Shown: piece after piece, positions 1 to 64,000 of the stretch
Numbering within the stretch: the first letter of the stretch is position 1
Layout of the letters: every line of letters begins with the position of its first letter
Source of the DNA: an uncultured candidate division Zixibacteria bacterium
GTDB taxonomy: Bacteria; Zixibacteria; MSB-5A5; RBG-16-43-9
Direction: 5' to 3'
Assembly: GCA_963713865.1 (NCBI GenBank)
Contig: OY970208.1
Location: 128,001 to 192,000 of the forward strand
DNA length: 64,000 bases
Notes under the pieces: generated by a model
The model's input: the letters and a program-made list of their open reading frames with translations, nothing else
Databases searched by the model: none
What the model was told of the DNA's origin: nothing
Program-made: the position numbers and the translations under genes

Positions 1-822
1 GCCAGACCGGTTATGCCAGGTTTAACTTTAAGCCGGTGAGGATATCCATCGATCTTTTTCATAAAATCTTTTACGAAATGATACCTTTCCGGTTCTGGGT
101 CCCACTAAACTCATCTCTCCTTTTAAAACGTTGAACAATTGGGGCAGCTCATCTATTCTGGTTTTCCTCAGTACCTTCCCGATATTGGTAATCCGGGGAT
201 CCTCCTTTTTAGCCCAAACGGGACCACATCCCTTTTCTGCATCCACCACCATAGTTCTGAATTTATATAGATAGAAAATCTGACCATAAAGATCTTTTCC
301 CCTGCGTTCAACTTTTCTTTCGTTTTTATTTATTTTTATTCCTAAAATCCTTCTATCTTTTCTTCTCTTATTCAGACCTATTCTCTCCTGACGGTAAAAG
401 ATCGGTCCAGGTGAATCTAACTTAATCAATATAGCGACTATAAGAAATAAAGGTAAACATAGAAATACGCCCAGTGCAGAACCAAGTATATCTATAATTC
501 TTTTCAGGAGTTTCTCAGCTTTATTTAGATAATAAGCTCCTAAGCTCATTCCTTTTTTTTCCTCAGGGAGCAAGATAAAAGTCAAAATAGAGAAAAAGAG
601 ATATAATGTAGATAAAAGATACTCTTTAATCCACATTGAGATTTTATATCTCAATGTTTTAATTTCTCTGTAGATCTTAGAGAAAATCTCAAACTTAGAG
701 GAAGTTAACCCAAGTTCTGTTTGAGTGATGATATTTTCATCAAATCCACCAGGGATTAAAGTTCCTTCTTTAAATTTAGTATTATATTTTTTTTGAGAAA
801 TTGTAGATATAGCATTAGACAT
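1..822 (-). CDS. Bacterial sugar transferase (priming glycosyltransferase, WcaJ/WbaP C-terminal family); runs off window edge; +1 indel at ~93
   Basis: Motifs KRIIDI, DSPGPIFYRQERIG, YKFRTM, DPRIT..G..LRKTRIDELPQLFNVLKGEMSLVGPR. Removing one base at 93-94 restores PERYHFVKDFMKKIDGYPHRLKVKPGITGL. ATG 822 has a GAGGG RBS (GTG 855 is an alternative). Confidence 0.9.
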
Positions 823-880
823 ATTTATTCCCTCGCGCCAGATTTTCTTCTGCACCTAAAAATACTTTGATAATACTTTG

Positions 881-896
881 AGCAAATAAATTGCCA
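881..896 (-). promoter_or_regulatory. Sigma54 -24/-12 promoter for the sugar transferase
   Basis: Minus strand TGGCAA-TTTAT-TTGCT with canonical spacing; IHF-consensus TATCAAaaacTTA at 968-980 upstream. Confidence 0.7.
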
Positions 897-1179
897 AATA
901 TGAAAACTGGTTAGAATAAAAATTTTATAAGTGATAACAGGGTGAGATGAAGTTGTAACTTATGATTTATCAAAAACTTACAATTGTAGATTTTTTCGTT
1001 TTATGTACTGATAAATAAACATAATATAACATATTTTGTTATTGTTAAGCATAATCATATTTTTTCTGCAAATCATTGCATATTTTAGGTAACAACTTAC
1101 ATTACAAAATCTTATCCAATAATGGATCCGTGGAGCTTGAATTCAAAAGGAGATTTGAAGGCTATTGAATTTTGTGTAG

Positions 1180-2031
1180 TTATTCTTTTTCTCTGCTGAT
1201 AATTTTAATAATCCTGCTTAAAATAAAAAGAGAAAACACGGAGATAAGAAAGACTATTAATCCAGAAAGTTTATGTAGAAAATCTTCAGCTAATTTCGGA
1301 CTAACAACATAAGCACCTACAGCTGTTATTAAAATGCGGAAGATATTTGCACCTATGGCAATTGGGAAAATAGATAAAAATAAGATAAATCTTTTTAAGT
1401 TTGACTTAAAGGTAACATAGGCAAAGAAAGTACCCAAAGCCAAAAGAGAAACCAGAGACCTTAATCCGGAGCAAGCCTCAACCACTTCTAAGGAATAATT
1501 GGGAAGATAAATTATATTCCCCTGTCTGATAGAAGGAAGACCGATAGAATGGAGGATAAAATAAGACAATTTGGTGGAAAAAAGCTGCATGGGAAAGGCA
1601 ATTGAATAATAGATCACATAAGGTATAGGAACCATGAAAGTAAGAAAAGCAACCGGAAACAATAGCTCTTTAGCCCATTCCTTGCCGTTGAGATAAAAGA
1701 TGAGCCCGAAAAGGACAATAATCAGAGAAAATCTTGCTGAAAAATATTCACTCCCCGCAGTACCTATGATATAAATACCCAAACCTGAAAGAAGGATTAA
1801 AAACCCCCAGTAGGACCTCTTTTTCTCCAGAGATTTTAATCTATCCTTTTTTTTCCAGATAAGATAAGCGCTGACCAAAGGAACCAAAAAACCATGAGAA
1901 TAATTAGAATCCACCCACCAATCATTAACTAATCCGATTATCACCTGAAAATAGAGCAGAATAAAAAGAAAAACTAAAACATAAGTTGACCAGTCGAATT
2001 TAAAAGAAAATATCTGATCTTTTTTAGTCAT
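1180..2031 (-). CDS. Exosortase (EpsH/XrtA-like transpeptidase)
   Basis: Multi-TM protein with YSHGFLVP, VVEACSGLRS (catalytic Cys), ANIFRI (Arg) and FLH (His) motifs. Confidence 0.9.
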   Translation of the reverse strand: MTKKDQIFSFKFDWSTYVLVFLFILLYFQVIIGLVNDWWVDSNYSHGFLVPLVSAYLIWKKKDRLKSLEKKRSYWGFLILLSGLGIYIIGTAGSEYFSARFSLIIVLFGLIFYLNGKEWAKELLFPVAFLTFMVPIPYVIYYSIAFPMQLFSTKLSYFILHSIGLPSIRQGNIIYLPNYSLEVVEACSGLRSLVSLLALGTFFAYVTFKSNLKRFILFLSIFPIAIGANIFRILITAVGAYVVSPKLAEDFLHKLSGLIVFLISVFSLFILSRIIKIISREKE

Positions 2032-2446
2032 TTGCCTTCTCTCGTCTGTCTTCTTTTGAGAAACTATTAAGGCTTATCGGAAAATATACAAAAAAAGAGA
2101 CGAAAGACAAAAGAAAAATCATCTTTTGAGAAAAATGATCTTGAAACTATATATATTTATTGAACAAAAGTTGTAATCCCACCTTATCGGAAATGTGGGA
2201 TGTATACCCACATTAAGGATAACGTCAAACTATGTGGAAACAATTATTTTGGTAGTTGCAGGCTTTAACTTGCGAAATCGGAGGATTGAAATTCAACGAG
2301 TTACGCCCAAATGAGTGGCTACCATTTCAAAACATACTTTTCACACAATCTGATGTGGGTATACCATATAAGTCATTGGTCAGGGGATCAATGATCAACA
2401 TAACTTCTTTAAACAGTAATTCCACCTTGCTCATAAGGTGGGATTT

Positions 2447-2483
2447 AAAAAAAAGATGGGCTTCCTTTCAGGAAACCCATCTT
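2447..2483 (-). terminator. Intrinsic terminator after the PorV-like gene
   Basis: AAGATGGGTTTCC-TGAAA-GGAAGCCCATCTT hairpin followed by a T-run on the minus strand. Confidence 0.75.
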
Positions 2484-2511
2484 CGCTGTTGGGAGAATAG
2501 AGAGAAGTACC

Positions 2512-3492
2512 TTAAAGTGACCTTTTTGAGCCAAACCGGTAAGCTAAGGATATTCGGTGAGAATCACCCAGGCTCTGATTTGGCGAATAGTTATAATCTA
2601 TCTCCCAGTTTGAGAATTTGAAACCACCTCCTAAGGAAAGACCAGTCCCTTCGAGTTTCTGGGCAGAGGTCTTATATTCATACCCTAAACGTAAGTATAT
2701 TGATTCCTGATACCCAAACTCGATCCCCTGTTTTAAGATAGGCTTATCATCTTTAGGCAGATCTAAATCCCAGGCTAAGCTAACCCTATCTTCAAAAATC
2801 TTATAACCGAAACCTAAGGTGAGCTTACTGGGAAGAGGCTCTTTCTCTTGAATAAATTTCATCGAGCTGCCCAGGTTAGTATATGCCATACCAAATGAAA
2901 ATTTACCTGGCTTGTAGATAAATCCAAAATCTAAAGCCATACTCGAAGCCTTCTCGTTCTCTAATTTCTCTTGAATCCCTTTTAAGCCAACCCCTAAAGA
3001 GATCGATGGAGATACCTTATAAGCATAAGCAAAGGACAAAACTACTCCATAAGCTGAAAATTCAGAAGTAGGGTTATCTAAAGCATCATATCCCTCAAAA
3101 TTTCCTAAGTTTAAATAAGTAAGAGAAAAGCCCAGGGTATTTTTCGACTTTATTGGAAGAGAATAACCTAAATACTCATACTTTACATCCTGGTACCACT
3201 CGTTATGAACAAATATAATCTCCTGCCGGTCTAATTGGGAAAGCCCGGCAGTGTTCCAGTAAATAGATGTAGCATCATCTGCTATCCCTACAAAAGCACC
3301 ACCCATCCCTGATGCCCTTGCCCCGGCTCCAATTTTCAAAAAGTTAGCCCCGGTTGATCCTTTTATACCATCATCTAAAAAACCCCAGCTTGTCTGCCCG
3401 ACAAAGAATTGAGCCACAAAGAAAAAAAGTAGAAACAATCTTAAATTGATTCTTCTACTGCGTAAAAGGTTTCTTCTGATAACTTCTGTCAA
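2512..3492 (-). CDS. PorV/PorQ-family (UPF0164) outer-membrane beta-barrel protein
   Basis: FLKIGAGARASGMGGAFVGIADDATSIYWNTAGL signature, amphipathic beta-strands and C-terminal SHRISLAYRF. Likely start is TTG 3492 after GGGGAG. Confidence 0.85.
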   Translation of the reverse strand: MTEVIRRNLLRSRRINLRLFLLFFFVAQFFVGQTSWGFLDDGIKGSTGANFLKIGAGARASGMGGAFVGIADDATSIYWNTAGLSQLDRQEIIFVHNEWYQDVKYEYLGYSLPIKSKNTLGFSLTYLNLGNFEGYDALDNPTSEFSAYGVVLSFAYAYKVSPSISLGVGLKGIQEKLENEKASSMALDFGFIYKPGKFSFGMAYTNLGSSMKFIQEKEPLPSKLTLGFGYKIFEDRVSLAWDLDLPKDDKPILKQGIEFGYQESIYLRLGYEYKTSAQKLEGTGLSLGGGFKFSNWEIDYNYSPNQSLGDSHRISLAYRFGSKRSL

Positions 3493-3556
3493 ATTCTCCC
3501 CTTCCCAAAAAGAAAACCGATTAAAGGTACACACCAAAAATCTTACATAATAATAT

Positions 3557-3572
3557 GGCAACTTTTATGCCC
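3557..3572 (-). promoter_or_regulatory. Candidate sigma54 promoter for the PorV-like gene
   Basis: Minus strand GGGCAT-AAAAG-TTGCC (GG-N10-GC spacing) about 65 bp upstream of the likely start. Confidence 0.45.
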
Positions 3573-3881
3573 TTAAATCGGTCGCTCCTTCTTTATCATC
3601 CTTGATTCTTACAACCCTTTTACGGGTAACGAATTAAATTTTAGTTAAGGAATATATATCCTCCTTTAGTATAACTTTTAAACGATAATTTTTAGGAAAA
3701 CATTGAACAATTTTCAGGTTGTAATAGAAAAATTTTCCTCTATCCTTAAACTCCCAAAAGGATTAAAAGGATTGAACTTGTTTTAAACAGATACATGAGA
3801 AAGAGCTTAAATGTTTGATAAATCAGGTAAATTATCCTGCTCAAGGCAGATGTTATTATCCGCCCTATATTTACTGCTGGA

Positions 3882-4008
3882 TGATAACATCCAGCGTCAG
3901 CCGTCGCCTGGCTCTGGCAAGACTCCTACCAAAAAAAAGAGCGCATGTTGCATAAAGGCGTGCGCATACCCGCACCGCAAGGCGGTCAGCTGCACACCGG
4001 GGTTAGGT
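3882..4008 (-). other. attC recombination site (~127 bp)
   Basis: Inverse core ACCTAAC, L-box pair TGTGCAGCTGAC / CGGCTGACGCT with an extrahelical G, central imperfect palindrome and core G^TTAT. Confidence 0.8.
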
Positions 4009-5067
4009 GCACCTGCCACTCACCAATCTGACTTTCATCGCAACATAACTCAACTGATATATCGCAACCATGCAAAATTAAGATGTATCCAGAAATCTAG
4101 GTGAGCTGTATTACCAGTGATGACGCGGCAATGATGCTGCATGTACCGAGATGTAACATGAACGCTTTTTTTCGCACATCAATCATCCGGTCCGAGCACG
4201 AGTACTCGGTCCAGGATACGGCCACGATCTTCCACGCCAGTCCGCCTAAAAGCAGCGTGATTAGTGTCAGGGGGATTATTGATGCTGAGAATACAGCAAG
4301 GAGTAACGTCGCGAAAAATAGCAGCGAGAGTGCGAGAACACCATAGCGGCCAGAGAAGTGCGGGCCAAAATCAATAACTATCGTCTTGCGCCCTGCTTTT
4401 TCATCATCTACTCTACTAACGAGTTCATCTATCCAAACCCACAAGCCGGTCGCGACAACTATCGGTAGCGAAGCCAGATACACCGTACGTGTGAGGTCAC
4501 CGACCTGGACAAGGTATGCTCCAAGAACAGGAATCATGCCAAGGCTTTCAGAGATGACGATCTCGCCGCCAACTCGCCGACAGAAATTGAACGGCGGTGC
4601 GACGTAGAGCACACCCACGAATAGCACAGTAAGCCCGTAAACAATGAAGATGCTCCTGGGAACACCGTTTGTGTAGAATCAGACCGTTGTTTAGGTGCAG
4701 ACCCAGGAAGCACGCCACAACAATGCACATACCTGCGTACCTTAGGAGCCGGGATTTAGGCCACTTGGTTGTGGACCTTTTTTCAAATCATGCCTGCAGG
4801 AACGAGAATCCGGCGTGGAATAAAATAGTTGCGAAAAGAAACTCAATGGTACCAAGCCACCTGAACGAGAAACCCGGTGGGCGGAGCCAGAATGGCAGCG
4901 TCGTGCCCACGAGCGCCGGAAGCAGGGAAGCAGTCCAGTAGCGGAATCCAGCGAAGTGGAGAAATCCAGAGATACCTTCAAAGGGTTCTCCTGCCGGAAG
5001 GTTGTCTTGCGCTATTTGGGTCATGTCCCTAACTCTCCTTTTTACCTAAGAATTCTTGTGCACCTAA
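3888..5067 (-). mobile_element. Solitary integron gene cassette (1180 bp) at a secondary site
   Basis: On the minus strand it starts G^TTAGGTGCAC (5068) and ends in an attC whose left end GTGCACCTAAC (4012-4002) is the exact complement. It holds one promoterless ORF with RBS and is visibly more GC-rich than its flanks. Confidence 0.85.
4097..5024 (-). pseudogene. MenA/UbiA-like prenyltransferase cassette gene, interrupted (in-frame TGA at 4788-4790, +1 indel at ~4669)
   Basis: Joined frames give FRYWTASLLPALVG ... GVLYVAPPFNFCRRVGGE ... DELVSRVDDEKAGRKTIVIDFG, which is MenA-like. The first Asp-rich motif is degenerate. Confidence 0.7.
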
Positions 5068-5089
5068 CATCCAGCATGAGCAAAAAAGA

Positions 5090-5452
5090 TTATTTCCCAA
5101 TCAGTAAAACACCTATCAGAATCAACCCCATCCCAACCCATTTATATAAAGTAAAAGGCTCTTTAAAAACCTGCCAGGAGAAAAGGGCTATGAGAACATA
5201 TCCGGTGCTCATCATCAGGGGATAGGCAAAGGAAAGATAAGTCCGGGATAACACGACCAAATAAAAAGCCACGCTTGCCACATAGGAGGAAATCCCTAGA
5301 AGCACGAAAGGGGTGGTGAAAAAAACCTTTTTAAAATCGGAGATGAGCAAAAGCGGATTTATCACTCCAATTTTATTCATCCCCGCTTTAAGGAAAATAT
5401 GCCCGCACACGTTTAAAAGGATAGCTAAAAATATTATCACCCATTGAAGCAT
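5090..5452 (-). CDS. SMR/EamA (DMT) family small 4-TM transporter, ArnE/ArnF-like
   Basis: 120 aa, 4 TM, LSRTYLSFAYP and FKEPFT..KWVG motifs. Confidence 0.8.
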   Translation of the reverse strand: MLQWVIIFLAILLNVCGHIFLKAGMNKIGVINPLLLISDFKKVFFTTPFVLLGISSYVASVAFYLVVLSRTYLSFAYPLMMSTGYVLIALFSWQVFKEPFTLYKWVGMGLILIGVLLIGK

Positions 5453-5458
5453 CGTATT

Positions 5459-6918
5459 TTACCTCCGGTTAATTTTTTTCTTCACTCCAAAAGTTGATAT
5501 CGCCCAGTTAACTAAACCCCAAGTCTCCCTGCCTAAGGGAAGCCGGTTGATAAAAGTATACCCGACTTTCTCGATCATCTCCCGGGCAGGTCTGCTTTTA
5601 GGCTCAAAAATCTTCCTCAAAAATAAAAGCCCGAAAATCCTTCCCAACCCAGATAAAACGAAAAGTATATGAAAATTAACAAAGTTCTGACCTTTGAAGA
5701 AAAATCCAAATCCACTTAAAGATTGAGCAATTACCCCTCCTAAAGCCGAAGCTGCAAACAAAACCAATCCATTGATTGCAGCAATCGAAGCTAAATAATA
5801 AACCCTTCCTTTTTGTGGAGATAAAGCTAATACCACATTGAAAGAAGCCAGGGTAAATCCGGACCAGAAAATTCCTCCCATAATCGCATCAATCCATAAA
5901 GGAAATATATTCCGGGGAGTTACAAAAAGCCATAAGAAAGGGATAAAGAAAATAAAAAATATATTGAAAATCAAAACCGGTTTGTTGCCATATTTATCAA
6001 TTGCCTTCCCCCATAAAGGCTGCATAAAAAGACTAATGACCCCGGCTACGATGGAGAATAAAGATATCAGGTAGAAATCCAGATGCAGATTTTTCAGCAT
6101 ATGCGGAGTCCAGAAAGGGGCGGATATTCCGGTAACAAAAGACCAGTAGATAAAAAAATAGATTAAGCTTCTGAAATTTTTATCCGCCAGCGGGATTTTC
6201 AGAGTCGAAATTAAGCTTACTTCTTTATGAGGAATCATCTTGGGTTCAGGCTGTCGGTTTAGAAAAAATGCTGCTGTCCAGGCGGATAAAACTGCTAAAA
6301 GGAAAACAAACGAGAGACCAGAACCGGTTGGATTTTCTTTGATGTGCTCGTAAATGAAGTCCGGCATATAAAAAGCTATGCCAGAGCCATCCGCTTTAAA
6401 ATAATCTATGAGCTTAGCTCCGGCAAAATTCGCCCCCATAGTGATGAATCCCAGGACCGTATTTCTAAAACCGAAATATCTTCCCCTTCCCTCTTCCGGA
6501 ACCAGATCCGACATCCATGAAAGCCAGGCAACTGCTACCAAATTAGCAATGGCGGAGGATAAGGATAAAAATAGCAGAAACATTACTATCTTGATATGAT
6601 GGCTTTGAGGTAAAAATGGTAACAAAACAAAGATCAAAAAGATCGACCGGAATAAAAGCGAACCAAGTAGATTGAACTTTTTTCTCCGTTTTAATTTTTC
6701 AACCACCAGAGCACCGGGAAGTTGAAAAGCCTGAGCTAAAAAGGGAAAAGCTGCTACCAGCCCTAACTGAAAATCGTTTGCTCCCAGGAAAAGCGCATAC
6801 CCGACTAAAAAAGGGCCTGTGGTCAGAGCAATGAATATAGCCGCAAAAGAGCCCTCGTAAATCGAATCCTTAGCCCCTTCTCTGTTTGCTTCTTATCTAA
6901 CTCAGCCTGAGCACTCAT
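5459..6918 (-). CDS. MFS transporter (-1 indel at ~6865 splits the N-terminus)
   Basis: WLSWMSDLVPEEGRGRYFG and WGKAIDKYGNKP MFS motifs. The upstream frame MSAQAELDKKQTEKGLRI joins (S)IYEGSFAAIF after one missing base. Confidence 0.8.
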
Positions 6919-7002
6919 ATCTCTTTCTTCTGCTTTGAATCTATACGAGTTTCAGTGGAGAAAATATCACTTAGAGGATGTTAAGTAAAGCAGATTTTAT
7001 CT

Positions 7003-7227
7003 GCAGTTGCTCGATTCATCGAGCTACAAAATAGACAGACAGGAATGTCTGTCCTACCTATTATCCATCATTTACCACCTCTTTAACCTGTAGTTGTTTG
7101 ATTTACCGAGCAAATATTGCCCAGTAAATTGGGTAACTATTTTTTTGATATTCGGTATAAGACAAGCTCTTCCTCTACGTTTACACAAAAATCTAAACTA
7201 AAAATACAGGCAAGATGCCTGTTCTAC
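7003..7227. repeat. Cluster of REP-like palindromes
   Basis: GTTGCTCGATTCATCGAGC, GACAGACAGGAATGTCTGTC, TTGCCCAGTAAATTGGGTAACTA and ACAGGCAAGATGCCTGT; near-copies at 13492-13571. Confidence 0.7.
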
Positions 7228-7346
7228 CATTCCTTCAATAAACTCTGTTTTTTTTCGATTAAGGTTGACAAGATTGCAAATTCTTTTTAATTTTGAAAAG
7301 ACTTAATCGGTTTACTGAGATCGAAGATAAAGAACAGAGTTAAAAT

Positions 7347-8897
7347 ATGAAATTCGACAAATTCATTGGCAAAATAAAACAAGCCGGTAACTCGGCGATT
7401 AAGAAAGCTTTAATAAAAAGCGGGAGAAATATGCCTTCTCATCAGAGTCTGATCGATTTAATTCGTAAAAAACTATCCATTTCAAAATTTATGATAGTTT
7501 CCAATCGGGAACCCTACGTGCATTTCTACGAAGGGGATACTATACGTCACATCCGTTATGCCAGTGGCTTGACCATAGCCTTAGACTCAATTGCCCGAAC
7601 AAGTCAGGGTATCTGGGTGGCACACGGGAGCGGGGATGCGGATCTGGATACTGCAGATGCTCAGGGAAGGATTATGGTTCCCACTGAAGACCCCCAATAT
7701 ACTTTAAAAAGGGTTTGGCTTTCCAAGCAGGAGGAGAATGGATATTACTATGGCTTCTCCAATCAGGTCTTATGGCCCCTCTGTCATGTGGCTTATGTTC
7801 GTCCAAGATTTGAACTTGAATACTGGAACTATTACCAGAAGGTGAATCAGCTTTTTGCCCGGGCAGTGATCGAGGAGTCAAGAGGAGAAAAAGGTCTAAT
7901 CTTTCTACAGGATTATCATTTAGCCCTGTGCTCTAAATATATAAAAGAGCTTGACCCCAACCTGACTACAATCCTTTTCTGGCACATTCCCTGGCCTAAT
8001 CCCGAGATCTTCAGGATCTGCCCCTGGAAAAAGGAGATCTTAGAGGGGCTTCTTTCTAATGATATATTAGGATTTCATCTGCTCTATCATGCGGATAATT
8101 TTTTGAAAACAGTAGCCTCAGAGTTAGAAGCTAAAATAGACAATGAGAAATGGGCAGTCATCCGAGGAGAAAAAAGCTGTTTGGTTAAATCCTATCCCAT
8201 CAGTGTAGATTTTGAAAATATCTCCTCGGAGGCAGAAAAATGGGAGATCGAAAAACAGATCCAGGAATTAAAAAAATATTACCGGCTCAAAGATTCCTTT
8301 ATAGGAATCGGAGTGGATCGCATCGACTACACCAAAGGCATCCCTGAAAGGCTTAAAGCCTTAGACAAGTTCCTGGAAAAATATCCGCAATATCAGAAAA
8401 AACTGACCTTCATCCAGATCGCGGTCCCCAGTCGAGTCCATCTGGATGAATATCAGGACACAATCGACCAGATCGAGAAATTGGTGGAAGATATAAATTG
8501 GAAATACTCCCAAGGGCATTGGTCTCCTATAATCTACATAAAAAAACATCACGACTTCCAGGAGATCATCCCCTTTTACAAGATGGCGGATTTCTGCATC
8601 GTTAGCTCCCTCCACGATGGAATGAACCTGGTGGCTAAAGAATATATCTCCTCCAAGACCGATTTAGACGGGGCCTTAATCTTAAGCTGCTTCACCGGCT
8701 CAGCCCGTGAGCTGGAACAAGCCTTGTTGATTAACCCCTATGACATAGAGAAATTCGCTGATACCATCCAGGAGGCTCTGGAGATGGGAAAAGAGGAGAA
8801 GTTATCCCGAATGAAAAGGATGAGGGAAACAGTATCTGAGAATACCATCTATCATTGGGCTGAGAAGATTATCAGCGACTTAGTTAAACTGGGGTAA
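7347..8897 (+). CDS. otsA: Trehalose-6-phosphate synthase (GT20)
   Basis: IVSNREPY, GYYYGFSNQVLWPLCH, QDYHL, FWHIPWP, GVDRIDYTKGIPERL and DGMNLVAKEY motifs. Confidence 0.95.
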   Translation: MKFDKFIGKIKQAGNSAIKKALIKSGRNMPSHQSLIDLIRKKLSISKFMIVSNREPYVHFYEGDTIRHIRYASGLTIALDSIARTSQGIWVAHGSGDADLDTADAQGRIMVPTEDPQYTLKRVWLSKQEENGYYYGFSNQVLWPLCHVAYVRPRFELEYWNYYQKVNQLFARAVIEESRGEKGLIFLQDYHLALCSKYIKELDPNLTTILFWHIPWPNPEIFRICPWKKEILEGLLSNDILGFHLLYHADNFLKTVASELEAKIDNEKWAVIRGEKSCLVKSYPISVDFENISSEAEKWEIEKQIQELKKYYRLKDSFIGIGVDRIDYTKGIPERLKALDKFLEKYPQYQKKLTFIQIAVPSRVHLDEYQDTIDQIEKLVEDINWKYSQGHWSPIIYIKKHHDFQEIIPFYKMADFCIVSSLHDGMNLVAKEYISSKTDLDGALILSCFTGSARELEQALLINPYDIEKFADTIQEALEMGKEEKLSRMKRMRETVSENTIYHWAEKIISDLVKLG

Positions 8898-8906
8898 AAT
8901 TTATTT

Positions 8907-9737
8907 ATGCGATATTTTCTGGAAAAAGAGCTCATTCAAAATTTAAAGGAAAAGATTAAAAAAGCTGAAAGGATTTTTCTCTTCTTGGACTATGACGGAA
9001 CTTTAACCCCAATCCGGAGGATACCTGAGCTAGCCTTGCTTTCTCCTTCAACCCGGAAATCCTTAGAGAGTTTGGTTTCTATACCGCGGATTGTTTTAAC
9101 AATTGTAAGCGGACGGGCTTTAACCGAAATCAAAAGGCTGGTAAATCTAGATAATTTAAACTATGTGGGAAACCACGGTTTGGAGATGAGGGTTGGAGCT
9201 TCTGAGTATAAGCTTACTCAAGCCAAAAGGATAAAAGAGAGAATGAGTTCACTATTTCGTAAAATCAAAGGAAAAACAAGACAGTTCTCAGGCATACTGG
9301 TTGAAAACAAGAGATTAACTCTGAGTATTCATTATCGTATGGCAAAAGAAGATTGTCTTCCTCCGCTAAAAGAAATAGTCATTTCAGTTGTTTCCCCTTT
9401 TAAAAGGAACTATGAATTAAGAGAAGGTAAAAAGGTTTTGGAGATAAAGCCAAAGAGTAAAAAGAATAAGGGCTGGGCGGTGGGTAAAATAATTCAACTA
9501 TACAATTCTAATCGAAAGCCTAAACCTCTATATTTCTATTTCGGAGATGATCTAACGGATGAGGATGGCTTTAAATTAATAAATTGGAGAAAAGGTTATA
9601 GCGTTCTAATAGATAAAAAGAAAGAGCATTCAAATGCTCATTACTATCTGAGAAGTCCCAAAGAGGTTCACCTCTTTTTGAGCTGGCTGAAAAAAATACT
9701 AACCCAAAAACAAAGGAGGAAACCTTGGATAACCTGA
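8907..9737 (+). CDS. otsB: Trehalose-6-phosphate phosphatase (HAD)
   Basis: FLDYDGTLTPI, IVSGR, GNHGLE, GKKVLEIKP and GDDLTDEDGF motifs. Confidence 0.95.
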   Translation: MRYFLEKELIQNLKEKIKKAERIFLFLDYDGTLTPIRRIPELALLSPSTRKSLESLVSIPRIVLTIVSGRALTEIKRLVNLDNLNYVGNHGLEMRVGASEYKLTQAKRIKERMSSLFRKIKGKTRQFSGILVENKRLTLSIHYRMAKEDCLPPLKEIVISVVSPFKRNYELREGKKVLEIKPKSKKNKGWAVGKIIQLYNSNRKPKPLYFYFGDDLTDEDGFKLINWRKGYSVLIDKKKEHSNAHYYLRSPKEVHLFLSWLKKILTQKQRRKPWIT

Positions 9738-10765
9738 ACGAAATCCTGATTGGCTTGGGAATTGTAGTCCTATTTATTATTCTGGGCTATCTTTCCAGAT
9801 ATATCCTAAAAAGGTATCTCAAAAAATATGCCGCTAAAACTGAAACCCAGTTGGATGATATTTTAATAAAAGCCCTCCACGGGCCAATTATAATTCTTTT
9901 TGTTATCGCTGGAATCTGGCTGGGAGGAGACTATCTAAAACTGCCAGAGAAGCTTCACCTGTATCTGATTAAAGGTTTGTTTATCTTCTTAGTAGCTGTC
10001 ACAGTTTACGTAAGCATAAAAATCATCAATAATCTGATTATCTATTATGGCAGCAGAAACGAAGCTTTGAAGCCAGTTGCCAATTTAAGCCAGAGAGTGG
10101 TTCAGTACCTGATCTTAGCCATAGGAATAATAATGGTCCTGGACTATTTCGGTATCTCGGTCTCTTCACTTTTAGCTACCTTAGGAATAGCTGGCCTGGC
10201 TGTGGCTTTAGCACTGCAGGACACCTTAGCCAATTTCTTTGCTGGACTTCATATAATGGCTGACCGCCCAATTGCTGCAGGCCATTACATTAAATTAGAA
10301 AGCGGAGAAGAAGGGTTTGTGGAGGAGATCGGCTGGAGAAGTACCCGGATTCGCTCTCTTCCAAACAACCTGATCATCATCCCTAATCAGAAGTTAGCCC
10401 AGAGTATCGTTACCAACTTCTCCTTACCGGAAAACAGGATGTCATTGCTTCTGAAAATCTCGGTCAGTTATAATGAAGACCCTAAAAGAGTTGAACAGGT
10501 CTTAGTAGAGGAAGCGTTAAAAGGAGCTGAGGAGATAGAAGGTCTCCTTAAAGAGCCTGCACCCTTTGTCCGCTTCATTCCTGGATTTGGAGACTATTCC
10601 TTGGACTTTACTTTGATCTGTCAGGTAGTAGATTTCGTCTCCCAGTATTATGTGCAGCATGAATTACGGAAAAGGATTTTTGACCGATTTAAAAAGGAAG
10701 GAATCGAGATTCCCTTCCCGATTCAAACTATATATTTAAGACAAATAGATAAACCTTTAAATTAA
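9725..10765 (+). CDS. mscS: Small-conductance mechanosensitive channel
   Basis: LGIAGLAVALALQDTLANFFAG, EEIGWRSTRI, IIIPN and GIEIPFP motifs. Confidence 0.92.
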   Translation: MDNLNEILIGLGIVVLFIILGYLSRYILKRYLKKYAAKTETQLDDILIKALHGPIIILFVIAGIWLGGDYLKLPEKLHLYLIKGLFIFLVAVTVYVSIKIINNLIIYYGSRNEALKPVANLSQRVVQYLILAIGIIMVLDYFGISVSSLLATLGIAGLAVALALQDTLANFFAGLHIMADRPIAAGHYIKLESGEEGFVEEIGWRSTRIRSLPNNLIIIPNQKLAQSIVTNFSLPENRMSLLLKISVSYNEDPKRVEQVLVEEALKGAEEIEGLLKEPAPFVRFIPGFGDYSLDFTLICQVVDFVSQYYVQHELRKRIFDRFKKEGIEIPFPIQTIYLRQIDKPLN

Positions 10766-10786
10766 AATTTATCTCAGGAGGGGAAA

Positions 10787-11461
10787 ATGCCAGAGAATCT
10801 ATCTCAATTTTTTGAAAGGCTGGGAGAGGTCTTAATCAGTATCTTAAATTTCTTGCCAACTTTAATCTTGGCTATACTCCTGCTGATTATAGGCTGGCTC
10901 CTCGCTAAGCTGATTCGCCTTTTAGTGATAAGACTTTTGAACATTTTCAAGTTTGACCGTTTGACAAAAAAGGGACCACAGGATGAACTTCGTCAAAAGG
11001 ACAGAACTAAAGCCAAGGAACTCATAGGAAATCTCTTCTACTGGCTTTTAATCTTCATCCTTTTAACTGTTGTGCTGGACGTGATAGGCTTGAATATCGG
11101 AGAACTGGTCTTAACCCGTGTTTCGGAGATACTCCCGAGGGTGTTTGTTGCTATAATGGTTTTGATTTTAGGATTGGTCTTAGCCATCTTTGTCGGAGAA
11201 ATAGCTCATGCTCTACTTCTGAACACCAGTATTAAACATCCTCAGATCTGGGTTCGGGGAATACGATGGCTCGCTTCAGCATTTGTGATAGTCCTGGCTT
11301 TAGAACAATTAGGCTTGGCTGCCCACTTAGTAATCAATTTGATTCTAATCTTAGCCGGAGCCATAGCCTTATCCTTTGCCTTAGCCTTTGGATTGGGGTG
11401 CAAAGATATTGCTAAGGATATAATAATCGAGTTTTTTAGGAAAGAAGAGGAAGAAAAATAA
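10787..11461 (+). CDS. Conserved TM-helix repeat membrane protein (CmpX/MscS-associated)
   Basis: Two FLP/ILP..AILLL..G TM repeats; C-terminal ALSFALAFGLGCKD. Confidence 0.7.
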   Translation: MPENLSQFFERLGEVLISILNFLPTLILAILLLIIGWLLAKLIRLLVIRLLNIFKFDRLTKKGPQDELRQKDRTKAKELIGNLFYWLLIFILLTVVLDVIGLNIGELVLTRVSEILPRVFVAIMVLILGLVLAIFVGEIAHALLLNTSIKHPQIWVRGIRWLASAFVIVLALEQLGLAAHLVINLILILAGAIALSFALAFGLGCKDIAKDIIIEFFRKEEEEK

Positions 11462-11463
11462 AT

Positions 11464-12246
11464 ATGGCAAAATCTCCGAAGGTTACTCCTTTCAGGTTTT
11501 TTACTTCAGTCCCTTTAGTGGAGCTGACTGGGCAGAAAGCTAAAAATCTTAAAGAACTTAAGGATATAATCGAGGTAATCGATGGCTCCTCCATCTATTT
11601 CCATACCCATCATTACGTTCGAGAGCATCATTTCTTCTCCGAGGAATATCCTTCAGATTTTGCCTACTGGGTGGCTGAGATTCTGCAGGAAAAACCATTA
11701 GGGGAGAAATTAGCCATCCTGGATCTGCGAGACTTCCCCACTATCCGTTCTTTGAGGGAGAAAATCTTAGGGCTAATCAGCGACTATCTGGATAAAAGCA
11801 GAGGGATTAGAGATGTACAGTCAGGGCTTGAGTTCCATTTTTGCAAAACAGTTAGCTTCATAATCTCCACTACTTATCAGGCAAACGATCTTTCGGAATT
11901 CAGAAGAGCTCTAGAAAAGGTCGATATTCATTCCCTCTATTACCATCTTATGGAATATCGCATCCGGGAGACCGGAGATTCGAATGACTTTTCTAAATGG
12001 ATCAGGGATAATTTGGGCAGGGAGACCTTAGCCAAAGCCATTGAAGACCTGGACCCTTATTTCTACCCACTGGAGCAGACCAAAGAAAAGATCCTGAAGA
12101 TCTTAGCTCGGGAAAGATACTTTGAGCGAGTAAAACATAAGCTTTCCAGCTACACCACCAGCACTGAGGTTGGTAAATTCCTCAAAAGTAAGAAAGGTTT
12201 TAACCGGCTTAAGGCCGGCTTCCAGAAATTAATGGGCGGGGAATAG
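11464..12246 (+). CDS. DUF5752-family protein (two internal repeats)
   Basis: Repeated A.NL.E...SIY(F/Y)H...(S/N)DF..W motif; lies directly upstream of treT. Confidence 0.75.
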   Translation: MAKSPKVTPFRFFTSVPLVELTGQKAKNLKELKDIIEVIDGSSIYFHTHHYVREHHFFSEEYPSDFAYWVAEILQEKPLGEKLAILDLRDFPTIRSLREKILGLISDYLDKSRGIRDVQSGLEFHFCKTVSFIISTTYQANDLSEFRRALEKVDIHSLYYHLMEYRIRETGDSNDFSKWIRDNLGRETLAKAIEDLDPYFYPLEQTKEKILKILARERYFERVKHKLSSYTTSTEVGKFLKSKKGFNRLKAGFQKLMGGE

Positions 12247-12251
12247 CTCTT

Positions 12252-13481
12252 ATGTATAAGAATATCTTGGAATACGGAAAAGTCATTGGTCAGCAGACCC
12301 TGGAGACCATCTTCAGAATAGCTGAGCGACTTTCAGACAAAAAGGTCAAGATGGTCAACTCCACTGCTGTGGGAGGCGGGGTGGCTGAGATCCTTAATCG
12401 TTTAGTCCCCCTGATGAATGAATTAGGGATTGAGACCTACTGGGAGGTGATCAAGGGGAATGAGGAGTTCTTCAATATAACCAAAACCATTCACAATAGC
12501 CTGCATGGTAAAGAAGAACCTATAACCCCTCATATGAAAGAGGTCTTCTTAGAGGTGAATCGTGCCAATGTTAAGCTCATGAATTTCGACGAAAACTATA
12601 TCTTTATCCACGATCCCCAACCCATCGCCCTGATCGAGCAAAGAAATAACCATGAAGCCAAGTGGATCTGGCGTTGCCATATCGATGTCTCTTCCCCCTA
12701 TGAGCCGGTCTGGAACTTTATAAAAAACTATGTGGAAAGATATGATGTCTCCATTTTCTCAGCTCCAAGTTTTGCCCATGAGCTGAAAATCCCTCAGTAT
12801 CAGATCTCCCCCTCCATAGACCCTTTGAGCTTAAAAAACAGAGAGGTATCTCTTAGGGAGATCGAAAATTTATTACAGAAATATAAAATTGACCCAGAGC
12901 GTCCTATCATTACCCAGATCTCCAGATTCGATAAGCTCAAGGATCCTTTAGGAGTGATCGAGACTTATAAATTGGTGAAAAAAAGCATCGACTGTCAACT
13001 CATCTTAGCTGGAGGAACTGCAACCGATGATCCAGAGTCAGTGGAGATCTTGCCTCAGATATTATCCCGGGCAGAAGGAGACCCGGATATTCATATTATC
13101 GAGCTTCCTCCGAATTCCGATTTAGAGGTAAATATTTTACAGCGAGCTTCTACCATCATCCTTCAGAAATCCTTAAAAGAGGGTTTTGCCTTAACTGTGA
13201 CCGAAGCTTTATGGAAGAAAAAGCCGGTGGTGGCTTCTGCAGTAGGAGGAATTCCTTTACAGGTGATTCATAACTACACTGGACTTTTAGTCCATTCGAT
13301 TGAGGGTGCATCTTATAAGATAAGGTATCTTCTAAATAACCCTGCCCTGGCAAGGAAATTAGGAGAAAACGGACAGCAACATGTCCGGCACAATTTTTTG
13401 ATCACCCGCCATCTGAGAGACTACCTATTACTCCTCATAGCCTTGAATCATCCCAATCAGAGCATAATAAATTTAGGATAA
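12252..13481 (+). CDS. treT: Trehalose glycosyltransferring synthase (GT4)
   Basis: VNSTAVGGGVAEIL, IHDPQP, WIWRCHID, QISRFDKLKDPLGV and EGFALTVTEALWK motifs. Confidence 0.9.
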   Translation: MYKNILEYGKVIGQQTLETIFRIAERLSDKKVKMVNSTAVGGGVAEILNRLVPLMNELGIETYWEVIKGNEEFFNITKTIHNSLHGKEEPITPHMKEVFLEVNRANVKLMNFDENYIFIHDPQPIALIEQRNNHEAKWIWRCHIDVSSPYEPVWNFIKNYVERYDVSIFSAPSFAHELKIPQYQISPSIDPLSLKNREVSLREIENLLQKYKIDPERPIITQISRFDKLKDPLGVIETYKLVKKSIDCQLILAGGTATDDPESVEILPQILSRAEGDPDIHIIELPPNSDLEVNILQRASTIILQKSLKEGFALTVTEALWKKKPVVASAVGGIPLQVIHNYTGLLVHSIEGASYKIRYLLNNPALARKLGENGQQHVRHNFLITRHLRDYLLLLIALNHPNQSIINLG

Positions 13482-13491
13482 ATTTGAGCCT

Positions 13492-13571
13492 GTAACTGCT
13501 CGATTCATCGAGTAAAGTTGCACGATAAATTGGGCAACTACAAAAAAGACAGGCAAGGATGCCTGTCTACA
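13492..13571. repeat. REP-like palindromes between convergent genes
   Basis: TGCTCGATTCATCGAG ... TTGCACGATAAATTGGGCAACTAC and GACAGGCAAGGATGCCTGTC; same families as at 7003-7227. Confidence 0.7.
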
Positions 13572-13605
13572 ACTTCCCTATCTACTGTATGCTGTCTACT
13601 GTCTA

Positions 13606-14742
13606 CTAATTCGCTACCTTTTTCGCCAGCCAGCTTTTCTCTAAATAAATCGCTTTCTGCGGGCAGAGTTCCTGACAGCACATACAGTTGACGCATCTGG
13701 AATAATCAAACACCGGTCTTGTCTTCCCCGGAGAGATAGTTTTAAGGGGGCAGTTCTCTACACAGATATTACAATTGGTGCAGGTGCCATTATAGATATT
13801 CGGACGAACCCAGATCAAAGGTCCGATTATATCCACTAAAAACTTGGGTACAAGTTTCAGAAACCTATTAGACGGCAGTTTGAAAGAGACAGGCTTAATA
13901 TTTTCTATCTTTTCACCGGCAATTTCAATTTGAGAAAAATTGGCTATACCCAGACCTCTTTTCACCGCTATTTTAGTAGAATCTACCTCTCCTTCTTTAA
14001 AACCTAATACTTTTGCCGCTACTGTATCCATTGCCACTGCATCCTCGCCAGCTAAAAGAAAGCCTAAATATTTAGGCTCACCCGAAGCAGGACCATCCCC
14101 CTCCATCCCTACCACAGCATCCACTAAAGTAATTCTTGGCTTTACTAAAGAGAAAATGTCAACAATAACCTCTGCGAAATTTTCTGGCTTGGGTGCTTCC
14201 TTATGATATTCACCTTTCCTGAAACCGGGAATTACCCCAAACATATTTTTAACCCCACCGGTCATTAAAGTAAGCGTATGAGTCTTAAGCTTGGCTAAAC
14301 TAATTATAACATCTGCTTCCAAAGCCGGGCGGGCAATATAATAACTCTTACCGGTTTGAGATATTCTTTTTTCCACCCCTTTTTCCTCAAATGAAACCAA
14401 AGGTACTGAACTATTCTGTGAGGCCAGGCTCATCTGGGTATTGTCCCAGACCCTTTTTACCCCTCTATCTGCACCACCTGGACTGTCTCCGATAAAAGGG
14501 ATAGCCTTTAAAGCTAAAACCTCTTCTGCTACAGCCTGAACAATTGTTGGATGGGTAGTGATGGCACGGGATGGATCTTTGGCTGACAGAAGATTGGGTT
14601 TGATTAAAACCCTATTACCAGGTTTGACAAACCTATGCAACCCTCCCAGATTTTCAAAAGACCTTTTTACTGCACCTCTTGTATTATCCAGAAGGTAATC
14701 ATCACATCTTTCTATTGAAACTCTGCTCTTCATCTTTATCAT
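13606..14742 (-). CDS. DUF362 domain plus 2x[4Fe-4S] ferredoxin protein
   Basis: VLIKPNL, TTHP, KLKTH, GGVKNMFG, GMEGDGP; C-terminal CTNCNICVENCP and CVNCMCCQELCP. Confidence 0.9.
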   Translation of the reverse strand: MIKMKSRVSIERCDDYLLDNTRGAVKRSFENLGGLHRFVKPGNRVLIKPNLLSAKDPSRAITTHPTIVQAVAEEVLALKAIPFIGDSPGGADRGVKRVWDNTQMSLASQNSSVPLVSFEEKGVEKRISQTGKSYYIARPALEADVIISLAKLKTHTLTLMTGGVKNMFGVIPGFRKGEYHKEAPKPENFAEVIVDIFSLVKPRITLVDAVVGMEGDGPASGEPKYLGFLLAGEDAVAMDTVAAKVLGFKEGEVDSTKIAVKRGLGIANFSQIEIAGEKIENIKPVSFKLPSNRFLKLVPKFLVDIIGPLIWVRPNIYNGTCTNCNICVENCPLKTISPGKTRPVFDYSRCVNCMCCQELCPQKAIYLEKSWLAKKVAN

Positions 14743-14863
14743 CTCTTATTTCAATTCCCAACGGGTATCCTCGCCCTGCCTCAAGGTAAGATCGACCCAT
14801 GTTGGTGGCAATATGGGTCTAACGATTTTCCCGTTTCACATCTTCCATCTAATGTCTTACTTC

Positions 14864-15733
14864 TTACGCCTTACTTTTTACCTTTTTAATTCTTACCTTT
14901 ACTATCCTCTGCCCTTTCACCCTTTCTACCTGAAAGCTCAACCCTTTATATTCGATCATTTTCCCCTCCTCCGGAACCCCACCTACCAGATCATAGATTA
15001 AGCCACCTACTGTCTCAAACTCTTTTTCCGGTAGATCTAACTCCAGGAATTCATTAAGGTCGTGAATACTTACCTTTGCCGCAACCTTAAAGTTATCTTC
15101 ATCGACCTTCTGTATGGGTGGGTCGCTTTTATCATACTCATCCTCTATCTCACCTACGATCTCTTCTAAAATATCCTCCAAGGTTATCAGACCAGCGGTT
15201 CCGCCATATTCGTCCACTACAATCGCTAAATGCACCTTCTCTTTTCTCATCTCCTGCAGGAGCTCGTCGATCTTCTTATTCTCCGGGACAAAATGAGCTT
15301 TGCGTGCCAATCTTGACCAATCTACCTTTTCCTTATATTCTTTTTCTCCCAGGAAAAGGTCTTTTACAAATACGATTCCGATTATCTGATCAATAGACTC
15401 ACGGAAAAGAGGAATGCGAGAATGTCCTTTCTTCTTTACCAGCTCTCTAATTTCCTCTAAGAGTGTGCCTTCCTCTATACAAACCATATCGATCCTGGGT
15501 ACCATTATTTCCTTAACCCTTGTTTTCCCTAATTCGAAGATGCTGTGGATCATCTTTTTCTCGTCTTCTTCTAAGGTCTGAACCTTCTCCCCTTCTGCAA
15601 AGGCTAAAGATTCCATTGCCTCTTCAACTCTTTCTTCTTTAGTTTTCCTGGCGTCTCCTAACCTGTAAGGGTATTTACAGGCCCTGATCAAAAGTTTAAG
15701 CAGAGGGTTTAATATCTTCCGGGTTAAATTCAT
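14864..15733 (-). CDS. CBS-pair/CorC-HlyC protein (YbeX/CorC-like)
   Basis: [50 protein letters not shown]; follows ybeY. Confidence 0.9.
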
Positions 15734-15887
15734 TTATTATTCCTTACTTTGTGTTAGTACTCCAACCAAGGTAAATTTTGGGAGAGAACTGCTGGAGTGT
15801 GAAGCTTTAGCTTTACTTTTTGGCAAACCTAAAGGTTCGCACTCTAAAAACTATTTTTTTAAATCTCCGTGTAAATGTTCCAGTGAA

Positions 15888-16313
15888 TTAAGAAAATATA
15901 TACTCCTCTTCTTTTTCTCTCATCCTTTCTTCATCTTTTTTATTCTTATGTTCATATCCTAAAAGATGTAGAACTCCGTGAGCAACCAATCTTTTCAATT
16001 CCTGTTCAAATGGCACCCGATAATATTCTGCCTGATTTATGGCTTTATCTACAGATATATATACTTCTCCCAGGAAAGTACCTTTGCCTTTTAAGGTATC
16101 CTTCTCTCTGAAACCAAAAGAAAGCACATCCGTAGTCCCTTTCCTTCTGGTAAATCTCTGATTCAGTTTTTTCATATAACCATCAGAGACTAAAATTATA
16201 TTCAAATCACCTCTTTCTTTGAAATCTCTTAAGATCTTCTGAGCTAATTTTTTAAAAGATAGTAGTTTTATCTTTGAATCAGACGAAATATTCTCAATAA
16301 ATACCGGACACAT
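15888..16313 (-). CDS. ybeY: rRNA maturation endoribonuclease YbeY
   Basis: TDVLSF, LGEVYIS and HGVLHLLGYEH motifs. Confidence 0.93.
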   Translation of the reverse strand: MCPVFIENISSDSKIKLLSFKKLAQKILRDFKERGDLNIILVSDGYMKKLNQRFTRRKGTTDVLSFGFREKDTLKGKGTFLGEVYISVDKAINQAEYYRVPFEQELKRLVAHGVLHLLGYEHKNKKDEERMREKEEEYIFS

Positions 16314-17795
16314 CTAACTTTCCTCTACTAATTCCGGATAATCGATCCGGGGATGGAAAACTCCGATCAAAATGGGTAGGAAACTCTCCTCGATGATATG
16401 CAGGTCCTTTAAGGTAAGCTCGCACTCCTCTAATTCACCCTGCTCAAATTTATCCATCATTATCTTTTTGATCAGACTCATTATCCTGGCAGGTTTGGGC
16501 TCCTCTAAAGTGCGGGAGGCCGCTTCAACTGCATCCGCTATCATAAGGATGGCTGCTTCTTTGGAACGAGGTTTAGGACCAGGATACCTGTATTCAACTT
16601 CTTCAGTCTCAGTACCTCCCTTCTCTAATGCTTTTTTATAGAAAAAAGTCATCAGGGTCGTGCCGTGGTGTTCACGAATCAGATCGACTATTTTTTTGGG
16701 CAGTCGTTCTTCTTCTGCCAGCTCAGCTCCCTCCTTGACATGCGATTCCAGGATCAGAGCACTCATCGAGGGTGTAAGCTTCTCGTGCTTGCTCTTTGCT
16801 CCCATCTGATTCTCCACAAAATATTCCGGTTTCTCGATTTTACCTATATCGTGATAATAAGCCCCTACCCGTGCAAGAAGAGGATTCGCACCTAAGGATT
16901 TGGCTGCTGCCTCAACTAAATTTCCTACCACTATGCTGTGATGATAGGTCCCCGGGGCTTCCAGAGCCAGCCTTTTTAAAATAGGCCGATTCAGGTCTGA
17001 AAGCTCCAGCAGAGTAACATCGGTAGTGATATCAAATAGATATTCGAAGATCGGCAGAAGCCCCATAGCCAGAACTGTGGATATGAAACCGTTGAAAACT
17101 CCATATCCACATTTCTCTAATATATCCTGAGCTACCGTCCCTTTTAAGACTTCAAAAAAATAGACCATCACTAAATAGCTTAAGGAGATATAGAGCATCG
17201 GCCGGTAAAACTTGGTCCTTTCCTTTACTCCTCTTATGCTGAAAGTCGCCACGCTCCCCGCCACAACTGATAAAAAAGCTAAATTGAAACTTAGGTTGAA
17301 AACGATTCCCAAAAGGAATCCTATCAGAAAACTGTAAACCAGACCTATCTCATATCCTAAAAGGAGGGTCAAAAGCATCGAGCCCAGGGTAACTGGTATG
17401 AGATAAAAAGAGAAATTCCACTGGAATACCAGAAAATACGCTAAAGCCAGCTCTATTACTATCAGGAGTGCTATCATCATCAATTCAGAGAAGCTATCTA
17501 AAACCTCTTTTTTCAATAAATAGAGGAAAATCAGGAAAAAAAGAAAAGCTGATAGTATCAGAACAAAACGAATCAGAAAAGGTAGGATAACCTGCCAGGG
17601 AGTTAAAAACAGCTCCTGGTTTTCCGAAAATTGATATATAGGCTCTAAGGGGAAAAGAAAGGTTATGAAAAGCACCACAACTAACCCCAAGCCAACTCTG
17701 GGAAAATAACTCAAAACACTTTTGTCCTTTTTCTTTTCTCCATTTAAAAATAAAATACCCTTAAGCTTTCTTTTTAATTTAAGCAAATCACTCAT
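16314..17795 (-). CDS. 7TM-HD (HDIG) phosphohydrolase, PgpH-like
   Basis: LLELSDLNRP, APGTYHHS, YYHDIGK, HHGT, YRYPGPKP and MIADAVEAASR motifs; multiple TMs. Confidence 0.9.
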   Translation of the reverse strand: MSDLLKLKRKLKGILFLNGEKKKDKSVLSYFPRVGLGLVVVLFITFLFPLEPIYQFSENQELFLTPWQVILPFLIRFVLILSAFLFFLIFLYLLKKEVLDSFSELMMIALLIVIELALAYFLVFQWNFSFYLIPVTLGSMLLTLLLGYEIGLVYSFLIGFLLGIVFNLSFNLAFLSVVAGSVATFSIRGVKERTKFYRPMLYISLSYLVMVYFFEVLKGTVAQDILEKCGYGVFNGFISTVLAMGLLPIFEYLFDITTDVTLLELSDLNRPILKRLALEAPGTYHHSIVVGNLVEAAAKSLGANPLLARVGAYYHDIGKIEKPEYFVENQMGAKSKHEKLTPSMSALILESHVKEGAELAEEERLPKKIVDLIREHHGTTLMTFFYKKALEKGGTETEEVEYRYPGPKPRSKEAAILMIADAVEAASRTLEEPKPARIMSLIKKIMMDKFEQGELEECELTLKDLHIIEESFLPILIGVFHPRIDYPELVEES

Positions 17796-17978
17796 ATAAT
17801 CTTCTTATCTATTTTTTACATTTCTGTTTTCCGACGGGTCAGGGGACCCGACGAGCACACGCAATTTTGTATGTTTCCTAACCGACTTTAGCCAGGTCTC
17901 ACTAATACCACTAAAGTGACTTTAAACGATTTTAAATCTTTTCCCTTTGAACTGTTGAACTATTGAACCTTTGAACTT

Positions 17979-18947
17979 TTATTGTTTTTCTGCCTCATAT
18001 CTATCATAAGCCTTAATGATATCCTGAACCAGTTTATGCCTGACCACATCCCTTTCTGTTAGATAGATAAATTCTATCCCTTTGATTCCGGCTAAAATCT
18101 TCTGAATCTGCACCAGGCCTGATGCTTTCTTATCCTCTAAATCGATCTGGGTTATATCCCCGGTTATTACCGCTTTGGAATTAACTCCTAAACGAGTTAG
18201 AAACATTTTCATTTGAGCCACAGTGGTATTCTGAGCTTCATCTAAGATAACATAAGCGCTATTTAAGGTCCTGCCACGCATAAAGGCTAATGGCACTATC
18301 TCGATTATCCCCAACTCCATCAATTTTCTAATCTTTTCGGCAGAAAGCATATCATGCAGAGCATCATAGACCGGACGCAAATATGGGTCAACTTTAGCTC
18401 TGATATCGCCGGGAAGAAATCCTAAGCTTTCCCCTGCCTCTACTGCCGGACGCACCAAAACTAACCTGATCACCAGTCTATTTTTTAAAGCCGCTACTGC
18501 TTTAGCCACTGCTAAATAGGTCTTGCCCGTCCCTGCAGGACCAATGGAGAATACGATATCATATTGATCCATTGCGCGAACATAATCTTTTTGCCCGACC
18601 GTCCTGGGCTGGATACTCTCTTTAGTAAAAATTGATGTTACCAGAGTAGACACCTGTAAATCATTGATAGAGCCAACTTCCTCTTCCTTTACCAGGGAGA
18701 TAGCATAAAGCAGGTATTTTTCAGAAAGCTCTTTATTCTTTTTCAGGTGAGCGATCAGGTTATCGAACAAAGCCTCTAACTGCCCTATCTCCTTTTCCTT
18801 TCCTTCGAGGATGATATTATCCCCCCGTGCTATTATCTTAACATCGAACTGGCTTTCGATCATCCTCAAAAATGAACCCCCCTGCCCGAATAAAATCCTC
18901 TGGTCCACATCCCCCAGATCGATTTTTTTGATTAATTTTTTCTTCAA
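17979..18947 (-). CDS. phoH: PhoH-family ATPase
   Basis: GPAGTGKTYLA, RPAVEAGESLGFLPGD, PLAFMRGRTL and DEAQN motifs. Confidence 0.95.
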   Translation of the reverse strand: MKKKLIKKIDLGDVDQRILFGQGGSFLRMIESQFDVKIIARGDNIILEGKEKEIGQLEALFDNLIAHLKKNKELSEKYLLYAISLVKEEEVGSINDLQVSTLVTSIFTKESIQPRTVGQKDYVRAMDQYDIVFSIGPAGTGKTYLAVAKAVAALKNRLVIRLVLVRPAVEAGESLGFLPGDIRAKVDPYLRPVYDALHDMLSAEKIRKLMELGIIEIVPLAFMRGRTLNSAYVILDEAQNTTVAQMKMFLTRLGVNSKAVITGDITQIDLEDKKASGLVQIQKILAGIKGIEFIYLTERDVVRHKLVQDIIKAYDRYEAEKQ

Positions 18948-19003
18948 GATTTTTCTTGATTACCTCCTCTAAATCTAAATTGTTCTGACATGCTCAGTGC
19001 TGG

Positions 19004-19732
19004 TCAGGTCCCCTGAAAAGACTCCTCGCGTACGAGAGTATCACTGTCCTCAGTAAAATACAATTTTAGATTAGTATCTTTGGATTCTTTAAACCTTAAT
19101 ACATTCTCATAATATTGAATTCTAAACCTTCTTTTTGCTCCATTTGCTTCAATTTTCTTAGTTTCTACGCGACTAGGATTTCCAATCTCTTTCTCTACTT
19201 CTTCTCGAGTCATTCCAAGCTTCAAATCTAATCCTAGTCTTAAAGGTTTAGAAGAATATCCTTCTTTTATTAAAGCCCCGTTCTCAAACATAAGATTTCG
19301 AATATGAGTACCCGTCTGACCACTTGTAGAAACAGAATAATGCAGTAATTTTATCGTTCCTTTCTGGTGAATCGATGAAGGTGCACCTATACTTTCCATC
19401 ACCTGTTCTTCGGTCATTCCTTTAATAACTCTACCCTCAAGAAAAGCGTTGGCGATTCCTGCACCCCATTTTTGATACCATATTGGATATAAGGCAATTT
19501 TTTTGTTCCCTGCAATACTTTCAGTTAAATCACTCGATATTTTCGCAATTGTTAAATACAAAACACCGCCAAAGATAGCAGCAAATATTAGACCAATACC
19601 TGGAATTACAAATGGGTGAGACCCCTCACCATAACCTGTCGAGTGACTAATCATAACAATTCCTGCAATAGTACCTGCAATCATCAATATCCAAGCAAAA
19701 GCAGATAATGCCTGAGCATATGAGTTTTTCAT
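19004..19732 (-). CDS. Hypothetical membrane protein: 2 TM plus two SmpA/BamE(BLIP)-like repeats
   Basis: GMTEEQVMESIGAP and GMTREEVEKEIGNP repeats; strong AGGAGG RBS. Confidence 0.6.
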   Translation of the reverse strand: MKNSYAQALSAFAWILMIAGTIAGIVMISHSTGYGEGSHPFVIPGIGLIFAAIFGGVLYLTIAKISSDLTESIAGNKKIALYPIWYQKWGAGIANAFLEGRVIKGMTEEQVMESIGAPSSIHQKGTIKLLHYSVSTSGQTGTHIRNLMFENGALIKEGYSSKPLRLGLDLKLGMTREEVEKEIGNPSRVETKKIEANGAKRRFRIQYYENVLRFKESKDTNLKLYFTEDSDTLVREESFQGT

Positions 19733-19837
19733 CTTCCCTCCCTAAATTTAATAATTAATTTTCAATCTCTTGCTATCTGTCCGCGACTTTACTTTACATA
19801 CCCAGGTTACCTTTTCACGCGATCATTTTCTTTTCTC

Positions 19838-19927
19838 GTAGCGCGAGGCTTTTAGCCTCGCAATGCGACCCTGAAAGGGTCGCGCTACGAACTTCCCTCT
19901 CCTCGTAGGAGAGGGATTAAGGGTGAG
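19838..19927. repeat. REP-like doublet plus CCCTCTCC palindrome
   Basis: GTAGCGCGAGGCTTTTAGCCTCGC...GCGACCCTGAAAGGGTCGCGCTAC followed by CCCTCTCCTCGTAGGAGAGGG; relatives at ~35739, ~38800-38837 and ~50116. Confidence 0.7.
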
Positions 19928-19928
19928 G

Positions 19929-21752
19929 TCATTCATCTTTTACTATTTTTATCCCCAACTCCTTCAATTGCACCTCATCCACTTCTGATGGGGCTCCGTC
20001 CATTAAGGATTGAGCTGCAGTGGTTTTGGGGAAAGCGATAACATCTCTGATCGATTCTGAGCCACACATCAAAGCCACAATCCTGTCCAAACCCGGTGCA
20101 ATCCCGCCGTGGGGAGGGGCACCATATTCCAAGGCATTCAGTAAGAACCCAAAAGCATTTTCGGCCCTTTTATCATCCCATCCTAAGACATTCAAAATCT
20201 TTAACTGAATATCCCTCTTATGATTTCTGATACCACCTGAAGCAATTTCAGTCCCGTTCATAACCAAATCATACTGCCTTGCTCTTATATTTCTCCAGGG
20301 ATGCTCTGGATTATCTATAGGGAGAGAGGTTTTAAAACCTTGCTCCAGTTTTGGCATATCCTCCTCATACGGCTGGGTAACTATATTATGCATCGCCTGA
20401 ATCTTTTTCTCTTCAGGATTATACTCAAAAAGAGGAAATTCGGTTATCCAGAGAAGCTCCCATCTGTTTTTGTCTATCTTATTATATTTACGTGCAATCT
20501 CCAATCTTAATTTACCCAGAACAGATAAAACCATATCCGATTTATCTGCCACAATAAATACAATATCCCCCTCATTTAATTTTAATCTATCAACCATTGA
20601 ATCAAGCTCTGGCTGATTTATATATTTCATAATCGGAGAACGGAATCCCTCTTTTAACTTAGCAATCCAAACCAGACCCTTAGCTCCAGTTTTTTTTGCA
20701 CCTTCCTCCAATTCATCTATCTGCTTCCGGCTTAAAAATCCTCCCTGGTTGAAATTTATCCCTTTAACTTTTCCACCAGAACTTATCGTCTCGGAAAAAA
20801 CCTTAAAACCTGAGTTCTTAACTAAATCAGATAAATCCACAATTTCTATTCCGAACCTGAGATCCGGTTTGTCCGAACCAAACCTTTCCATCGCCTCATC
20901 ATATCTTAATCTGGGGAACGGAGTTTTCAATTCAATATTTAAAACTTTCTTGAAAACATAAGCCATCATCCTCTCAACTACCGAGAAGACGTCATCCTCA
21001 GTCACAAAAGCCATTTCCATATCTATCTGGGAATGCTCTGGCTGTCTATCCGCTCTTAAATCCTCATCCCGGAGACAGTGAGCAATCTGGAAATATCTGT
21101 CAAACCCGGAGATCATCAATATCTGCTTCAATAATTGAGGTGATTGGGGAAGCGCATAGAACTTTCCCGGATTCACACGGCTGGGAACGATAAAATCCCT
21201 TGCACCTTCAGGAGTACTCCGGATTAAGAGCGGAGTTTCAATCTCATAGAAACCAATGGAATCAAGATAATCCCGGATAGCCTTAGTTGCCAGATGCCTT
21301 ATTCTTATATTTTTCTGCAAAGGAGGCCGACGTAAATCTAGATACCGGTATTTCAACTTCAATTCCTCACTGGCATTCGTATCTTCAACGATTTCAAATG
21401 GCGTGGTTTTAGATTCATTGAAAACAGCCATTTTCTCAGCCACAACCTCTATCTCTCCGGTATTCATCTCCTTATTCTGCATTCCCGCAGGTCTTTCTGC
21501 AACAATTCCCTCAATCCCAACCACAAATTCAGTTCTCAAACTGGCAGATAGTTCCATCGTCTCTTTATCCACTAAATCCGGTTTAAAAACCACCTGAGTA
21601 ATACCATATCTATCCCTCAAATCAATAAAAATCAATCCCCCGTGATTCCGGTAACTATTCACCCACCCGTTCAATCTCACCTTTTGCCCGGAATGAGATT
21701 TCCTTAATTCCCCGCAAGTGTGAGTGCGCTTTAGATTTTTGAAATTATCCAA
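19929..21752 (-). CDS. aspS: Aspartyl-tRNA synthetase (likely non-discriminating Asp/Asn)
   Basis: RTHTCGELR, YRYLDLRR, YALPQSPQ, RDEDLRADRQPE and GAPPHGGIA; RNHGG His and RPAG Gly are typical of ND-AspRS. Confidence 0.97.
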   Translation of the reverse strand: MDNFKNLKRTHTCGELRKSHSGQKVRLNGWVNSYRNHGGLIFIDLRDRYGITQVVFKPDLVDKETMELSASLRTEFVVGIEGIVAERPAGMQNKEMNTGEIEVVAEKMAVFNESKTTPFEIVEDTNASEELKLKYRYLDLRRPPLQKNIRIRHLATKAIRDYLDSIGFYEIETPLLIRSTPEGARDFIVPSRVNPGKFYALPQSPQLLKQILMISGFDRYFQIAHCLRDEDLRADRQPEHSQIDMEMAFVTEDDVFSVVERMMAYVFKKVLNIELKTPFPRLRYDEAMERFGSDKPDLRFGIEIVDLSDLVKNSGFKVFSETISSGGKVKGINFNQGGFLSRKQIDELEEGAKKTGAKGLVWIAKLKEGFRSPIMKYINQPELDSMVDRLKLNEGDIVFIVADKSDMVLSVLGKLRLEIARKYNKIDKNRWELLWITEFPLFEYNPEEKKIQAMHNIVTQPYEEDMPKLEQGFKTSLPIDNPEHPWRNIRARQYDLVMNGTEIASGGIRNHKRDIQLKILNVLGWDDKRAENAFGFLLNALEYGAPPHGGIAPGLDRIVALMCGSESIRDVIAFPKTTAAQSLMDGAPSEVDEVQLKELGIKIVKDE

Positions 21753-21767
21753 ATTTTCTCCTATGAT

Positions 21768-23801
21768 TCATTTCTGTTTAGAATATTTCTCCATATACCA
21801 ATTCAAGAATCTAACCTCAGCGGAAATTATAACCTCTATATCTTCTAATTTCAAATCTTTTACATACTGGGGTAACGGATGTGAACCTCTGCTACCGATT
21901 GACCAAATTAATACAAGTAAGTTTTTAATATAAGCGTTGATTTCATTTCTATCACATAATTCATTGACCTTTTCAAGAAAATCCTTATCTTTCGAACCCT
22001 TGTAAATCTTATAAAAATACTCTTCTGCGGTACGTCTTAGCGGGTTTAATAGAATATATGGACGTGTATCACCAAGTTTTTCCACCAATTCTTTAGTTTC
22101 TTCATGATGTTCAGGAAAACTATTTTTTATACTACCTAATAAAGACATGATTCTTTTCGTGGTATCAACAGGAATATCTTTTGTCTCAATCTTGTTTAAA
22201 TTTTCTACCTCAATATGCAAATCACTTATAAACTTTTCTCTTAAATTTTCTATTTTGATTATTATCTCTTGATTATCTGGATCATATCTTTGTGCGTTTT
22301 TATATTCAGCGAAAGCATTATCATAGTCATTTTTCAGTTTATATAACTCTCCTCGGTGAATATGACAATCAGTTTGACAATTTTCATATTCACCAATAAG
22401 ATCAATCAAAGGTATATATATTTCAGGAAATCTCATCCAGTCAATTGCTAAAAGCCCAACATAAAAGGTTGAAGCGCTTTCAAAAAGTTTCAAACAATAA
22501 TTTATCAAGTAATCTTTTGAATCTTGTCGTTCCTCGGTTTGTATATATGTAAACATAGACTTAGCCGTTAAGTATGCAATGACCATTAACTCGAAATACT
22601 CCCTCACGAGAATCTTGGTACGATCCTCTAAAGGGATATTGACCATATGTTCGATTTCAGAATAATCTGTATAAACGGGAAAAGGTGTGGACAAGTAAAT
22701 TTCACCGATTTTTCGAGGTCTTCCTATCTTCCAATATAACTCAGTCAAGTTTGCAAACAACCTTGAATCCTCTAAGTCATAAAAAAGATGATAAAAATAA
22801 AGACCCTCGATAACTTGCACATTTCCTACTTTTGTATTCTTAGTCTCTTTATAATAATAATGCTCCATGAAACTAGGGTCAATTTTCTCAATCTCGTCGT
22901 ATACCTTGATTGCTCTTTCAAAATCTTCCAAACGAACCAATGCCCTTAGTTCCAAGGCCCTCACCAGAATGGGAAATGGTAGTTCTTTCGCTTGTATTTC
23001 TTCTTCAAGGACTATTTTCTCCCTTTCGAATGCGACCATGTGAGCCTTTGTCACATTAGAATCTGCTATTGTTTTCAAATCTATTTTCTCTATAAGTTCC
23101 AATGCCTTACGGAGGTCTTCTCTTCCCCCTTTCCTTATGTATAATCGGGCTAAGTTCTTGTAATACTCGTTCTCTATGGCGATCCGCGAATAAGGGTCGC
23201 AATTCTTTAAAGATAATTCAAACCAGAGTTTATAGTTATTAATGGCCTCATTGAAAAATGAATCAAAATACCATCCCTCTGTGATAGCATTTGCTAAATC
23301 AAGATAGCTTTTGGGATCACCCAGATCCAATGATATTATCTGCTCATAATAACCTTTCGCCGAGATACTCAATCCTGGCTTATTTTCAAATATCCTAGCA
23401 AGTTCCCTAAGAGTCTCTTTTTCTGAAAATTTTCTTCTTTCTAAAACCTGCTGATATTGGATCTTTTTATCAAAATATTGTGTAATTTTTTCGTGGTCAA
23501 TAGCATTTCTTAATTTGTCATCATAAATCCTTATGAAAAAAGTTAAAATCAAATATTTAATATTTAAATCTTTATCACTACATTTTTCGAGAATATTCTC
23601 CAATGGCCATTTTACAATATCAAAATCTTCCTCAAAATCATATTTCCCCTTTAAATCATTATATAATTCTTCTGCTGTTATATCATAACCACAATTCACA
23701 CACTTACCATCGAAAAGTACCATCTCGCCCCTTACACTATAATACCTGGGATTCTCAAAAGTCTCCTGATTACATTTTGGACAATTTATCCTGTCATCCA
23801 T
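21768..23801 (-). CDS. Hypothetical Zn-ribbon / TPR / DUF4145(HEPN)-like protein
   Basis: N-terminal CPKC...CVNC; TPR-like helices (CHIHRGELYKLKNDYDNAFAEYKNAQRYDPDN); C-terminal LRRTAEE...IGSRGSH. Confidence 0.6.
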   Translation of the reverse strand: MDDRINCPKCNQETFENPRYYSVRGEMVLFDGKCVNCGYDITAEELYNDLKGKYDFEEDFDIVKWPLENILEKCSDKDLNIKYLILTFFIRIYDDKLRNAIDHEKITQYFDKKIQYQQVLERRKFSEKETLRELARIFENKPGLSISAKGYYEQIISLDLGDPKSYLDLANAITEGWYFDSFFNEAINNYKLWFELSLKNCDPYSRIAIENEYYKNLARLYIRKGGREDLRKALELIEKIDLKTIADSNVTKAHMVAFEREKIVLEEEIQAKELPFPILVRALELRALVRLEDFERAIKVYDEIEKIDPSFMEHYYYKETKNTKVGNVQVIEGLYFYHLFYDLEDSRLFANLTELYWKIGRPRKIGEIYLSTPFPVYTDYSEIEHMVNIPLEDRTKILVREYFELMVIAYLTAKSMFTYIQTEERQDSKDYLINYCLKLFESASTFYVGLLAIDWMRFPEIYIPLIDLIGEYENCQTDCHIHRGELYKLKNDYDNAFAEYKNAQRYDPDNQEIIIKIENLREKFISDLHIEVENLNKIETKDIPVDTTKRIMSLLGSIKNSFPEHHEETKELVEKLGDTRPYILLNPLRRTAEEYFYKIYKGSKDKDFLEKVNELCDRNEINAYIKNLLVLIWSIGSRGSHPLPQYVKDLKLEDIEVIISAEVRFLNWYMEKYSKQK

Positions 23802-23831
23802 AACAATCTCTTATAGGTTATCTATTTGTTT

Positions 23832-25088
23832 CTACCCTCTAATCAACTCCTGCACCAATTTCCCAAACTCAATCTCCTTCTGTTCTTTAGTCTCCATATC
23901 CCTCAAAATCCCTTTACCTTTCCTCAGTTCATCTTCTCCGATGATTAATACTTTTTTAGCTTTCTGCCTATCTGCCTCTTTCAATTGAGATTTTAGGCTT
24001 CTGCCAAGAAAATCTATGTCGCATTTTAGACCATTTTCTCTCAGGTCTTTAACGATTTTCAATGCTAAACTCTTTGCCTCCTCTCCCAGATGAGCAACAA
24101 AAAGGTCCAGTCTTTCATTCTCAGGAGGAAACTTCTTCTGCATTTGTAAAACTAAAATCAACCTTTCAATCCCTGCGGCAAAACCAATGGCTGGCGTATC
24201 TTTGCCACCCAGTTCAGAGACCAGAAGGTCGTATCTGCCACCACCGAGCAAGGTATCCTGAGCACCTAAGGATTCAGATTTTATCTCAAAGGTCGTTCTG
24301 GTATAATAATCCAGCCCTCTAACCAGTCTGCCGTTCAGAATATATTCAATTTTCATTTGTTCCAGATAGTTTCTCACTTTCTGAAAATGCTCTCTACATT
24401 CAGAATCCAGGTAATCCAGAATCATCGGGGCATCTTTTAAAGCTTCTATACAGCCTTCATTTTTGCAGTCAAATATCCTCAAAGGATTACGATTAAGCCT
24501 GATCTGGCATTCCTGACAGAACTTATCGATCTTATCCTTGACAAATTTATTAAAAGCATCCCGGTGAGCTGGCCTGCAATTTTTACACCCGATACTGTTC
24601 AGCTGAAGTTTTAGATTTTCCAATCCAAAAGCATTATTTATCCGCACGCCAAGATCGATAAGTTCAGCATCCACCAGCGGGTCCAAAGAGCCAATCACCT
24701 CTGCACCATATTGATAGAATTCTCTTAACCTTCCCTTCTGCGGTCTTTCCTGCCTGAACATCGGACCAAAATAAAAAAGTTTTACCAGAGGAGATTTTTC
24801 ACCTATACTATGTTCTATAAAAGCCCTGACAATTGAAGCCGTCCCCTCAGGTCTTAAAGTCAGGCTCCTTTTGCCCTGATCCTGAAAAGTATACATTTCC
24901 TTCTGCACGATATCGGTATCGTCTCCGATGCTCCTTTTGAAAAGCTCAGTCTGTTCAAAAATCGGAGTCCTGATCTCTTTATAATTGTATAAAGATAAAA
25001 TTACTCGAATCTTCTCCTCTAAATATCTCCATTTAGAAGCATCCTCTGGCAAAAGGTCTTTAGTCCCTTGAAGGGCAGTATATTTCAT
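23832..25088 (-). CDS. hisS: Histidyl-tRNA synthetase
   Basis: GTKD, KEMYTF, LRPEGTA, RQERPQKGRLREF, LVRGLDYY and GGGRYD motifs. Confidence 0.97.
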   Translation of the reverse strand: MKYTALQGTKDLLPEDASKWRYLEEKIRVILSLYNYKEIRTPIFEQTELFKRSIGDDTDIVQKEMYTFQDQGKRSLTLRPEGTASIVRAFIEHSIGEKSPLVKLFYFGPMFRQERPQKGRLREFYQYGAEVIGSLDPLVDAELIDLGVRINNAFGLENLKLQLNSIGCKNCRPAHRDAFNKFVKDKIDKFCQECQIRLNRNPLRIFDCKNEGCIEALKDAPMILDYLDSECREHFQKVRNYLEQMKIEYILNGRLVRGLDYYTRTTFEIKSESLGAQDTLLGGGRYDLLVSELGGKDTPAIGFAAGIERLILVLQMQKKFPPENERLDLFVAHLGEEAKSLALKIVKDLRENGLKCDIDFLGRSLKSQLKEADRQKAKKVLIIGEDELRKGKGILRDMETKEQKEIEFGKLVQELIRG

Positions 25089-25159
25089 CTTGCTCCTTTC
25101 CTATGGCTCGAAAAATGATAATATCTAAAAAAAATAAAGTCAATATAAAAAGCAGAACT

Positions 25160-25397
25160 GTAGGGGCTGACCTATGTGTCTGCCCCTGCAAAACATTCTG
25201 GGCGAACACACAGGTTCGCCCCTACATCCTACGAATTTTTTGGTAATAACCCCCACCTTGTGGTCATGGTGGGGATACCATACTCTATCTGTCATTGCGA
25301 GGAGTCATGCAAAATGCAGGACGACGAAGCAATCCACCTCTGGTAAAGTAAAGTAATCGGATTGCTTCGTTCCGATAAATCGGAACTCGCAATGACA
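25160..25397. repeat. Three adjacent REP/MITE-like elements
   Basis: GTAGGGGC...CGCCCCTAC doublet (25160-25225), CCCACCTTG..GGTGGG hairpin, and a TGTCATTGCGAG...GAAGCAATC...GATTGCTTC...CTCGCAATGACA element (25290-25397). Confidence 0.75.
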
Positions 25398-25419
25398 AAC
25401 TACTAAGTTTATATGTCTC

Positions 25420-25839
25420 TCAATCTGTATCTATCGTTCTTTTCCTATAATAAACCCAAAAAACTAACTGGATTAAAGCCACCCCTAAAAAATCAGCGGC
25501 AAAATCCAGGATGTCAGCAGACCTTCCAGGAATAAAACGCTGGTGAATCTCGTCTAATACTGCAAAAGATGCCCCTATAAAGATAGAGATAATCAAAACA
25601 TTCTTCTTGAGAAAATCTCTGGAAGAATTAAGAAGCGAAAAGAATAAAAAGACCGAGAAGACCCCATACTCTATAAAATGATAAAGTTTATCCTGATTCT
25701 TAAAACCCAATTCTGGAGCTGAAAGATCCGGGATGGAGGAGATTATCAAGATAACAGCAGCATAGGCCAAGGTCAGCCAGGTATAAGGGAATCTTTTTTT
25801 TGACACGATTTTAATATTCTTTTCAACCTCTTTCAACAT
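25420..25839 (-). CDS. VanZ-family membrane protein
   Basis: DKLYHFIEYG and DEIHQRFIPGRSADILDFAAD motifs. Confidence 0.88.
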   Translation of the reverse strand: MLKEVEKNIKIVSKKRFPYTWLTLAYAAVILIISSIPDLSAPELGFKNQDKLYHFIEYGVFSVFLFFSLLNSSRDFLKKNVLIISIFIGASFAVLDEIHQRFIPGRSADILDFAADFLGVALIQLVFWVYYRKRTIDTD

Positions 25840-27388
25840 TAACCTCTGCAGCCATTTTACCCCTCACTTTTTCCAACCCTGCTGATCTGTTACCAGATCT
25901 TATTATTCTACCTTCAATCTTCGAATTTATTTGTCCTTTTCTTTTCACCTCCCGGAGAAAAACCTCCCGATCCAGATCCGGTAAGAATTCATATTTCAAG
26001 TTCTGTTTGGGAATTCCCAGAAAATCCTTTGACTGTGCCAGGATATAATCGTTTATCACTACCTTATAATTTTTATTCGGAATAATATCTCTGTTGTTCA
26101 CCTTGACCTCAATTACCCTTTCTCCAAAGGGTCTTTCCAGAGTATAACTATATTTCAATCCTGAAACCTGAAGTAAATCAATCCCCTTTCTGCAGTTCTT
26201 TTCTAAAACATTCAAGAGCTTTTCTCCGGTTAGTTCAATAACCACTAAGCGGTCAGAAAAAGGAGTGATTTCCCATATATCCCGTACCGTAATCGGACCA
26301 ACTCCCAGATTTTTTCTAATCCCTCCAGAATTTGTAAAAGCCACATCTGTTTTGGCATAGCTTTTCATCGCATCCGCTAAAAAATTACCGATATTCGATT
26401 CCTCATCATCTTTTCTGATCCAGGGAGTTACAAGCTCACCTATCTTTTCATCCAGGTCTATCCCGGTATTTCTTTCCAGCTCCTCTATTCTATTCTGCAC
26501 CAAAGAATCTGGTTTGACTCCATCTATTCGTGTCTCTATTAAATTATTATGATAACTTATTATTTCCCCCTTGGAATTTAAAAAAAGCTCCAGCTTCCCT
26601 AAATATCTTCCTCTTGAGCCAGCCTGGCAGATAAGGGTATTATTTATCTTAAAGGGTTTGAAGATGGTAGTATGGCTATGCCCGCCGATTATCAATTCTA
26701 ACCCTTCAATTTTTTGGGCTATACTTTTATCTTTCTGAACCCCCATATGGCTGACCAGAATTTGAAGATCGGTTTTTTCTTCTAATTCGTTCATATAAAA
26801 AGTTAAAGTGCTTTCTGCATTTAGAACTTCAAGCTCCTCACTTTGCTTGAGCATCTTATCTAATCCCTCTGTGATCAAACCAATAAAGGTAATTTTCAAC
26901 TTTCCCCTGTTCAGAATAATATAGGGATGGACAAAAAGCTCTTTGTTCTTTTTGTAAACTAAATTAGCACAGACAACCGGAAATTGAGCTACCTCTATAT
27001 CTTTTTTCAGGTTCTCAATACCGTAGTCAAACTCGTGATTCCCTAACTCAAAAATATCAGGTTTCAAATAATTTAAAATTTCGATCTGGGCTCTTCCTGA
27101 AGTCAAAGTAGATAGCGGATCCCCGGTGAACTCATCCCCGGCACAAACTATTATGCTGTTAGGGTCCAGAGTTTTTAATGAGTCTAAGTAACCTGCGAAG
27201 TAGGCACTTCCAGAAATCAGTGCAGAATCCTCTTCGCTTGATGGATAAGATTTTATAGCGGCATGAAAATCGTTCCAGTAGAGCAAGGTAAGTTTAACCT
27301 TTTTGTTTTGCTCGTAGAGCAGAAAAAGGGCAAAGATTAAAATTATTAAAAAAGCAAACCAGATTCTTTTTCTTCTTCTCCTGGGCAT
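25823..27388 (-). CDS. Bifunctional 5'-nucleotidase/UDP-sugar hydrolase family metallophosphoesterase
   Basis: NDFH, AGD, GNHEFD, SHMG, GGHSH and NSGGIR motifs; N-terminal anchor. Confidence 0.9.
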   Translation of the reverse strand: MPRRRRKRIWFAFLIILIFALFLLYEQNKKVKLTLLYWNDFHAAIKSYPSSEEDSALISGSAYFAGYLDSLKTLDPNSIIVCAGDEFTGDPLSTLTSGRAQIEILNYLKPDIFELGNHEFDYGIENLKKDIEVAQFPVVCANLVYKKNKELFVHPYIILNRGKLKITFIGLITEGLDKMLKQSEELEVLNAESTLTFYMNELEEKTDLQILVSHMGVQKDKSIAQKIEGLELIIGGHSHTTIFKPFKINNTLICQAGSRGRYLGKLELFLNSKGEIISYHNNLIETRIDGVKPDSLVQNRIEELERNTGIDLDEKIGELVTPWIRKDDEESNIGNFLADAMKSYAKTDVAFTNSGGIRKNLGVGPITVRDIWEITPFSDRLVVIELTGEKLLNVLEKNCRKGIDLLQVSGLKYSYTLERPFGERVIEVKVNNRDIIPNKNYKVVINDYILAQSKDFLGIPKQNLKYEFLPDLDREVFLREVKRKGQINSKIEGRIIRSGNRSAGLEKVRGKMAAEVNVERG

Positions 27389-27426
27389 AGTATCTCATCC
27401 ACAGAATAAAACAAATTTTCTTAATG

Positions 27427-27467
27427 TCAATAAAAAAAGAGAGCTCCCGTAGGGGAAGCTCTCTTTG
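27427..27467 (-). terminator. Intrinsic terminator, copy 1 of a 41-bp direct repeat
   Basis: TCAATAAAAAAAGAGAGCTCCCGTAGGGGAAGCTCTCTTTG; 40/41 identical to 31493-31533. Confidence 0.8.
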
Positions 27468-27487
27468 ATGAAAAAAAAGATATAATA

Positions 27488-30198
27488 CTATTTCAGTAGG
27501 CTCATCTTAGCGGTCTTGGTGAAAGAGCCAGCCTGTATCCGGTAAAAATAGATACCAGACCCAACCTCTTCGCCCCGGTCGTTTTTACCCTCCCAGTAAA
27601 CATTTCTTACCCCTGCACTCTGGAATTCATCTACTAACACTTTTACTTTTCTGCCCAGAATATCATAAATGGTAAGCTTAACATAAGCATCTTCAGGCAA
27701 TCCATATTCTACGCGGGTCTCTAAGTTAAATGGATTGGGATAATTTTGACCTAAGAAGAAGTTTTCAGGGAGATTTCCACTTATAGAAGCTTTATCCGGG
27801 GTTGGGGCTATCTCACACAGATTCATTCGACCGGTGGTTACACTTAACTCTGGGCTCATATAGCTGGTGTCACCTTCTGAATCGAAGTAAAAAACATTAA
27901 GCCGATAAGCCTTTTGGGGTTCCAAGCATAGAGTATCAGCCAAAGTATATATCGGTCCTTCATATCTTAACACCCCAGTTCCACTGATCTTGATCACATA
28001 ATAGTTAACAGGTAGTTTCTGGTTTACAGGCATTGACAAGGATAGAAATACCCTGTTTGAATATCCGGTACATTCAAGTGGAGGCCCGGTGCCATAAAGA
28101 GAAGGTGTTGGTGTTTGTGATTCATAAGAGGCTGGGATAACCTTTGGATAACCATAGCTCACACATTCTACAGTAGCTTCAAAATCGGTAGGAGGGTTAG
28201 GTCTGGCTTTAATGACCTTTTCATTAGAATAATCGGAAACCTGATGAACATTATGTGACTTTGCTCTATAAGTATATCTTTCACTACCAACCAAATTGGT
28301 ATCAATCCAGGAGGTATAATTAGAATCCAGGGATGCTTTTTCTGACCATAGATTACTGGTGGCGTCCTTTCTTTCGAGTTTATAGCCGAGTTCGTTTATA
28401 TTAGGATCTGTCCAGCCTACTGAAATCCAGGGAGATGCACCGATATAACTTCTTGTGGCTCCTACAGTAGAAGCCAGAAGCTTAGGCTCACCTAAAACCG
28501 AATAAGCAAAACTTACATTCTCAGGTGCACAGGGAACAAAGCCCACATAATCACCATCTAAGGTCCATACTTCGTAGACATAGGAAAATAAAGTAGCAGT
28601 TGTTGACGTTATGCTACCTGGAACTGCATCGCAAAAGCCCATACCAAAGTTCGGACTTTCAGGAGAATAGCCATTTGTTGCATCTCCCAGTCCCCAGAAC
28701 ATAATTGGTACTCCAGAACTCCCTTGACAGGGTTATATTTTTTCTTGCCTCATATCTTTTCACAAAATAAACTCCTGGCGCAAGACCCGGGGTATCAAAG
28801 AAGGCAGTAGTATATACACCAGTATTCCCTGCCCGGTAAGCTCCAGAAGCACTGAATTGAGCAAAATAATTAGGATATCTCAAAAGCTCAAAAGCCTTAC
28901 GTGCATTAATCCGACCAGTGCCATACCAAGAATCCCAACCTGGATCGCCCTTGTCATCTGCTGATATTCTGATTATTTGCTCAATATCATCATTATACAG
29001 GCCACTTTTATAACCTTTGAGCAAGCTTGCCAGAACCGGTTACAAAAGGCGCAGCCATTGAGGTCCCGGCTAAATATCTGTAAAAAGGCGACTGATACCA
29101 ACAAGAGTAAATGTCACGGAGGGTATTATTAGGATATGGGTTTATTCCGCCAGGCGCTACTACATCAATATGATTTCCCGTGCTTGAATAGGAAGCGCGT
29201 ACATCGCCATCGGTTGTTGCACCAACAGCAGTTATCCCCTGACCATATGCAGCAGGATAAATTATGGGATTCCCTCTTTCATATTCATTGCCCATAGATG
29301 CGACTGATATCCTATTCATCTTATAAGCATATGCGAAAGCGCTTCTTTCCAGAGTACTATAATTGGTACCTCCATAACTATTATTTAATACTCCTGCACC
29401 CTCATTCACTGAGCTTATGATACCATTATAAATCTTGGTCAGATCTAAGTTGCCCTGGTCGTCTGTGCAGTTTTTAGCGATTATTTTAGCATTCCAATCA
29501 ACCCCAGCAATTCCAGTATCGTTATCTGTTTTTGCTGACGCAATACCTGCCACGTGCGTCCCGTGTCCCCAGGAATAGGTAGCATCACCTGAGACTTTTC
29601 CATATAAGTCAGGATGATTGCCATATACCCCATCGTCTATTATAGCTATTTTGATATTGGGGTTTCCGGTGGTTATCTCCCAGGCATCGGTAGCTTTAAT
29701 ATCTGCACCTTGAGTACCACCAGATTGACCAGTATTTTTCAACCCCCACTGGTTGGCGAAATAAAGATCATTTGGAATTATAGGAGAATGTATCTGCCGG
29801 GTTCCATTTGGCTCTGCAAAGATAACACCGGGAAGAGTATCTAAGACATTTGCAACAAGTTTGTTCGCTACTCCCTCTGGAAGCTGAATTTTAAAGACTA
29901 AGGAAAGGTCTAATTTTTTAATCGGCTCACCAGAGGGCGAGATTGCAATAGTATCTTTTAGGTCAAAATATGGAAAAGCTTTAAGGATAAGCTCTGGAGT
30001 GAAGCTGATTAAAACCGAACGGAGCGCATCAGGGTTTATAATAACAGAGTCTAAGGGTGCGGAAATTCTCCCTTCTGGCAGGATAATTGTTCCTGGCTTT
30101 ACCATAACAATTACCTCCCTTTCTGCCACAGAAAAAACAATACTATATGCCAGAAGCAACAATATAATTATCTGCCAGATAATTTTTTTAACGGACAT
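27488..30198 (-). CDS. Secreted S8 (subtilisin) serine protease with FN3-like and C-terminal FlgD-Ig/T9SS-CTD-like domain; two +1 indels (~29034, ~28698)
   Basis: IAIIDDG, GHGTHVAG and GTSMAAP triad. Corrected frames read VTGLASLLKG and NYVWGLGD. Tail LGQNYPNPFN...SGIYFYRI...KMSLLK. Confidence 0.88.
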
Positions 30199-30436
30199 TT
30201 CAGCCTCCTTCTAACTTATGTTGTAAAAAATTAATTAAGTGTGAGCAGATAAAAGAGTTTTAAGTAAATCCTGTAGGGTAAATAATCATCTTTTAACCTT
30301 GCATTTTTTTAAATTATATTTATATTTTAGGTGGAAACGAAAAGGGAAGTTCCCCCACGGGGAATTATCTCCTTTTCGAATCCACCGATTGCAGAGTTTT
30401 CTTCACTTAGCCGGTGCAGAACTCTGCAATCCTTTT

Positions 30437-31396
30437 TTACTTCCCAAAAGTCAACTGTTTTTTATTACTTCCATCTGCATTCATTATAAATATCCTTCCA
30501 TAGTCTGGATGGACGTATGTGTAAGCTATGTATCTCCCATCCGGTGACCAAACTGGCTCATCCCCGCCTTCAGGGGTTAACATTTTTAAATTCTTACCAT
30601 CTGAATCCATTACATATATCACAGGTGCTGAATAATACATAGAACTAAAAGCTATCTTCTTCCCGTTCGGGGAGAAAACAGGATATCTATTGTCATGGTC
30701 TTTTAAAAAAGTCAACTGTTTTTGATTGTTTCCATTGGTATCTGAAACAAATATCTGGGGGCCGGTCCCTGGATACACAATGTAAATAAGTTGAGAACCA
30801 TCCGGAGACCAATCAGGGAACCGACCTGTGAAGGTATTGGGGACCATTTTCTTATCCAATCCATCCGTATTTATTATATATATGCCCCTTATTTCAGGAG
30901 GTTCTGTAACATCAAGGGCTATCTTCTTACCATCCGCTGACCAGTCAGGGAAGAAATTTCTGCCCTCAAAGGTTAATTGAGTTAAGCTGTCCCCATTTAG
31001 TTTTATCTTAAAAATTTGAGCATAATCTGAGAAAGCTAACCAGTTGCCATCCGGGGAAAAGTCAGGCGCATAAGTTCCAGCACCTCCATAGAAGAATCTC
31101 TTGTCAGTCCCATCTACGTTTATCAGAAATATCCCTGCTGGATCGTCTGGGTAGTCTAAACCTCCATGGGTGTAAGCAATAGTCTTTCCATCTGGTGACC
31201 AGGCAGGCTGCATATCAGTATATCTAGGCCAGTAATGTGGTAAGCCATCATCTGGGTTAGTGGGCTTATTCTTAGAGCAGCAAAGTGAAATTAAAAAGAG
31301 CAGGAATAATAAAAATAGCAGTGGATGTTTAAGTATTCTTTTAGTTTGAGTAAATGGAGGGTCCGAAAAGGAAAAACTCGATGATTGCATAGTCAT
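30437..31396 (-). CDS. TolB-like PD40 beta-propeller lipoprotein
   Basis: Repeated P.WSPDG..IA motifs; hydrophobic signal ending in SLCCSK. Confidence 0.85.
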   Translation of the reverse strand: MTMQSSSFSFSDPPFTQTKRILKHPLLFLLFLLFLISLCCSKNKPTNPDDGLPHYWPRYTDMQPAWSPDGKTIAYTHGGLDYPDDPAGIFLINVDGTDKRFFYGGAGTYAPDFSPDGNWLAFSDYAQIFKIKLNGDSLTQLTFEGRNFFPDWSADGKKIALDVTEPPEIRGIYIINTDGLDKKMVPNTFTGRFPDWSPDGSQLIYIVYPGTGPQIFVSDTNGNNQKQLTFLKDHDNRYPVFSPNGKKIAFSSMYYSAPVIYVMDSDGKNLKMLTPEGGDEPVWSPDGRYIAYTYVHPDYGRIFIMNADGSNKKQLTFGK

Positions 31397-31492
31397 TCCC
31401 TCTTTCTTCAGTTTTAAAAGGATTAGCTGACTTCCTTATCAAAATAAATCCCCCCACGTAAAAAAGTCAAGAACTTTTTTCAATAATTTTTT

Positions 31493-31533
31493 TCAATAAA
31501 AAAAGAGAGCTCCTGTAGGGGAAGCTCTCTTTG
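31493..31533 (-). terminator. Intrinsic terminator, copy 2 of the 41-bp direct repeat
   Basis: TCAATAAAAAAAGAGAGCTCCTGTAGGGGAAGCTCTCTTTG, directly after the Lys-rich micro-ORF. Confidence 0.8.
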
Positions 31534-31555
31534 GGCGCAAAAAACCTAAAGGCTT

Positions 31556-31609
31556 TTATTTCTTTTTTCCTTTTTTAGCCTTCTTGGCTGGCTTTTTCTT
31601 CATCGGCAT
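31556..31609 (-). CDS. 17-aa Lys-rich micropeptide MPMKKKPAKKAKKGKKK (not in ORF track)
   Basis: Very strong SD AAAGGAGGTGA 8 nt before ATG; TAA stop followed by a terminator. Confidence 0.7.
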   Translation of the reverse strand: MPMKKKPAKKAKKGKKK

Positions 31610-31695
31610 CCTGGGTTTCACCTCCTTTCCTACAGATCCATTTTCAGGACCAGGTATAGGGTGAAAAAGTTGGCTTGGTTTTGTATTCGTGCCAA

Positions 31696-32088
31696 CTACT
31701 TATTTATATTTTTTACCTCCAGACTCTCCTTACCGAAATTTATCAACATTCCCAAAGGTAGTTTGGTAGCTTTTAGAAAGCTTTTCATCTTGGTTACCTC
31801 TGATTCATTCATCGGCTCTCCGGCTTTGATCATTACTATGATGCTGTTCTTCACCACAAATTCTAAATCATATTCTCCAGCTACACTTCCCTTATAAGAG
31901 AGTTTTATATTTTTCTTCCTTTCATATTCTATCTTTCTTAAATCGAACTCATAAGCTAAAGCCTGGCTATAAGCTGATTCCTGAAACCCCAAACCCATAT
32001 TTTTATGCACCTCTAAGGCGGCTTCTAATATCTGTTCTTGCAGTTCTTTTAAAGACATCTCCTTCTCTTTTACTGTTAAGCTGTTCAT
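31696..32088 (-). CDS. GxxExxY-family (PD-(D/E)xK-fold) protein with degenerate catalytic motif
   Basis: AALEVHKNMGLGFQESAY and LKAT...GMLINFG. The usual D...ELK and QxxxY read E...MIK and KMKSF. Confidence 0.85.
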   Translation of the reverse strand: MNSLTVKEKEMSLKELQEQILEAALEVHKNMGLGFQESAYSQALAYEFDLRKIEYERKKNIKLSYKGSVAGEYDLEFVVKNSIIVMIKAGEPMNESEVTKMKSFLKATKLPLGMLINFGKESLEVKNINK

Positions 32089-32117
32089 TCACTATAATAC
32101 TTTACAATTTAAAGAGT

Positions 32118-32133
32118 TGCAATTATTGTGCCA
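32118..32133 (-). promoter_or_regulatory. Consensus sigma54 -24/-12 promoter
   Basis: Minus strand TGGCAC-AATAA-TTGCA, a perfect match. Confidence 0.9.
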
Positions 32134-32161
32134 GTATTTCATTTGGAGCTAACTTACTGTA

Positions 32162-32295
32162 AATCAATCAGTTATAAATTTCCATATATCGTCAATCCTT
32201 TCCTGTCTGCAACAATATTGTTGCAACTGTCTAATGTATTGACTATAAAAAGGCTATAGTTGTGCAGTTTTAAACTCTGCAACAAAATAGTTACA
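32162..32295. promoter_or_regulatory. IHF site and two palindromic enhancer (UAS) sites
   Basis: AATCAAtcagTTA (32162-32174); TGCAACAATATTGTTGCA (32208-32225, perfect palindrome); TGCAACAAAATAGTTACA (32278-32295). Confidence 0.75.
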
Positions 32296-32547
32296 AAAAA
32301 AATGTAATGTTGCAGAAAAATTAAAAATCTATTCTAAGGGAAATCTGGAGTATAAACCTTTAGGTTTATTAGCGTAGAGCTTAAAGAAATGGAGTGTTTC
32401 GCTATTGATAGAACTAAAAATGAATTCTCTATATTTCATACATCGAAGATAAAATAGTAAAGCTAAAGTCTTCACCAGGATCCTGCAGACAAGACCTTGA
32501 TGGCTTTACACTCCCATATGTCTTTATAGAAAGTTTTTATAAAAAGA

Positions 32548-34341
32548 TCATTTATACTTTTTTAAAAGTCTTTGCAGTTCTACCCTGTGCATCCCGGCTT
32601 CTTTGGCGGCTTGTGAGACATTATTCTGATTTCTCTGGAGTAAATCCTCTAAAAAATTTTTTTCTACTTCCTCTGCTACTTTCTTTCTCAAAGATTTCAG
32701 CTCCGGATAATTCTGGGCAATTTTGATCCCGGCATCCATTCCTGAACCATCGAAGATGTTTTTTGGCAAATCATCTTTGGTTATCCATTCGCCCTTGGCT
32801 AAGATCACTGCTCGTTCGATGATATTTTCCAGCTCACGAATATTACCCGGAAATCTATATCTTGATAGAATGTTTAGAGTCTCAGGTTCTATCCCTTTGA
32901 TCTCTTTGTCAGATTTTTTAGTGAATTTCTGAGCGAAGCTCTCGGCTAAAGGAGCGATATCTAATTTCCTCTCTCTCAAGGCAGGAAGCTTGAGGTTAAT
33001 AACATTAATCCGATAATAAAGATCCTCTCTGAACCTATTTTCTTTGACCAGAGTAAATAAGTCTTTATTGGTAGCTGAAATAATCCTCACATCTGACCTT
33101 TTGACTTTATTGGAACCTAAAGGCTCGAACTCGTGCGACTGGAGGAAGCGTAAAATCTTCACCTGGAGAAGCGGGCTCATCTCTCCGATTTCATCTAAGA
33201 AAATAGTACCTCCATTAGCCGCCTCGAATTTCCCTAACTTTCTCTGGGTAGCACCGGTAAATGCCCCTTTCTCATATCCAAACAACTCCGACTCTAAAAG
33301 GGTTTCCGGAATTGCGGCACAGTTAATCGGCACAAAACTTTTTCGTGAACGGCTGGAGTTGAAATGAATGGCTCGCGCTAAAAGTTCTTTGCCGGTTCCG
33401 CTTTCCCCTTCGATTAACACCGTAGCCTCAGTATCTGCAATGTCTGCTACAGTTTTCAGGACCTCAACCATCTGAGGACTGTTTCCCAGGATCTCATCGA
33501 ACTTGAACTTTCCCCTTAAATCTGCTAATAATTTTTCCTCTGATTCCTTCAGCTCCATAAAAAGAAGATTATTCTCCAAAGCCACTGAGGTCCTCTCCGC
33601 TAAAGAACTCAGAAGCTCGATATCCCCGGAAATAAAAGGCTCCCCCTCCCCGCTATCTTCCAAGTAGATCATCCCCAAGACATTTTCCCTGGATTTAAGC
33701 GGAACGCAAAGAAGAGATTTTGTTCCCTTTGCCCAATCCTCTTTCTCCTCGATTTCTTTATAGATGAACTGCTGGATCAAAACGTTGTTGCCGGTGGAAA
33801 GAACCAGGTCTGTCAAATCAGATTTAATCTTTTCCTCGCTTTCCTCCAGCGCCTTTTTCTGTTTATCTTTAGCCAGCTTTAATTTTAAATTCTTATTCTC
33901 GTCATAAACCTCTAAGAATCCTTTATCAGCTGAGAAGATGTCTATGACCGAATCCAAAACTGCTTCTAAGAGGAGATTAACGTCTCTCTCGGCATAGATT
34001 ACGTTGGAAAGCTCATACAGAATCTGATAAATTCTTCTCTCTTCCTCCTTCCCCTCAGATTCTTTTTTAAATTTCTGATATTCCTGGTTGGTTTTATTCA
34101 GCCCCTCCTCTAAAGAATCCTCTAAAGCCAAAATCCTCTTATCCAGATCATCCAAACCCTGGATAATCTTTTCGAAGGAAGTGGAAAGCTTCGCCGGAGA
34201 GAGGTTTGATAATTCGGACAGGTCATTATGAACTGTATTTAAGCTTCGATAAAGAGCTTTAATCCCTTTGCCGCTTAAATTAGCCAAGGCTTTGAAATTT
34301 TCTTCAAAACTATCTGACCTGGATTCTTCTTTTCTCCTCAC
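32548..34341 (-). CDS. Sigma54-dependent enhancer-binding protein (coiled coil + GAF + AAA+ + HTH)
   Basis: [66 protein letters not shown]. Start probably GTG 34341. Confidence 0.93.
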
Positions 34342-34655
34342 GTTTGCAATATTATCTTCAAGTATAATTATTGTCAACAGAAAAATGTCGTGGGATGATG
34401 GTTAACATGTAAATATCTCTCTTAAAGTAGCAGGTCATAGCGAGCGATCCGCCTTTGGTGGAGAGCGAAGCAATCCCTTTAACACATCTGAAACGGATTG
34501 ATTCACCCGCAGAACTCTCAATGACAGTTTCTATCCCATCTTGGTCAAAGTAGACTTGTGTTGAGGTAACATTTACCTGTTAGTTGATTTTTTCCTCTTT
34601 CCGATTAACGAATCCACGTATCAAATTTAGGCAGTTCAAAACGGGAATTAAGTCA

Positions 34656-35543
34656 ATGCAAAAGGTTTTAATCAACCAGCACAAAAGAGAAGACGTCTTT
34701 AGATGCGGGCATAAGTCCCATTTTAGATTTGAGAAGAACGTCTCGGTCTATCACGTTCTCAAGGAGAAAAAATGTTTTCCTCAGGGATGTATCTATTTTG
34801 AGTGGAAATGCAAATTATTGAATAAAGGAAACGGCTGTCCGAAAAGATTCAAGCATGTGGGCAAAAGCTGCTTTTCCTGTAAGCATTACTTCGAGGAGAA
34901 GCTCTGCTATCAGCCGGAGGTTTTGCTTCCGGAAAAGGAGTTCAAGACCTTCCAGCGGGAGTTAGAGGACTATGATGAATGGTTAGACGGGCTTTCCGGG
35001 AAAAAGGTAAACGTTGGTGGGATAATAAACTCGATCAAACCTCATTTCAGAAAAATAATTTTGTATAAAAAAGAACAGATGAGTTTCCTGGGATTTTTAA
35101 TCAGTTTCAAATCAGGATATATAGATCGGGTTTTCTTCCGGGATTATTTCTATCTGAACATTCCCGCAAAGACTCAGGAGAATTATAATTTCATTCGCGG
35201 AGATAAAATGGATTTCTGGGCAAAATTAAAAACGGATCGAGGCAGGACTGTTTTTTATAATCCCAGAGAAATTGAGATCATCCATGGAAGTTCTGAAGAG
35301 TCTTTTTCAGAAGCTCCAAAATGGGATTTCGGTGAAATCTTAGTAGCCAGAAAAACCGGAACCGAGTTCGAGGTTCAGCCGGAAAAATGTTTTGCTTGTG
35401 ATAAGGGGATTTTGCTGGACATAAGCGAGGAGGATTCAAAGCGGAAAAGAAACTATCGCCACCTTTTCTGCCTTGAAGGGATAAAAAATCCTGAGAACTG
35501 CATCTATGATTTGAGAAAGAAGTTGACCCTGAACCCGAGTTGA
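34656..35543 (+). CDS. Cys-rich hypothetical protein with a possible central OB-fold
   Basis: 12 Cys in N- and C-terminal clusters (CFPQGC, CFSC, CFAC) around a beta-rich core; ATG 34656 is in the ORF-track frame. Confidence 0.65.
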   Translation: MQKVLINQHKREDVFRCGHKSHFRFEKNVSVYHVLKEKKCFPQGCIYFEWKCKLLNKGNGCPKRFKHVGKSCFSCKHYFEEKLCYQPEVLLPEKEFKTFQRELEDYDEWLDGLSGKKVNVGGIINSIKPHFRKIILYKKEQMSFLGFLISFKSGYIDRVFFRDYFYLNIPAKTQENYNFIRGDKMDFWAKLKTDRGRTVFYNPREIEIIHGSSEESFSEAPKWDFGEILVARKTGTEFEVQPEKCFACDKGILLDISEEDSKRKRNYRHLFCLEGIKNPENCIYDLRKKLTLNPS

Positions 35544-35580
35544 CGGGAATTTGGGTTTAACGAGTTAAATCAGATTAATT

Positions 35581-35982
35581 TGTCATTGCGAGTTCCGATT
35601 TATCGGAACGAAGCAATCCGCTTACTCTGAAGGGATTGCTTCGTCGTCCCATGGACTCCTCGCAATGACAGCCAGGGCACATTATTCCCACTCCTACAGA
35701 TCCAAATTCAAACTTGCCCAAAGGTTAGACAATCATTCGTAGCGCGACCCTTTTGGGGTCGCTCAACATATGGACAGAACATCGTTCTTTCCGTTTAGAT
35801 ACACCTACTGGAGCGCATTAGCTTGTCGAATTTGATCTTGAGACTGATGCATCCTCATAAAAAAATGCAAGAGCAAGCTCTTGCACTCCAGGTCAGTGCC
35901 GACCCTTTCAGGAATGTGAAAATGTAGCGTCTGGGTTTATCCCAAACGTAATATTATCGTCGGGCATAAAGCCCGACGCTAC
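35581..35982. repeat. Cluster of REP/MITE-like elements
   Basis: TGTCATTGCGAG...CGCAATGACA (35581-35670), GTAGCGCGACCC..GGGTCGC, GCAAGAGCAAGCTCTTGCACTCC and GTAGCGTC...GACGCTAC. Confidence 0.75.
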
Positions 35983-36080
35983 TCATAATTCAGCATTTAA
36001 TTATTGACTTTTAGACCATATAAATTAAATTTCTTCTTGGAATCTTTCTGTTATGTTCAATAACCTCTTCAGGAGTTTTA

Positions 36081-36767
36081 ATGACTCTCAAGGTTTCAAA
36101 AATAACAATTATTTTATTTTCCATCCTGCTGATCTTTTTCAACCTAAGTATCTCTGAAATCGAAAAAGACCCAGATGCCTTTACCATCGCTCGTTTGAAA
36201 TACGGAGGGGGTGGAGACTGGTACTGGGGTTCTTCTGCCATCCCCAATATGCTCAAGTTTTTAAAAGATAATACCAATGTCCCGGTAAACGAAGAAGAAG
36301 TCAGGGTAAACATAATGGACAAGGAGCTTTTCAATTATCCTTTTTTATTTCTAACCGGGCACGGCAACATAAAATTCTCAGATGAAGAAGTAGAAAGGTT
36401 AAGGAATTATTTTATTCACGGAGGATTCTTATTCGCCAATGATTCCTATGGGCTGGACAAAGCCTTCAGAAGAGAGATAAAAAAAGTCTTCCCGGAAAAA
36501 GAATTAATTGAGTTACCGTTTAGTCACGGGATTTATCATTGTTATTACGATTTCCCCAGCGGTCTCCCCAAAATCCACAAACACGATAATAAGCCTCCAC
36601 AGGGATTCGGGATAATTTACGAAAACAGGTTAGTGGTCTTCTATGTCTATGAATCAGACATCGGAGACGGCTGGGAAGACCCCCAGGTCCACAACGACCC
36701 CCCGGAGAAAAGAGAACAGGCATTGAAAATGGGAGTGAATATTATTACCTGGGTGTTGGAGAATTGA
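36081..36767 (+). CDS. DUF4159-family protein
   Basis: ARLKYGGGGDWY, YPFLFLTGHG, GGFLFAND, DIGDGWED and ALKMGVNI motifs. Confidence 0.9.
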   Translation: MTLKVSKITIILFSILLIFFNLSISEIEKDPDAFTIARLKYGGGGDWYWGSSAIPNMLKFLKDNTNVPVNEEEVRVNIMDKELFNYPFLFLTGHGNIKFSDEEVERLRNYFIHGGFLFANDSYGLDKAFRREIKKVFPEKELIELPFSHGIYHCYYDFPSGLPKIHKHDNKPPQGFGIIYENRLVVFYVYESDIGDGWEDPQVHNDPPEKREQALKMGVNIITWVLEN

Positions 36768-36810
36768 AATAGTTTGATGAGATTGTACTAAATAAAGAGG
36801 AGTATTAGAA

Positions 36811-38673
36811 ATGGTTGAAGAACAAAAAGGAATATCCTCAGAAGTAGTTTTCTTTCTGGGTGCCGGAGCCTCAGTACATGCAGGTGTCCCGCACACATTT
36901 GCCTTCGTGGAACAATTCAAGAATTCTCCTTTGTTAGATGAAAATGATAAGAAGACGATAGAGTTTATCGAAACTAGACTTCTCCAATGGAAAAAAGAAA
37001 GAGAAGAATATCCAAGAATCGACATTGAATTATTAATGGAGACTTTGGACAAGTTTACCAGAAAAGATGATGAGGCTCTGTTGCAGTTCTATGAAATCAA
37101 AAAGTTCTTATTAGAAGATTACCAGTCAAAAATATCTACTCTCTTAGACAAGATAAAAACTTTTGTAAAACAAAAAACGATAGTGCCTGAGGAAAAAATA
37201 AAATATCTTGAGCCTTTTCTTGGTTTCATTGAAGAATATCATCCGTTGGACATTTTCTCGGTAAACTACGATATCTGTATTGAACAGTTTTGTAATCTGT
37301 ATAAAAAAAGTTATAGAGATGGATTTGAGGTAGAGTGGAATCCAAGTGTTTTTACAGCCTCAAATATCGATATTCGCCTTTATAAACTACACGGTTCTAT
37401 TACCTGGTATAAGACAAGTAGTGGTGGTTTTTTGAAATCAATTATCAAAAGTGACAACGAGGAAATAGAGACATTAATGGGCCAGAAAGCTCAGTCTTTG
37501 ATGCTTTACCCTATGCGTAAATGGGAATATGCTGAGCCGCTATTAGAAAACTTACTGACGTTGAAAAATAAGCTACAATCAGAAAGCTGCAAATATGTTA
37601 TTGTGGTCGGTTATTCTTTTAGAGACGAATATATTAGAGATATCTTTTGGGATGCAGCAAGAAGGAACAAAGAGTTAATTTTAATTCTTGTGGATCCAAA
37701 TGCCTTTCAGATTTATTCGGATAAACTTGAATACTATCCTGATAAGATCCCTTCCTCATTAAAAGGAAAAGTCATACCTCTTCCATTTAAATTTGAGTTG
37801 GCATTTCCGGACCTAAAAGCAGAATATCTAACTAATTTGAAAAAGGGGGTCAATTATTTAAAACAAGCTAAGACGAAGGAATTGCTTGGCGAGGTACTAC
37901 CAAATTGGGTTGATTGTCTTCAACCATTAGCAAATTGTCAATATTTAGACAAGTTAGATGAGTTAATTAATGACAAGATAGGTTTTGTAAAAGTATCGAA
38001 GGAGACCGATGGCATTATCCATAGATTGACCGATGTACAGCTATTCAATTACGGAATCAAAGACAATATTTTGTTGAATCAAGAAATACATTTTAGACGC
38101 GCTCTTGCTCTTTACATCAACGATAGAAAAGAAGAGGGCTATCAGGCCTTTCTGTATCTGGCTGCTAATGTTTACTTGATTCTTTATATGAAACTATCGG
38201 TCGAGGTTATGCGTAACCGAATTGATCTAAGACCGAATACAAGTACTAACGGGGGTTATCATCCTGCTAAAAACTTATATGAGTTGTACTCCAATTTCAT
38301 CATCTACGAATTTTCATCTGACTCTAACCTCTTTCCAAAAGGCGAAACAGCGGATAAGTTCTTCAGAATGAAAAAGTATCTCCCCTTATATGAAAAGATA
38401 AGTAACTTGATGGACTTCGTGACTCAAATAAGCTATTATCTATCAAATTGGAGAGATAATGCAGTAGATTTTGTTAAATATATTGAACTGCGGAAAGACA
38501 AGAATCCTGAAGAAGCTGAAAAGATAGCACGTCTTTATCCTCAAGTTGCAAATGTATTTGAGCAGCAAAATCCTGAACACACTGTAATAACTCAGATGAA
38601 AGATTCAGTGTTGAAGATTGAAAGAAAAATCATCAAGGATATTCTTGAAAAATTTGTACCTAAGTTCGACTGA
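36811..38673 (+). CDS. SIR2-like (SIR2_2) NADase-domain protein with unknown C-terminal region
   Basis: FFLGAGAS..AGVP, SVNYD, LYKLHGS and VVGYSFRDEYI motifs. Confidence 0.88.
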   Translation: MVEEQKGISSEVVFFLGAGASVHAGVPHTFAFVEQFKNSPLLDENDKKTIEFIETRLLQWKKEREEYPRIDIELLMETLDKFTRKDDEALLQFYEIKKFLLEDYQSKISTLLDKIKTFVKQKTIVPEEKIKYLEPFLGFIEEYHPLDIFSVNYDICIEQFCNLYKKSYRDGFEVEWNPSVFTASNIDIRLYKLHGSITWYKTSSGGFLKSIIKSDNEEIETLMGQKAQSLMLYPMRKWEYAEPLLENLLTLKNKLQSESCKYVIVVGYSFRDEYIRDIFWDAARRNKELILILVDPNAFQIYSDKLEYYPDKIPSSLKGKVIPLPFKFELAFPDLKAEYLTNLKKGVNYLKQAKTKELLGEVLPNWVDCLQPLANCQYLDKLDELINDKIGFVKVSKETDGIIHRLTDVQLFNYGIKDNILLNQEIHFRRALALYINDRKEEGYQAFLYLAANVYLILYMKLSVEVMRNRIDLRPNTSTNGGYHPAKNLYELYSNFIIYEFSSDSNLFPKGETADKFFRMKKYLPLYEKISNLMDFVTQISYYLSNWRDNAVDFVKYIELRKDKNPEEAEKIARLYPQVANVFEQQNPEHTVITQMKDSVLKIERKIIKDILEKFVPKFD

Positions 38674-38848
38674 CGATACATAGAACGGTGTATAAGAATT
38701 CCCGCTTTTGAGGTGTAGGCTGGACTTAATAATTTGAAAATTTAGGTTAGTTTGATTACGTATTAATAGTAGTTGGTATTTTTGCGTCAAGAGGAAAGTC
38801 ACCCTCTCCTTAATCCTCTCCCGTAAAGGGAGAGGGAATAAAAAAAAG

Positions 38849-41800
38849 ATGAAATCCTCAAGTTACTTCAATCTCATCACCCGCCTCAACTCTTTGAGGT
38901 CATATTACACCCGGACGAGGCTGTTTTATGGTTTTCTGATCATTTTATCTGTCATTTTCGTTTATCTTTTGTTCAGCTTCATCTTATCTTATCTGAGCGG
39001 GTTCATCCTTCCGGTTTTTGTCAGGGTAGCTCTTCTGGGAATTTCCCTTTTAGCCTTATCCATTGCTTTCTCATATTATTTCCTCAGGCCTATCTTTTAT
39101 AAGCCAACCTTAGAGGATTTAGCCGTAAAAATCGAGACTCAGTTCCCTGAGCTAAAGGATAGGCTAATCGGCGCCTTGCAGCTTTACCGGAATTTAGAGA
39201 GAAATCCTGAAGGTTATTCTGTCCAGATGATCGAGGCGATAATCGAACAGGCGGATACTGTTTCCAGGGAGATGAATTTCAAATCAGTGGTCGATAAGAG
39301 CCCTCTGCGCAAGACCTTACAGGTAAGCTCTGCTCTATTGGGGTTGGTTTTAGTCTTTATGCTTCTTTCCCCTGGCAACTTCAACCGCTCTTTTTACCTT
39401 TTCTCCCATCCTTTAACCTCTGTGCAAGCACCTCAGAGATTTTTCTTCTCAATTTCCCCGGGTAATGCCGAAGTGGTGAAATATTCAGATATGAAAATCG
39501 GAATTACAGCAGAAGGGCAAAAACCTTCCAAGATTAGTTTTTACTGGAGAGATGGGGAGGGTGCGTGGAATGAGGAGAGGTTGGAAAAAGTGGATTGGAG
39601 CGGAGCAAAGGGTCAACTCCAGGATTCTGCCGGGGCAAGTAAAGAATATGATTTCGAATATCTTTTCAAACAGGTAAAAAGAGACATAGATTATTATGCT
39701 CAAGCAGAAGGGATAAAAAGCGAACAATACAAGCTGAAAGTCACGGATAAACCCAGAATAATCAATCTAAAGCTTATTTTGAACTATCCCAAATACACCC
39801 AGTTGAAACCTCTGGTCCTTGACCAGAACGATGGAACCATAGAGGCATTCGTCGGGACAAAAGTTAAAATCGAGGCAACTGCCAATAAGGACCTTGCCAG
39901 AGGTGAGTTAATCTTTTCGGATTCGACCAGAGCAAAGTTGGAGGTCGAAGGGAAAAAAGCTGTTGGCGAAATCATAATAAGAAAGGACAACTCCTATCAC
40001 ATTGAGGTTGAAGATAAATCCGGAAACAAAAATCCAGACCCGATCGAATATAAGATAACCAAAAAAGATGATCAGATTCCAGAAGTTGAAATAATCCAGC
40101 CCGGTATGGACTGCGATTTAACCGAGAATATGCAGTTACCTTTACTGGTCAAAGGCTCGGACGATTTCGGATTCACTAATTTGAAACTGGTCTATCAGAT
40201 TGTTTCACCCGGAGACGGATCCGCAGAAAAAGAATTAAAAAGCCTGAAACTCCCATTTGAGGAGAAACTCGAAGGCAAGCTTCAGTCCGATTATCTCTGG
40301 GACCTGTCTGATATAGGTCTTATGCCTGGAGACATAGTTAGATACCGGGTCGAAATCTATGACAATGATAACTTCTCCGGACCTAAAAAAGGGGTAAGCT
40401 CAACCTATAATCTCCGTCACCCGAGCCTGGAGGAGATCGCAGGAGAGATGGACGAGCAAAGAGAAAACCAACTGTCTGATCTCGAAAAAAATCTGGTTGA
40501 ACAAAAGGAGCTGAAAAAAAAATTAGAGGAGCTCTCTAAAGACCTTTTTATGCAGAGCCAATCCCCTGAGGGAAAATCATCCCAGTTAAGCTGGGAGAAA
40601 AAAAAGGAGATGGAAGCTCTTTTAGAAAAGCAGAAAAACCTGGCGGAGAATCTCAAGAAATTAGGAGAAGACGTTGGAAAAACGTGTTCTAAAGTCGAGG
40701 AAAATCGCTTAGCCTCCTTAGAGCTTTTAGAGAGGATGGCTGAGCTGAGGAAACTTTTCGATGAAGTTGCACCACAAGAGCTCAAGGAGGCAATGAAAAA
40801 ATTGCAAGAGGCTTTAGAATCTTTAGACCAGGAAAAGATCAAAGAGGCGCTCCAGAACCTGAATTTAACCACTGAGGAGCTTATCAAAAGGCTGGACCGA
40901 ACCATAGCTTTGCTTAAAAGGATGAGAATAGAGCAGAAGATGGAGAGTCTGGTAAAAATGGTAGAGAGCTTGACCCAGATGCAGAAGGATATAAACAAAG
41001 AAATAGAAAAATCCAAACCAGAAGAGTTAAGTTCCCTCAAAAATAAAGAGGAAAATCTACAAGATAGAACTGAAGTCTTAGAAGAGAACTTAAAAGAGTT
41101 AAATAATCTAATGAAGGAAACTCCTCTCCTTTCTCCAGAGGATATGGAAAAACTTTTGAACTCGGTGCAGAACTCCGGGGTAAAAAATGATATGCAGAAT
41201 ACCAGCCAGAACCTGCAGCAGGGTAAGAAAAAAGAGAGTCTTGAATCTGGAGGGCAGTGTGCCGGTAAATTAAATGACCTTAGCCAGGATTTTAAATCCG
41301 CTCTGGAGAAGATGAGACAAGGGGATAAAGAAAAAATCTTAACGGAGATGCGAAAATCTTTACAAGACCTTCTTTACCTTTCCAACTCACAGGAAACCCT
41401 GTTTGAACAAACGAAAAATTTTCAACCCAGAGAAACCGGTTTGAGACAATTAGCCACGGAGGAGCAAAAATTGGTCGAGGGCCTAAACCAGGTGGAAAAA
41501 GATTTAAAGGACCTTTCTCTTAAAACCTATTATCTAAATCCAGATTTAGGAAATAAATTAGCTTTAGCTTATGTTAATATGCTACAGTCCATTGACAGGT
41601 TAGAAGAGATGGATGGAAACAGATCCTCGGTTTTTCAATTTGAATCACTCTTTAATCTTAACGAGTCTGCCAAATCTCTTTTAGAAGGGATGGAGAATGT
41701 CGAGAAATCCTGTTCTAACTCAGGAGAGGATGTTTTTCAACAGCTCCAGAGTTTCTGCCAGAAACAGGGAGGGATAAATAGCCAAACCTTTGACCTTTCA

Positions 41801-42265
41801 GGACTGGGTCAATATACTATGGAACAACAGGCTGGTTTAGCCCGGTTAGCTGCAGAGCAGGAAGCTTTAAAGAAGGGCTTAGAACAACTTAATCGGGAGT
41901 TAGGAAACCGTTCCCAGATTCTGGGTAGTTTAGAAGATATTGCTAAGGAGATGGAAAAAGTGGTATCTGATTTAGAGAAGCTAAATGTAGACCGGAATAC
42001 CATAGAGAGACAGAAGAAAATCCTCTCCCGGCTTTTAGATTCTGAAAAATCTTTAGTCAAAAGAGACTACTCTGAAAAAAGAAAAGCTGAAATTGGTGAA
42101 GAGATAATCAGGAAGAGTCCTTTTCAGTTACCTCTGGATATAGGAGCACTAAATCAGAAGGAGAAAGAAAGGGATCAAAGGCTTTCCACTGAGACCTATC
42201 CCAGAGAATATGAGGAGGCGATCAAAGAGTATTTTAAAGCTTTATCCGAACAGGAGAGGAAATAA
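38849..42265 (+). CDS. DUF4175-like membrane-anchored Ig plus long coiled-coil protein
   Basis: N-terminal TMs with FPELKDRLI, DDFG, YDNDNFSGPK, RQKKILSRLLD and YPREYEEAIKEYFK. Confidence 0.75.
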   Translation: MKSSSYFNLITRLNSLRSYYTRTRLFYGFLIILSVIFVYLLFSFILSYLSGFILPVFVRVALLGISLLALSIAFSYYFLRPIFYKPTLEDLAVKIETQFPELKDRLIGALQLYRNLERNPEGYSVQMIEAIIEQADTVSREMNFKSVVDKSPLRKTLQVSSALLGLVLVFMLLSPGNFNRSFYLFSHPLTSVQAPQRFFFSISPGNAEVVKYSDMKIGITAEGQKPSKISFYWRDGEGAWNEERLEKVDWSGAKGQLQDSAGASKEYDFEYLFKQVKRDIDYYAQAEGIKSEQYKLKVTDKPRIINLKLILNYPKYTQLKPLVLDQNDGTIEAFVGTKVKIEATANKDLARGELIFSDSTRAKLEVEGKKAVGEIIIRKDNSYHIEVEDKSGNKNPDPIEYKITKKDDQIPEVEIIQPGMDCDLTENMQLPLLVKGSDDFGFTNLKLVYQIVSPGDGSAEKELKSLKLPFEEKLEGKLQSDYLWDLSDIGLMPGDIVRYRVEIYDNDNFSGPKKGVSSTYNLRHPSLEEIAGEMDEQRENQLSDLEKNLVEQKELKKKLEELSKDLFMQSQSPEGKSSQLSWEKKKEMEALLEKQKNLAENLKKLGEDVGKTCSKVEENRLASLELLERMAELRKLFDEVAPQELKEAMKKLQEALESLDQEKIKEALQNLNLTTEELIKRLDRTIALLKRMRIEQKMESLVKMVESLTQMQKDINKEIEKSKPEELSSLKNKEENLQDRTEVLEENLKELNNLMKETPLLSPEDMEKLLNSVQNSGVKNDMQNTSQNLQQGKKKESLESGGQCAGKLNDLSQDFKSALEKMRQGDKEKILTEMRKSLQDLLYLSNSQETLFEQTKNFQPRETGLRQLATEEQKLVEGLNQVEKDLKDLSLKTYYLNPDLGNKLALAYVNMLQSIDRLEEMDGNRSSVFQFESLFNLNESAKSLLEGMENVEKSCSNSGEDVFQQLQSFCQKQGGINSQTFDLSGLGQYTMEQQAGLARLAAEQEALKKGLEQLNRELGNRSQILGSLEDIAKEMEKVVSDLEKLNVDRNTIERQKKILSRLLDSEKSLVKRDYSEKRKAEIGEEIIRKSPFQLPLDIGALNQKEKERDQRLSTETYPREYEEAIKEYFKALSEQERK

Positions 42266-42367
42266 TACGAAAGTCAAATTTGTAGGGGAATTCCTCCGCC
42301 TTTGACGGAGTTTTGATGACAATTCCCGCACAAACGATTAGATAAACGAATTTTCTATCTATAGTAT

Positions 42368-44152
42368 ATGCCAAGATTAATTTTTCTTACTTTTTTTTGT
42401 TTTTTCTTCTTTTTATCTTTTTCTTATCCCCAGGATAAAGGGGTTTTCAACCAGGATTTAGACTTAGCTCAAAACCTGATTGGAGCAGGAAGATCTTCAG
42501 AAGCCATAGAGATACTGGAAAAACTAAAAAAACTTTCCCCGGAAAACCAGCAGGTTTTCTCCCTCCTTTCCAGAGCCTACCTGGATAACAAATCTTATCC
42601 TGTACTTGAAGAACATCTGAAAAACTGGCTAAAAAAATATCCGCAAGACTGGCGAGTCTGGGCTCAATTAGGGGACCTCTATCTTAAAATAGAAAAAAAA
42701 CCATTAGCAGATGAATCTTTTAAAAAAGCTTTGGATGTCGCTCCAGATTCTGTAGAACCTTATCAAATCATAGCCACTACCTATATTTTAAACCAGGAGC
42801 CTGATAAAGCAATCGAGACCTATAAATCGGGGATCAAAAAATCAGGTAACCAGCCACTATTATTGAAATCGCTGGCTGAGTTGTATGAGATCTCCGGAGA
42901 CAACGCTTCAGCTCTGGAGTATTATTTCTACTGGGCAAAAGAGGATACTTCTAAATACAGTGAAGTTGAGAGAAAGATTATGCGGTTAATAGAGTCGGGA
43001 GAAAAATCAGAGGAACTGGAAAAAGGATTAAAAAAAGGAATAACCCTTTTACCCAAGAAAAGTTTGGGTTATAAGCTTTACGGTGATCTTTTACTAAAAA
43101 AGGGCGAGCTAAGCCAGGCGTTTGAGCTCTTCAAAACCGCAGACCTCCTCTCCGGTTCGAATGGGGAAGACCTGCTCCTCTTTGCCCAGACCTGCTTTAA
43201 ACAACACTCTTATGAACTATCCTTGAAAGCCAGTCAGTATCTGGAGAGCTCATGTCATAGAGTTGAATGTGCGATTCAGTCCAGGTTCATCTCCGGTTAT
43301 TCACTTACCGGTCTTGGGAAATATTCTGAAGCCCTGTCCGTCTATCAAAAAATCGCACAGGACTATCCGATCAGGGATATCCAGGCTCAAGCCTATTTTC
43401 AAACCGGAGAGATCTATCTTGAGTTTCTCAATAAAAAAGACGAAGCTTCAATCTGGTATGGAAAAATCCTTCCTCTAAATGAAACCTTCCTTTATCCGGC
43501 GTCCTTGATTAAATTAGGTAAGATCTATATTTTAAAAGATCAATTAGATAGCGCACGCTTCTTTTTCGAGGAAACTCTTAAAAATCCAAAAGCTGAACCG
43601 GTTTATGAGGAGCTCAATTTTTACCTGGCAGAAATTGATTTCTATCAAGGTGATTTTGAGAAGTCCATAGAAGCTTATCAGAAGTTCTTGAACGATTTCC
43701 ACAAAGGGCTTTTCGTGAATAACACGCTGGAAAGACTTAATCTCATAAAAGATAATTTAGGTATGAACCGTCCTTTTCTAAAAGACTTTTCAAGGGCTTT
43801 GCTTCTTATCTACCAAGGAAATTTCGTAGAAGGGGAAAAATTATTGGATAAGATCATTCAGGCTAAAGTCTCAACCCTGTCCGATGTTGTCTGGATGGAA
43901 AAATCTTCTCTTCTCCGAAAAAAGAATGAATTCAAAGCTTCTATTTCAGAATACCAAAAACTGATAGATAACTATCCTCAAAGCCTTTACACCCCTCTTG
44001 CTTTAAAATCTATAGGAGATGTCTATTTGGAGAGCTTAAAGGAGAACCAAAAAGCTAAAGAGACCTACGAGCTTTTTCTAAAAAAATTCCCCTCTTCCCT
44101 TTATGCTCCGGAGGTAAGAAAAAAATTGAAAGGGTTAAGCAGTGGAAATTAG
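42368..44152 (+). CDS. Exported TPR protein
   Basis: Signal peptide followed by many TPR repeats (YQKLIDNYPQSLY, FLKKFPSSLY). Confidence 0.8.
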   Translation: MPRLIFLTFFCFFFFLSFSYPQDKGVFNQDLDLAQNLIGAGRSSEAIEILEKLKKLSPENQQVFSLLSRAYLDNKSYPVLEEHLKNWLKKYPQDWRVWAQLGDLYLKIEKKPLADESFKKALDVAPDSVEPYQIIATTYILNQEPDKAIETYKSGIKKSGNQPLLLKSLAELYEISGDNASALEYYFYWAKEDTSKYSEVERKIMRLIESGEKSEELEKGLKKGITLLPKKSLGYKLYGDLLLKKGELSQAFELFKTADLLSGSNGEDLLLFAQTCFKQHSYELSLKASQYLESSCHRVECAIQSRFISGYSLTGLGKYSEALSVYQKIAQDYPIRDIQAQAYFQTGEIYLEFLNKKDEASIWYGKILPLNETFLYPASLIKLGKIYILKDQLDSARFFFEETLKNPKAEPVYEELNFYLAEIDFYQGDFEKSIEAYQKFLNDFHKGLFVNNTLERLNLIKDNLGMNRPFLKDFSRALLLIYQGNFVEGEKLLDKIIQAKVSTLSDVVWMEKSSLLRKKNEFKASISEYQKLIDNYPQSLYTPLALKSIGDVYLESLKENQKAKETYELFLKKFPSSLYAPEVRKKLKGLSSGN

Positions 44153-44427
44153 GTTTTGACTTTCTCTTTTAGAAGCTTTACCTCTTCTTCCAGCTTTTTT
44201 ATCTTTTCAATATACCCTTCTATTTGCTTTATCTTCATCTTGGTGCTGGTTCTTACCAAAAGACCTAAGGAAACCAACATAAAGAAAACCGAGTTAATTT
44301 TCCGGAAGATCTCTCCGAAAGCGAAAAGGCTGTCTAAAAAAGCTGCTATCCCTAAGAAAAAAAGTACTGCACACCAGACTAACATAAGCTTTCCTTGACT
44401 TTTAAGGTTTAGTTTATATCTTATCAA
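44149..44427 (-). CDS. Small 2-TM hypothetical protein with C-terminal coiled coil
   Basis: Two hydrophobic segments and an IKKLEEEVKLLKE tail; start uncertain. Confidence 0.5.
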   Translation of the reverse strand: MIRYKLNLKSQGKLMLVWCAVLFFLGIAAFLDSLFAFGEIFRKINSVFFMLVSLGLLVRTSTKMKIKQIEGYIEKIKKLEEEVKLLKEKVKT

Positions 44428-44470
44428 TCGACTTATTTTTTTATACCTTTAGATCAAAATTGGAGGTAAA

Positions 44471-47047
44471 ATGAGTTCACTTATCCGCTGGTATAAGAAA
44501 GACCCAAGCAATGTCTGGTTATCGGTAATAGTCTTTTTAATTGCCTTTATAGTTTATTTATACACTATGGCACCCACAGTCCCCTTCTGGGACTGCGGTG
44601 AGTTTATCGCCTGTTCTTATATCCTGGCGATACCGCATCCACCCGGCACTCCTTTATTTGTCCTGATAGGGCGGATATTCAGCTTATTGCCCATCTTCGG
44701 GGCGATAGCTCCACGAGTCAATTTCATCTCGGTTTTATCATCCGCCTTAACTGTCTGGATGGCCTATTTATTTATCGTGCGGGTGATGGGGCATATTTTG
44801 AAAGGCAAGGAGACAGGTTCAAGTATATGGGTCAGGCTTTCCAGTTATGTAGGGGGTATATCTGGCAGTTTATTTTTAGGTTTTTCATATACCTTCTGGT
44901 CGAGTGCCGTAGAGGCGGAGGTATATGGAACATCGATGTTTTTAATGGTTTTGATAGCCTATTTAGGATTATTGTGGTGGGAGAGAAGGGGTGAGCCTGA
45001 CTCAGACCGGCTACTGGTTTTAATCGGTTTCTTAGGAGTGTTATCTACTGGCATCCACATGACCATTTATCTTATAATGCCCCCGATATTTTTATTAGTC
45101 ATCATAGAGGATAAGAGCAAGTTAAAAGATGTCCGGTTCTGGATAAGCGGGATAATATTATCTCTGGTGATGTTCACCTTAATTCCCTTCTTAGTCTCCT
45201 TACTCGTTTGGCTATTGTTGAGTTTTATTTTCTGGCAGTTAAATCCTAATTCCCGTGCCTGGAATTTCATATTTGCCTTAGTATTATTTGCCACCATCGG
45301 TTATACTGTGCAGTTATATATACCGATACGTTCAGCCTTAGAGCCAGCCATAGATGAGAACGAGCCGGAGAACTGGGATGGTTTTCAATATTTTATAGGA
45401 CGTAAGCAGTATGGGCAGGTATCAATGGTAAGTCGGATGTTTACGCGTCGTGGTAGCTGGTTAAACCAGTTTGGGGTGCATGAGCGGATGGGTCTCTGGG
45501 GATTTTTCCGGGAGCAGTATCTGGACAAATCTTTGTGGTTTATACCAATAATCTTGGGTTTATTAGGGGTAGCGGAGGGAATAAGGCGACTTAAGGGTAT
45601 AGGATGGATGTTATTGTTTTTGGTATTGATTTCTTCAATTGGGTTAGTGGTCTATATGAATTTTGGAGATGGGACAGTATATAATTCTTTATCTGGCGAG
45701 ATAGAGCGGTTAGAGGTGCGTGATCGTGATTATTTCTTTATGCCGGCATTTATCTTTTATGCCATATTAATGGGGTTAGGCATCTCCAGATTCTTGAGTT
45801 ACATAGGAGAAAGCTATACTAAATGGAAGTTGGGAGAGTTTGGAGGTAGAAGTTTAGTATATGGGCTTTCAGTTATTTTTCTCTTAGGACCTTTAATGCC
45901 ACTGGATCGAGGGCTTCATTCACCCAATAATAGACGGAATAATTATCTGGCGTATGATTATGCTTATAACATCTTAAATTCTTGTGAGAAAGATGCCATA
46001 CTATTTACCAACGGGGATAACGATACTTTCCCTTTGTGGTTTATACAGCAGGTGGAAAAGGTCAGAACCGATGTCAGGGTGATTAATTTAAGCTTGCTCC
46101 AAACCGACTGGTATATCCTTCAGCTCAAGGATAAATGGAACGTTCCGATTAGCCTAAGTTACGACCAGATAAAATGTTTTGATACACAGCGTCCAGATGG
46201 AACTATTATGCCTTTACCAAAAGAGAAATATTTTGACCCGCTCAGAGGAGTCCAGCATTATCTAACCGCTTATTATGATCAAAACTCCAAAAAGCTTATC
46301 CGGGTATCGGATCTGATGATCGAGAATATAATTATGTCCAATCAGTGGAAATACCCTGTCTTTTTCTCCTCTACTGTTCCTCCAGATGGTCGGGTGAATC
46401 TGGATAACCATCTTAAAAAAGCTGGTTTCGGTATGAAAATTGTGCCAGAGGAAGGAAAATTTATGTTTGATCCTGATAAATATAATAAGCTTCTTTGGGA
46501 GGTTTACCACTATCGGGGTTTAAATAACACTAAAGTATATAAGGACGAAAATGCTATCGGGATGATGGTCAGTTATCCGGAGATGTTTATTGAATTGAGT
46601 AATTACTATCTTTCTTCCGGAAACAGGGAAAAGGCAAAAGCTGAATTACAAAAGGCGATTCAAGTATATCCGGACTACTATCGGAGCTATTCCATTTTAG
46701 CCGGGCTTTATAATGAAGAAGGGAAAGCTGATTCGACTCGATCCCTTTTGAAAAAAGGTGAAGCACATCTCAAATCCTTATATAACCTTAACTCACAGCT
46801 TTTATATCTCCAGTATCTGGGCCTTTTCTATATAAGCCAGAAAAATACAAAAGAAGCAGAAAAAATCTTTTACCAGGCTTATCAAGAAAGTCCGGATAAC
46901 GAGATCAGCTTCAGGGCTCTTTCAGACCTTTACATAATGAACGGGAAATATACTGAATCAGAAAGGATCCTGGAGAAATGGCTGGAGAGCCATCCAAATG
47001 ATCAGACTGTTAACAATGTTTTACAGAAATTGCGAAGTAGACAATAA
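44471..47047 (+). CDS. DUF2723 (TMEM260-like GT-C glycosyltransferase) with C-terminal TPRs
   Basis: TVPFWDCGEFIA, PHPPGTP, AVEAEVY, EVRDRDYFF and FTNGDNDTFPLW motifs. Confidence 0.9.
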   Translation: MSSLIRWYKKDPSNVWLSVIVFLIAFIVYLYTMAPTVPFWDCGEFIACSYILAIPHPPGTPLFVLIGRIFSLLPIFGAIAPRVNFISVLSSALTVWMAYLFIVRVMGHILKGKETGSSIWVRLSSYVGGISGSLFLGFSYTFWSSAVEAEVYGTSMFLMVLIAYLGLLWWERRGEPDSDRLLVLIGFLGVLSTGIHMTIYLIMPPIFLLVIIEDKSKLKDVRFWISGIILSLVMFTLIPFLVSLLVWLLLSFIFWQLNPNSRAWNFIFALVLFATIGYTVQLYIPIRSALEPAIDENEPENWDGFQYFIGRKQYGQVSMVSRMFTRRGSWLNQFGVHERMGLWGFFREQYLDKSLWFIPIILGLLGVAEGIRRLKGIGWMLLFLVLISSIGLVVYMNFGDGTVYNSLSGEIERLEVRDRDYFFMPAFIFYAILMGLGISRFLSYIGESYTKWKLGEFGGRSLVYGLSVIFLLGPLMPLDRGLHSPNNRRNNYLAYDYAYNILNSCEKDAILFTNGDNDTFPLWFIQQVEKVRTDVRVINLSLLQTDWYILQLKDKWNVPISLSYDQIKCFDTQRPDGTIMPLPKEKYFDPLRGVQHYLTAYYDQNSKKLIRVSDLMIENIIMSNQWKYPVFFSSTVPPDGRVNLDNHLKKAGFGMKIVPEEGKFMFDPDKYNKLLWEVYHYRGLNNTKVYKDENAIGMMVSYPEMFIELSNYYLSSGNREKAKAELQKAIQVYPDYYRSYSILAGLYNEEGKADSTRSLLKKGEAHLKSLYNLNSQLLYLQYLGLFYISQKNTKEAEKIFYQAYQESPDNEISFRALSDLYIMNGKYTESERILEKWLESHPNDQTVNNVLQKLRSRQ

Positions 47048-47100
47048 TCTTGTAGGGACAAAGCCGTAAACCCACCTTGCCCTCAAGGTGGGTTATTTTT

Positions 47101-47967
47101 TTATTTTGGTAATTTTATTTTTAATTTTCCATCCTGTGAACCTCTATCATGAAAAACAGTATAATCAAAATCTAATTCGGATAATTCTTTCTTAGTAGGC
47201 AATACAATAGTAAAATCGAGATTCTCTGGTCTAGAGATGAGCCATTTTTTAGTATCAGTATAATACCCTATGAATTGATTGAGCCTATAACTCCATGTCT
47301 GCAAATCAGCTGAAGAATCATATACTGACCAGCCAGAAGATTTGAAATTAAATATTCTCGGGACTTTTAAAATAAAGTTATTCTTTTCAGATGTTTGATT
47401 ACCTTTGTTCAATAAAGCAGGGACAATATGCACTTTATTACTATCAATCCTTTCAACCTTGTCTACATATAAGACTAAATCCGGTTTTCGTGAGATTTCC
47501 TCCTCCCAACTTGCTTGAGTCTTTTTAAGTAGTTGTAGTTGTTTATCACTAGCCTCAACGATTTCGCTTAATTTCTTTTCGTAAGAGACCAAACTGCTTG
47601 AAAATATGTCCACATCTTTTCGTAGTCCACCTATAGACGAGCTTAATCCTTTTTGCTGCCCTTCAACCACCTCCGTCAGGTTCTGTATAGTGGAATCAAA
47701 TTTATTAACACTTTGCGGTAACGCCTCAATTCTATTCTCTACTCTTGCAAAGAGTGTATCAAGATTTCTAAGGTGACCTTCTACATTAGAGGCGAATCTA
47801 TCGGAACTCCTAAGATTCCATATTCCCAGACCGAACGCTAAGATTAATAGAGCTAATTCTACGACTCGAAAAACGGGATCAGTTCTTTTTACCCACTTGG
47901 TGAAACGCCCCCTTTTTCTGACCTTTGTTTTTTGCGGTTTATTTTCTAAATTGTTTTCGATTTCCAT
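47101..47967 (-). CDS. Hypothetical single-TM, coiled-coil, C-terminal beta-rich protein
   Basis: TM VELALLILAFGLGIW, heptad stalk and Ig-like tail (KPDL...LLNKG); flanked by REP hairpins. Confidence 0.55.
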   Translation of the reverse strand: MEIENNLENKPQKTKVRKRGRFTKWVKRTDPVFRVVELALLILAFGLGIWNLRSSDRFASNVEGHLRNLDTLFARVENRIEALPQSVNKFDSTIQNLTEVVEGQQKGLSSSIGGLRKDVDIFSSSLVSYEKKLSEIVEASDKQLQLLKKTQASWEEEISRKPDLVLYVDKVERIDSNKVHIVPALLNKGNQTSEKNNFILKVPRIFNFKSSGWSVYDSSADLQTWSYRLNQFIGYYTDTKKWLISRPENLDFTIVLPTKKELSELDFDYTVFHDRGSQDGKLKIKLPK

Positions 47968-48357
47968 TTGTCAATTGATTTTGATAGGTTTTAAGTCTTG
48001 CCTTAAAAGAGTTTCCAATTATTTCTAATTAAAATACATCTTTTCTATTATAATAGGCAAGAAAAATTATTACACATCTATTGAATTTTTTATTTTAAAA
48101 AATTGATATCCAAATTGTGAGAGAAGTAGGGGCACGGCATGCCGTGCCTCTACAATTTACATCTACGCCACTAAAGCAGCTAGGAACTGTTAAAGTAAAG
48201 TTAAAACTTTACACTTTAGTATTTCAATTCTTTTCTGATGTTTCGGGAATTCCTGACACCAAAGCATCAAAAAATCTCACTTTAAGTATTAAAGCGTCTT
48301 TCTCCATTATATTCTTGATAATATCCGAGATGTTCCTACGTAAGCTGAACCTGTTGA

Positions 48358-49365
48358 CTACCTAGAGAATATTTTAATTGCCGAATCAAGTAGAAAGTAG
48401 AAAATTCCTGCAGTCAGGGCAGCACCGGGGATGGTTAAAAACCAGGCCCAGACAATTTTTAAAGTAACGCCCCAGCGCACCGCGCTAAGATGCTTTGCCG
48501 CGCCCACGCCAGAAATAGCACCGGTGATAACATGAGTAGTGCTGACTGGCACGCCCATGTGGGTAGCCAGAAAAATACTAAAGGCGCTGGCAGTTTCCGC
48601 ACAAAAACCATCAATCGGTCTTAATTTAGTTATCTTTTGACCCATGGTCTTCACAATGCGCCAGCCGCCAGACAAGGTTCCTAAGGCAATGGCTGCGTGT
48701 GCGCTCAGCACGACCCAAAGAGGCACGTGGAAGCTTTTAAGTAGACCAGCAGAAAAAAGTAAACTTGAGATAATACCCATAGTTTTTTGAGCATCATTAC
48801 CCCCATGGCCCAAACTATATAAACCTGCAGAAAATAATTGCATTCGCCGCGACCACTTGTCAATAGAAGTAGGATGCCTTTTATGAACTATCCAGGTGAC
48901 AATCACAATAAAAACCAATCCCAAAACCAATCCAATTGTGGGTGCTAAAAAAAGAAAAATAATAGTTTTAGTCCATCCGCTAACGATAATAATTTTGAAG
49001 CCGGCTTTGACAATGGCCGCACCAGCGTAGCCACCGATTAAAGCATGGGAGGAGCTGGTTGGCAGGCCTAAATACCAGGTAAAAAGATTCAAACTGATGG
49101 CACCGATCAGGCCAGCGAATATAAGTCGCGGTGTGACTATACTGATATCAATCATACCTCTACCAATTGTGGTGGCTACGGCCGTTCCAAAAATCAGAAA
49201 AGCGACAAAATTAAAAAAAGCCGCCCAGACCACAGCCTGTCGAGGTGTTAAAACACGGGTGGAGACAACCGTGGCGATAGAATTAGCAGCGTCATGCAGG
49301 CCATTGGTAAAATCAAAAGCCAAAGCAATCAAAATAATAAAGATTACAAAGATTAAACTCAGCAT
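48358..49365 (-). CDS. pit: Inorganic phosphate transporter (PiT family)
   Basis: NGLHDAANSIATVVSTR, GLPTSSSHAL, HGGNDAQKTMG and PVSTTH motifs. Confidence 0.95.
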   Translation of the reverse strand: MLSLIFVIFIILIALAFDFTNGLHDAANSIATVVSTRVLTPRQAVVWAAFFNFVAFLIFGTAVATTIGRGMIDISIVTPRLIFAGLIGAISLNLFTWYLGLPTSSSHALIGGYAGAAIVKAGFKIIIVSGWTKTIIFLFLAPTIGLVLGLVFIVIVTWIVHKRHPTSIDKWSRRMQLFSAGLYSLGHGGNDAQKTMGIISSLLFSAGLLKSFHVPLWVVLSAHAAIALGTLSGGWRIVKTMGQKITKLRPIDGFCAETASAFSIFLATHMGVPVSTTHVITGAISGVGAAKHLSAVRWGVTLKIVWAWFLTIPGAALTAGIFYFLLDSAIKIFSR

Positions 49366-49372
49366 CTTAAAA

Positions 49373-49486
49373 TTAAGTTGATTTAATCATAATGTCTTCA
49401 ATAACACTCGACAAGTCTTCGCAGCAGTCAGATGCGATTTCTAAGCGATTATAAATTTCTTTTAATTTAATCAAATCATTTAATAT
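49373..49486 (-). pseudogene. 3' relic of a second DUF47 gene
   Basis: ILNDLIKLKEIYNRLEIASDCCEDLSSVIEDIMIKST* aligns with the native tail KWKEIYGRLETAADHCENISNVIETIVVKNA*; no convincing start or RBS. Confidence 0.75.
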
Positions 49487-50098
49487 TCAGGCGTTCTTCA
49501 CCACTATGGTTTCAATCACATTGGATATATTCTCACAGTGATCCGCCGCAGTTTCCAATCTCCCGTAGATCTCTTTCCATTTTATAGCTTTTCTCCAATC
49601 AGTTTCTGCATCCAATAGTATCCCGATCATCGTCTGGGAGATCTGGTCCGCTTCATTTTCTAAACTATTTATTTCCACACAAAAAGGGTGGAGGTTTTTG
49701 AAATGTTTCAGATCAGCTATAGCTTTTTCTATTTCCACCGTGGCTTTGTAGATTATGTTCACTAACTGGATACATTCCGGAGTGGGTTTTTCTATCTTGA
49801 AAAACAAAAGCCGGCTGGAAATCCCCTCAATCGCATCTAAGACATCATCTAACTCGCTGGCAAGCTGGTGAATATCTTCCCGGTCCAGAGGAGTAACAAA
49901 AGTTCGGTTAAGGCTTGCTACAATCTGATGAATTAACCTATCACCCTGATGCTCGATATCTTCTATCTTCTTGACCTTGTTTTCCACATCGGTATAGTTT
50001 TCCACCAGGTCTTTTAAGGCTTCCGCTCCTTTCAAAAGACTTTGAGCTAATTCCTTTAACATCTCAAAAAACTTTTCCTCTTTGGGTAAAAATCTCAT
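49487..50098 (-). CDS. DUF47/PhoU-like Pit accessory protein
   Basis: PKEEKFF, EHQGD, TFVTPLDREDI and LENEAD motifs; upstream of pit. Confidence 0.92.
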   Translation of the reverse strand: MRFLPKEEKFFEMLKELAQSLLKGAEALKDLVENYTDVENKVKKIEDIEHQGDRLIHQIVASLNRTFVTPLDREDIHQLASELDDVLDAIEGISSRLLFFKIEKPTPECIQLVNIIYKATVEIEKAIADLKHFKNLHPFCVEINSLENEADQISQTMIGILLDAETDWRKAIKWKEIYGRLETAADHCENISNVIETIVVKNA

Positions 50099-50149
50099 CG
50101 TAATACTCCTTTCTGCTCTCTCCTGTAAGGAGAAGGATAAGGCAAGGCT

Positions 50150-51325
50150 TTACCAATGTTTTCTAATAAGTTCTCTAAATTCCTTGAAAACTGTAAGTTT
50201 TCTTTTCCCCACAAAAGCTAATATCAGCTCAACATAAAGCCAGAAAAGATAAACCCAGGTTATCTCCTCTCTTAGAGTGGGTATCACAAATTGTACGAAC
50301 CATAAGCTGAAAAGCCCTAAAGCCTCATACCAGCGAAACTCCATATTGGCTAAAAGGATCATTCCTAAAGCTGATTGAGCGATGGTTAAAAATATCTCCA
50401 CTTTCTGATGAGAATCAAAATGAATGGCTGAAACCTTTCCGGTGCTTATCGAATAGACTATGGGAATCATAGCCACCAGCACGGTCCACTGATTGATATT
50501 AGAGGAAACCATGTTCATCAAAGCCATTGGAGCTTTCTTTACTGTCCGAGCCCAGTTAAAAGCCGTTACTTTTTCCGGGAACTCAGATAGAAAAGGTGAA
50601 ACCCACTGGATGAAGATGAATTGAGATACTCCTAAGAAAGTGGCTAAAGCTAACATACTATGAAGAAAAGGCTCTGCGACTAGATATAACCATAACCCTC
50701 CAAAGATAAAAAGGGAAGCTATAGCAAGATTCCTTTTTGCCGGTTTCTGTTTTAATATCCATCTGGGAACTCTGCCAACGTCCTCGACCTTCTCCTTATC
50801 CTGTGGAGGAATTTTCTGAAGAATATAAAGATAAATAACATATATCAGAAAAAGTATCATCGAATCAAAAATGGAAAGGGTTCCTTTTATAACTATAATT
50901 ACAAAATATAGAATTGGCGGAATAAGACCTAAAACCTCAACTGAATGCTCACCTTCTAACTTTATATTTGACCATCTTCTTTCCCCTGGTTTCCTTTTTC
51001 TGAAGAAAACTGTAGTGAAATAGATCATGGGCCATCCTAAACCCACCAGAAGTCTTAACGAGCCGGTGAAATTAGCAGTTACCAGATGAATTTTTTGCGG
51101 ATCGATCCCTGCTTCCCAGGCAATGACTGCTTCTACCATAAATTCAGGCAGAGTCTGAAGCCAGGCTAAAATTGCTAAGGCTAATCCTTGAGAAAGTAAA
51201 AATTGGGCTGATTCTGCCGCCCATCCGATGATTAAAGCTGAGAGGAGTACTGAGGGAAAGGTCCAGATCGCAGATAGTGCTTTCGATGTAACTGCAGAAG
51301 CAGTTGTAATTGTTTCCCTTACCAT
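50150..51325 (-). CDS. CaCA-superfamily (Na+/Ca2+ exchanger-like) membrane protein
   Basis: Two alpha-repeat-like motifs, QTLPEF...ANFTGS and SEFPEK...SSNINQ. Confidence 0.75.
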   Translation of the reverse strand: MVRETITTASAVTSKALSAIWTFPSVLLSALIIGWAAESAQFLLSQGLALAILAWLQTLPEFMVEAVIAWEAGIDPQKIHLVTANFTGSLRLLVGLGWPMIYFTTVFFRKRKPGERRWSNIKLEGEHSVEVLGLIPPILYFVIIVIKGTLSIFDSMILFLIYVIYLYILQKIPPQDKEKVEDVGRVPRWILKQKPAKRNLAIASLFIFGGLWLYLVAEPFLHSMLALATFLGVSQFIFIQWVSPFLSEFPEKVTAFNWARTVKKAPMALMNMVSSNINQWTVLVAMIPIVYSISTGKVSAIHFDSHQKVEIFLTIAQSALGMILLANMEFRWYEALGLFSLWFVQFVIPTLREEITWVYLFWLYVELILAFVGKRKLTVFKEFRELIRKHW

Positions 51326-51326
51326 A

Positions 51327-51944
51327 TCAAAAACTCATCTTTTCCTTGATGGAAAATTTATCAGGAGAAGCAATCCCGCCTGAGACAAAAAATTCAATCC
51401 CTTGTTCAACTGATATCTCTAAAAGGATAACTTCTTCTCCCTTAAAAAGTAGTGTCCATCCGGTAAAAGGGGTTGGGGTAGAGGGAACAAAGACTACCAG
51501 TAACTCTTCATTCCTAAGATAAACTCTATTGGTTATGAAACCCAAGGTGAAAACCCCCCTACGGGGAAATTGTATAAGAACAACCTGTTTGAATGCCCTC
51601 TTATCTTCAACAGTTAAACTTTCCACTAACTGTTTGGCAGGTCCATAGATAGTACGAATTATGGGAATTCTCAAAAATAGCGACTGCCCGTAAGACACCA
51701 ACCGGGAGAAAATCACGCTTGAGGCAAAAATTCCAGCTAAGAATATCAGGATCAAAGTGGCTAAAAACCCTATTCCTGGAATTTTGTATCCGATGAGTTT
51801 ATTTATTAATGGGGATAAAAGCCCATCCACATTTACAAAAAGAAAACGCAGAACCAGATAGGTGATGATTAAAGGGACAATGATTAATACGCCGGAAAGA
51901 AAATAATTTCTTAGAATTTTTGTAATAGTATCCTTAAACGCCAT
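51327..51944 (-). CDS. DUF502 membrane protein
   Basis: RNYFLSG, RIPIIRTIY, VFVPSTPTPFTG and VSGG motifs. Confidence 0.9.
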   Translation of the reverse strand: MAFKDTITKILRNYFLSGVLIIVPLIITYLVLRFLFVNVDGLLSPLINKLIGYKIPGIGFLATLILIFLAGIFASSVIFSRLVSYGQSLFLRIPIIRTIYGPAKQLVESLTVEDKRAFKQVVLIQFPRRGVFTLGFITNRVYLRNEELLVVFVPSTPTPFTGWTLLFKGEEVILLEISVEQGIEFFVSGGIASPDKFSIKEKMSF

Positions 51945-52016
51945 AACCTTCTTTCAATTCTCTTTAAGTTATTCTTTTTCATCTTTTTGTCAATAAGATT
52001 TGAACAAAAAAACAAT

Positions 52017-52286
52017 GTAGGGGCTCAAAATTTTGAACCCTTATAATCTTTTTTATTTTATCTTTAGTGAGTCAGGCATTCCGGTGGTTGAGTGGCTACG
52101 CTTTCGTAAGACAGGCATCGACTCCTGACCGAATCGGTAACCCCACCTTGCCCACAAGGTGGGGTTATAGTATACCCATGTTGAGGGCAACGTGGGTATA
52201 CCAGTCATAGGGCAAGGCCGTCAAGATCTTGAGACTTCAACCTTGCATAAAAAAATTGTAGGGGTGTATTGCCCCATACACCCTTA
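52017..52286. repeat. Cluster of REP-like palindromes after nuoN
   Basis: GTAGGGGC/GTAGGGGT hairpins, CCCACCTTGCCCACAAGGTGGG and TATACCCATGTTG..CAACGTGGGTATA; same families at ~2177-2442, 47071 and 62255. Confidence 0.7.
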
Positions 52287-52297
52287 CAAAAAATTAA

Positions 52298-53730
52298 TTA
52301 ATATTTAAAAACCAACGCTGCTTGGCTGGCGAGATTGAGGAATGGATTAGGAAATAGACCCACTAAAATGACACCTATGATGCAAATGAGCAGAGCTAAT
52401 TTAATCCCGAAAGGCAAAACGATTTTCTCTGCATTTTCTTTTTTTCGGAAATACATCTCCCTTAAAACACCCACATAGTAATAAAGTGAAATCACACTTG
52501 TTAAAACCGCAATCACCACTAACCAGATTAAATTCTTCTCAATCGCAGAAGCGAAAATAAAATATTTCCCCACAAAACCAGCTAAAGGCGGGATACCAAC
52601 TAAAGATAGAAGAAAAATCATCATAAAAAGCGATAAATAAGGAGAGCTCTGGGAAAGCCCGGCATAATCCTTTATCTCAGAGCTATCGGTTTGAAGCTCA
52701 AAAGCAATAGCCACCACAAAAGCGCCAAGGTTGGCAAAAAGGTAGGCTAATGTATAAAAAGCAACAGAGGAAACCCCTCTTTCTGAAATAGCTACTAAAC
52801 CAACCAAAATATACCCAACCTGAGCGATAGAGGAATAGGCTAACATCCTCTTAATATTAGTCTGAAGCAAAGCGATAATATTTCCGATGATCATACTCAA
52901 AGCTGCTAAAACCATCACTATGGTAACCCAGTCCATACTATAAACCAGAAAAGACCCAAAAAAAACCCTTAAGAAAGCCACCAATCCTGCGGCTTTGGAG
53001 CCAACTGAAAGAAAAGCAGTGATTGGAGTTGGTGCACCCTCATAGACGTTTGGCGCCACATATGAAAAGGGACCAGAGCCAATTTGAATCCGAAACCAGC
53101 GATGAAAAAGATAAAGGAAAGAAATAGCCCGGGACCTATTGGACCTATCTGTATGTAATCCACCATCAATTTGGTCTTAATCCCCTGCAAAAATGTAGTT
53201 CCGGTTATTCCATAGATTAAGCTGATGCCATAGAGCAAAATGGCTGAAGAAATAGCCCCTAATAGCATATATTTTAGTCCCGCTTCTGCGGATTTTTTAT
53301 CTGGTTTTAGATATGCCGATAAGATAAAAAGTGGGATTGTAACCAACTCTAAGGAAACATATAAGAAAATCAGTTCCCTGGCAGAGGATAAAAGCATCAT
53401 CCCTACGGTGGAGATTAAAATCAGTGCGAAGAATTCACCTTTAAAAGCCCTGAATTTAGCTATGAAATCGACTGAAACCGAAATCGCTAAAAACGAGGAT
53501 AAAAGAAAAATCAGTTTGAAGAACTGACTTAAAGAGTCAGAAGAGTAAACTTTGCCAAACATTTCTCCCTGAATGGAAAAGAAAAGCAGAACAATGGTAA
53601 TTACAATCCCTAAAAGTGAAAGGTAACCCAAATTCCTCTTCTTCTCCTCTTTTAAAAAGAAATCTACGCAGAAGATCAAAACTGCCCAGAGGAAAAGAAA
53701 AATTTCAGGAAAGATAGGGATGAAGTACAA
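52298..53730 (-). CDS. nuoN: NADH-quinone oxidoreductase subunit N (-1 indel at ~53057)
   Basis: SAEAGLKY, GFGFKLALVPFHMW joined to AP.VYEGAPTP, and KRMLAYSSIAQ. Confidence 0.92.
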
Positions 53731-53787
53731 ATCAACCTCCGAAAGAACAGTTAATGATTATTAGTTCACGATTCATAGTAAAATAAA

Positions 53788-55257
53788 CTAACCGGTTACT
53801 AAATGAATTATATTTTCCAGTGTTACCCGCATAATATCTGCCAGAGGAGAAGGATAAACTCCAACTCCAATCATAAGTATGGCCAGGGGGATGACCGTAA
53901 AAAGCTCTCTGCTATTAATCTCGGTTATCGCTTCCCATTTAGTATTAAGCGTCCCTAAGAACATTTTCTGAATCATTCGCAAGAAGTAAGCTGCGGTTAA
54001 AACCACACCCAAAACTGCAAAGGCAACTATCACTTTAAAAACCGGGAATGCGCCGATAAAGACCATGAATTCGCTTACGAACCCGGATAATCCCGGAAGA
54101 CCCAATGAGCCCATACAGAACAAAGTCATCACTCCGGAATAGACCGGCAGTTTAATCCATAAACCTCCAAAGGCATCTATGTCCCGGGTATGAGCTCTAT
54201 CATATAAAACCCCCACTAATAAGAACAATGCGCCGGTGATAAGTCCGTGCGAGAACATCTGGAAAACACATCCGGAAACGCCGGTAACGGTTAAAGCTGA
54301 AATCCCCAATATGCAGTAACCCATATGACTGACTGAAGAATATGCAACTAATTTCTTTAAATCCTTCTGAGCCATACAGACCAAAGCTCCATAAACTATA
54401 TTGATCAAAGCTAATATGGCTAAAGGAAGAGCATAATAAACAGCCGCCTGGGGGAACATAGGAAGACTTACTCTTAGAAGTCCATAGGTTCCCATTTTCA
54501 ACAAAATCCCGGCAAGGATGACTGAAACTGCAGTCGGTGCCTCAACATGTGCATCCGGAAGCCAGGTATGGAACGGGAAGATTGGAACCTTAATGGCAAA
54601 GGCTAAAAAGAAAGCTACGAAAACTGTAAGTTGAAATCCCCTGCCTAAAAGAGGTGCCTGGGCAATCAGCTCCATCATATCCAGGGTATGAGGCTGGGAG
54701 GTGAAATATAAAGCCAGGATCCCGATGAGCATAAAAACACTGCCGAAAAGGGTATATAAAAAGAACTTGATAGCTGCATATTCTTTTCTGGGTCCACCCC
54801 AGACCCCGATTAGAAAATACATGGGGACCAGCATTATCTCCCAGAAGATATAGAACATAAAGAAATCCAGAGCTGCAAATACCCCCATCATACCGACTTC
54901 TAAGAGTAAGAAAAAGGCGAAATACTCTTTTACCCTGAAATTTATGTTAAAGGAGGCAATTATGGATAAAAAAGATAACAGGGCAGTCAGGAAAAGCATC
55001 GGTACTGAAAGACCATCCGCTCCTAAATGGAAGGTAACCCCCAAGGAGGGTATCCAGTCAAATTTCTCCACAAACTGCATAACCGAAGTGGAGCTGTTGT
55101 AATTTGCTACCAGGAAAAAAGAGAGGATTAAGGGTATGAAAGAAAACAGGGCTGCAGCAAAGCGAATTGCCTGAACCTGTTCCTTCCTTAAAAGAAGCAC
55201 CACTACCATCCCCAACAGAGGGATGAAGACCATAAAGCTCAAGATTGGGAAATTCAT
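53788..55257 (-). CDS. nuoM: Complex I subunit M
   Basis: FYIFWE, AAIKFFLYT, FHTWLPDAHVEAPT and LVAYSSVSHMG motifs. Confidence 0.95.
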   Translation of the reverse strand: MNFPILSFMVFIPLLGMVVVLLLRKEQVQAIRFAAALFSFIPLILSFFLVANYNSSTSVMQFVEKFDWIPSLGVTFHLGADGLSVPMLFLTALLSFLSIIASFNINFRVKEYFAFFLLLEVGMMGVFAALDFFMFYIFWEIMLVPMYFLIGVWGGPRKEYAAIKFFLYTLFGSVFMLIGILALYFTSQPHTLDMMELIAQAPLLGRGFQLTVFVAFFLAFAIKVPIFPFHTWLPDAHVEAPTAVSVILAGILLKMGTYGLLRVSLPMFPQAAVYYALPLAILALINIVYGALVCMAQKDLKKLVAYSSVSHMGYCILGISALTVTGVSGCVFQMFSHGLITGALFLLVGVLYDRAHTRDIDAFGGLWIKLPVYSGVMTLFCMGSLGLPGLSGFVSEFMVFIGAFPVFKVIVAFAVLGVVLTAAYFLRMIQKMFLGTLNTKWEAITEINSRELFTVIPLAILMIGVGVYPSPLADIMRVTLENIIHLVTG

Positions 55258-55287
55258 TTTATCCTTTTCCTCCTAAATTTATTTTCA

Positions 55288-57213
55288 TTAAAATAACTTC
55301 AAAAGTATGATCAAAACTATCCCGAAAAAGATGATGAAAGCATAGTTCTGTAATTGTCCGGTCTGAACTTTTCTCATACCTGCTCCGGTTCCCCTTACCA
55401 CATATCCTAAACCATTCACTGCCCCATCCACAATGTAGGTATCGAAAAGCTCCCATAACCAGGATAAGAAAACGGTGAAATTACCAACCGAATTCACCAG
55501 CCAGTCGATAACTCCCAGGTCGAATTTCTTGAACAGGAAATCGGTCAGCTTGAATAAAGGTTTTATGATAATGGCATTATAAAGCTCATCGAAATAGTAT
55601 TTGTTATATAAAACTTTATAAATGAAAGAGAATTTATTTTTCAACTTTTCCGGAGAAATAGAACCTTTATAGTACATAAGGTAGGCTAAATATATCCCGG
55701 ATAAAGCTACCAGCGTAGCCACAATCATCAGAATAAAGTTCGGCTCTAAATGATGAACTTCGTGATGATAGACAAAAGATGAATATCCTTTATGCAGCCA
55801 GGGAATACCAACCCAGCCAGCAAAGATGGAAAGGAAAGCTAAAATAACCAAGGGTACGGTCATCACTTTCGGGGATTCATGTGCATGTTCGAATTTATGA
55901 TGATCTCTTGGTTTTCCATAGAAAGTAACAAAACACAAGCGGAACATATAAAATGCAGTCATAAAGGCAACAGCCAGTCCAACTAACATAAAAATAGAAT
56001 ATTTATTCAGTGCCAGGAGTAGTATTTCATCTTTGCTCCAGAATCCGGATAAGGGAAAGATTCCAGCTAAGGATAATGAGCCGATGATAAAGGTTATGGC
56101 AGTAGTTTTCATCTTGGGATAAAGCCCGCCCATCTCCCAGATATCATTGGTATGCATTGCGTGAATAACACTCCCTGCACCCAAGAAAAGTAGTGCTTTA
56201 AACGAAGCATGGGTCATCAGATGAAAAGTCCCTGCAGTATAACCGCCTAAACCCAGAGCCATTATCATATATCCCAACTGGCTTATGGTAGAATAAGCCA
56301 GGACCCTTTTTATGTCGTTTTGCACCAGACCAATAGATGCGGCTAAAAAGGAAGTAAAAGCACCAATGATCGCCACTACCAGAGAGGCAGGAACTGAAAG
56401 CGCATAGATGGTCATTAAGCGGGCTACTAAATAGACACCGGCTGCCACCATCGTTGCCGCATGAATTAAAGCAGAAACTGGAGTAGGACCTTCCATCGCA
56501 TCCGGAAGCCAGACATGCAAGGGGAATTGGGCGGATTTGCCAACTGCCCCTCCGAAGAGCAAAATGGCTGAAAGGGTTAGCAATGTGGAAGAGATGGCAC
56601 CAGATTCTACCTGATGGAATGCTTCCTGAAAATTCAAAGTACCCACTGTGGTGGTTAAGAGGAATATCCCCAGCATAAAAGCCAAATCTCCCGTGCGTGT
56701 GGTTATGAAAGCCTTTTTACCCGCATCTGAGGCACTCTTCTTCTCAAACCAGAACCCGATCAAAAGGTAAGAGGTTAAACCGACTAATTCCCAGAAGATG
56801 AAGATCTCGAAGAAATTGTTAGCTAAAACCAACCCTAACATCGAGAAGGTGAACAAGGATAGGAAAGAGAAATATCTTGAAAATCTGGGGTCACCAGCCA
56901 TATAACCAACAGAGTAAATCTGGACCAGCATCGAGACTATCGTTACCACCATAAGCATTACCGCAGTCAAAGGATCAATCAGCATCCCGGCTTCGACCTT
57001 AAACCCGGGCAGGTCTAACCAGTTGAACTTGAATTCAGAGGTAACCGGATTAGATAAAACCGTGAGCAGAACTATGCAGGAGAAAATAAAGGAAAGGCTG
57101 ACTGCTCCAATGGAGATAAAAGACGATAACCTGGGCTTTTTTATGGTAAAAAAGATGATCAGGGCAAACGAAAGTATCGGGAAAAACGGGATCAACCAGC
57201 TATAGGGTAACAT
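55288..57213 (-). CDS. nuoL: Complex I subunit L
   Basis: GKSAQFPLHVWLPDAMEGPTPVSALIHAATMV and KRVLAYSTISQLG motifs. Confidence 0.96.
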   Translation of the reverse strand: MLPYSWLIPFFPILSFALIIFFTIKKPRLSSFISIGAVSLSFIFSCIVLLTVLSNPVTSEFKFNWLDLPGFKVEAGMLIDPLTAVMLMVVTIVSMLVQIYSVGYMAGDPRFSRYFSFLSLFTFSMLGLVLANNFFEIFIFWELVGLTSYLLIGFWFEKKSASDAGKKAFITTRTGDLAFMLGIFLLTTTVGTLNFQEAFHQVESGAISSTLLTLSAILLFGGAVGKSAQFPLHVWLPDAMEGPTPVSALIHAATMVAAGVYLVARLMTIYALSVPASLVVAIIGAFTSFLAASIGLVQNDIKRVLAYSTISQLGYMIMALGLGGYTAGTFHLMTHASFKALLFLGAGSVIHAMHTNDIWEMGGLYPKMKTTAITFIIGSLSLAGIFPLSGFWSKDEILLLALNKYSIFMLVGLAVAFMTAFYMFRLCFVTFYGKPRDHHKFEHAHESPKVMTVPLVILAFLSIFAGWVGIPWLHKGYSSFVYHHEVHHLEPNFILMIVATLVALSGIYLAYLMYYKGSISPEKLKNKFSFIYKVLYNKYYFDELYNAIIIKPLFKLTDFLFKKFDLGVIDWLVNSVGNFTVFLSWLWELFDTYIVDGAVNGLGYVVRGTGAGMRKVQTGQLQNYAFIIFFGIVLIILLKLF

Positions 57214-57229
57214 AAGATTTGATTTCTCC

Positions 57230-57538
57230 TTACCATTTCATTATATTCACTCTATCCACTTCCACACCCTTATACTGTCTGTAGATTAATATGATAATTG
57301 CCAGACCTACTGCCGCTTCAGCCGCTGCAATGGTTATGACGAAGATCGTAAAGACCTGTCCAGCTATTGCCTGAGGATCGATGAACCTGGCAAAAGCGAC
57401 AAAATTTATATTAACTGCATTGAACAAAAGCTCGATTGACATCAAGATTCCGATAGCATTCCTCCGGGTCAGGACCCCGAATATCCCTATGCAGAAAAGG
57501 ATAGCGCTTAAAGCTAAATAATGGTATAAATTAAGCAT
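57230..57538 (-). CDS. nuoK: Complex I subunit K
   Basis: RRNAIGILMSIEL and AAAEAAVGLA motifs. Confidence 0.95.
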   Translation of the reverse strand: MLNLYHYLALSAILFCIGIFGVLTRRNAIGILMSIELLFNAVNINFVAFARFIDPQAIAGQVFTIFVITIAAAEAAVGLAIIILIYRQYKGVEVDRVNIMKW

Positions 57539-57539
57539 C

Positions 57540-58037
57540 TTACTCCTTTCGAGCGATTATTATGGCGCCAATTAAAGCAGCTAACAAGACCAGAGAAACC
57601 ACCTCAAAGGGTAAAACGTAAGTGGTTAAAAGGGCTTTTCCTATGGATACAGTTGACTGTCCTTCAATTCCCTGAGTGCTTATCCTCCAGCTGGTTCTGC
57701 CTAAAACTGAAAGAGTAACAACTAAAAGTGCACCAACGACTAACAGGCCGGGGATAACCTGCTCATTTGATTGCCTTATACCAGGACTATAAAGCTGAGC
57801 CGTTAACATTATGGCAAAGATCAAAAGAACAGTAATCGCTCCAACATAGATCAAGACCTGCACGGCTGCCACAAACTCTGCTGAAAGCAAGATATAAATC
57901 CCGGCAATCGAGAAAAAACACAGGATTAAAAACAGTAGTGAATGAAAAATGTTTTTCAGTGTTACCACCATGAAGGCAGAACCAACGATTAAACCTGAGA
58001 GTACATAGAATACTGCAACCTGAGTGCTACTTTCCAC
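57540..58037 (-). CDS. nuoJ: Complex I subunit J
   Basis: AEFVAAVQVLIYVGAI and YVLPFE motifs. Confidence 0.95.
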   Translation of the reverse strand: MESSTQVAVFYVLSGLIVGSAFMVVTLKNIFHSLLFLILCFFSIAGIYILLSAEFVAAVQVLIYVGAITVLLIFAIMLTAQLYSPGIRQSNEQVIPGLLVVGALLVVTLSVLGRTSWRISTQGIEGQSTVSIGKALLTTYVLPFEVVSLVLLAALIGAIIIARKE

Positions 58038-58497
58038 TTTCCACCCACTTTATATATTTGAATCCTTTGCCGATTTCAGTTAGTCTTTCTTTAGTATGTA
58101 TGAGCTTTTTCTTATCATAAACCGAAAACTCGTATTTGGGAATACACTTGATAGCTGAGAAAGGACAGACCTCCTCACAGATACCGCAGTAGATACATAA
58201 CCCGGCTTCAACTACAAATTCATCCGGAACCCTCTTCCCTGTCCCATCTTTAGTTTGGGTTATATAAATTGCCCTGATCGGACAGTTTCGCATGCAGATC
58301 AGGCAGGCAGTGCAGTTCAATTTACCGGTCTCAGGATCAGAAATCAATCCGACCATCCCCCTTGACCTTTCCGGCATAGTCCATCTTTCTTTGGGATATT
58401 GAAGGGTGATAGCTGGTTTGAATAGATACTTGATAGTAACCTTCATCCCCAGGAGAAGATTATATATTCCGTTTACAGTTCTCTTTACGATCCCCAT
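58027..58497 (-). CDS. nuoI: Complex I subunit I
   Basis: TLQYP plus two CxxCxxCxxxCP motifs. Confidence 0.95.
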   Translation of the reverse strand: MGIVKRTVNGIYNLLLGMKVTIKYLFKPAITLQYPKERWTMPERSRGMVGLISDPETGKLNCTACLICMRNCPIRAIYITQTKDGTGKRVPDEFVVEAGLCIYCGICEEVCPFSAIKCIPKYEFSVYDKKKLIHTKERLTEIGKGFKYIKWVESGK

Positions 58498-58500
58498 CTT

Positions 58501-59529
58501 TTATGCAAAAAGTCCGGTTAAAATCAGATTAATAAAAGCTAAAGGTAATAAAAACTTCCAGGCAAATCCCATCAATTGATCAACTCTCAGTCGGGGGAAT
58601 GTCCATTTAAACCACATTATCACGAAAACTAAGAAAAAGCTTTTTATGAAAAACCATAACCAGGAAGGAAGAAATGGCCCGTTCCAGCCACCCAAGAAAA
58701 GGGTAGTAGCAATGGCAGATACCAAAAACAGATTGGCATATTCGGCAAAGAAAAACATAGCGAACTTCATCCCGGAATATTCCACGTTGAATCCCGCTAC
58801 TAATTCCTGCTCAGCTTCAGGGATGTCAAAAGGTGTCCGGTTAATCTCTGCAATACCGGCGGTTAGATAGATTAAAAACCCAACTGGCTGTCTCCACAAA
58901 TACCATTCCCAGATATGTTTCTGGGAACTAACAATGGTCTGCATGCTGAGGGATTGAGCTAAAATTATTACTCCTAAAATCGATAAGGTCAGAGGAACTT
59001 CATAACTTATGATCTGAGCTGCAGAACGAAAACCACCTAAGATAGAATATTTATTATTCGAGCTCCAGCCTGCAGTCAAAAGCCCGATAACCGTGAATGT
59101 GGTTATAGCCATTATATAGAGAATCCCTATGTTCAAATCTTTTACTATAAGCCCTTTACCAAAAGGGATACAGATATAAGCCATAAAAGCGGAAACGAAA
59201 ACGATAACCGGCGCTATTAAAAATCCACCTTTATCCGCATTTTCTGGAGTAGTATCTTCCTTCAAGATAAGTTTTATCGCATCTATTACCGTTTGCAGCC
59301 AGCCGTGCCAGCCGGTTCTCATCGGCCCGAACCTGGACTGCATATGACCGGATACTTTCCTTTCCCACCAGACCATAAACAGGACTGACAGAGATATGAA
59401 AGCAATGATTATCCCGGCAACTACAATCATTGAAAGAAGCTCAAGCAGGACTTGCGGTATCCCCCAGTTATAAAAGAGGTTTTCCGCCCAGAGATATATA
59501 CTTTTGAAAAGATTGTCTAACTCAAACAT
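58501..59529 (-). CDS. nuoH: Complex I subunit H
   Basis: ERKV...QSRFGP, AEINRTPFD, EYSG and PRLRVDQLM motifs; ATG 59529. Confidence 0.95.
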   Translation of the reverse strand: MFELDNLFKSIYLWAENLFYNWGIPQVLLELLSMIVVAGIIIAFISLSVLFMVWWERKVSGHMQSRFGPMRTGWHGWLQTVIDAIKLILKEDTTPENADKGGFLIAPVIVFVSAFMAYICIPFGKGLIVKDLNIGILYIMAITTFTVIGLLTAGWSSNNKYSILGGFRSAAQIISYEVPLTLSILGVIILAQSLSMQTIVSSQKHIWEWYLWRQPVGFLIYLTAGIAEINRTPFDIPEAEQELVAGFNVEYSGMKFAMFFFAEYANLFLVSAIATTLFLGGWNGPFLPSWLWFFIKSFFLVFVIMWFKWTFPRLRVDQLMGFAWKFLLPLAFINLILTGLFA

Positions 59530-59536
59530 ATATTTT

Positions 59537-60652
59537 TTATCTGTCCACCTCCGGCAAAACCACATCCAGGCTGCCGAATATTGCCACCAGATCAGCTATT
59601 TTCCAGCTGCGGGAGATTATGGGCAAAACAGTTAAATTAGAAAAAGAACCAGTCCTGATTTTAACTCTATAAGGCTTAGACGAGCCATCAGAGACTATAT
59701 AAAAACCCATCTCACCTCTGGGTGCTTCAATTCTCAAATAGATCTCCCCTTCAGGTGGTTTAAATACTGCAGCAGTTTTGGTTTTTACTGGTCCTTCCGG
59801 AATCTTTTCCAGAGCCTGCTGAACTATCTTTGCAGATTCCCTCATCTCCATTATCCTGACCATATACCTATCCCACACATCCGAAGCCTTACCTACAGGT
59901 ATATCGAAATCGAACTTATCATAGATTGAATAAGATTCGTTCTTTCTTAAATCCCATTGTAAACCAGTTCCACGCAGAGAAGGACCGGTTACTCCATTCT
60001 CGATAGCAGTTTTCCGGTCTAATATCCCTATACCTTTTGTCCGGCTCAAAAAGATCGGGTTATTAGTAAGTATATCTTCATATTCATCCACCCTGGGTAT
60101 AAAATATTTAACAAACTCTTTTGCCATAGGGATAAATTCTGGTGTGATATCCCTGGAAACCCCCCCTATCCGCATATAATTATAGGTCAACCTCTGCCCA
60201 CAGGTCATCTCAAAAAGGTCCAGGACCTTCTCCCTTTCCCGGAAACAATAGAGGAATGGGGTTATGGCGCCTAAGTCTAAGGAGAAAGTTCCCAGCCAGA
60301 TCAAATGGCTGGCTATTCTGTTTAACTCCACCATTATTACCCTTATATATTCAGCCCTTTCCGGCACTGGAACATTCGCCAGCTTCTCCACCGTCATCAC
60401 AAAACCCTGATTGCAGAACATCGAACAGGAATAGTCTATCCTGTCAGTATAAGGTATGTACTGCAAATAAGTCCTGTTTTCCGCAATCTTCTCTAAGGAG
60501 CGATGCAGATAACCGATATGGGGAACCATATCTAAAACCACTTCTCCATCCATCTTCAGAAGAAGACGCAATACCCCGTGGGTGCTGGGATGCTGGGGTC
60601 CCATATTCACGAAGAACTCTTCAGTATATATTTCTGAAACCTGATCGTTCAT
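59537..60652 (-). CDS. nuoD: Complex I subunit D
   Basis: [26 protein letters not shown] and C-terminal EVDR; no NiFe CxxC motifs. Confidence 0.96.
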
Positions 60653-61121
60653 TTCAAATCCGGCATTTTTATAAAATCTTTTCCAGTCCAGTCTTTTCTC
60701 AAAGGATAACCCTCATCCCACCCCTCAGGCAAAAGCAAAGGTCTGGGGTCAGGATGGTTTTTGAATTTTATTCCAAAAAGTTCGGCTGTCTCTCTCTCAT
60801 ACCAGTTGCGCCTGGAAACACTGGAGTTAAAGAGTCAATTTCAGGATTCTCTTTGGACAAAGGGACTTTGAAACTCATTTTATGTTTTTGAGTAAAGGAG
60901 AAGAAAATATAAATCATCTCAAACCTGTCCGGATAATCCGCACCAAACATACAGGATAACAGGTCAAAAGAGAGTTCCTTAGAATCTCTAATATATCTGC
61001 AAAATTCCAGTAGAATGTCTTTTTCCACAATAAATGAAGGCTCAAAACCAGCTATCCTGGCATCTTTTAACTTATCCGGAAATCTATCTGTTATAATTTT
61101 TTTGATATTTTCTGGAGTCAT
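60649..61121 (-). CDS. nuoC: Complex I subunit C (-1 indel at ~60807)
   Basis: Corrected frame reads [41 protein letters not shown]. Confidence 0.9.
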
Positions 61122-61150
61122 TTCCTACGGATCCGTTTTAGGATATTTTT

Positions 61151-61657
61151 TTATGCCCAATCTTTGATCTTCTGGGTTTTAATCTTCTCCTGCAGTTTGA
61201 TACACCCCTCTAATAAAGATTCGGGACGAGGAGGACATCCTGGTATATAGACATCAACCGGGATAATATGGTCAACCCCTTTTTCCACGCTGTAGCAGTC
61301 ATAATGAAAGGGTCCGCCGGTTATCAGACACCCGCCCATTGCAATGACATACTTAGGCTCCGGCATCTGGTCATAAAGCCTTTTCACTCTGGGAGCCATC
61401 TTCTTGGTCAAAGTCCCTGCCACAATCATCAAATCCGACTGCCTGGGTGAAGCTCTAAAGAACATCCCGAACCGGTCGAAATCATACCTTGATGCACCTG
61501 TAGCCATAAGCTCGACTGCACAGCAGGCTAATCCAAATAAAAGATACCACATCGAGCTGGCACGCGCATAATTGAACACATCATCTAAGGTAGTGGTAAT
61601 GATTGCACCACCAGGCAATTTCTCCACATAAACCGGGACTTTGTTCATCACACCCAT
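61151..61657 (-). CDS. nuoB: Complex I subunit B
   Basis: [22 protein letters not shown] and PGCPPRPE motifs. Confidence 0.95.
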
Positions 61658-62005
61658 TTCAAAGCTCCTTTTTTCCAGAACATAAACCAGACCGAATAAC
61701 AAAATGGCAATGAAAATCAACATCTCAATAAAAGCATAAAACCCCAAGCTTTTATAGACCACTGCCCAGGGGAAAAGAAATACCACTTCAACGTCGAAGA
61801 TTACAAAGATTATGGCAAAAAGGTAATACCGGACATTGAACTGCACCCACCCCTGCCCGATAGGTATTTCCCCGCATTCATAATTTGCCTTTTTGGTAGG
61901 ATTAGGTTTATACGGGGCAATAAGTTTAGCCAGAAAGAAGACAAAAAAAACAAATATAACCCCGATTACAAAAAAAAGTCCCACGTAGGCATAATCACCT
62001 GGCAT
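61648..62005 (-). CDS. nuoA: Complex I subunit A (+1 indel at ~61679 creates an apparent A-B fusion)
   Basis: YECG and [15 protein letters not shown]; corrected end [11 protein letters not shown] overlaps the nuoB start. Confidence 0.92.
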
Positions 62006-62060
62006 ATTATTTATGGTCTGAAATTAAGAAAATTTATTTTAAAACCGTTTTCACCCAAGC

Positions 62061-62078
62061 AAGTGAAATCCTTCACAA
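62061..62078. promoter_or_regulatory. Rex-like operator upstream of nuoA
   Basis: AAGTGAA-ATCC-TTCACAA versus consensus TTGTGAA-N4-TTCACAA; lies between TTGACA (62120-62115, minus strand) and nuoA. Confidence 0.55.
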
Positions 62079-62165
62079 GTAAATTTCCCTATAAAAAACA
62101 CCTGAAATTTGTTTTGTCAAGTTATTTTTAAAAAAAATCTGTATTCTGCAATCTGTCGTATACAG

Positions 62166-62382
62166 GTAGGGGCAGGTTTCAAACCTGCCTTTACAAATTG
62201 GTATTCCCGCCTTGTCCGCTCCGATTTTAGATCCGCAGGAAAGGCGGGTTTATTACCCATGTTGGGGGCAACATAGGTTTACCGATTTATTGCAGGTGTT
62301 CGATTTATCGAAACCTCCTCTCCTTTGTAGCGTCGAGCTTTACGCCCGACGATGTTGTAGGGACAGAACAGTGTTCTGTCCG
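62166..62382. repeat. Cluster of REP-like palindromes
   Basis: GTAGGGGCAGGTTTCAAACCTGCC, ACCCATGTTGGGGGCAACATAGGT, GTAGCGTCGAGC..GCCCGACG and GGACAGAACAGTGTTCTGTCC. Confidence 0.7.
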
Positions 62383-62596
62383 TATTTTGCAAAACCCACA
62401 TTTTCATTGACAAAAAATAAGAAAATATTATCTTACTTTTGAAACGAGATTTTAAATAACTCATTCACAGCAGTCGATAAAAGCTTTACGACCCGTAGGG
62501 ATAGAGCAGATTAAGCAGATTTCAAAACTGAAATCAGCTTAATCCCAATAATCAGCTGTGAGGTAATTTTTAACCCTTAACCCCCAAGAGGGCAAC

Positions 62597-64000
62597 ATGC
62601 TTTACAAATCTACAAGTCATTGCGAGGAGTTTCGCCAAAGGCGGACGACGAAGCAATCCGTTGACTTTGATACCAAGCCCTTATTCATACTTTTCCTCTT
62701 TTTCGCCTTATCCTTCACCCCCTTCACCAACCTTTATTCCCAACCCTCACAACCCGACACCGACTCCATCCCCTTTGCCTCAGCAGTCAACTATCTTGCC
62801 GGAGATGCTCCTTTTTCTGTTTTTTGTGCGGATTTAGATGGGGATTTAGACTTGGATTTAGCTATGGCAAATTATTATAGCGACAATGTCTCTATCTTAA
62901 AGAACAACGGGGATGGGACTTTTCAAACAAAGGTGGATTATGGTGTAGGAGATTATCCTTCTTCTGTTTTTTGTGCGGATTTAGATGGGGATACAGATTT
63001 AGACCTGGCAGTGGCAAATTGGGGTAGCTACAATGTTTCCATCTTGAAGAACAATGGGGATGGGACGTTTCAGGCTAAGGTGGATTATGGTGCAGGAGAT
63101 AATCCTGCTTCTGTTTTTTGTGCGGATTTGGATGGGGATACAGATTTAGACCTGACAGTGGCAAATGGGTATAGCGATAATGTCTCCATCTTAAAGAATA
63201 ACGGGGATGGGACTTTTCAGGCTAAGGTGGATTATGGTGTACGGTCGTATCCTCATTCTGTTTTCTGTGCGGATTTAGATGGGGATACATATTTAGACTT
63301 AGCCGTGGCAAATGCGGGTAGCGACAATGTCTCCATCTTGAAGAACAACGGGGATGGGACTTTTCAGACTAAAGTGGATTATGGTGCAGGAGATAATCCT
63401 TATTCTGTTTTTTGTGCGGATTTAGATGGGGATACAGATTTAGACCTGGCAGTGGCAAATTTTTTTAGCGACAATGTTTCCATCTTAATGAATTTGACTC
63501 CTCAGTCCCTCTCTTATACTTTGTGGTTCTTCGCCTACTCACCTGTAGATTTAATAGTAACAGACCCGAAGGGGGATTCAATCGGGTTAAGTTTCAACAC
63601 TATACCATTTGCCACCTATGACACAACTCAGAATGTTGGTGGCGACGAGGATAAAGATGATGTGGTTACTATCCCAAACCCCTTAGTAGGACAGTATATG
63701 GTTAAAGTTATAGCCGAGCCTGGCGCAGATACAGGCCATTATTCTCTAACCATAAAATTAGATGGAAACGAAGATAAACCTCTGGCACAAAATTTCCCCA
63801 TTCCACCACCAGAACCAGGTTGATACATACAATTATCCAGTTATCGAATATCTGCGAGGAGATGCGAATTCAGATAAGAAAACAACTGTCTCGGATGTGA
63901 TTTACTTGATCAACTATTTATTTAAGGGAGGACCTGCACCAGACCCTGTGTATTTAGGTGATGTCAACTGCGATGGCAAAACTACAGTTACCGATGTTAT
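62597..64000 (+). CDS. Secreted FG-GAP/VCBS repeat protein with C-terminal dockerin-like domain (indel at ~63820; runs off window)
   Basis: Five ADLDGDxDLDLAVAN repeats. The shifted frame continues VDTYNYPVIEYLRGDANSDKKTTVSDVIYLINYLFKGGPAPDPVYLGDVNCDGKTTVTDV. Confidence 0.88.
62790..63490 (+). repeat. Five 147-bp intragenic tandem repeats
   Basis: TCTGTTTT(T/C)TGTGCGGATTT(A/G)GATGGGGA recurs at 62816, 62963, 63110, 63257 and 63404. Confidence 0.92.

Follow-up and report, generated by a model that had tools for sequence, protein, structure and literature searches.

The window analysed here (the whole stretch of 64,000 nt, G000:C1:128001-192000) is part of the 2.72 Mb single contig of the studied genome, G000, which has a GC content of 40.4%. 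Within it, a small SMR/EamA-type transporter gene (5090-5452, minus strand) is the upstream neighbour of an integron gene cassette of 1180 bp (3888-5067, minus strand) that begins 22 nt after the transporter stop codon. Read in its own direction, the cassette consists of a 5′ core, a ribosome-binding site, a UbiA-like gene and an attC site. Its leader (5025-5067, minus strand) carries the remainder of the core, TTAGGTGCAC (5067-5058), and a Shine-Dalgarno-like AAAAAGGAGAG, and it is possible that transcription reads through from the transporter gene into the cassette. On either side the cassette is bordered by one part of a short doublet of hairpins, the left part at 3838-3887 and the right part at 5068-5082, the doublet lying 9 nt downstream of the transporter gene. 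The spacer upstream of the doublet also holds a tandem 9-nt repeat, AAAAGGATT, present twice at window positions 3756-3773.

The gene carried by the cassette (4097-5024, minus strand) encodes a membrane protein of the UbiA superfamily that is MenA-like. The Pfam UbiA model matches the C-terminal piece of the ORF with an E-value of 1.9e-11 and NCBIfam MenA-type models match the ORF at 1e-12, far below their cut-offs. In G000 the gene is a pseudogene with two lesions: a change of TGG to TGA at 4788-4790 and one extra base in the run at 4668-4670. It is intact, encoding 308 amino acids, in the genome G001 and in a metagenome contig (L083), is broken differently in a further orthologue (L082) and is open, as translated, in the genome G006. 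Independent breakage affects two of the four orthologous gene copies, the other two being intact, and the gene appears now to be decaying.

Limits of the insert and its attC site

The insert forms a discrete block in G000, with a GC fraction of 0.513 versus 0.398 for the whole window and a step in GC that is visible at its limits, the surroundings lying between 28 and 43%. A perfect 11-nt direct repeat, TAACATCCAGC, is found at both junctions. The left copy (3885-3895, plus strand) covers the end of the target loop (TAA) and the attC spacer, the right copy lies at 5065-5075 (plus strand), and the two matches in the window compare with none in 100 shuffles. A further perfect 11-nt pair, GTTAGGTGCAC, is made up of the inverse core (4002-4012, plus strand) and the core (5058-5068, minus strand), with two matches found and none expected. 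Searching Rfam with positions 3600-5300 gave nothing relevant, the two rows returned being at chance level. A preliminary description of this DNA had reported that the attC end and the target share 11 bp, as TAACATCCAGC bears out, and had put the crossover at G^TTAT (the caret marks the join). The latter stands in so far as the target fits GWTMW and integron chemistry predicts the join at this position; the sequence itself, because of the 11-nt repeat, permits any position within 3885-3896.

Integron attC sites have an inverse core, R″, with the consensus RYYYAAC, a core, R′, with the consensus GTTRRRY, and a length of about 57-141 nt. The site in the window (3888-4012, minus strand) measures 124-125 nt. 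On the minus strand it opens with R″, GTGCACCTAAC (4012-4002), followed by an 8-nt spacer, an L″ box with one bulged A and a branched variable part, and it closes with the L′ box, the spacer ACGCTGGAT and a final G (3889), after which comes the crossover; on the plus strand, C3888 completes the AAC at this end. With R′ restored from the cassette start, the site folds at -33.6 kcal/mol (top strand) or -26.9 kcal/mol (bottom strand) into an 11-bp R box, short spacers, a second stem and a branched tip. Both R″ (ACCTAAC) and the restored R′ (GTTAGGT) fit the consensus, and the cassette start complements its own R″ over a perfect 11 nt. By reading of alignments, the L box is perfect, at 11-12 bp with one bulged A, in the orthologues in G001, L082 and L083.

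R1, a narrow covariance model built from seven attCs of a single Anaerolineae array, matched three further sites in that array, left the attC of the window unmatched and gave two weak matches only across the whole G000 genome. A broader model was tried and rejected, as MAFFT put the L boxes out of register and the model-guided alignment was full of reverse-strand and chance rows. Scans combining a sequence pattern with folding are crude: applied genome-wide, this approach returned 11 candidates and missed the studied attC because of the bulge in its L box. Neither R1 nor the pattern-plus-fold scan, both imperfect detectors, found another attC in the window, and the integrase profile TIGR02249 had no match there, in agreement with the lone cassette that the preliminary description had proposed.

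The interrupted doublet and its family

The same description had claimed that removal of 3888-5067 rebuilds a branched palindrome, and it does. The left part of the doublet, defined by family alignment, models and covariation, comprises one half of an outer stem (TGCTCA, 3838-3843), hairpin 1 (3844-3865), a 9-nt linker (3866-3874) and the 5′ arm plus loop of hairpin 2 (3875-3887), whilst the right part supplies the 3′ arm of hairpin 2, CATCCAGCA (5068-5076), and the other half of the outer stem (TGAGCA, 5077-5082). Joined together, 3838-3887 and 5068-5082 fold into a 6-bp outer stem that encloses two hairpins of 7-9 bp, the 4-nt loops of which are complementary to each other. The rejoined flanks have neither lost nor gained a base relative to the consensus of the doublet family, and the insertion site is the GTTAT at the stem-loop junction of hairpin 2.

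Members of this family share an order of outer stem (GCTC/GAGC), hairpin 1 (GGATG-TTAT-CATCC), a linker of about 9 nt and hairpin 2 (GGATG-ATAA-CATCC). The hairpins had been thought abundant in G000, which the counts do not bear out, with just 8 full-length loci among 62 nhmmer matches at E ≤ 10; matches to the covariance model number 29, both strands counted. By the same model, again counting both strands, the family occurs in 33 of the 34 genomes of the order, with 1 to 103 matches in each. Pairing was assessed on 46 aligned rows that had been fitted to the model and in which the same locus may be represented by both of its strands. It holds in 92.9% of the cells; of the 23 pairs, 15 vary in both partners, and those of the inner GGATG/CATCC are nearly invariant. 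Eight Y1_Tnp matches in G000 exceed the cut-off, none of them with a GGATG-N4-CATCC core within 900 nt, and a GTAG-type tag is found in no part of the doublet family. Because there is no Y1 gene beside the core and no GTAG tag, we term the family REP-like rather than REP. One Y1-transposase-like gene (801515-801856, within G000:C1:801150-802330) has on both sides duplicated segments of gene ends as well as repeated hairpins, which are of two kinds distinct from the doublet, and adjoins an attC-like site at 802.4 kb.

An empty site is preserved in G008, a genome of another genus, where an uninterrupted doublet occupies the orthologous spacer, between a PorV-like gene and the small transporter gene. 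The orthologous spacer of G007 holds no copy of the doublet. The spacers of G008, G007 and G002 (L012, L013 and L009), together with the flanks of the G006 locus described below (L008), are packed with other hairpin families, some of them GTAG-tagged, and the hairpin content of these spacers differs among close relatives.

Nine copies of the doublet carry inserts of 18-40 nt placed exactly in a hairpin loop. In eight of them the insert follows the GGATGA of hairpin 2, and in the other it lies in hairpin 1. Eight of the nine (L084-L091) come from G019, G013 (two copies), G021, G016, G006, G032 and G020, and the ninth (L039) from G000 itself (G000:C1:789869-789964). The nested inserts are small palindromes of at least three kinds, and the hairpin loops of the doublet are a recurrent point of entry for them.

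Related cassettes and integron remnants

A scan of species-representative genomes for the cassette identified three loci: one in G001, one in an Anaerolineae MAG (76% protein identity) and one in an Anaerolineales MAG (69%). The locus from the Anaerolineae MAG (L031, 8.7 kb) is an array in which short ORFs on a single strand alternate with attCs. The attCs number at least 10, likewise on one strand, corresponding to 10 R1 matches (the seven training sites and the three new ones). The UbiA-like homologue lies between an attC directly upstream and its own attC. From TTAGG onward its leader shows homology to that of the studied cassette, so that the two have the same 5′ boundary, and the GC content of the gene (51.5%) resembles that of the studied insert.

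In the phylum the cassette occurs in 3 of 285 genomes, namely G000, G001 and G006. The insertion in G000 is shared with G001 and two metagenome contigs at the same orthologous locus. Identity between G000 and G001 is 85-92% in the flanks and rises to 95-98% over about 3650-5150, a stretch that takes in the cassette and roughly 240 nt and 80 nt of flank. Independent insertions in the two genomes were considered and rejected: the tract of low divergence extends beyond the cassette, which fits homologous exchange of one allele. From these comparisons, the insertion in the two species is probably one event that was spread by homologous recombination.

G006, which belongs to a different genus of the same family, carries a 94%-identical copy of the cassette at an unrelated locus. 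Homology of this copy to the window stops exactly at the core AAC (5068), that is, at the same base. Flanking genes are merely 72-78% identical between these genera, compared with 94% for the cassette, which therefore moved horizontally and landed at least twice. The 3′ limit of the G006 cassette is hidden by a repeat and by the end of the contig. No empty site was found for the G006 insertion, G004 sharing a flanking gene and not the spacer, and scans of metagenomes and of the 285 genomes of the phylum for an independent copy with an intact attC returned only the orthologous locus and the interrupted attC of G006. The repeat in question, a multi-copy element of at least 144 nt (L008:2580-2723, at the end of G006:C106), interrupts the G006 attC about 12-25 nt after R″; copies in G006 (C78, C133 and C7) and G008 (C52) are 92-99% identical and several lie at contig ends. 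No transposase was seen with it, and it may represent the end of an attC-targeting insertion sequence.

A search of G000 for intI with TIGR02249 did recover traces of integrase, in the form of five to six partial matches, all outside the window and none reaching the cut-off (265 bits; best match, 106.7 bits). There is no intact intI in the genome, only remnants of it. The best match is a C-terminal remnant of 69 residues (C1:753928-754134) within a 97-aa ORF. Across the order, 2 of 34 genomes have an integron integrase over the cut-off and several others have remnants; the full-length integrase locus of G014 shows no obvious attC array on its 15-kb contig piece.

The best remnant belongs to a decayed integron (G000:C1:753844-754890; L001, L028) in which it is followed, about 165 nt downstream and on the same strand, by a SnoaL-like cassette that starts at G^TTGGGCG, has its attC at 754824-754890 and ends at G^TTATAA. 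This site, at 754.8 kb, rejoins as a 6-bp mini-hairpin, TATAAC-CATC-GTTATA, which may be an attI. A second such locus (G000:C1:794180-795441, minus strand; L029) has an integrase C-terminal fragment of 22 residues (795376-795441) upstream of a cassette whose core and inverse core match perfectly over 10 nt and whose attC (794180-794338) measures 159 nt. The pattern-plus-fold scan also picked out attC-like sites at G000:C1:524546-524621, 453261-453369, 446700-446803 and 802414-802511, all of which end at G^TTAT. For that at 524.5 kb, a matching cassette start, perfect over 10 nt, lies 852 nt upstream, and the sequences that come after those at 446.8 and 453.4 kb are loosely similar. Downstream of mnmE lies a further cassette array (G000:C1:668280-673900, minus strand), with repeated junction modules of about 95-160 nt and a duplication of the mnmE 3′ end. 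Counted over the attC-like ends found in G000 by the scan, six of eight read G^TTAT, including one beside an intI remnant, which suggests a preference for GTTAT as core in this lineage. A list of all GTTATAC occurrences in G000 revealed nothing.

Origin of the insertion and its wider meaning

The insert has exact limits and an attC architecture, it is homologous to a cassette in an array, the same 5′ limit recurs at a second locus, the doublet is uninterrupted in a relative and no usable intI is now present. We consider it likely (with a probability of about 0.7) that a circular integron cassette was inserted by an integron integrase into a non-integron site, by the reaction between an attC and a secondary site of attG type that yields SALINs. 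As in SALINs, there is a single attC and neither an integrase nor another attC in the window; as at attG sites, the target fits GWT/GWTMW (GTTAT) and shows no duplication, the 11-nt junction repeat being read as an identity between both partners. The circle, comprising the UbiA-like gene and its attC, would have been joined by IntI into the GTTAT of hairpin 2, with the crossover presumably at G^TT; its probable source is a Chloroflexota-like pool of cassettes richer in GC. The integrase would have been lost later, with only 3′ remnants left, and the cassette-bearing allele would have passed between sister species via homologous recombination. Four points speak against insertion by integrase: the R1 model, derived from one array, does not match the site, there is no intact intI, the crossover has no fixed position within the 11-nt repeat, and 8 nt of identity beyond GTT are not expected from an attG reaction.

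The last of these would be accounted for if no integrase had acted at the joining step and an excised circle, or a single-stranded copy, had recombined via TAACATCCAGC. Template switching at a stalled hairpin, or illegitimate recombination, would give one unit flanked by an 11-nt repeat, and the repeat is perfect at both junctions and of a kind rare among GTT sites; moreover, three other delimited solitary cassettes lack junction identity, making the studied one exceptional. With a 1180-nt circle set against a 5.4-Mb search space, however, about 1500 chance 11-mer matches are expected and the junction should fall anywhere, whereas it spans exactly the R′ crossover (a chance of roughly 1%), and the end of the G006 copy falls on that very base with no such homology present. 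We therefore regard short-homology insertion as unlikely. A wholesale different origin, the decay in place of a larger integron or attC cluster without any insertion of a single cassette, is hardly credible: decayed integrons do exist elsewhere in G000 (C1:753.8-754.9 kb, with an intI 3′ remnant and a cassette, and about 794-795 kb), but the flanks of the insert rejoin into the family consensus without loss or gain of a base, G008 has an intact doublet at the orthologous place and the window holds no intI fragment.

The nine doublet copies with loop inserts of 18-40 nt (eight in other genomes, one in G000) raise the question of whether a single-strand transposition system of HUH/Y1 type, such as the IS200/IS605 or REP-associated enzymes, targets these loops, in which case it could have set both the cassette (after GTTA, a junction that the 11-nt repeat permits) and the nested inserts, and the eight Y1_Tnp matches in G000 would offer a source of enzyme. 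We think this very improbable for the cassette, given that the insert has neither a transposase nor a subterminal hairpin at its 5′ end, that its limits coincide with integron core sites and with the limits of the array cassette, and that none of the eight Y1 genes has the GGATG-N4-CATCC core within 900 nt. A transposon or MITE with target-site duplication was rejected, as the ends of the insert are not mutual inverted repeats and the element in G006 includes the supposed 'target', xAAC.

Insertion by integrase leaves the junction identity to be considered. Beside the crossover, the attC spacer (...GCTGGAT-G) has the sequence that the 5′ arm of hairpin 2 shows on the minus strand, so that the left junction still contains a complete hairpin 2. 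G000 has 80,217 GTT sites, both strands counted, of which 8 are preceded by GCTGGATG, two of these being the junctions themselves; a random GTT would therefore show such identity about once in 10,000. The 11-nt identity is non-random (about 1e-4). The ...GCTGGAT spacer is absent from the attCs of the Anaerolineae array and from the other G000 sites. Three readings remain: that the identity helped the strand swap on a folded target, that it reflects short-homology insertion of an excised circle, or that it arose through later, hairpin-templated correction. On the first, the target would have been chosen through base identity. After the AA^C cleavage point, the bottom strand of the attC continues with the same 8 nt as the 3′ arm of hairpin 2, and the cleaved cassette strand could therefore pair perfectly with the 5′ arm, rebuilding the hairpin at the left junction. 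We put this forward tentatively, and doubt it more than we believe it.

A broader role for the hairpins, in which REP elements serve as landing pads for cassettes, had been suggested in the preliminary description and is not supported by the genomes examined. The junction signature, in which the pyrimidine-rich core remainder adjoins the arm of hairpin 2 and the outer stem, was found in 2 of the 34 genomes (G000 and G001), at the same orthologous locus, and the corresponding hairpin-1 signature in none of the 34, as judged by exact patterns that miss diverged stems. Among the 11 attC-like candidates in G000, a matching cassette start was located for three (about 524.5, 754.8 and 794.2 kb), and all three of these solitary cassettes lie outside the doublet family; they share no junction identity beyond the G, and those at 524.5 and 794.2 kb are not at hairpin loops. 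Nor is the G006 locus of the same cassette visibly inside a doublet.

Cassette insertion at secondary sites of the form GWTMW is reportedly known from classical work on class 1 integrons, on plasmids in clinical bacteria. The present case resembles those insertions in its target, GTTAT, which conforms to GWTMW, and in the completeness of the cassette, attC included, and differs from them in having a structured repeat as its target. Lone cassettes, or SALINs, have been described together with their origin by recombination between attC and genomic attG (GWT) sites (bioRxiv 10.1101/2022.09.11.507474). In the part of that account available to us, SALINs share with the studied locus one cassette with one attC, no integrase nearby, a GWT-type site outside an integron and a cassette co-oriented with a resident gene that could express it. 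They differ in that their attG sites are double-stranded and have at most a GWT consensus, whereas the target here, a loop junction within a conserved hairpin repeat, has 11 nt in common with the attC end, and in that their hosts are proteobacteria, the host here being an uncultured FCB-group bacterium; the strings 'palindrom', 'stem' and 'homology' have no occurrence in the available text of bioRxiv 10.1101/2022.09.11.507474. A search of the literature found no report of a cassette in a REP-type hairpin or of a structured repeat as target, which is no proof of absence.

Two further systems invite comparison, as far as the available parts of their descriptions go. Like REP, BIME and REPIN elements with their RAYT (TnpA-REP) enzymes (PMC8266576), the doublets are short intergenic palindromes in inverted pairs, multi-copy and with compensatory change in their stems, but they have no GTAG-type tag, no adjoining Y1 gene in G000 and an invariant core of GGATG-N4-CATCC. 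The IS1111-attC elements of the IS110 family (PMC11187229) are alike in that attC sites and REP hairpins are both insertion targets, and a multi-copy repeat does interrupt the G006 attC; the studied insert differs in lacking a transposase gene and in having integron-type ends.

Taken together, this is a known kind of event, a SALIN-type insertion of a cassette from attC into a genomic site, in a single occurrence of which only the target is unusual. It provides a clean natural example of a cassette that left integrons and settled in a chromosome, with an empty site that can be reconstructed, a likely donor pool in another phylum and a second landing place in a sister genus. As such it supports the recently proposed route by which cassettes spread into genomes and extends that route to uncultured environmental bacteria. 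The sole potentially new lesson lies in the 11-nt identity at a hairpin loop, and in the question of whether identity or hairpin raises the rate of insertion. Were steering by identity to prove general, particular cassettes would have landing sites addressable by homology in small structured repeats with a GTT at the loop junction, and on folded single-stranded targets integron integrases would be sensitive to identity adjacent to the crossover.

Follow-up and report, generated by a model that had tools for sequence, protein, structure and literature searches.

We analyzed a 64,000-nucleotide window of a 2.72-Mb Zixibacteria chromosome, in which the first-pass annotation had described a self-contained sigma-54 module. 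The module comprises an enhancer-binding protein (bEBP) with GAF, AAA+ and HTH domains, two palindromes, a promoter, a GxxExxY gene, a micro-ORF and a terminator. Every element lies where that annotation had placed it, and the set as a whole occupies the minus strand.

The activator gene (32548..34377, minus strand) encodes a predicted sigma-54 enhancer-binding protein of 609 aa, an assignment drawn from Pfam matches, an AF2 model and ortholog co-occurrence. The protein consists of a helical hairpin (residues ~1–129), a GAF domain (~131–269), an AAA+ domain with GAFTGA (296–462), an AAA lid and a Fis-type HTH (569–608). Pfam searches returned Sigma54_activat (PF00158, E 1.1e-71), GAF_3 (E 1.8e-14, residues 134–269) and HTH_8 (E 3.8e-08), and the GAFTGA and Walker motifs are readable in the translation. 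The AF2 model of residues 1–290 (pLDDT 82.5) places long helices at 2–58 and 61–129, N-terminal to the GAF fold, which fits the earlier description of a coiled-coil/GAF activator. The protein scored below every NCBIfam equivalog cut-off, the best match being NifA (390.6 versus 528.85 bits), and PADLOC matched it to RtcR/PspF-type models only over the AAA+/HTH part (residues 283–609). An Atlas search with the N-terminus gave a best score of 0.80 and was uninformative as to the sensor, and the nearest solved GAF structures yielded no clue to the ligand.

The sigma-54 promoter TGGCACAATAATTGCA (32118..32133, minus strand; −24 GG, −12 GC) is an exact TGGCAC-N5-TTGCA and the sole exact match within the window; transcription is expected to start near 32107, as predicted from this element. 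The element recurs in 35 of 35 related loci, 25 of them exact and 10 with one mismatch. The genome also carries rpoN (Sigma54_DBD, E 1.5e-55), and expression is presumed to be sigma-54 dependent.

Upstream lie two candidate activator sites, to which strand does not apply: the proximal TGCAACAATATTGTTGCA (32208..32225), a perfect 18-bp palindrome whose start and the first base of the promoter are 92 nt apart, and the distal TGCAACAAAATAGTTACA (32278..32295), an 18-bp palindrome with one mismatch. The two are spaced 70 bp apart. By count alone such palindromes are not above chance in the window (2 matches versus 1.17 expected); these two are the sole pair 60–80 bp apart in the entire genome. An activator-type palindrome, with one mismatch allowed, was found in 20 of 20 loci in relatives against a background of 0.008 per 400 bp, pairs about 70 bp apart occurred in 12 of the 20, and the partner site of the distal palindrome is conserved in position. 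One distant lineage carries TGCGAC-N6-GTCGCA twice, 68–69 bp apart at the same position, whereas the arms elsewhere are TGYAAC. Both palindromes reported at first pass stand and recur in relatives; their position is conserved and their arms co-vary with the regulator lineage, as candidate bEBP sites. Between these sites and the promoter, the IHF-like site AATCAATCAGTTA (32162..32174, plus strand) was scored against the E. coli consensus (genome background 0.01 per 130 bp). The consensus match noted earlier is present, but it recurs in just 5 of 35 related loci and is thus weakly conserved.

A degenerate GxxExxY protein under purifying selection

The GxxExxY/PDDEXK_3 gene (31696..32088, minus strand) forms an ORF of 130 aa from M1; the conserved and likely start is M11 (32058) rather than M1, giving a product of 120 aa. 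Family membership is clear from PF13366 (E 3e-30, 105.4 bits versus a cut-off of 22) and TIGR04256 (E 3e-32, 111.4 bits versus a cut-off of 35). A sequence search for solved structures of the protein found none. Its AF2 model (pLDDT 94.8) has a PD-(D/E)XK core fold, with Cas4, the lambda-exonuclease family, restriction enzymes and Hjc as top structural matches (Cas4 4ic1, Foldseek E 1.5e-4; VIA Z 8.3), consistent with the earlier view that the fold was kept.

The first-pass annotation had also reported the loss of catalytic residues (D to E, ExK to MIK, QxxxY to KMKSF). All of these substitutions hold in the alignment, with the qualification that D to E is a conservative change. Numbered from M11, the window protein reads E66, M76-I-K78 and E27, and the D...(D/E)xK triad plus helix glutamate of an active PD-(D/E)XK nuclease was not found in it. 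Among 114 canonical members, E is present in 107, D in 110, the ExK glutamate in 100 (a further 4 have D, so that 104 have E or D), the ExK lysine in 109, Q in 88 and Y in 106. The ExK glutamate is absent from 121 of 122 orthologs (present in 0 of 58 at 70% identity or above and in 1 of 64 at 44–70%), replaced by different residues in different subclades. Variation from one subclade to the next is free at the ExK glutamate, the lysine and the helix glutamate. The first catalytic position is E in all 58 close orthologs and D or E in 49 of the 64 distant ones. The ortholog clade has K in place of Q; the window protein keeps the G..G..Y signature. A sub-lineage comprising L080, P0162 and G064 retains D and the ExK glutamate, G064 reading D..E-V-H. 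The designation "dead" therefore describes catalytic positions that are degenerate across the clade but is not universal for the module; judging from these residues, catalysis may persist in this sub-lineage, and catalytic loss may postdate recruitment.

The gene is single copy in the source genome and a fixed ortholog with stable chromosomal synteny, and dN/dS values of 0.013–0.053 (5 pairs with unsaturated dS) indicate strong purifying selection. Together with the degenerate catalytic positions, these features favor the domestication proposed at first pass. Of 257 genomes from the phylum, just 48 carry the ortholog, and absence from the other 209 indicates that the module is dispensable.

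Mean net charge is +0.2 for orthologs versus +0.7 for canonical members; the protein is near neutral and hence not an obvious DNA binder. An acidic-chaperone role was considered and rejected, because ortholog net charge is no different from that of canonical members. None of the 268 retrieved proteins had the GxxExxY domain fused to a Lys-rich tail, PADLOC gave the protein no defence-system match, and a metagenome contig scan for the context of P0142 gave no match.

A conserved lysine-rich micro-ORF

The micro-ORF (31556..31609, minus strand) encodes MPMKKKPAKKAKKGKKK, 17 aa plus stop, and is preceded by the extended Shine-Dalgarno sequence (SD) AAGGAGGTGAA (31617..31627, minus strand); GGAGGTGA is conserved upstream of the Lys-rich ORF in relatives. 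A Lys-rich ORF with xAKKK pentapeptide repeats was found in 35 of 35 related loci, at lengths of 15–146 aa with a median of 28 aa. Over all forms its product ranges from 13 to 146 aa, mostly 13–64 aa. The peptide is indeed 17 aa here, as had been noted, but it is a short form of this repeat protein and among the shortest. Of the 35 loci, 34 share the MPAKK start together with an extended SD whose spacing is fixed; at a single locus, L055, the peptide frame is shifted by a 2-nt insertion. In G000, the only genome checked, the SD plus MPAKK pattern had one extra match, a different, Cys-rich ORF of 34 aa.

Differences among the Lys-rich ORFs number 30, 28 and 102 at codon positions 1, 2 and 3, and codon changes are synonymous in 82 cases versus 50 non-synonymous. 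Substitutions thus fall as they do in a coding frame. The AAG share of Lys codons is 0.69, versus 0.43 in neighbouring genes, and A-runs do not exceed 8. The micro-ORF with a near-perfect SD singled out at first pass is thus a conserved, coding-type element, and it is probably translated. A genome scan for further Lys-rich micro-ORFs was noisy and found no second such ORF.

The intercistronic spacer (31610..31695, minus strand) includes a predicted hairpin, GTTGGC..GCCAAC, with a T-run just past the stop codon. A spacer stem, TTTCACC/GGTGAAA, would sequester the peptide SD according to a single-sequence fold; the stem is invariant in family f2 and so gives no covariation evidence either way, and it is absent where the intercistronic gap is 9–20 nt. 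Downstream, a predicted intrinsic terminator (31494..31532, minus strand; 12-pair stem, 7-nt loop, T-run) closes the unit, its hairpin part running from 31532 to 31502 ahead of the T-run. The terminator was called correctly at first pass, and relatives have an equivalent hairpin and T-run downstream of the Lys-rich ORF. An Rfam scan of 31300–32600 gave chance-level matches only. From this layout we infer a bicistronic module, with the GxxExxY gene and the Lys-rich ORF on a single transcript from the conserved sigma-54 promoter. A role for the Lys-rich ORF as an attenuating leader peptide was rejected: a strong terminator follows it and downstream genes differ between lineages, leaving nothing to attenuate.

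Distribution and relation to known systems

Promoter and Lys-rich ORF occur together in all 35 related loci, and the module is in this sense conserved, with the proviso that related genomes are non-independent samples. As a control, 59 other metagenome GxxExxY loci were inspected, and the combination of promoter and Lys-rich ORF with SD was found only in L080 (52% identical). None of three outgroup genome loci had a sigma-54 promoter or a Lys-rich ORF. A full-length-type sensor match was listed in 44 of the 48 ortholog-bearing genomes and, among the rest, only in G005, where the contig ends within the bEBP gene, and G024.

The term "self-contained" is correct for the window, where all the parts lie together, but not for every relative: the activator adjoins its target in 17 of 35 loci, and where the two are unlinked the palindromes remain at the target. 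In family f2 the activator ortholog (60–63% identity) and its target are unlinked, with 498 kb between them in G029; the target retains its palindromes, and neither a sigma-54 promoter nor a palindrome was found near the activator gene.

The module is made of known parts in a new arrangement. Like regulons of the NifA/FhlA/NorR type, it has a regulator with GAF, AAA+ (GAFTGA) and Fis-type HTH domains, paired palindromes about 90–180 bp from a −24/−12 promoter, and a regulator that usually adjoins a single target operon. It differs in that the bEBP falls below all equivalog cut-offs and has an extra N-terminal helical hairpin, and in that the cargo is non-metabolic, a degenerate nuclease-fold protein with an oligo-lysine micro-protein. 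The GxxExxY family is, by its TIGRFAM description, often multi-copy and scattered. The protein studied here shares the family's profile scores, PD-(D/E)XK fold and G..G..Y signature, and differs by the near-complete ExK glutamate loss, K for Q, single copy, conserved synteny, the promoter and the partner gene. SEN15 of the tRNA splicing endonuclease is likewise a strongly conserved nuclease fold that has lost its catalytic residues; sequence kinship and an evident catalytic partner subunit are lacking here, and the structural score (Z 5.5) is middling.

The micro-protein resembles Hc2, Burkholderia H1-like proteins and AlgP in its Lys/Ala/Thr-rich pentapeptide repeats, whose copy number varies by lineage. 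Hc2 has been described as varying in pentapeptide-repeat number among strains, with lengths of 165–237 aa (PMC2848022). All matches to the Hc2/H1-like profiles (PF07382, NF038052, NF038053) were below cut-off, and the best came only from the 146-aa relative (PF07382, E 1.3e-3, 19.3 bits versus 40; NF038053, E 2.1e-5, 24.9 bits versus 80); at 17 aa, the window peptide is below the length that can be scanned. The likeness is weak and compositional. In contrast to Hc2, most forms are much shorter (13–64 aa), and the ORF always lies 3′ of a PD-(D/E)XK gene with predicted sigma-54 control. The pairing of GxxExxY with an oligo-lysine micro-protein is undescribed: literature searches did not find the arrangement of bEBP, sigma-54 promoter, GxxExxY gene and Lys-rich ORF in print, in agreement with the initial impression of an undescribed system.

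Candidate mechanism and its alternatives

We propose, giving the idea an even chance of being right, that the locus is a dedicated sigma-54 regulon in which a signal gates a non-catalytic scaffold and a polycationic micro-protein acting together on a polyanion. The regulon would be vertically inherited and limited to a subset of Zixibacteria. The GAF-sensor bEBP would bind the two 18-bp palindromes ~70 bp apart and, upon some signal, switch on the −24/−12 promoter, yielding one bicistronic mRNA ended by the terminator. One product would be the GxxExxY/PD-(D/E)XK-fold protein, which, with its ExK glutamate lost, would now serve as a non-catalytic binding scaffold; the other would be a very strongly translated oligo-lysine micro-protein of xAKKK repeats, 17 aa here. 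Both would be co-made through tight or hairpin-mediated translational coupling. Their shared target would be a polyanion of the cell, DNA being the likeliest, and the signal would lead to coating or compaction analogous to that by histone H1 tails, chlamydial Hc2 and protamines. Composition and fold are what suggest an H1/Hc2-like micro-protein with possible roles in nucleic-acid binding, compaction and dormancy. A bolder version, which we regard as unlikely, is a "protamine switch": the GAF bEBP would trigger a burst of oligo-lysine micro-protein to condense the chromosome or some other nucleic acid, obligatorily coupled to the domesticated, dead nuclease-fold protein as loader, targeter or buffer, in a two-part nucleoid-silencing or dormancy device.

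Polycations have affinity for RNA as for DNA, and the same regulon might target RNA or the ribosome, with the peptide as a hibernation or stress factor, in the manner of small basic proteins associated with ribosomes, and the PD-(D/E)XK protein as an RNA/ribosome adaptor. We consider this quite unlikely: non-catalytic fold neighbours from RNA machines do include SEN15 and, at Z 7.4 and 6.9, proteins of the mitoribosome, yet these middling scores are tied with many nucleases; the module of a distant lineage adjoins HisRS and AspRS genes, a neighbourhood not kept in the window's family; and a variable repeat number is easier to reconcile with a non-specific coat than with binding at one defined place on the ribosome. 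A nutrient link is frequent among sigma-54 regulons, and the peptide might organize another polyanion such as polyphosphate (polyP) granules, sigma-54 tying the system to starvation. The Lys/Ala-rich repeats would fit, and H1-like AlgP of Pseudomonas, described as spacing polyP granules (PMC9239181), is a precedent. Nevertheless, no ppk/ppx link was seen in the loci examined and a role for the PD-(D/E)XK scaffold is left unexplained, which makes this reading improbable.

The remaining alternatives concern the two products themselves. Most orthologs keep an acidic first catalytic residue, and the L080 type retains D-ExK, as would suit a GxxExxY protein that is still an enzyme with non-canonical residues; a promoter held tightly off and coupled translation would make sense for a toxin/antidote or defence-type pair, with a harmful polycation and a protein that counters it. 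Either has a slim chance, given the free variation of the other catalytic residues, the lack of a PADLOC match for the GxxExxY protein, and a single-copy, syntenic gene of very low dN/dS, unlike mobile defence or toxin–antitoxin genes; protein and peptide are also not charge-complementary. AAR Lys codons are ARN triplets as well, and the ORF is just 17 aa in the window and frame-shifted at one locus; it could accordingly be read as a cis-acting RNA element (a stabilizer, an Hfq-type ARN site or a translation-dependent attenuator), only the GxxExxY protein mattering. The conserved SD, spacing and start, the third-position excess, the AAG enrichment with avoidance of long A-runs, and the terminator followed by varied genes with nothing to attenuate make this highly improbable.

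Returning to the scaffold-and-polycation regulon, its interest lies partly in the family it illuminates. GxxExxY is a large family (7,169 representatives at E ≤ 0.001), and literature searches found no functional study of it; the Zixibacteria clade offers a handle, with a fixed, regulated, single-copy member and a constant partner gene. The 13–64-aa micro-protein belongs to a gene type that routine annotation tends to miss, yet it has a clear coding signature and might represent, in bacteria, a minimal counterpart of H1 tails or protamines. With a single sensor, a pair of palindromes, one promoter and two output genes, the module makes a clean regulatory test case, feasible in a heterologous host and aided by the co-variation of HTH lineage and arms (TGYAAC versus TGCGAC). 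Were the protamine switch true, it would have no described bacterial counterpart, and the dead nuclease-fold protein would be a scaffold for a polycation acting as a detachable basic tail. If nucleoid or ribosome silencing is the outcome, the module would add a new programme for stress or dormancy, from a phylum yet to be cultivated.

Layout and genomic setting of the module

The genome that contains the window is a single contig of 2.72 Mb with 40% G+C, and its nearest public relatives carry the labels Zixibacteria or Candidatus Zixiibacteriota. The regulator gene of the module (34377..32548, minus strand) encodes a sigma-54 enhancer-binding protein (bEBP) of 609 aa, in which Pfam identifies a GAF domain, a sigma-54 AAA+ domain, an AAA-lid and a Fis-type HTH, and whose translation shows GAFTGA and Walker motifs. 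It scores under the cut-off for all named NCBIfam equivalogs, the top one being NifA (390.6 bits vs 528.85). An AF2 model of residues 1-290 (pLDDT 82.5) predicts long helices at 2-58 and 61-129, followed by a GAF fold and a long linker helix. Downstream of this gene lie two 18-bp palindromes (32278-32295 and 32208-32225), a match to the E. coli IHF consensus (32162-32174), and a sigma-54 promoter, TGGCAC-N5-TTGCW (32133..32118, minus strand), which is the sole exact match in the window. The GxxExxY/PDDEXK_3 ORF (32088..31696, minus strand; PF13366 E 3e-30; TIGR04256 E 3e-32) is followed by an 86-nt spacer, AAGGAGGTGAA and the micro-ORF MPMKKKPAKKAKKGKKK (31609..31556, minus strand), and a terminator hairpin of 12 pairs with a T-run closes the unit (31532..31502, minus strand). 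The palindromes, the IHF site, the perfect TGGCAC-N5-TTGCA promoter and the terminator named in the first-pass annotation were all recovered, and its placement of every element on one strand was borne out.

The genome encodes rpoN and the sigma-54 AAA+ domain is matched in it 20 times (18 matches reach E<=1e-59); TGGCAY-N5-TTGCW occurs at 15 sites genome-wide, compared with 1-4 in five mononucleotide shuffles. By count alone, the palindrome pair is not above chance (2 in 64 kb vs 1.17 expected). A degenerate form with at most one mismatch has 53 matches genome-wide, or 0.008 per 400 bp, and the window's palindromes are the only two in the whole genome spaced 60-80 bp apart. Conservation is a stronger argument than rarity for a non-chance origin of these sites.

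Divergent from the bEBP gene is a Cys-rich 319-aa ORF (34584-35543, plus strand) with no match in Pfam, NCBIfam or PADLOC; its conserved position beside the bEBP is confined to f1, the family of the window (69-88% identity). A DUF4159 gene (36081-36767) directly precedes a gene for a 620-aa SIR2_2 protein (36811-38673, plus strand; PF13289 E 1e-09), which matches PADLOC Argonaute-associated SIR2 models (Aga_SIR2 E 2.5e-33) and is possibly a defence-type gene; the GxxExxY protein itself has no PADLOC match. Downstream of the terminator are a candidate PD40/TolB-like beta-propeller lipoprotein (30437-31396, minus strand) and a subtilase-like ORF (29008-30198, minus strand), neither conserved with the module in other families. 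The module lies beside the Cys-rich ORF and DUF4159 in f1, retains VanZ and AspRS nearby in family f4, and in a distant lineage is found between nuoA/B/C (divergent) and VanZ-HisRS-AspRS. This context looks chromosomal and vertically inherited, not like a mobile island.

Conservation of the operon and its pairing with the regulator

The GxxExxY gene is single-copy in the window's genome. An ortholog-level match (48-100% identity) was found in 32 of 41 genomes, comprising the window's own and 40 relatives, all MAGs of uneven quality; several additionally hold unrelated GxxExxY copies (27-40% identical). Twenty loci from these genomes, including the window's own, were inspected. The -24/-12 motif stands upstream of the GxxExxY gene in 19 and in a one-mismatch version in the twentieth, while all 20 have a Lys-rich ORF with a GGAGGTGA Shine-Dalgarno sequence (SD), followed by a hairpin and T-run. 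A separate scan of species-representative genomes yielded 38 loci, 35 Zixibacteria-type (47-98% identity) and three outgroup. The promoter (25 exact, 10 with one mismatch) and a downstream Lys-rich ORF are present in 35/35 Zixibacteria-type loci, in agreement with the arrangement being conserved across related genomes, and the ORF starts with MPAKK, MPMKK or MAVAKK in 34. At locus L055, on the same contig as L020, a 2-nt insertion directly after the micro-ORF start turns the Lys-rich frame into an Arg-rich one of 38 aa, whether as a true frameshift or through misassembly. Neither the promoter nor the Lys-rich ORF occurs in the outgroup, which comprises one locus each from Caldithrix, Kiritimatiellae and Chlamydiota with 32-36% identity.

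As a broader control, 59 of 60 metagenome loci with GxxExxY relatives were scanned, one being dropped because it had no match on the expected strand. The promoter was found at one locus only, L080, which encodes a 52%-identical relative. Also at L080 are AAGGAGGTGAT, a 14-aa MKKAKNKAKKGKNK ORF and a terminator, with a bEBP gene tail upstream. A K/R-rich open frame lies downstream in six control loci; five of these are Arg-rich, and we take them to be spurious.

The bEBP gene is adjacent to the operon in 17 of the 35 loci, which, judging by genome handles, cover f1, f4 and the more distant lineages. In family f2, a full-length ortholog (60-63% identical) lies on another contig or, in the single-contig genome G029, 498 kb away, so the module described in the first-pass annotation as self-contained is so in part of its range but is unlinked from its regulator in f2. 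No sigma-54 promoter or palindrome occurs within 1.5 kb of the f2 regulator genes; the f2 target genes retain TGTAAC-N6-GTTACA at fixed distances before the start codon (about -283 and -213), with the promoter at about -100. All 20 inspected loci have at least one palindrome site, and 12 have two with a spacing of about 70 bp. In the distant lineage, where the bEBP is 45-46% identical, the promoter is preceded at about 116 and 185 nt by two perfect or near-perfect TGCGAC-N6-GTCGCA copies with a spacing of 68-69 bp. This unchanged layout with co-varying arms is as predicted for a cognate regulator-site pair, and it is highly probable that the bEBP belongs to the operon as its regulator, with the palindromes as its putative sites. 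The f2 loci (e.g. L053-L065) also share a conserved 5'-UTR element, TGTAACA(G/A)AGTTATGACA, which lies between the promoter and the GxxExxY start codon, about 52 nt from the latter, and resembles an activator half-site.

Across 257 phylum genomes at least 80% complete, a GxxExxY ortholog (E<=1e-25) is present in 48, spread over 8 of 19 sampled families; none was found in f7 (0/21), f10 (0/96), f14 (0/14), f16 (0/29) or f20 (0/14). Among the matches listed, 41 weaker ones aside, a sensor-domain match starting within the first 40 residues occurs in 43 of the 48 ortholog-bearing genomes and, among the 209 without an ortholog, only in G005, whose contig ends within the bEBP gene, and G024. A forty-fourth ortholog-bearing genome, G037, has an adjacent sensor match from residue 79. 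The four ortholog-bearing genomes without a listed match (G021, G027, G028, G033) are all fragmented assemblies, and the G021 ortholog is truncated by a contig end. The pattern agrees with bEBP-operon pairing; since related genomes are non-independent, these figures are given as counts and not as tests.

A divergent clade of GxxExxY proteins

An AF2 model of the GxxExxY protein, built from a 47-sequence alignment (pLDDT 94.8), has a PD-(D/E)XK core. The top structural match is Cas4 SSO0001 (Foldseek E 1.5e-4; VIA Z 8.3, rmsd 3.1 over 98 residues), with further matches to restriction endonucleases, the lambda-exonuclease family and Hjc; these scores, all middling, indicate the fold and nothing more specific. 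A sequence search for solved structures returned no relative. M11 is the conserved start, and many f2 loci have an in-frame stop just upstream. Between families, the resulting 120-aa protein keeps 75-80% identity where the bEBPs share about 61%. In comparisons with the window gene, dN/dS comes to 0.013-0.053 for the five pairs with unsaturated dS; dS is saturated in the other five.

Residues were compared in an alignment of 236 single-domain family members, numbered from M11. Canonical members (<44% identity, n=114) carry E27 in 107, D66 in 110, E76 in 100 (D in 4), K78 in 109, Q90 in 88 and Y94 in 106. All 58 close orthologs have E66 and F94, and none carries an acidic residue at position 76 (M in 53, L in 2, V in 2, A in 1); K78 and K90 are each present in 56. 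The reported loss of D, ExK and QxxxY is confirmed in this group. Among 64 distant orthologs, K90 is found in 61 and E76 only in L080, position 66 is D in 47, Q in 15 and E in 2, and position 78 is S, K, L, Q or A. In a maximum-likelihood tree, one clade (support 99/97) unites all orthologs with L080 and the proteins P0142 and P0162 and excludes the canonical members; the backbone of the tree is unresolved, and residues at the catalytic positions differ from subclade to subclade. Because L080 and P0162 retain D-ExK, and G064 (family f12) has D..E-V-H, the Q-to-K/R change and recruitment to the module seem to have come before the catalytic glutamate was lost. That glutamate is missing in the close orthologs, as first proposed, but not throughout the clade, and in the window's lineage the protein is probably non-catalytic.

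The micro-protein and the proposed mechanism

The micro-ORF encodes 15-146 aa (median 28) in the 35 loci, with forms of 13 aa in G064 and 34 aa in G218, and is built from the repeat unit (T/A/V/P)(A/T)KKK. The annotated 17-aa Lys-rich peptide is present in a conserved frame, but its length is among the shortest of the family. Ten same-length pairs differ at codon positions 1/2/3 by 30/28/102, with 82 synonymous and 50 non-synonymous codon changes. In counts pooled from related loci, the AAG share of Lys codons is 0.69 in the micro-ORFs vs 0.43 in neighbouring genes, and no A-run is longer than 8. The third-position bias and the AAG/A-run pattern point to a translated frame, and translation of the peptide is quite likely. 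Longer forms have weak, below-cut-off matches to Hc2 (PF07382 E 1.3e-3) and a Burkholderia H1-like protein (NF038053 E 2.1e-5), which we read as compositional resemblance; the latter value is reached only by the longest form, 146 aa with RTTKKRTAK-type repeats (locus L071, 3427-3867).

A strict SD+MPAKK pattern occurs in 35 of 257 genomes, all in the module-bearing families f1, f2, f4 and f18, and in no other family. Some f1 and f4 genomes have additional matches outside the module. The one inspected, a 34-aa ORF MPAKKKASYKCPKCGYTSSKAGKCCGAPMKKISK in genome G000 (contig C1, ~643,870-644,003, minus strand), shares the extended SD and MPAKKK start with the micro-protein family and has a different, Cys-rich (zinc-ribbon-like) body. 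The same contig carries a 31-aa Arg/Lys-rich ORF with an SD, MPCGRKRKKHKIKTHKRKKRLRRDRHKKKLR (~1,939,483, minus strand), which looks akin to small basic ribosomal-type proteins.

In the full-text literature searched, drawn mainly from outside subscription journals, the GxxExxY family is mentioned only incidentally, PDDEXK_3 appears in a 2012 superfamily survey, and the module's arrangement is not described, consistent with its initial assessment as an unrecognised system. The same literature holds nothing joining Zixibacteria with sigma-54, or a sigma-54 enhancer-binding protein with histone H1-like proteins; titles and abstracts on Zixibacteria and histones concern only unrelated work. As far as searched, the parts of the module are of known kinds, and their combination, the domesticated clade and the micro-protein are undescribed.

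The functional reading that we infer for the module is as follows. The GAF-bEBP would sense a ligand and, acting from the two palindromes, turn on the sigma-54 promoter; translation of the bicistronic mRNA would give a non-catalytic PD-(D/E)XK scaffold together with larger amounts of an oligo-lysine micro-protein; and both would act on a polyanion, most likely DNA. The regulatory part of this mechanism is very probable, and DNA compaction as its outcome is a tentative and rather unlikely suggestion. The target may instead be RNA or the ribosome, or polyphosphate. A residual enzyme or toxin-like pair is a further reading, and the region could also act purely in cis as an A-rich RNA.

Under the proposed scaffold and micro-protein mechanism, the two products may also be linked in translation. 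The gap from the GxxExxY stop codon to the SD is 9-20 nt in f4 and distant lineages and 40-150 nt in f1 and f2, where base-pairing of the SD (in f2 also of the start codon) with a CACC-containing stretch further upstream is predicted; in f2 this stem does not vary, so that covariation speaks neither for nor against it. Either the short gap or the stem would make synthesis of the peptide depend on translation of the gene before it. A strict sigma-54 off-state combined with such coupling would be fitting for a product whose leaky expression does harm.
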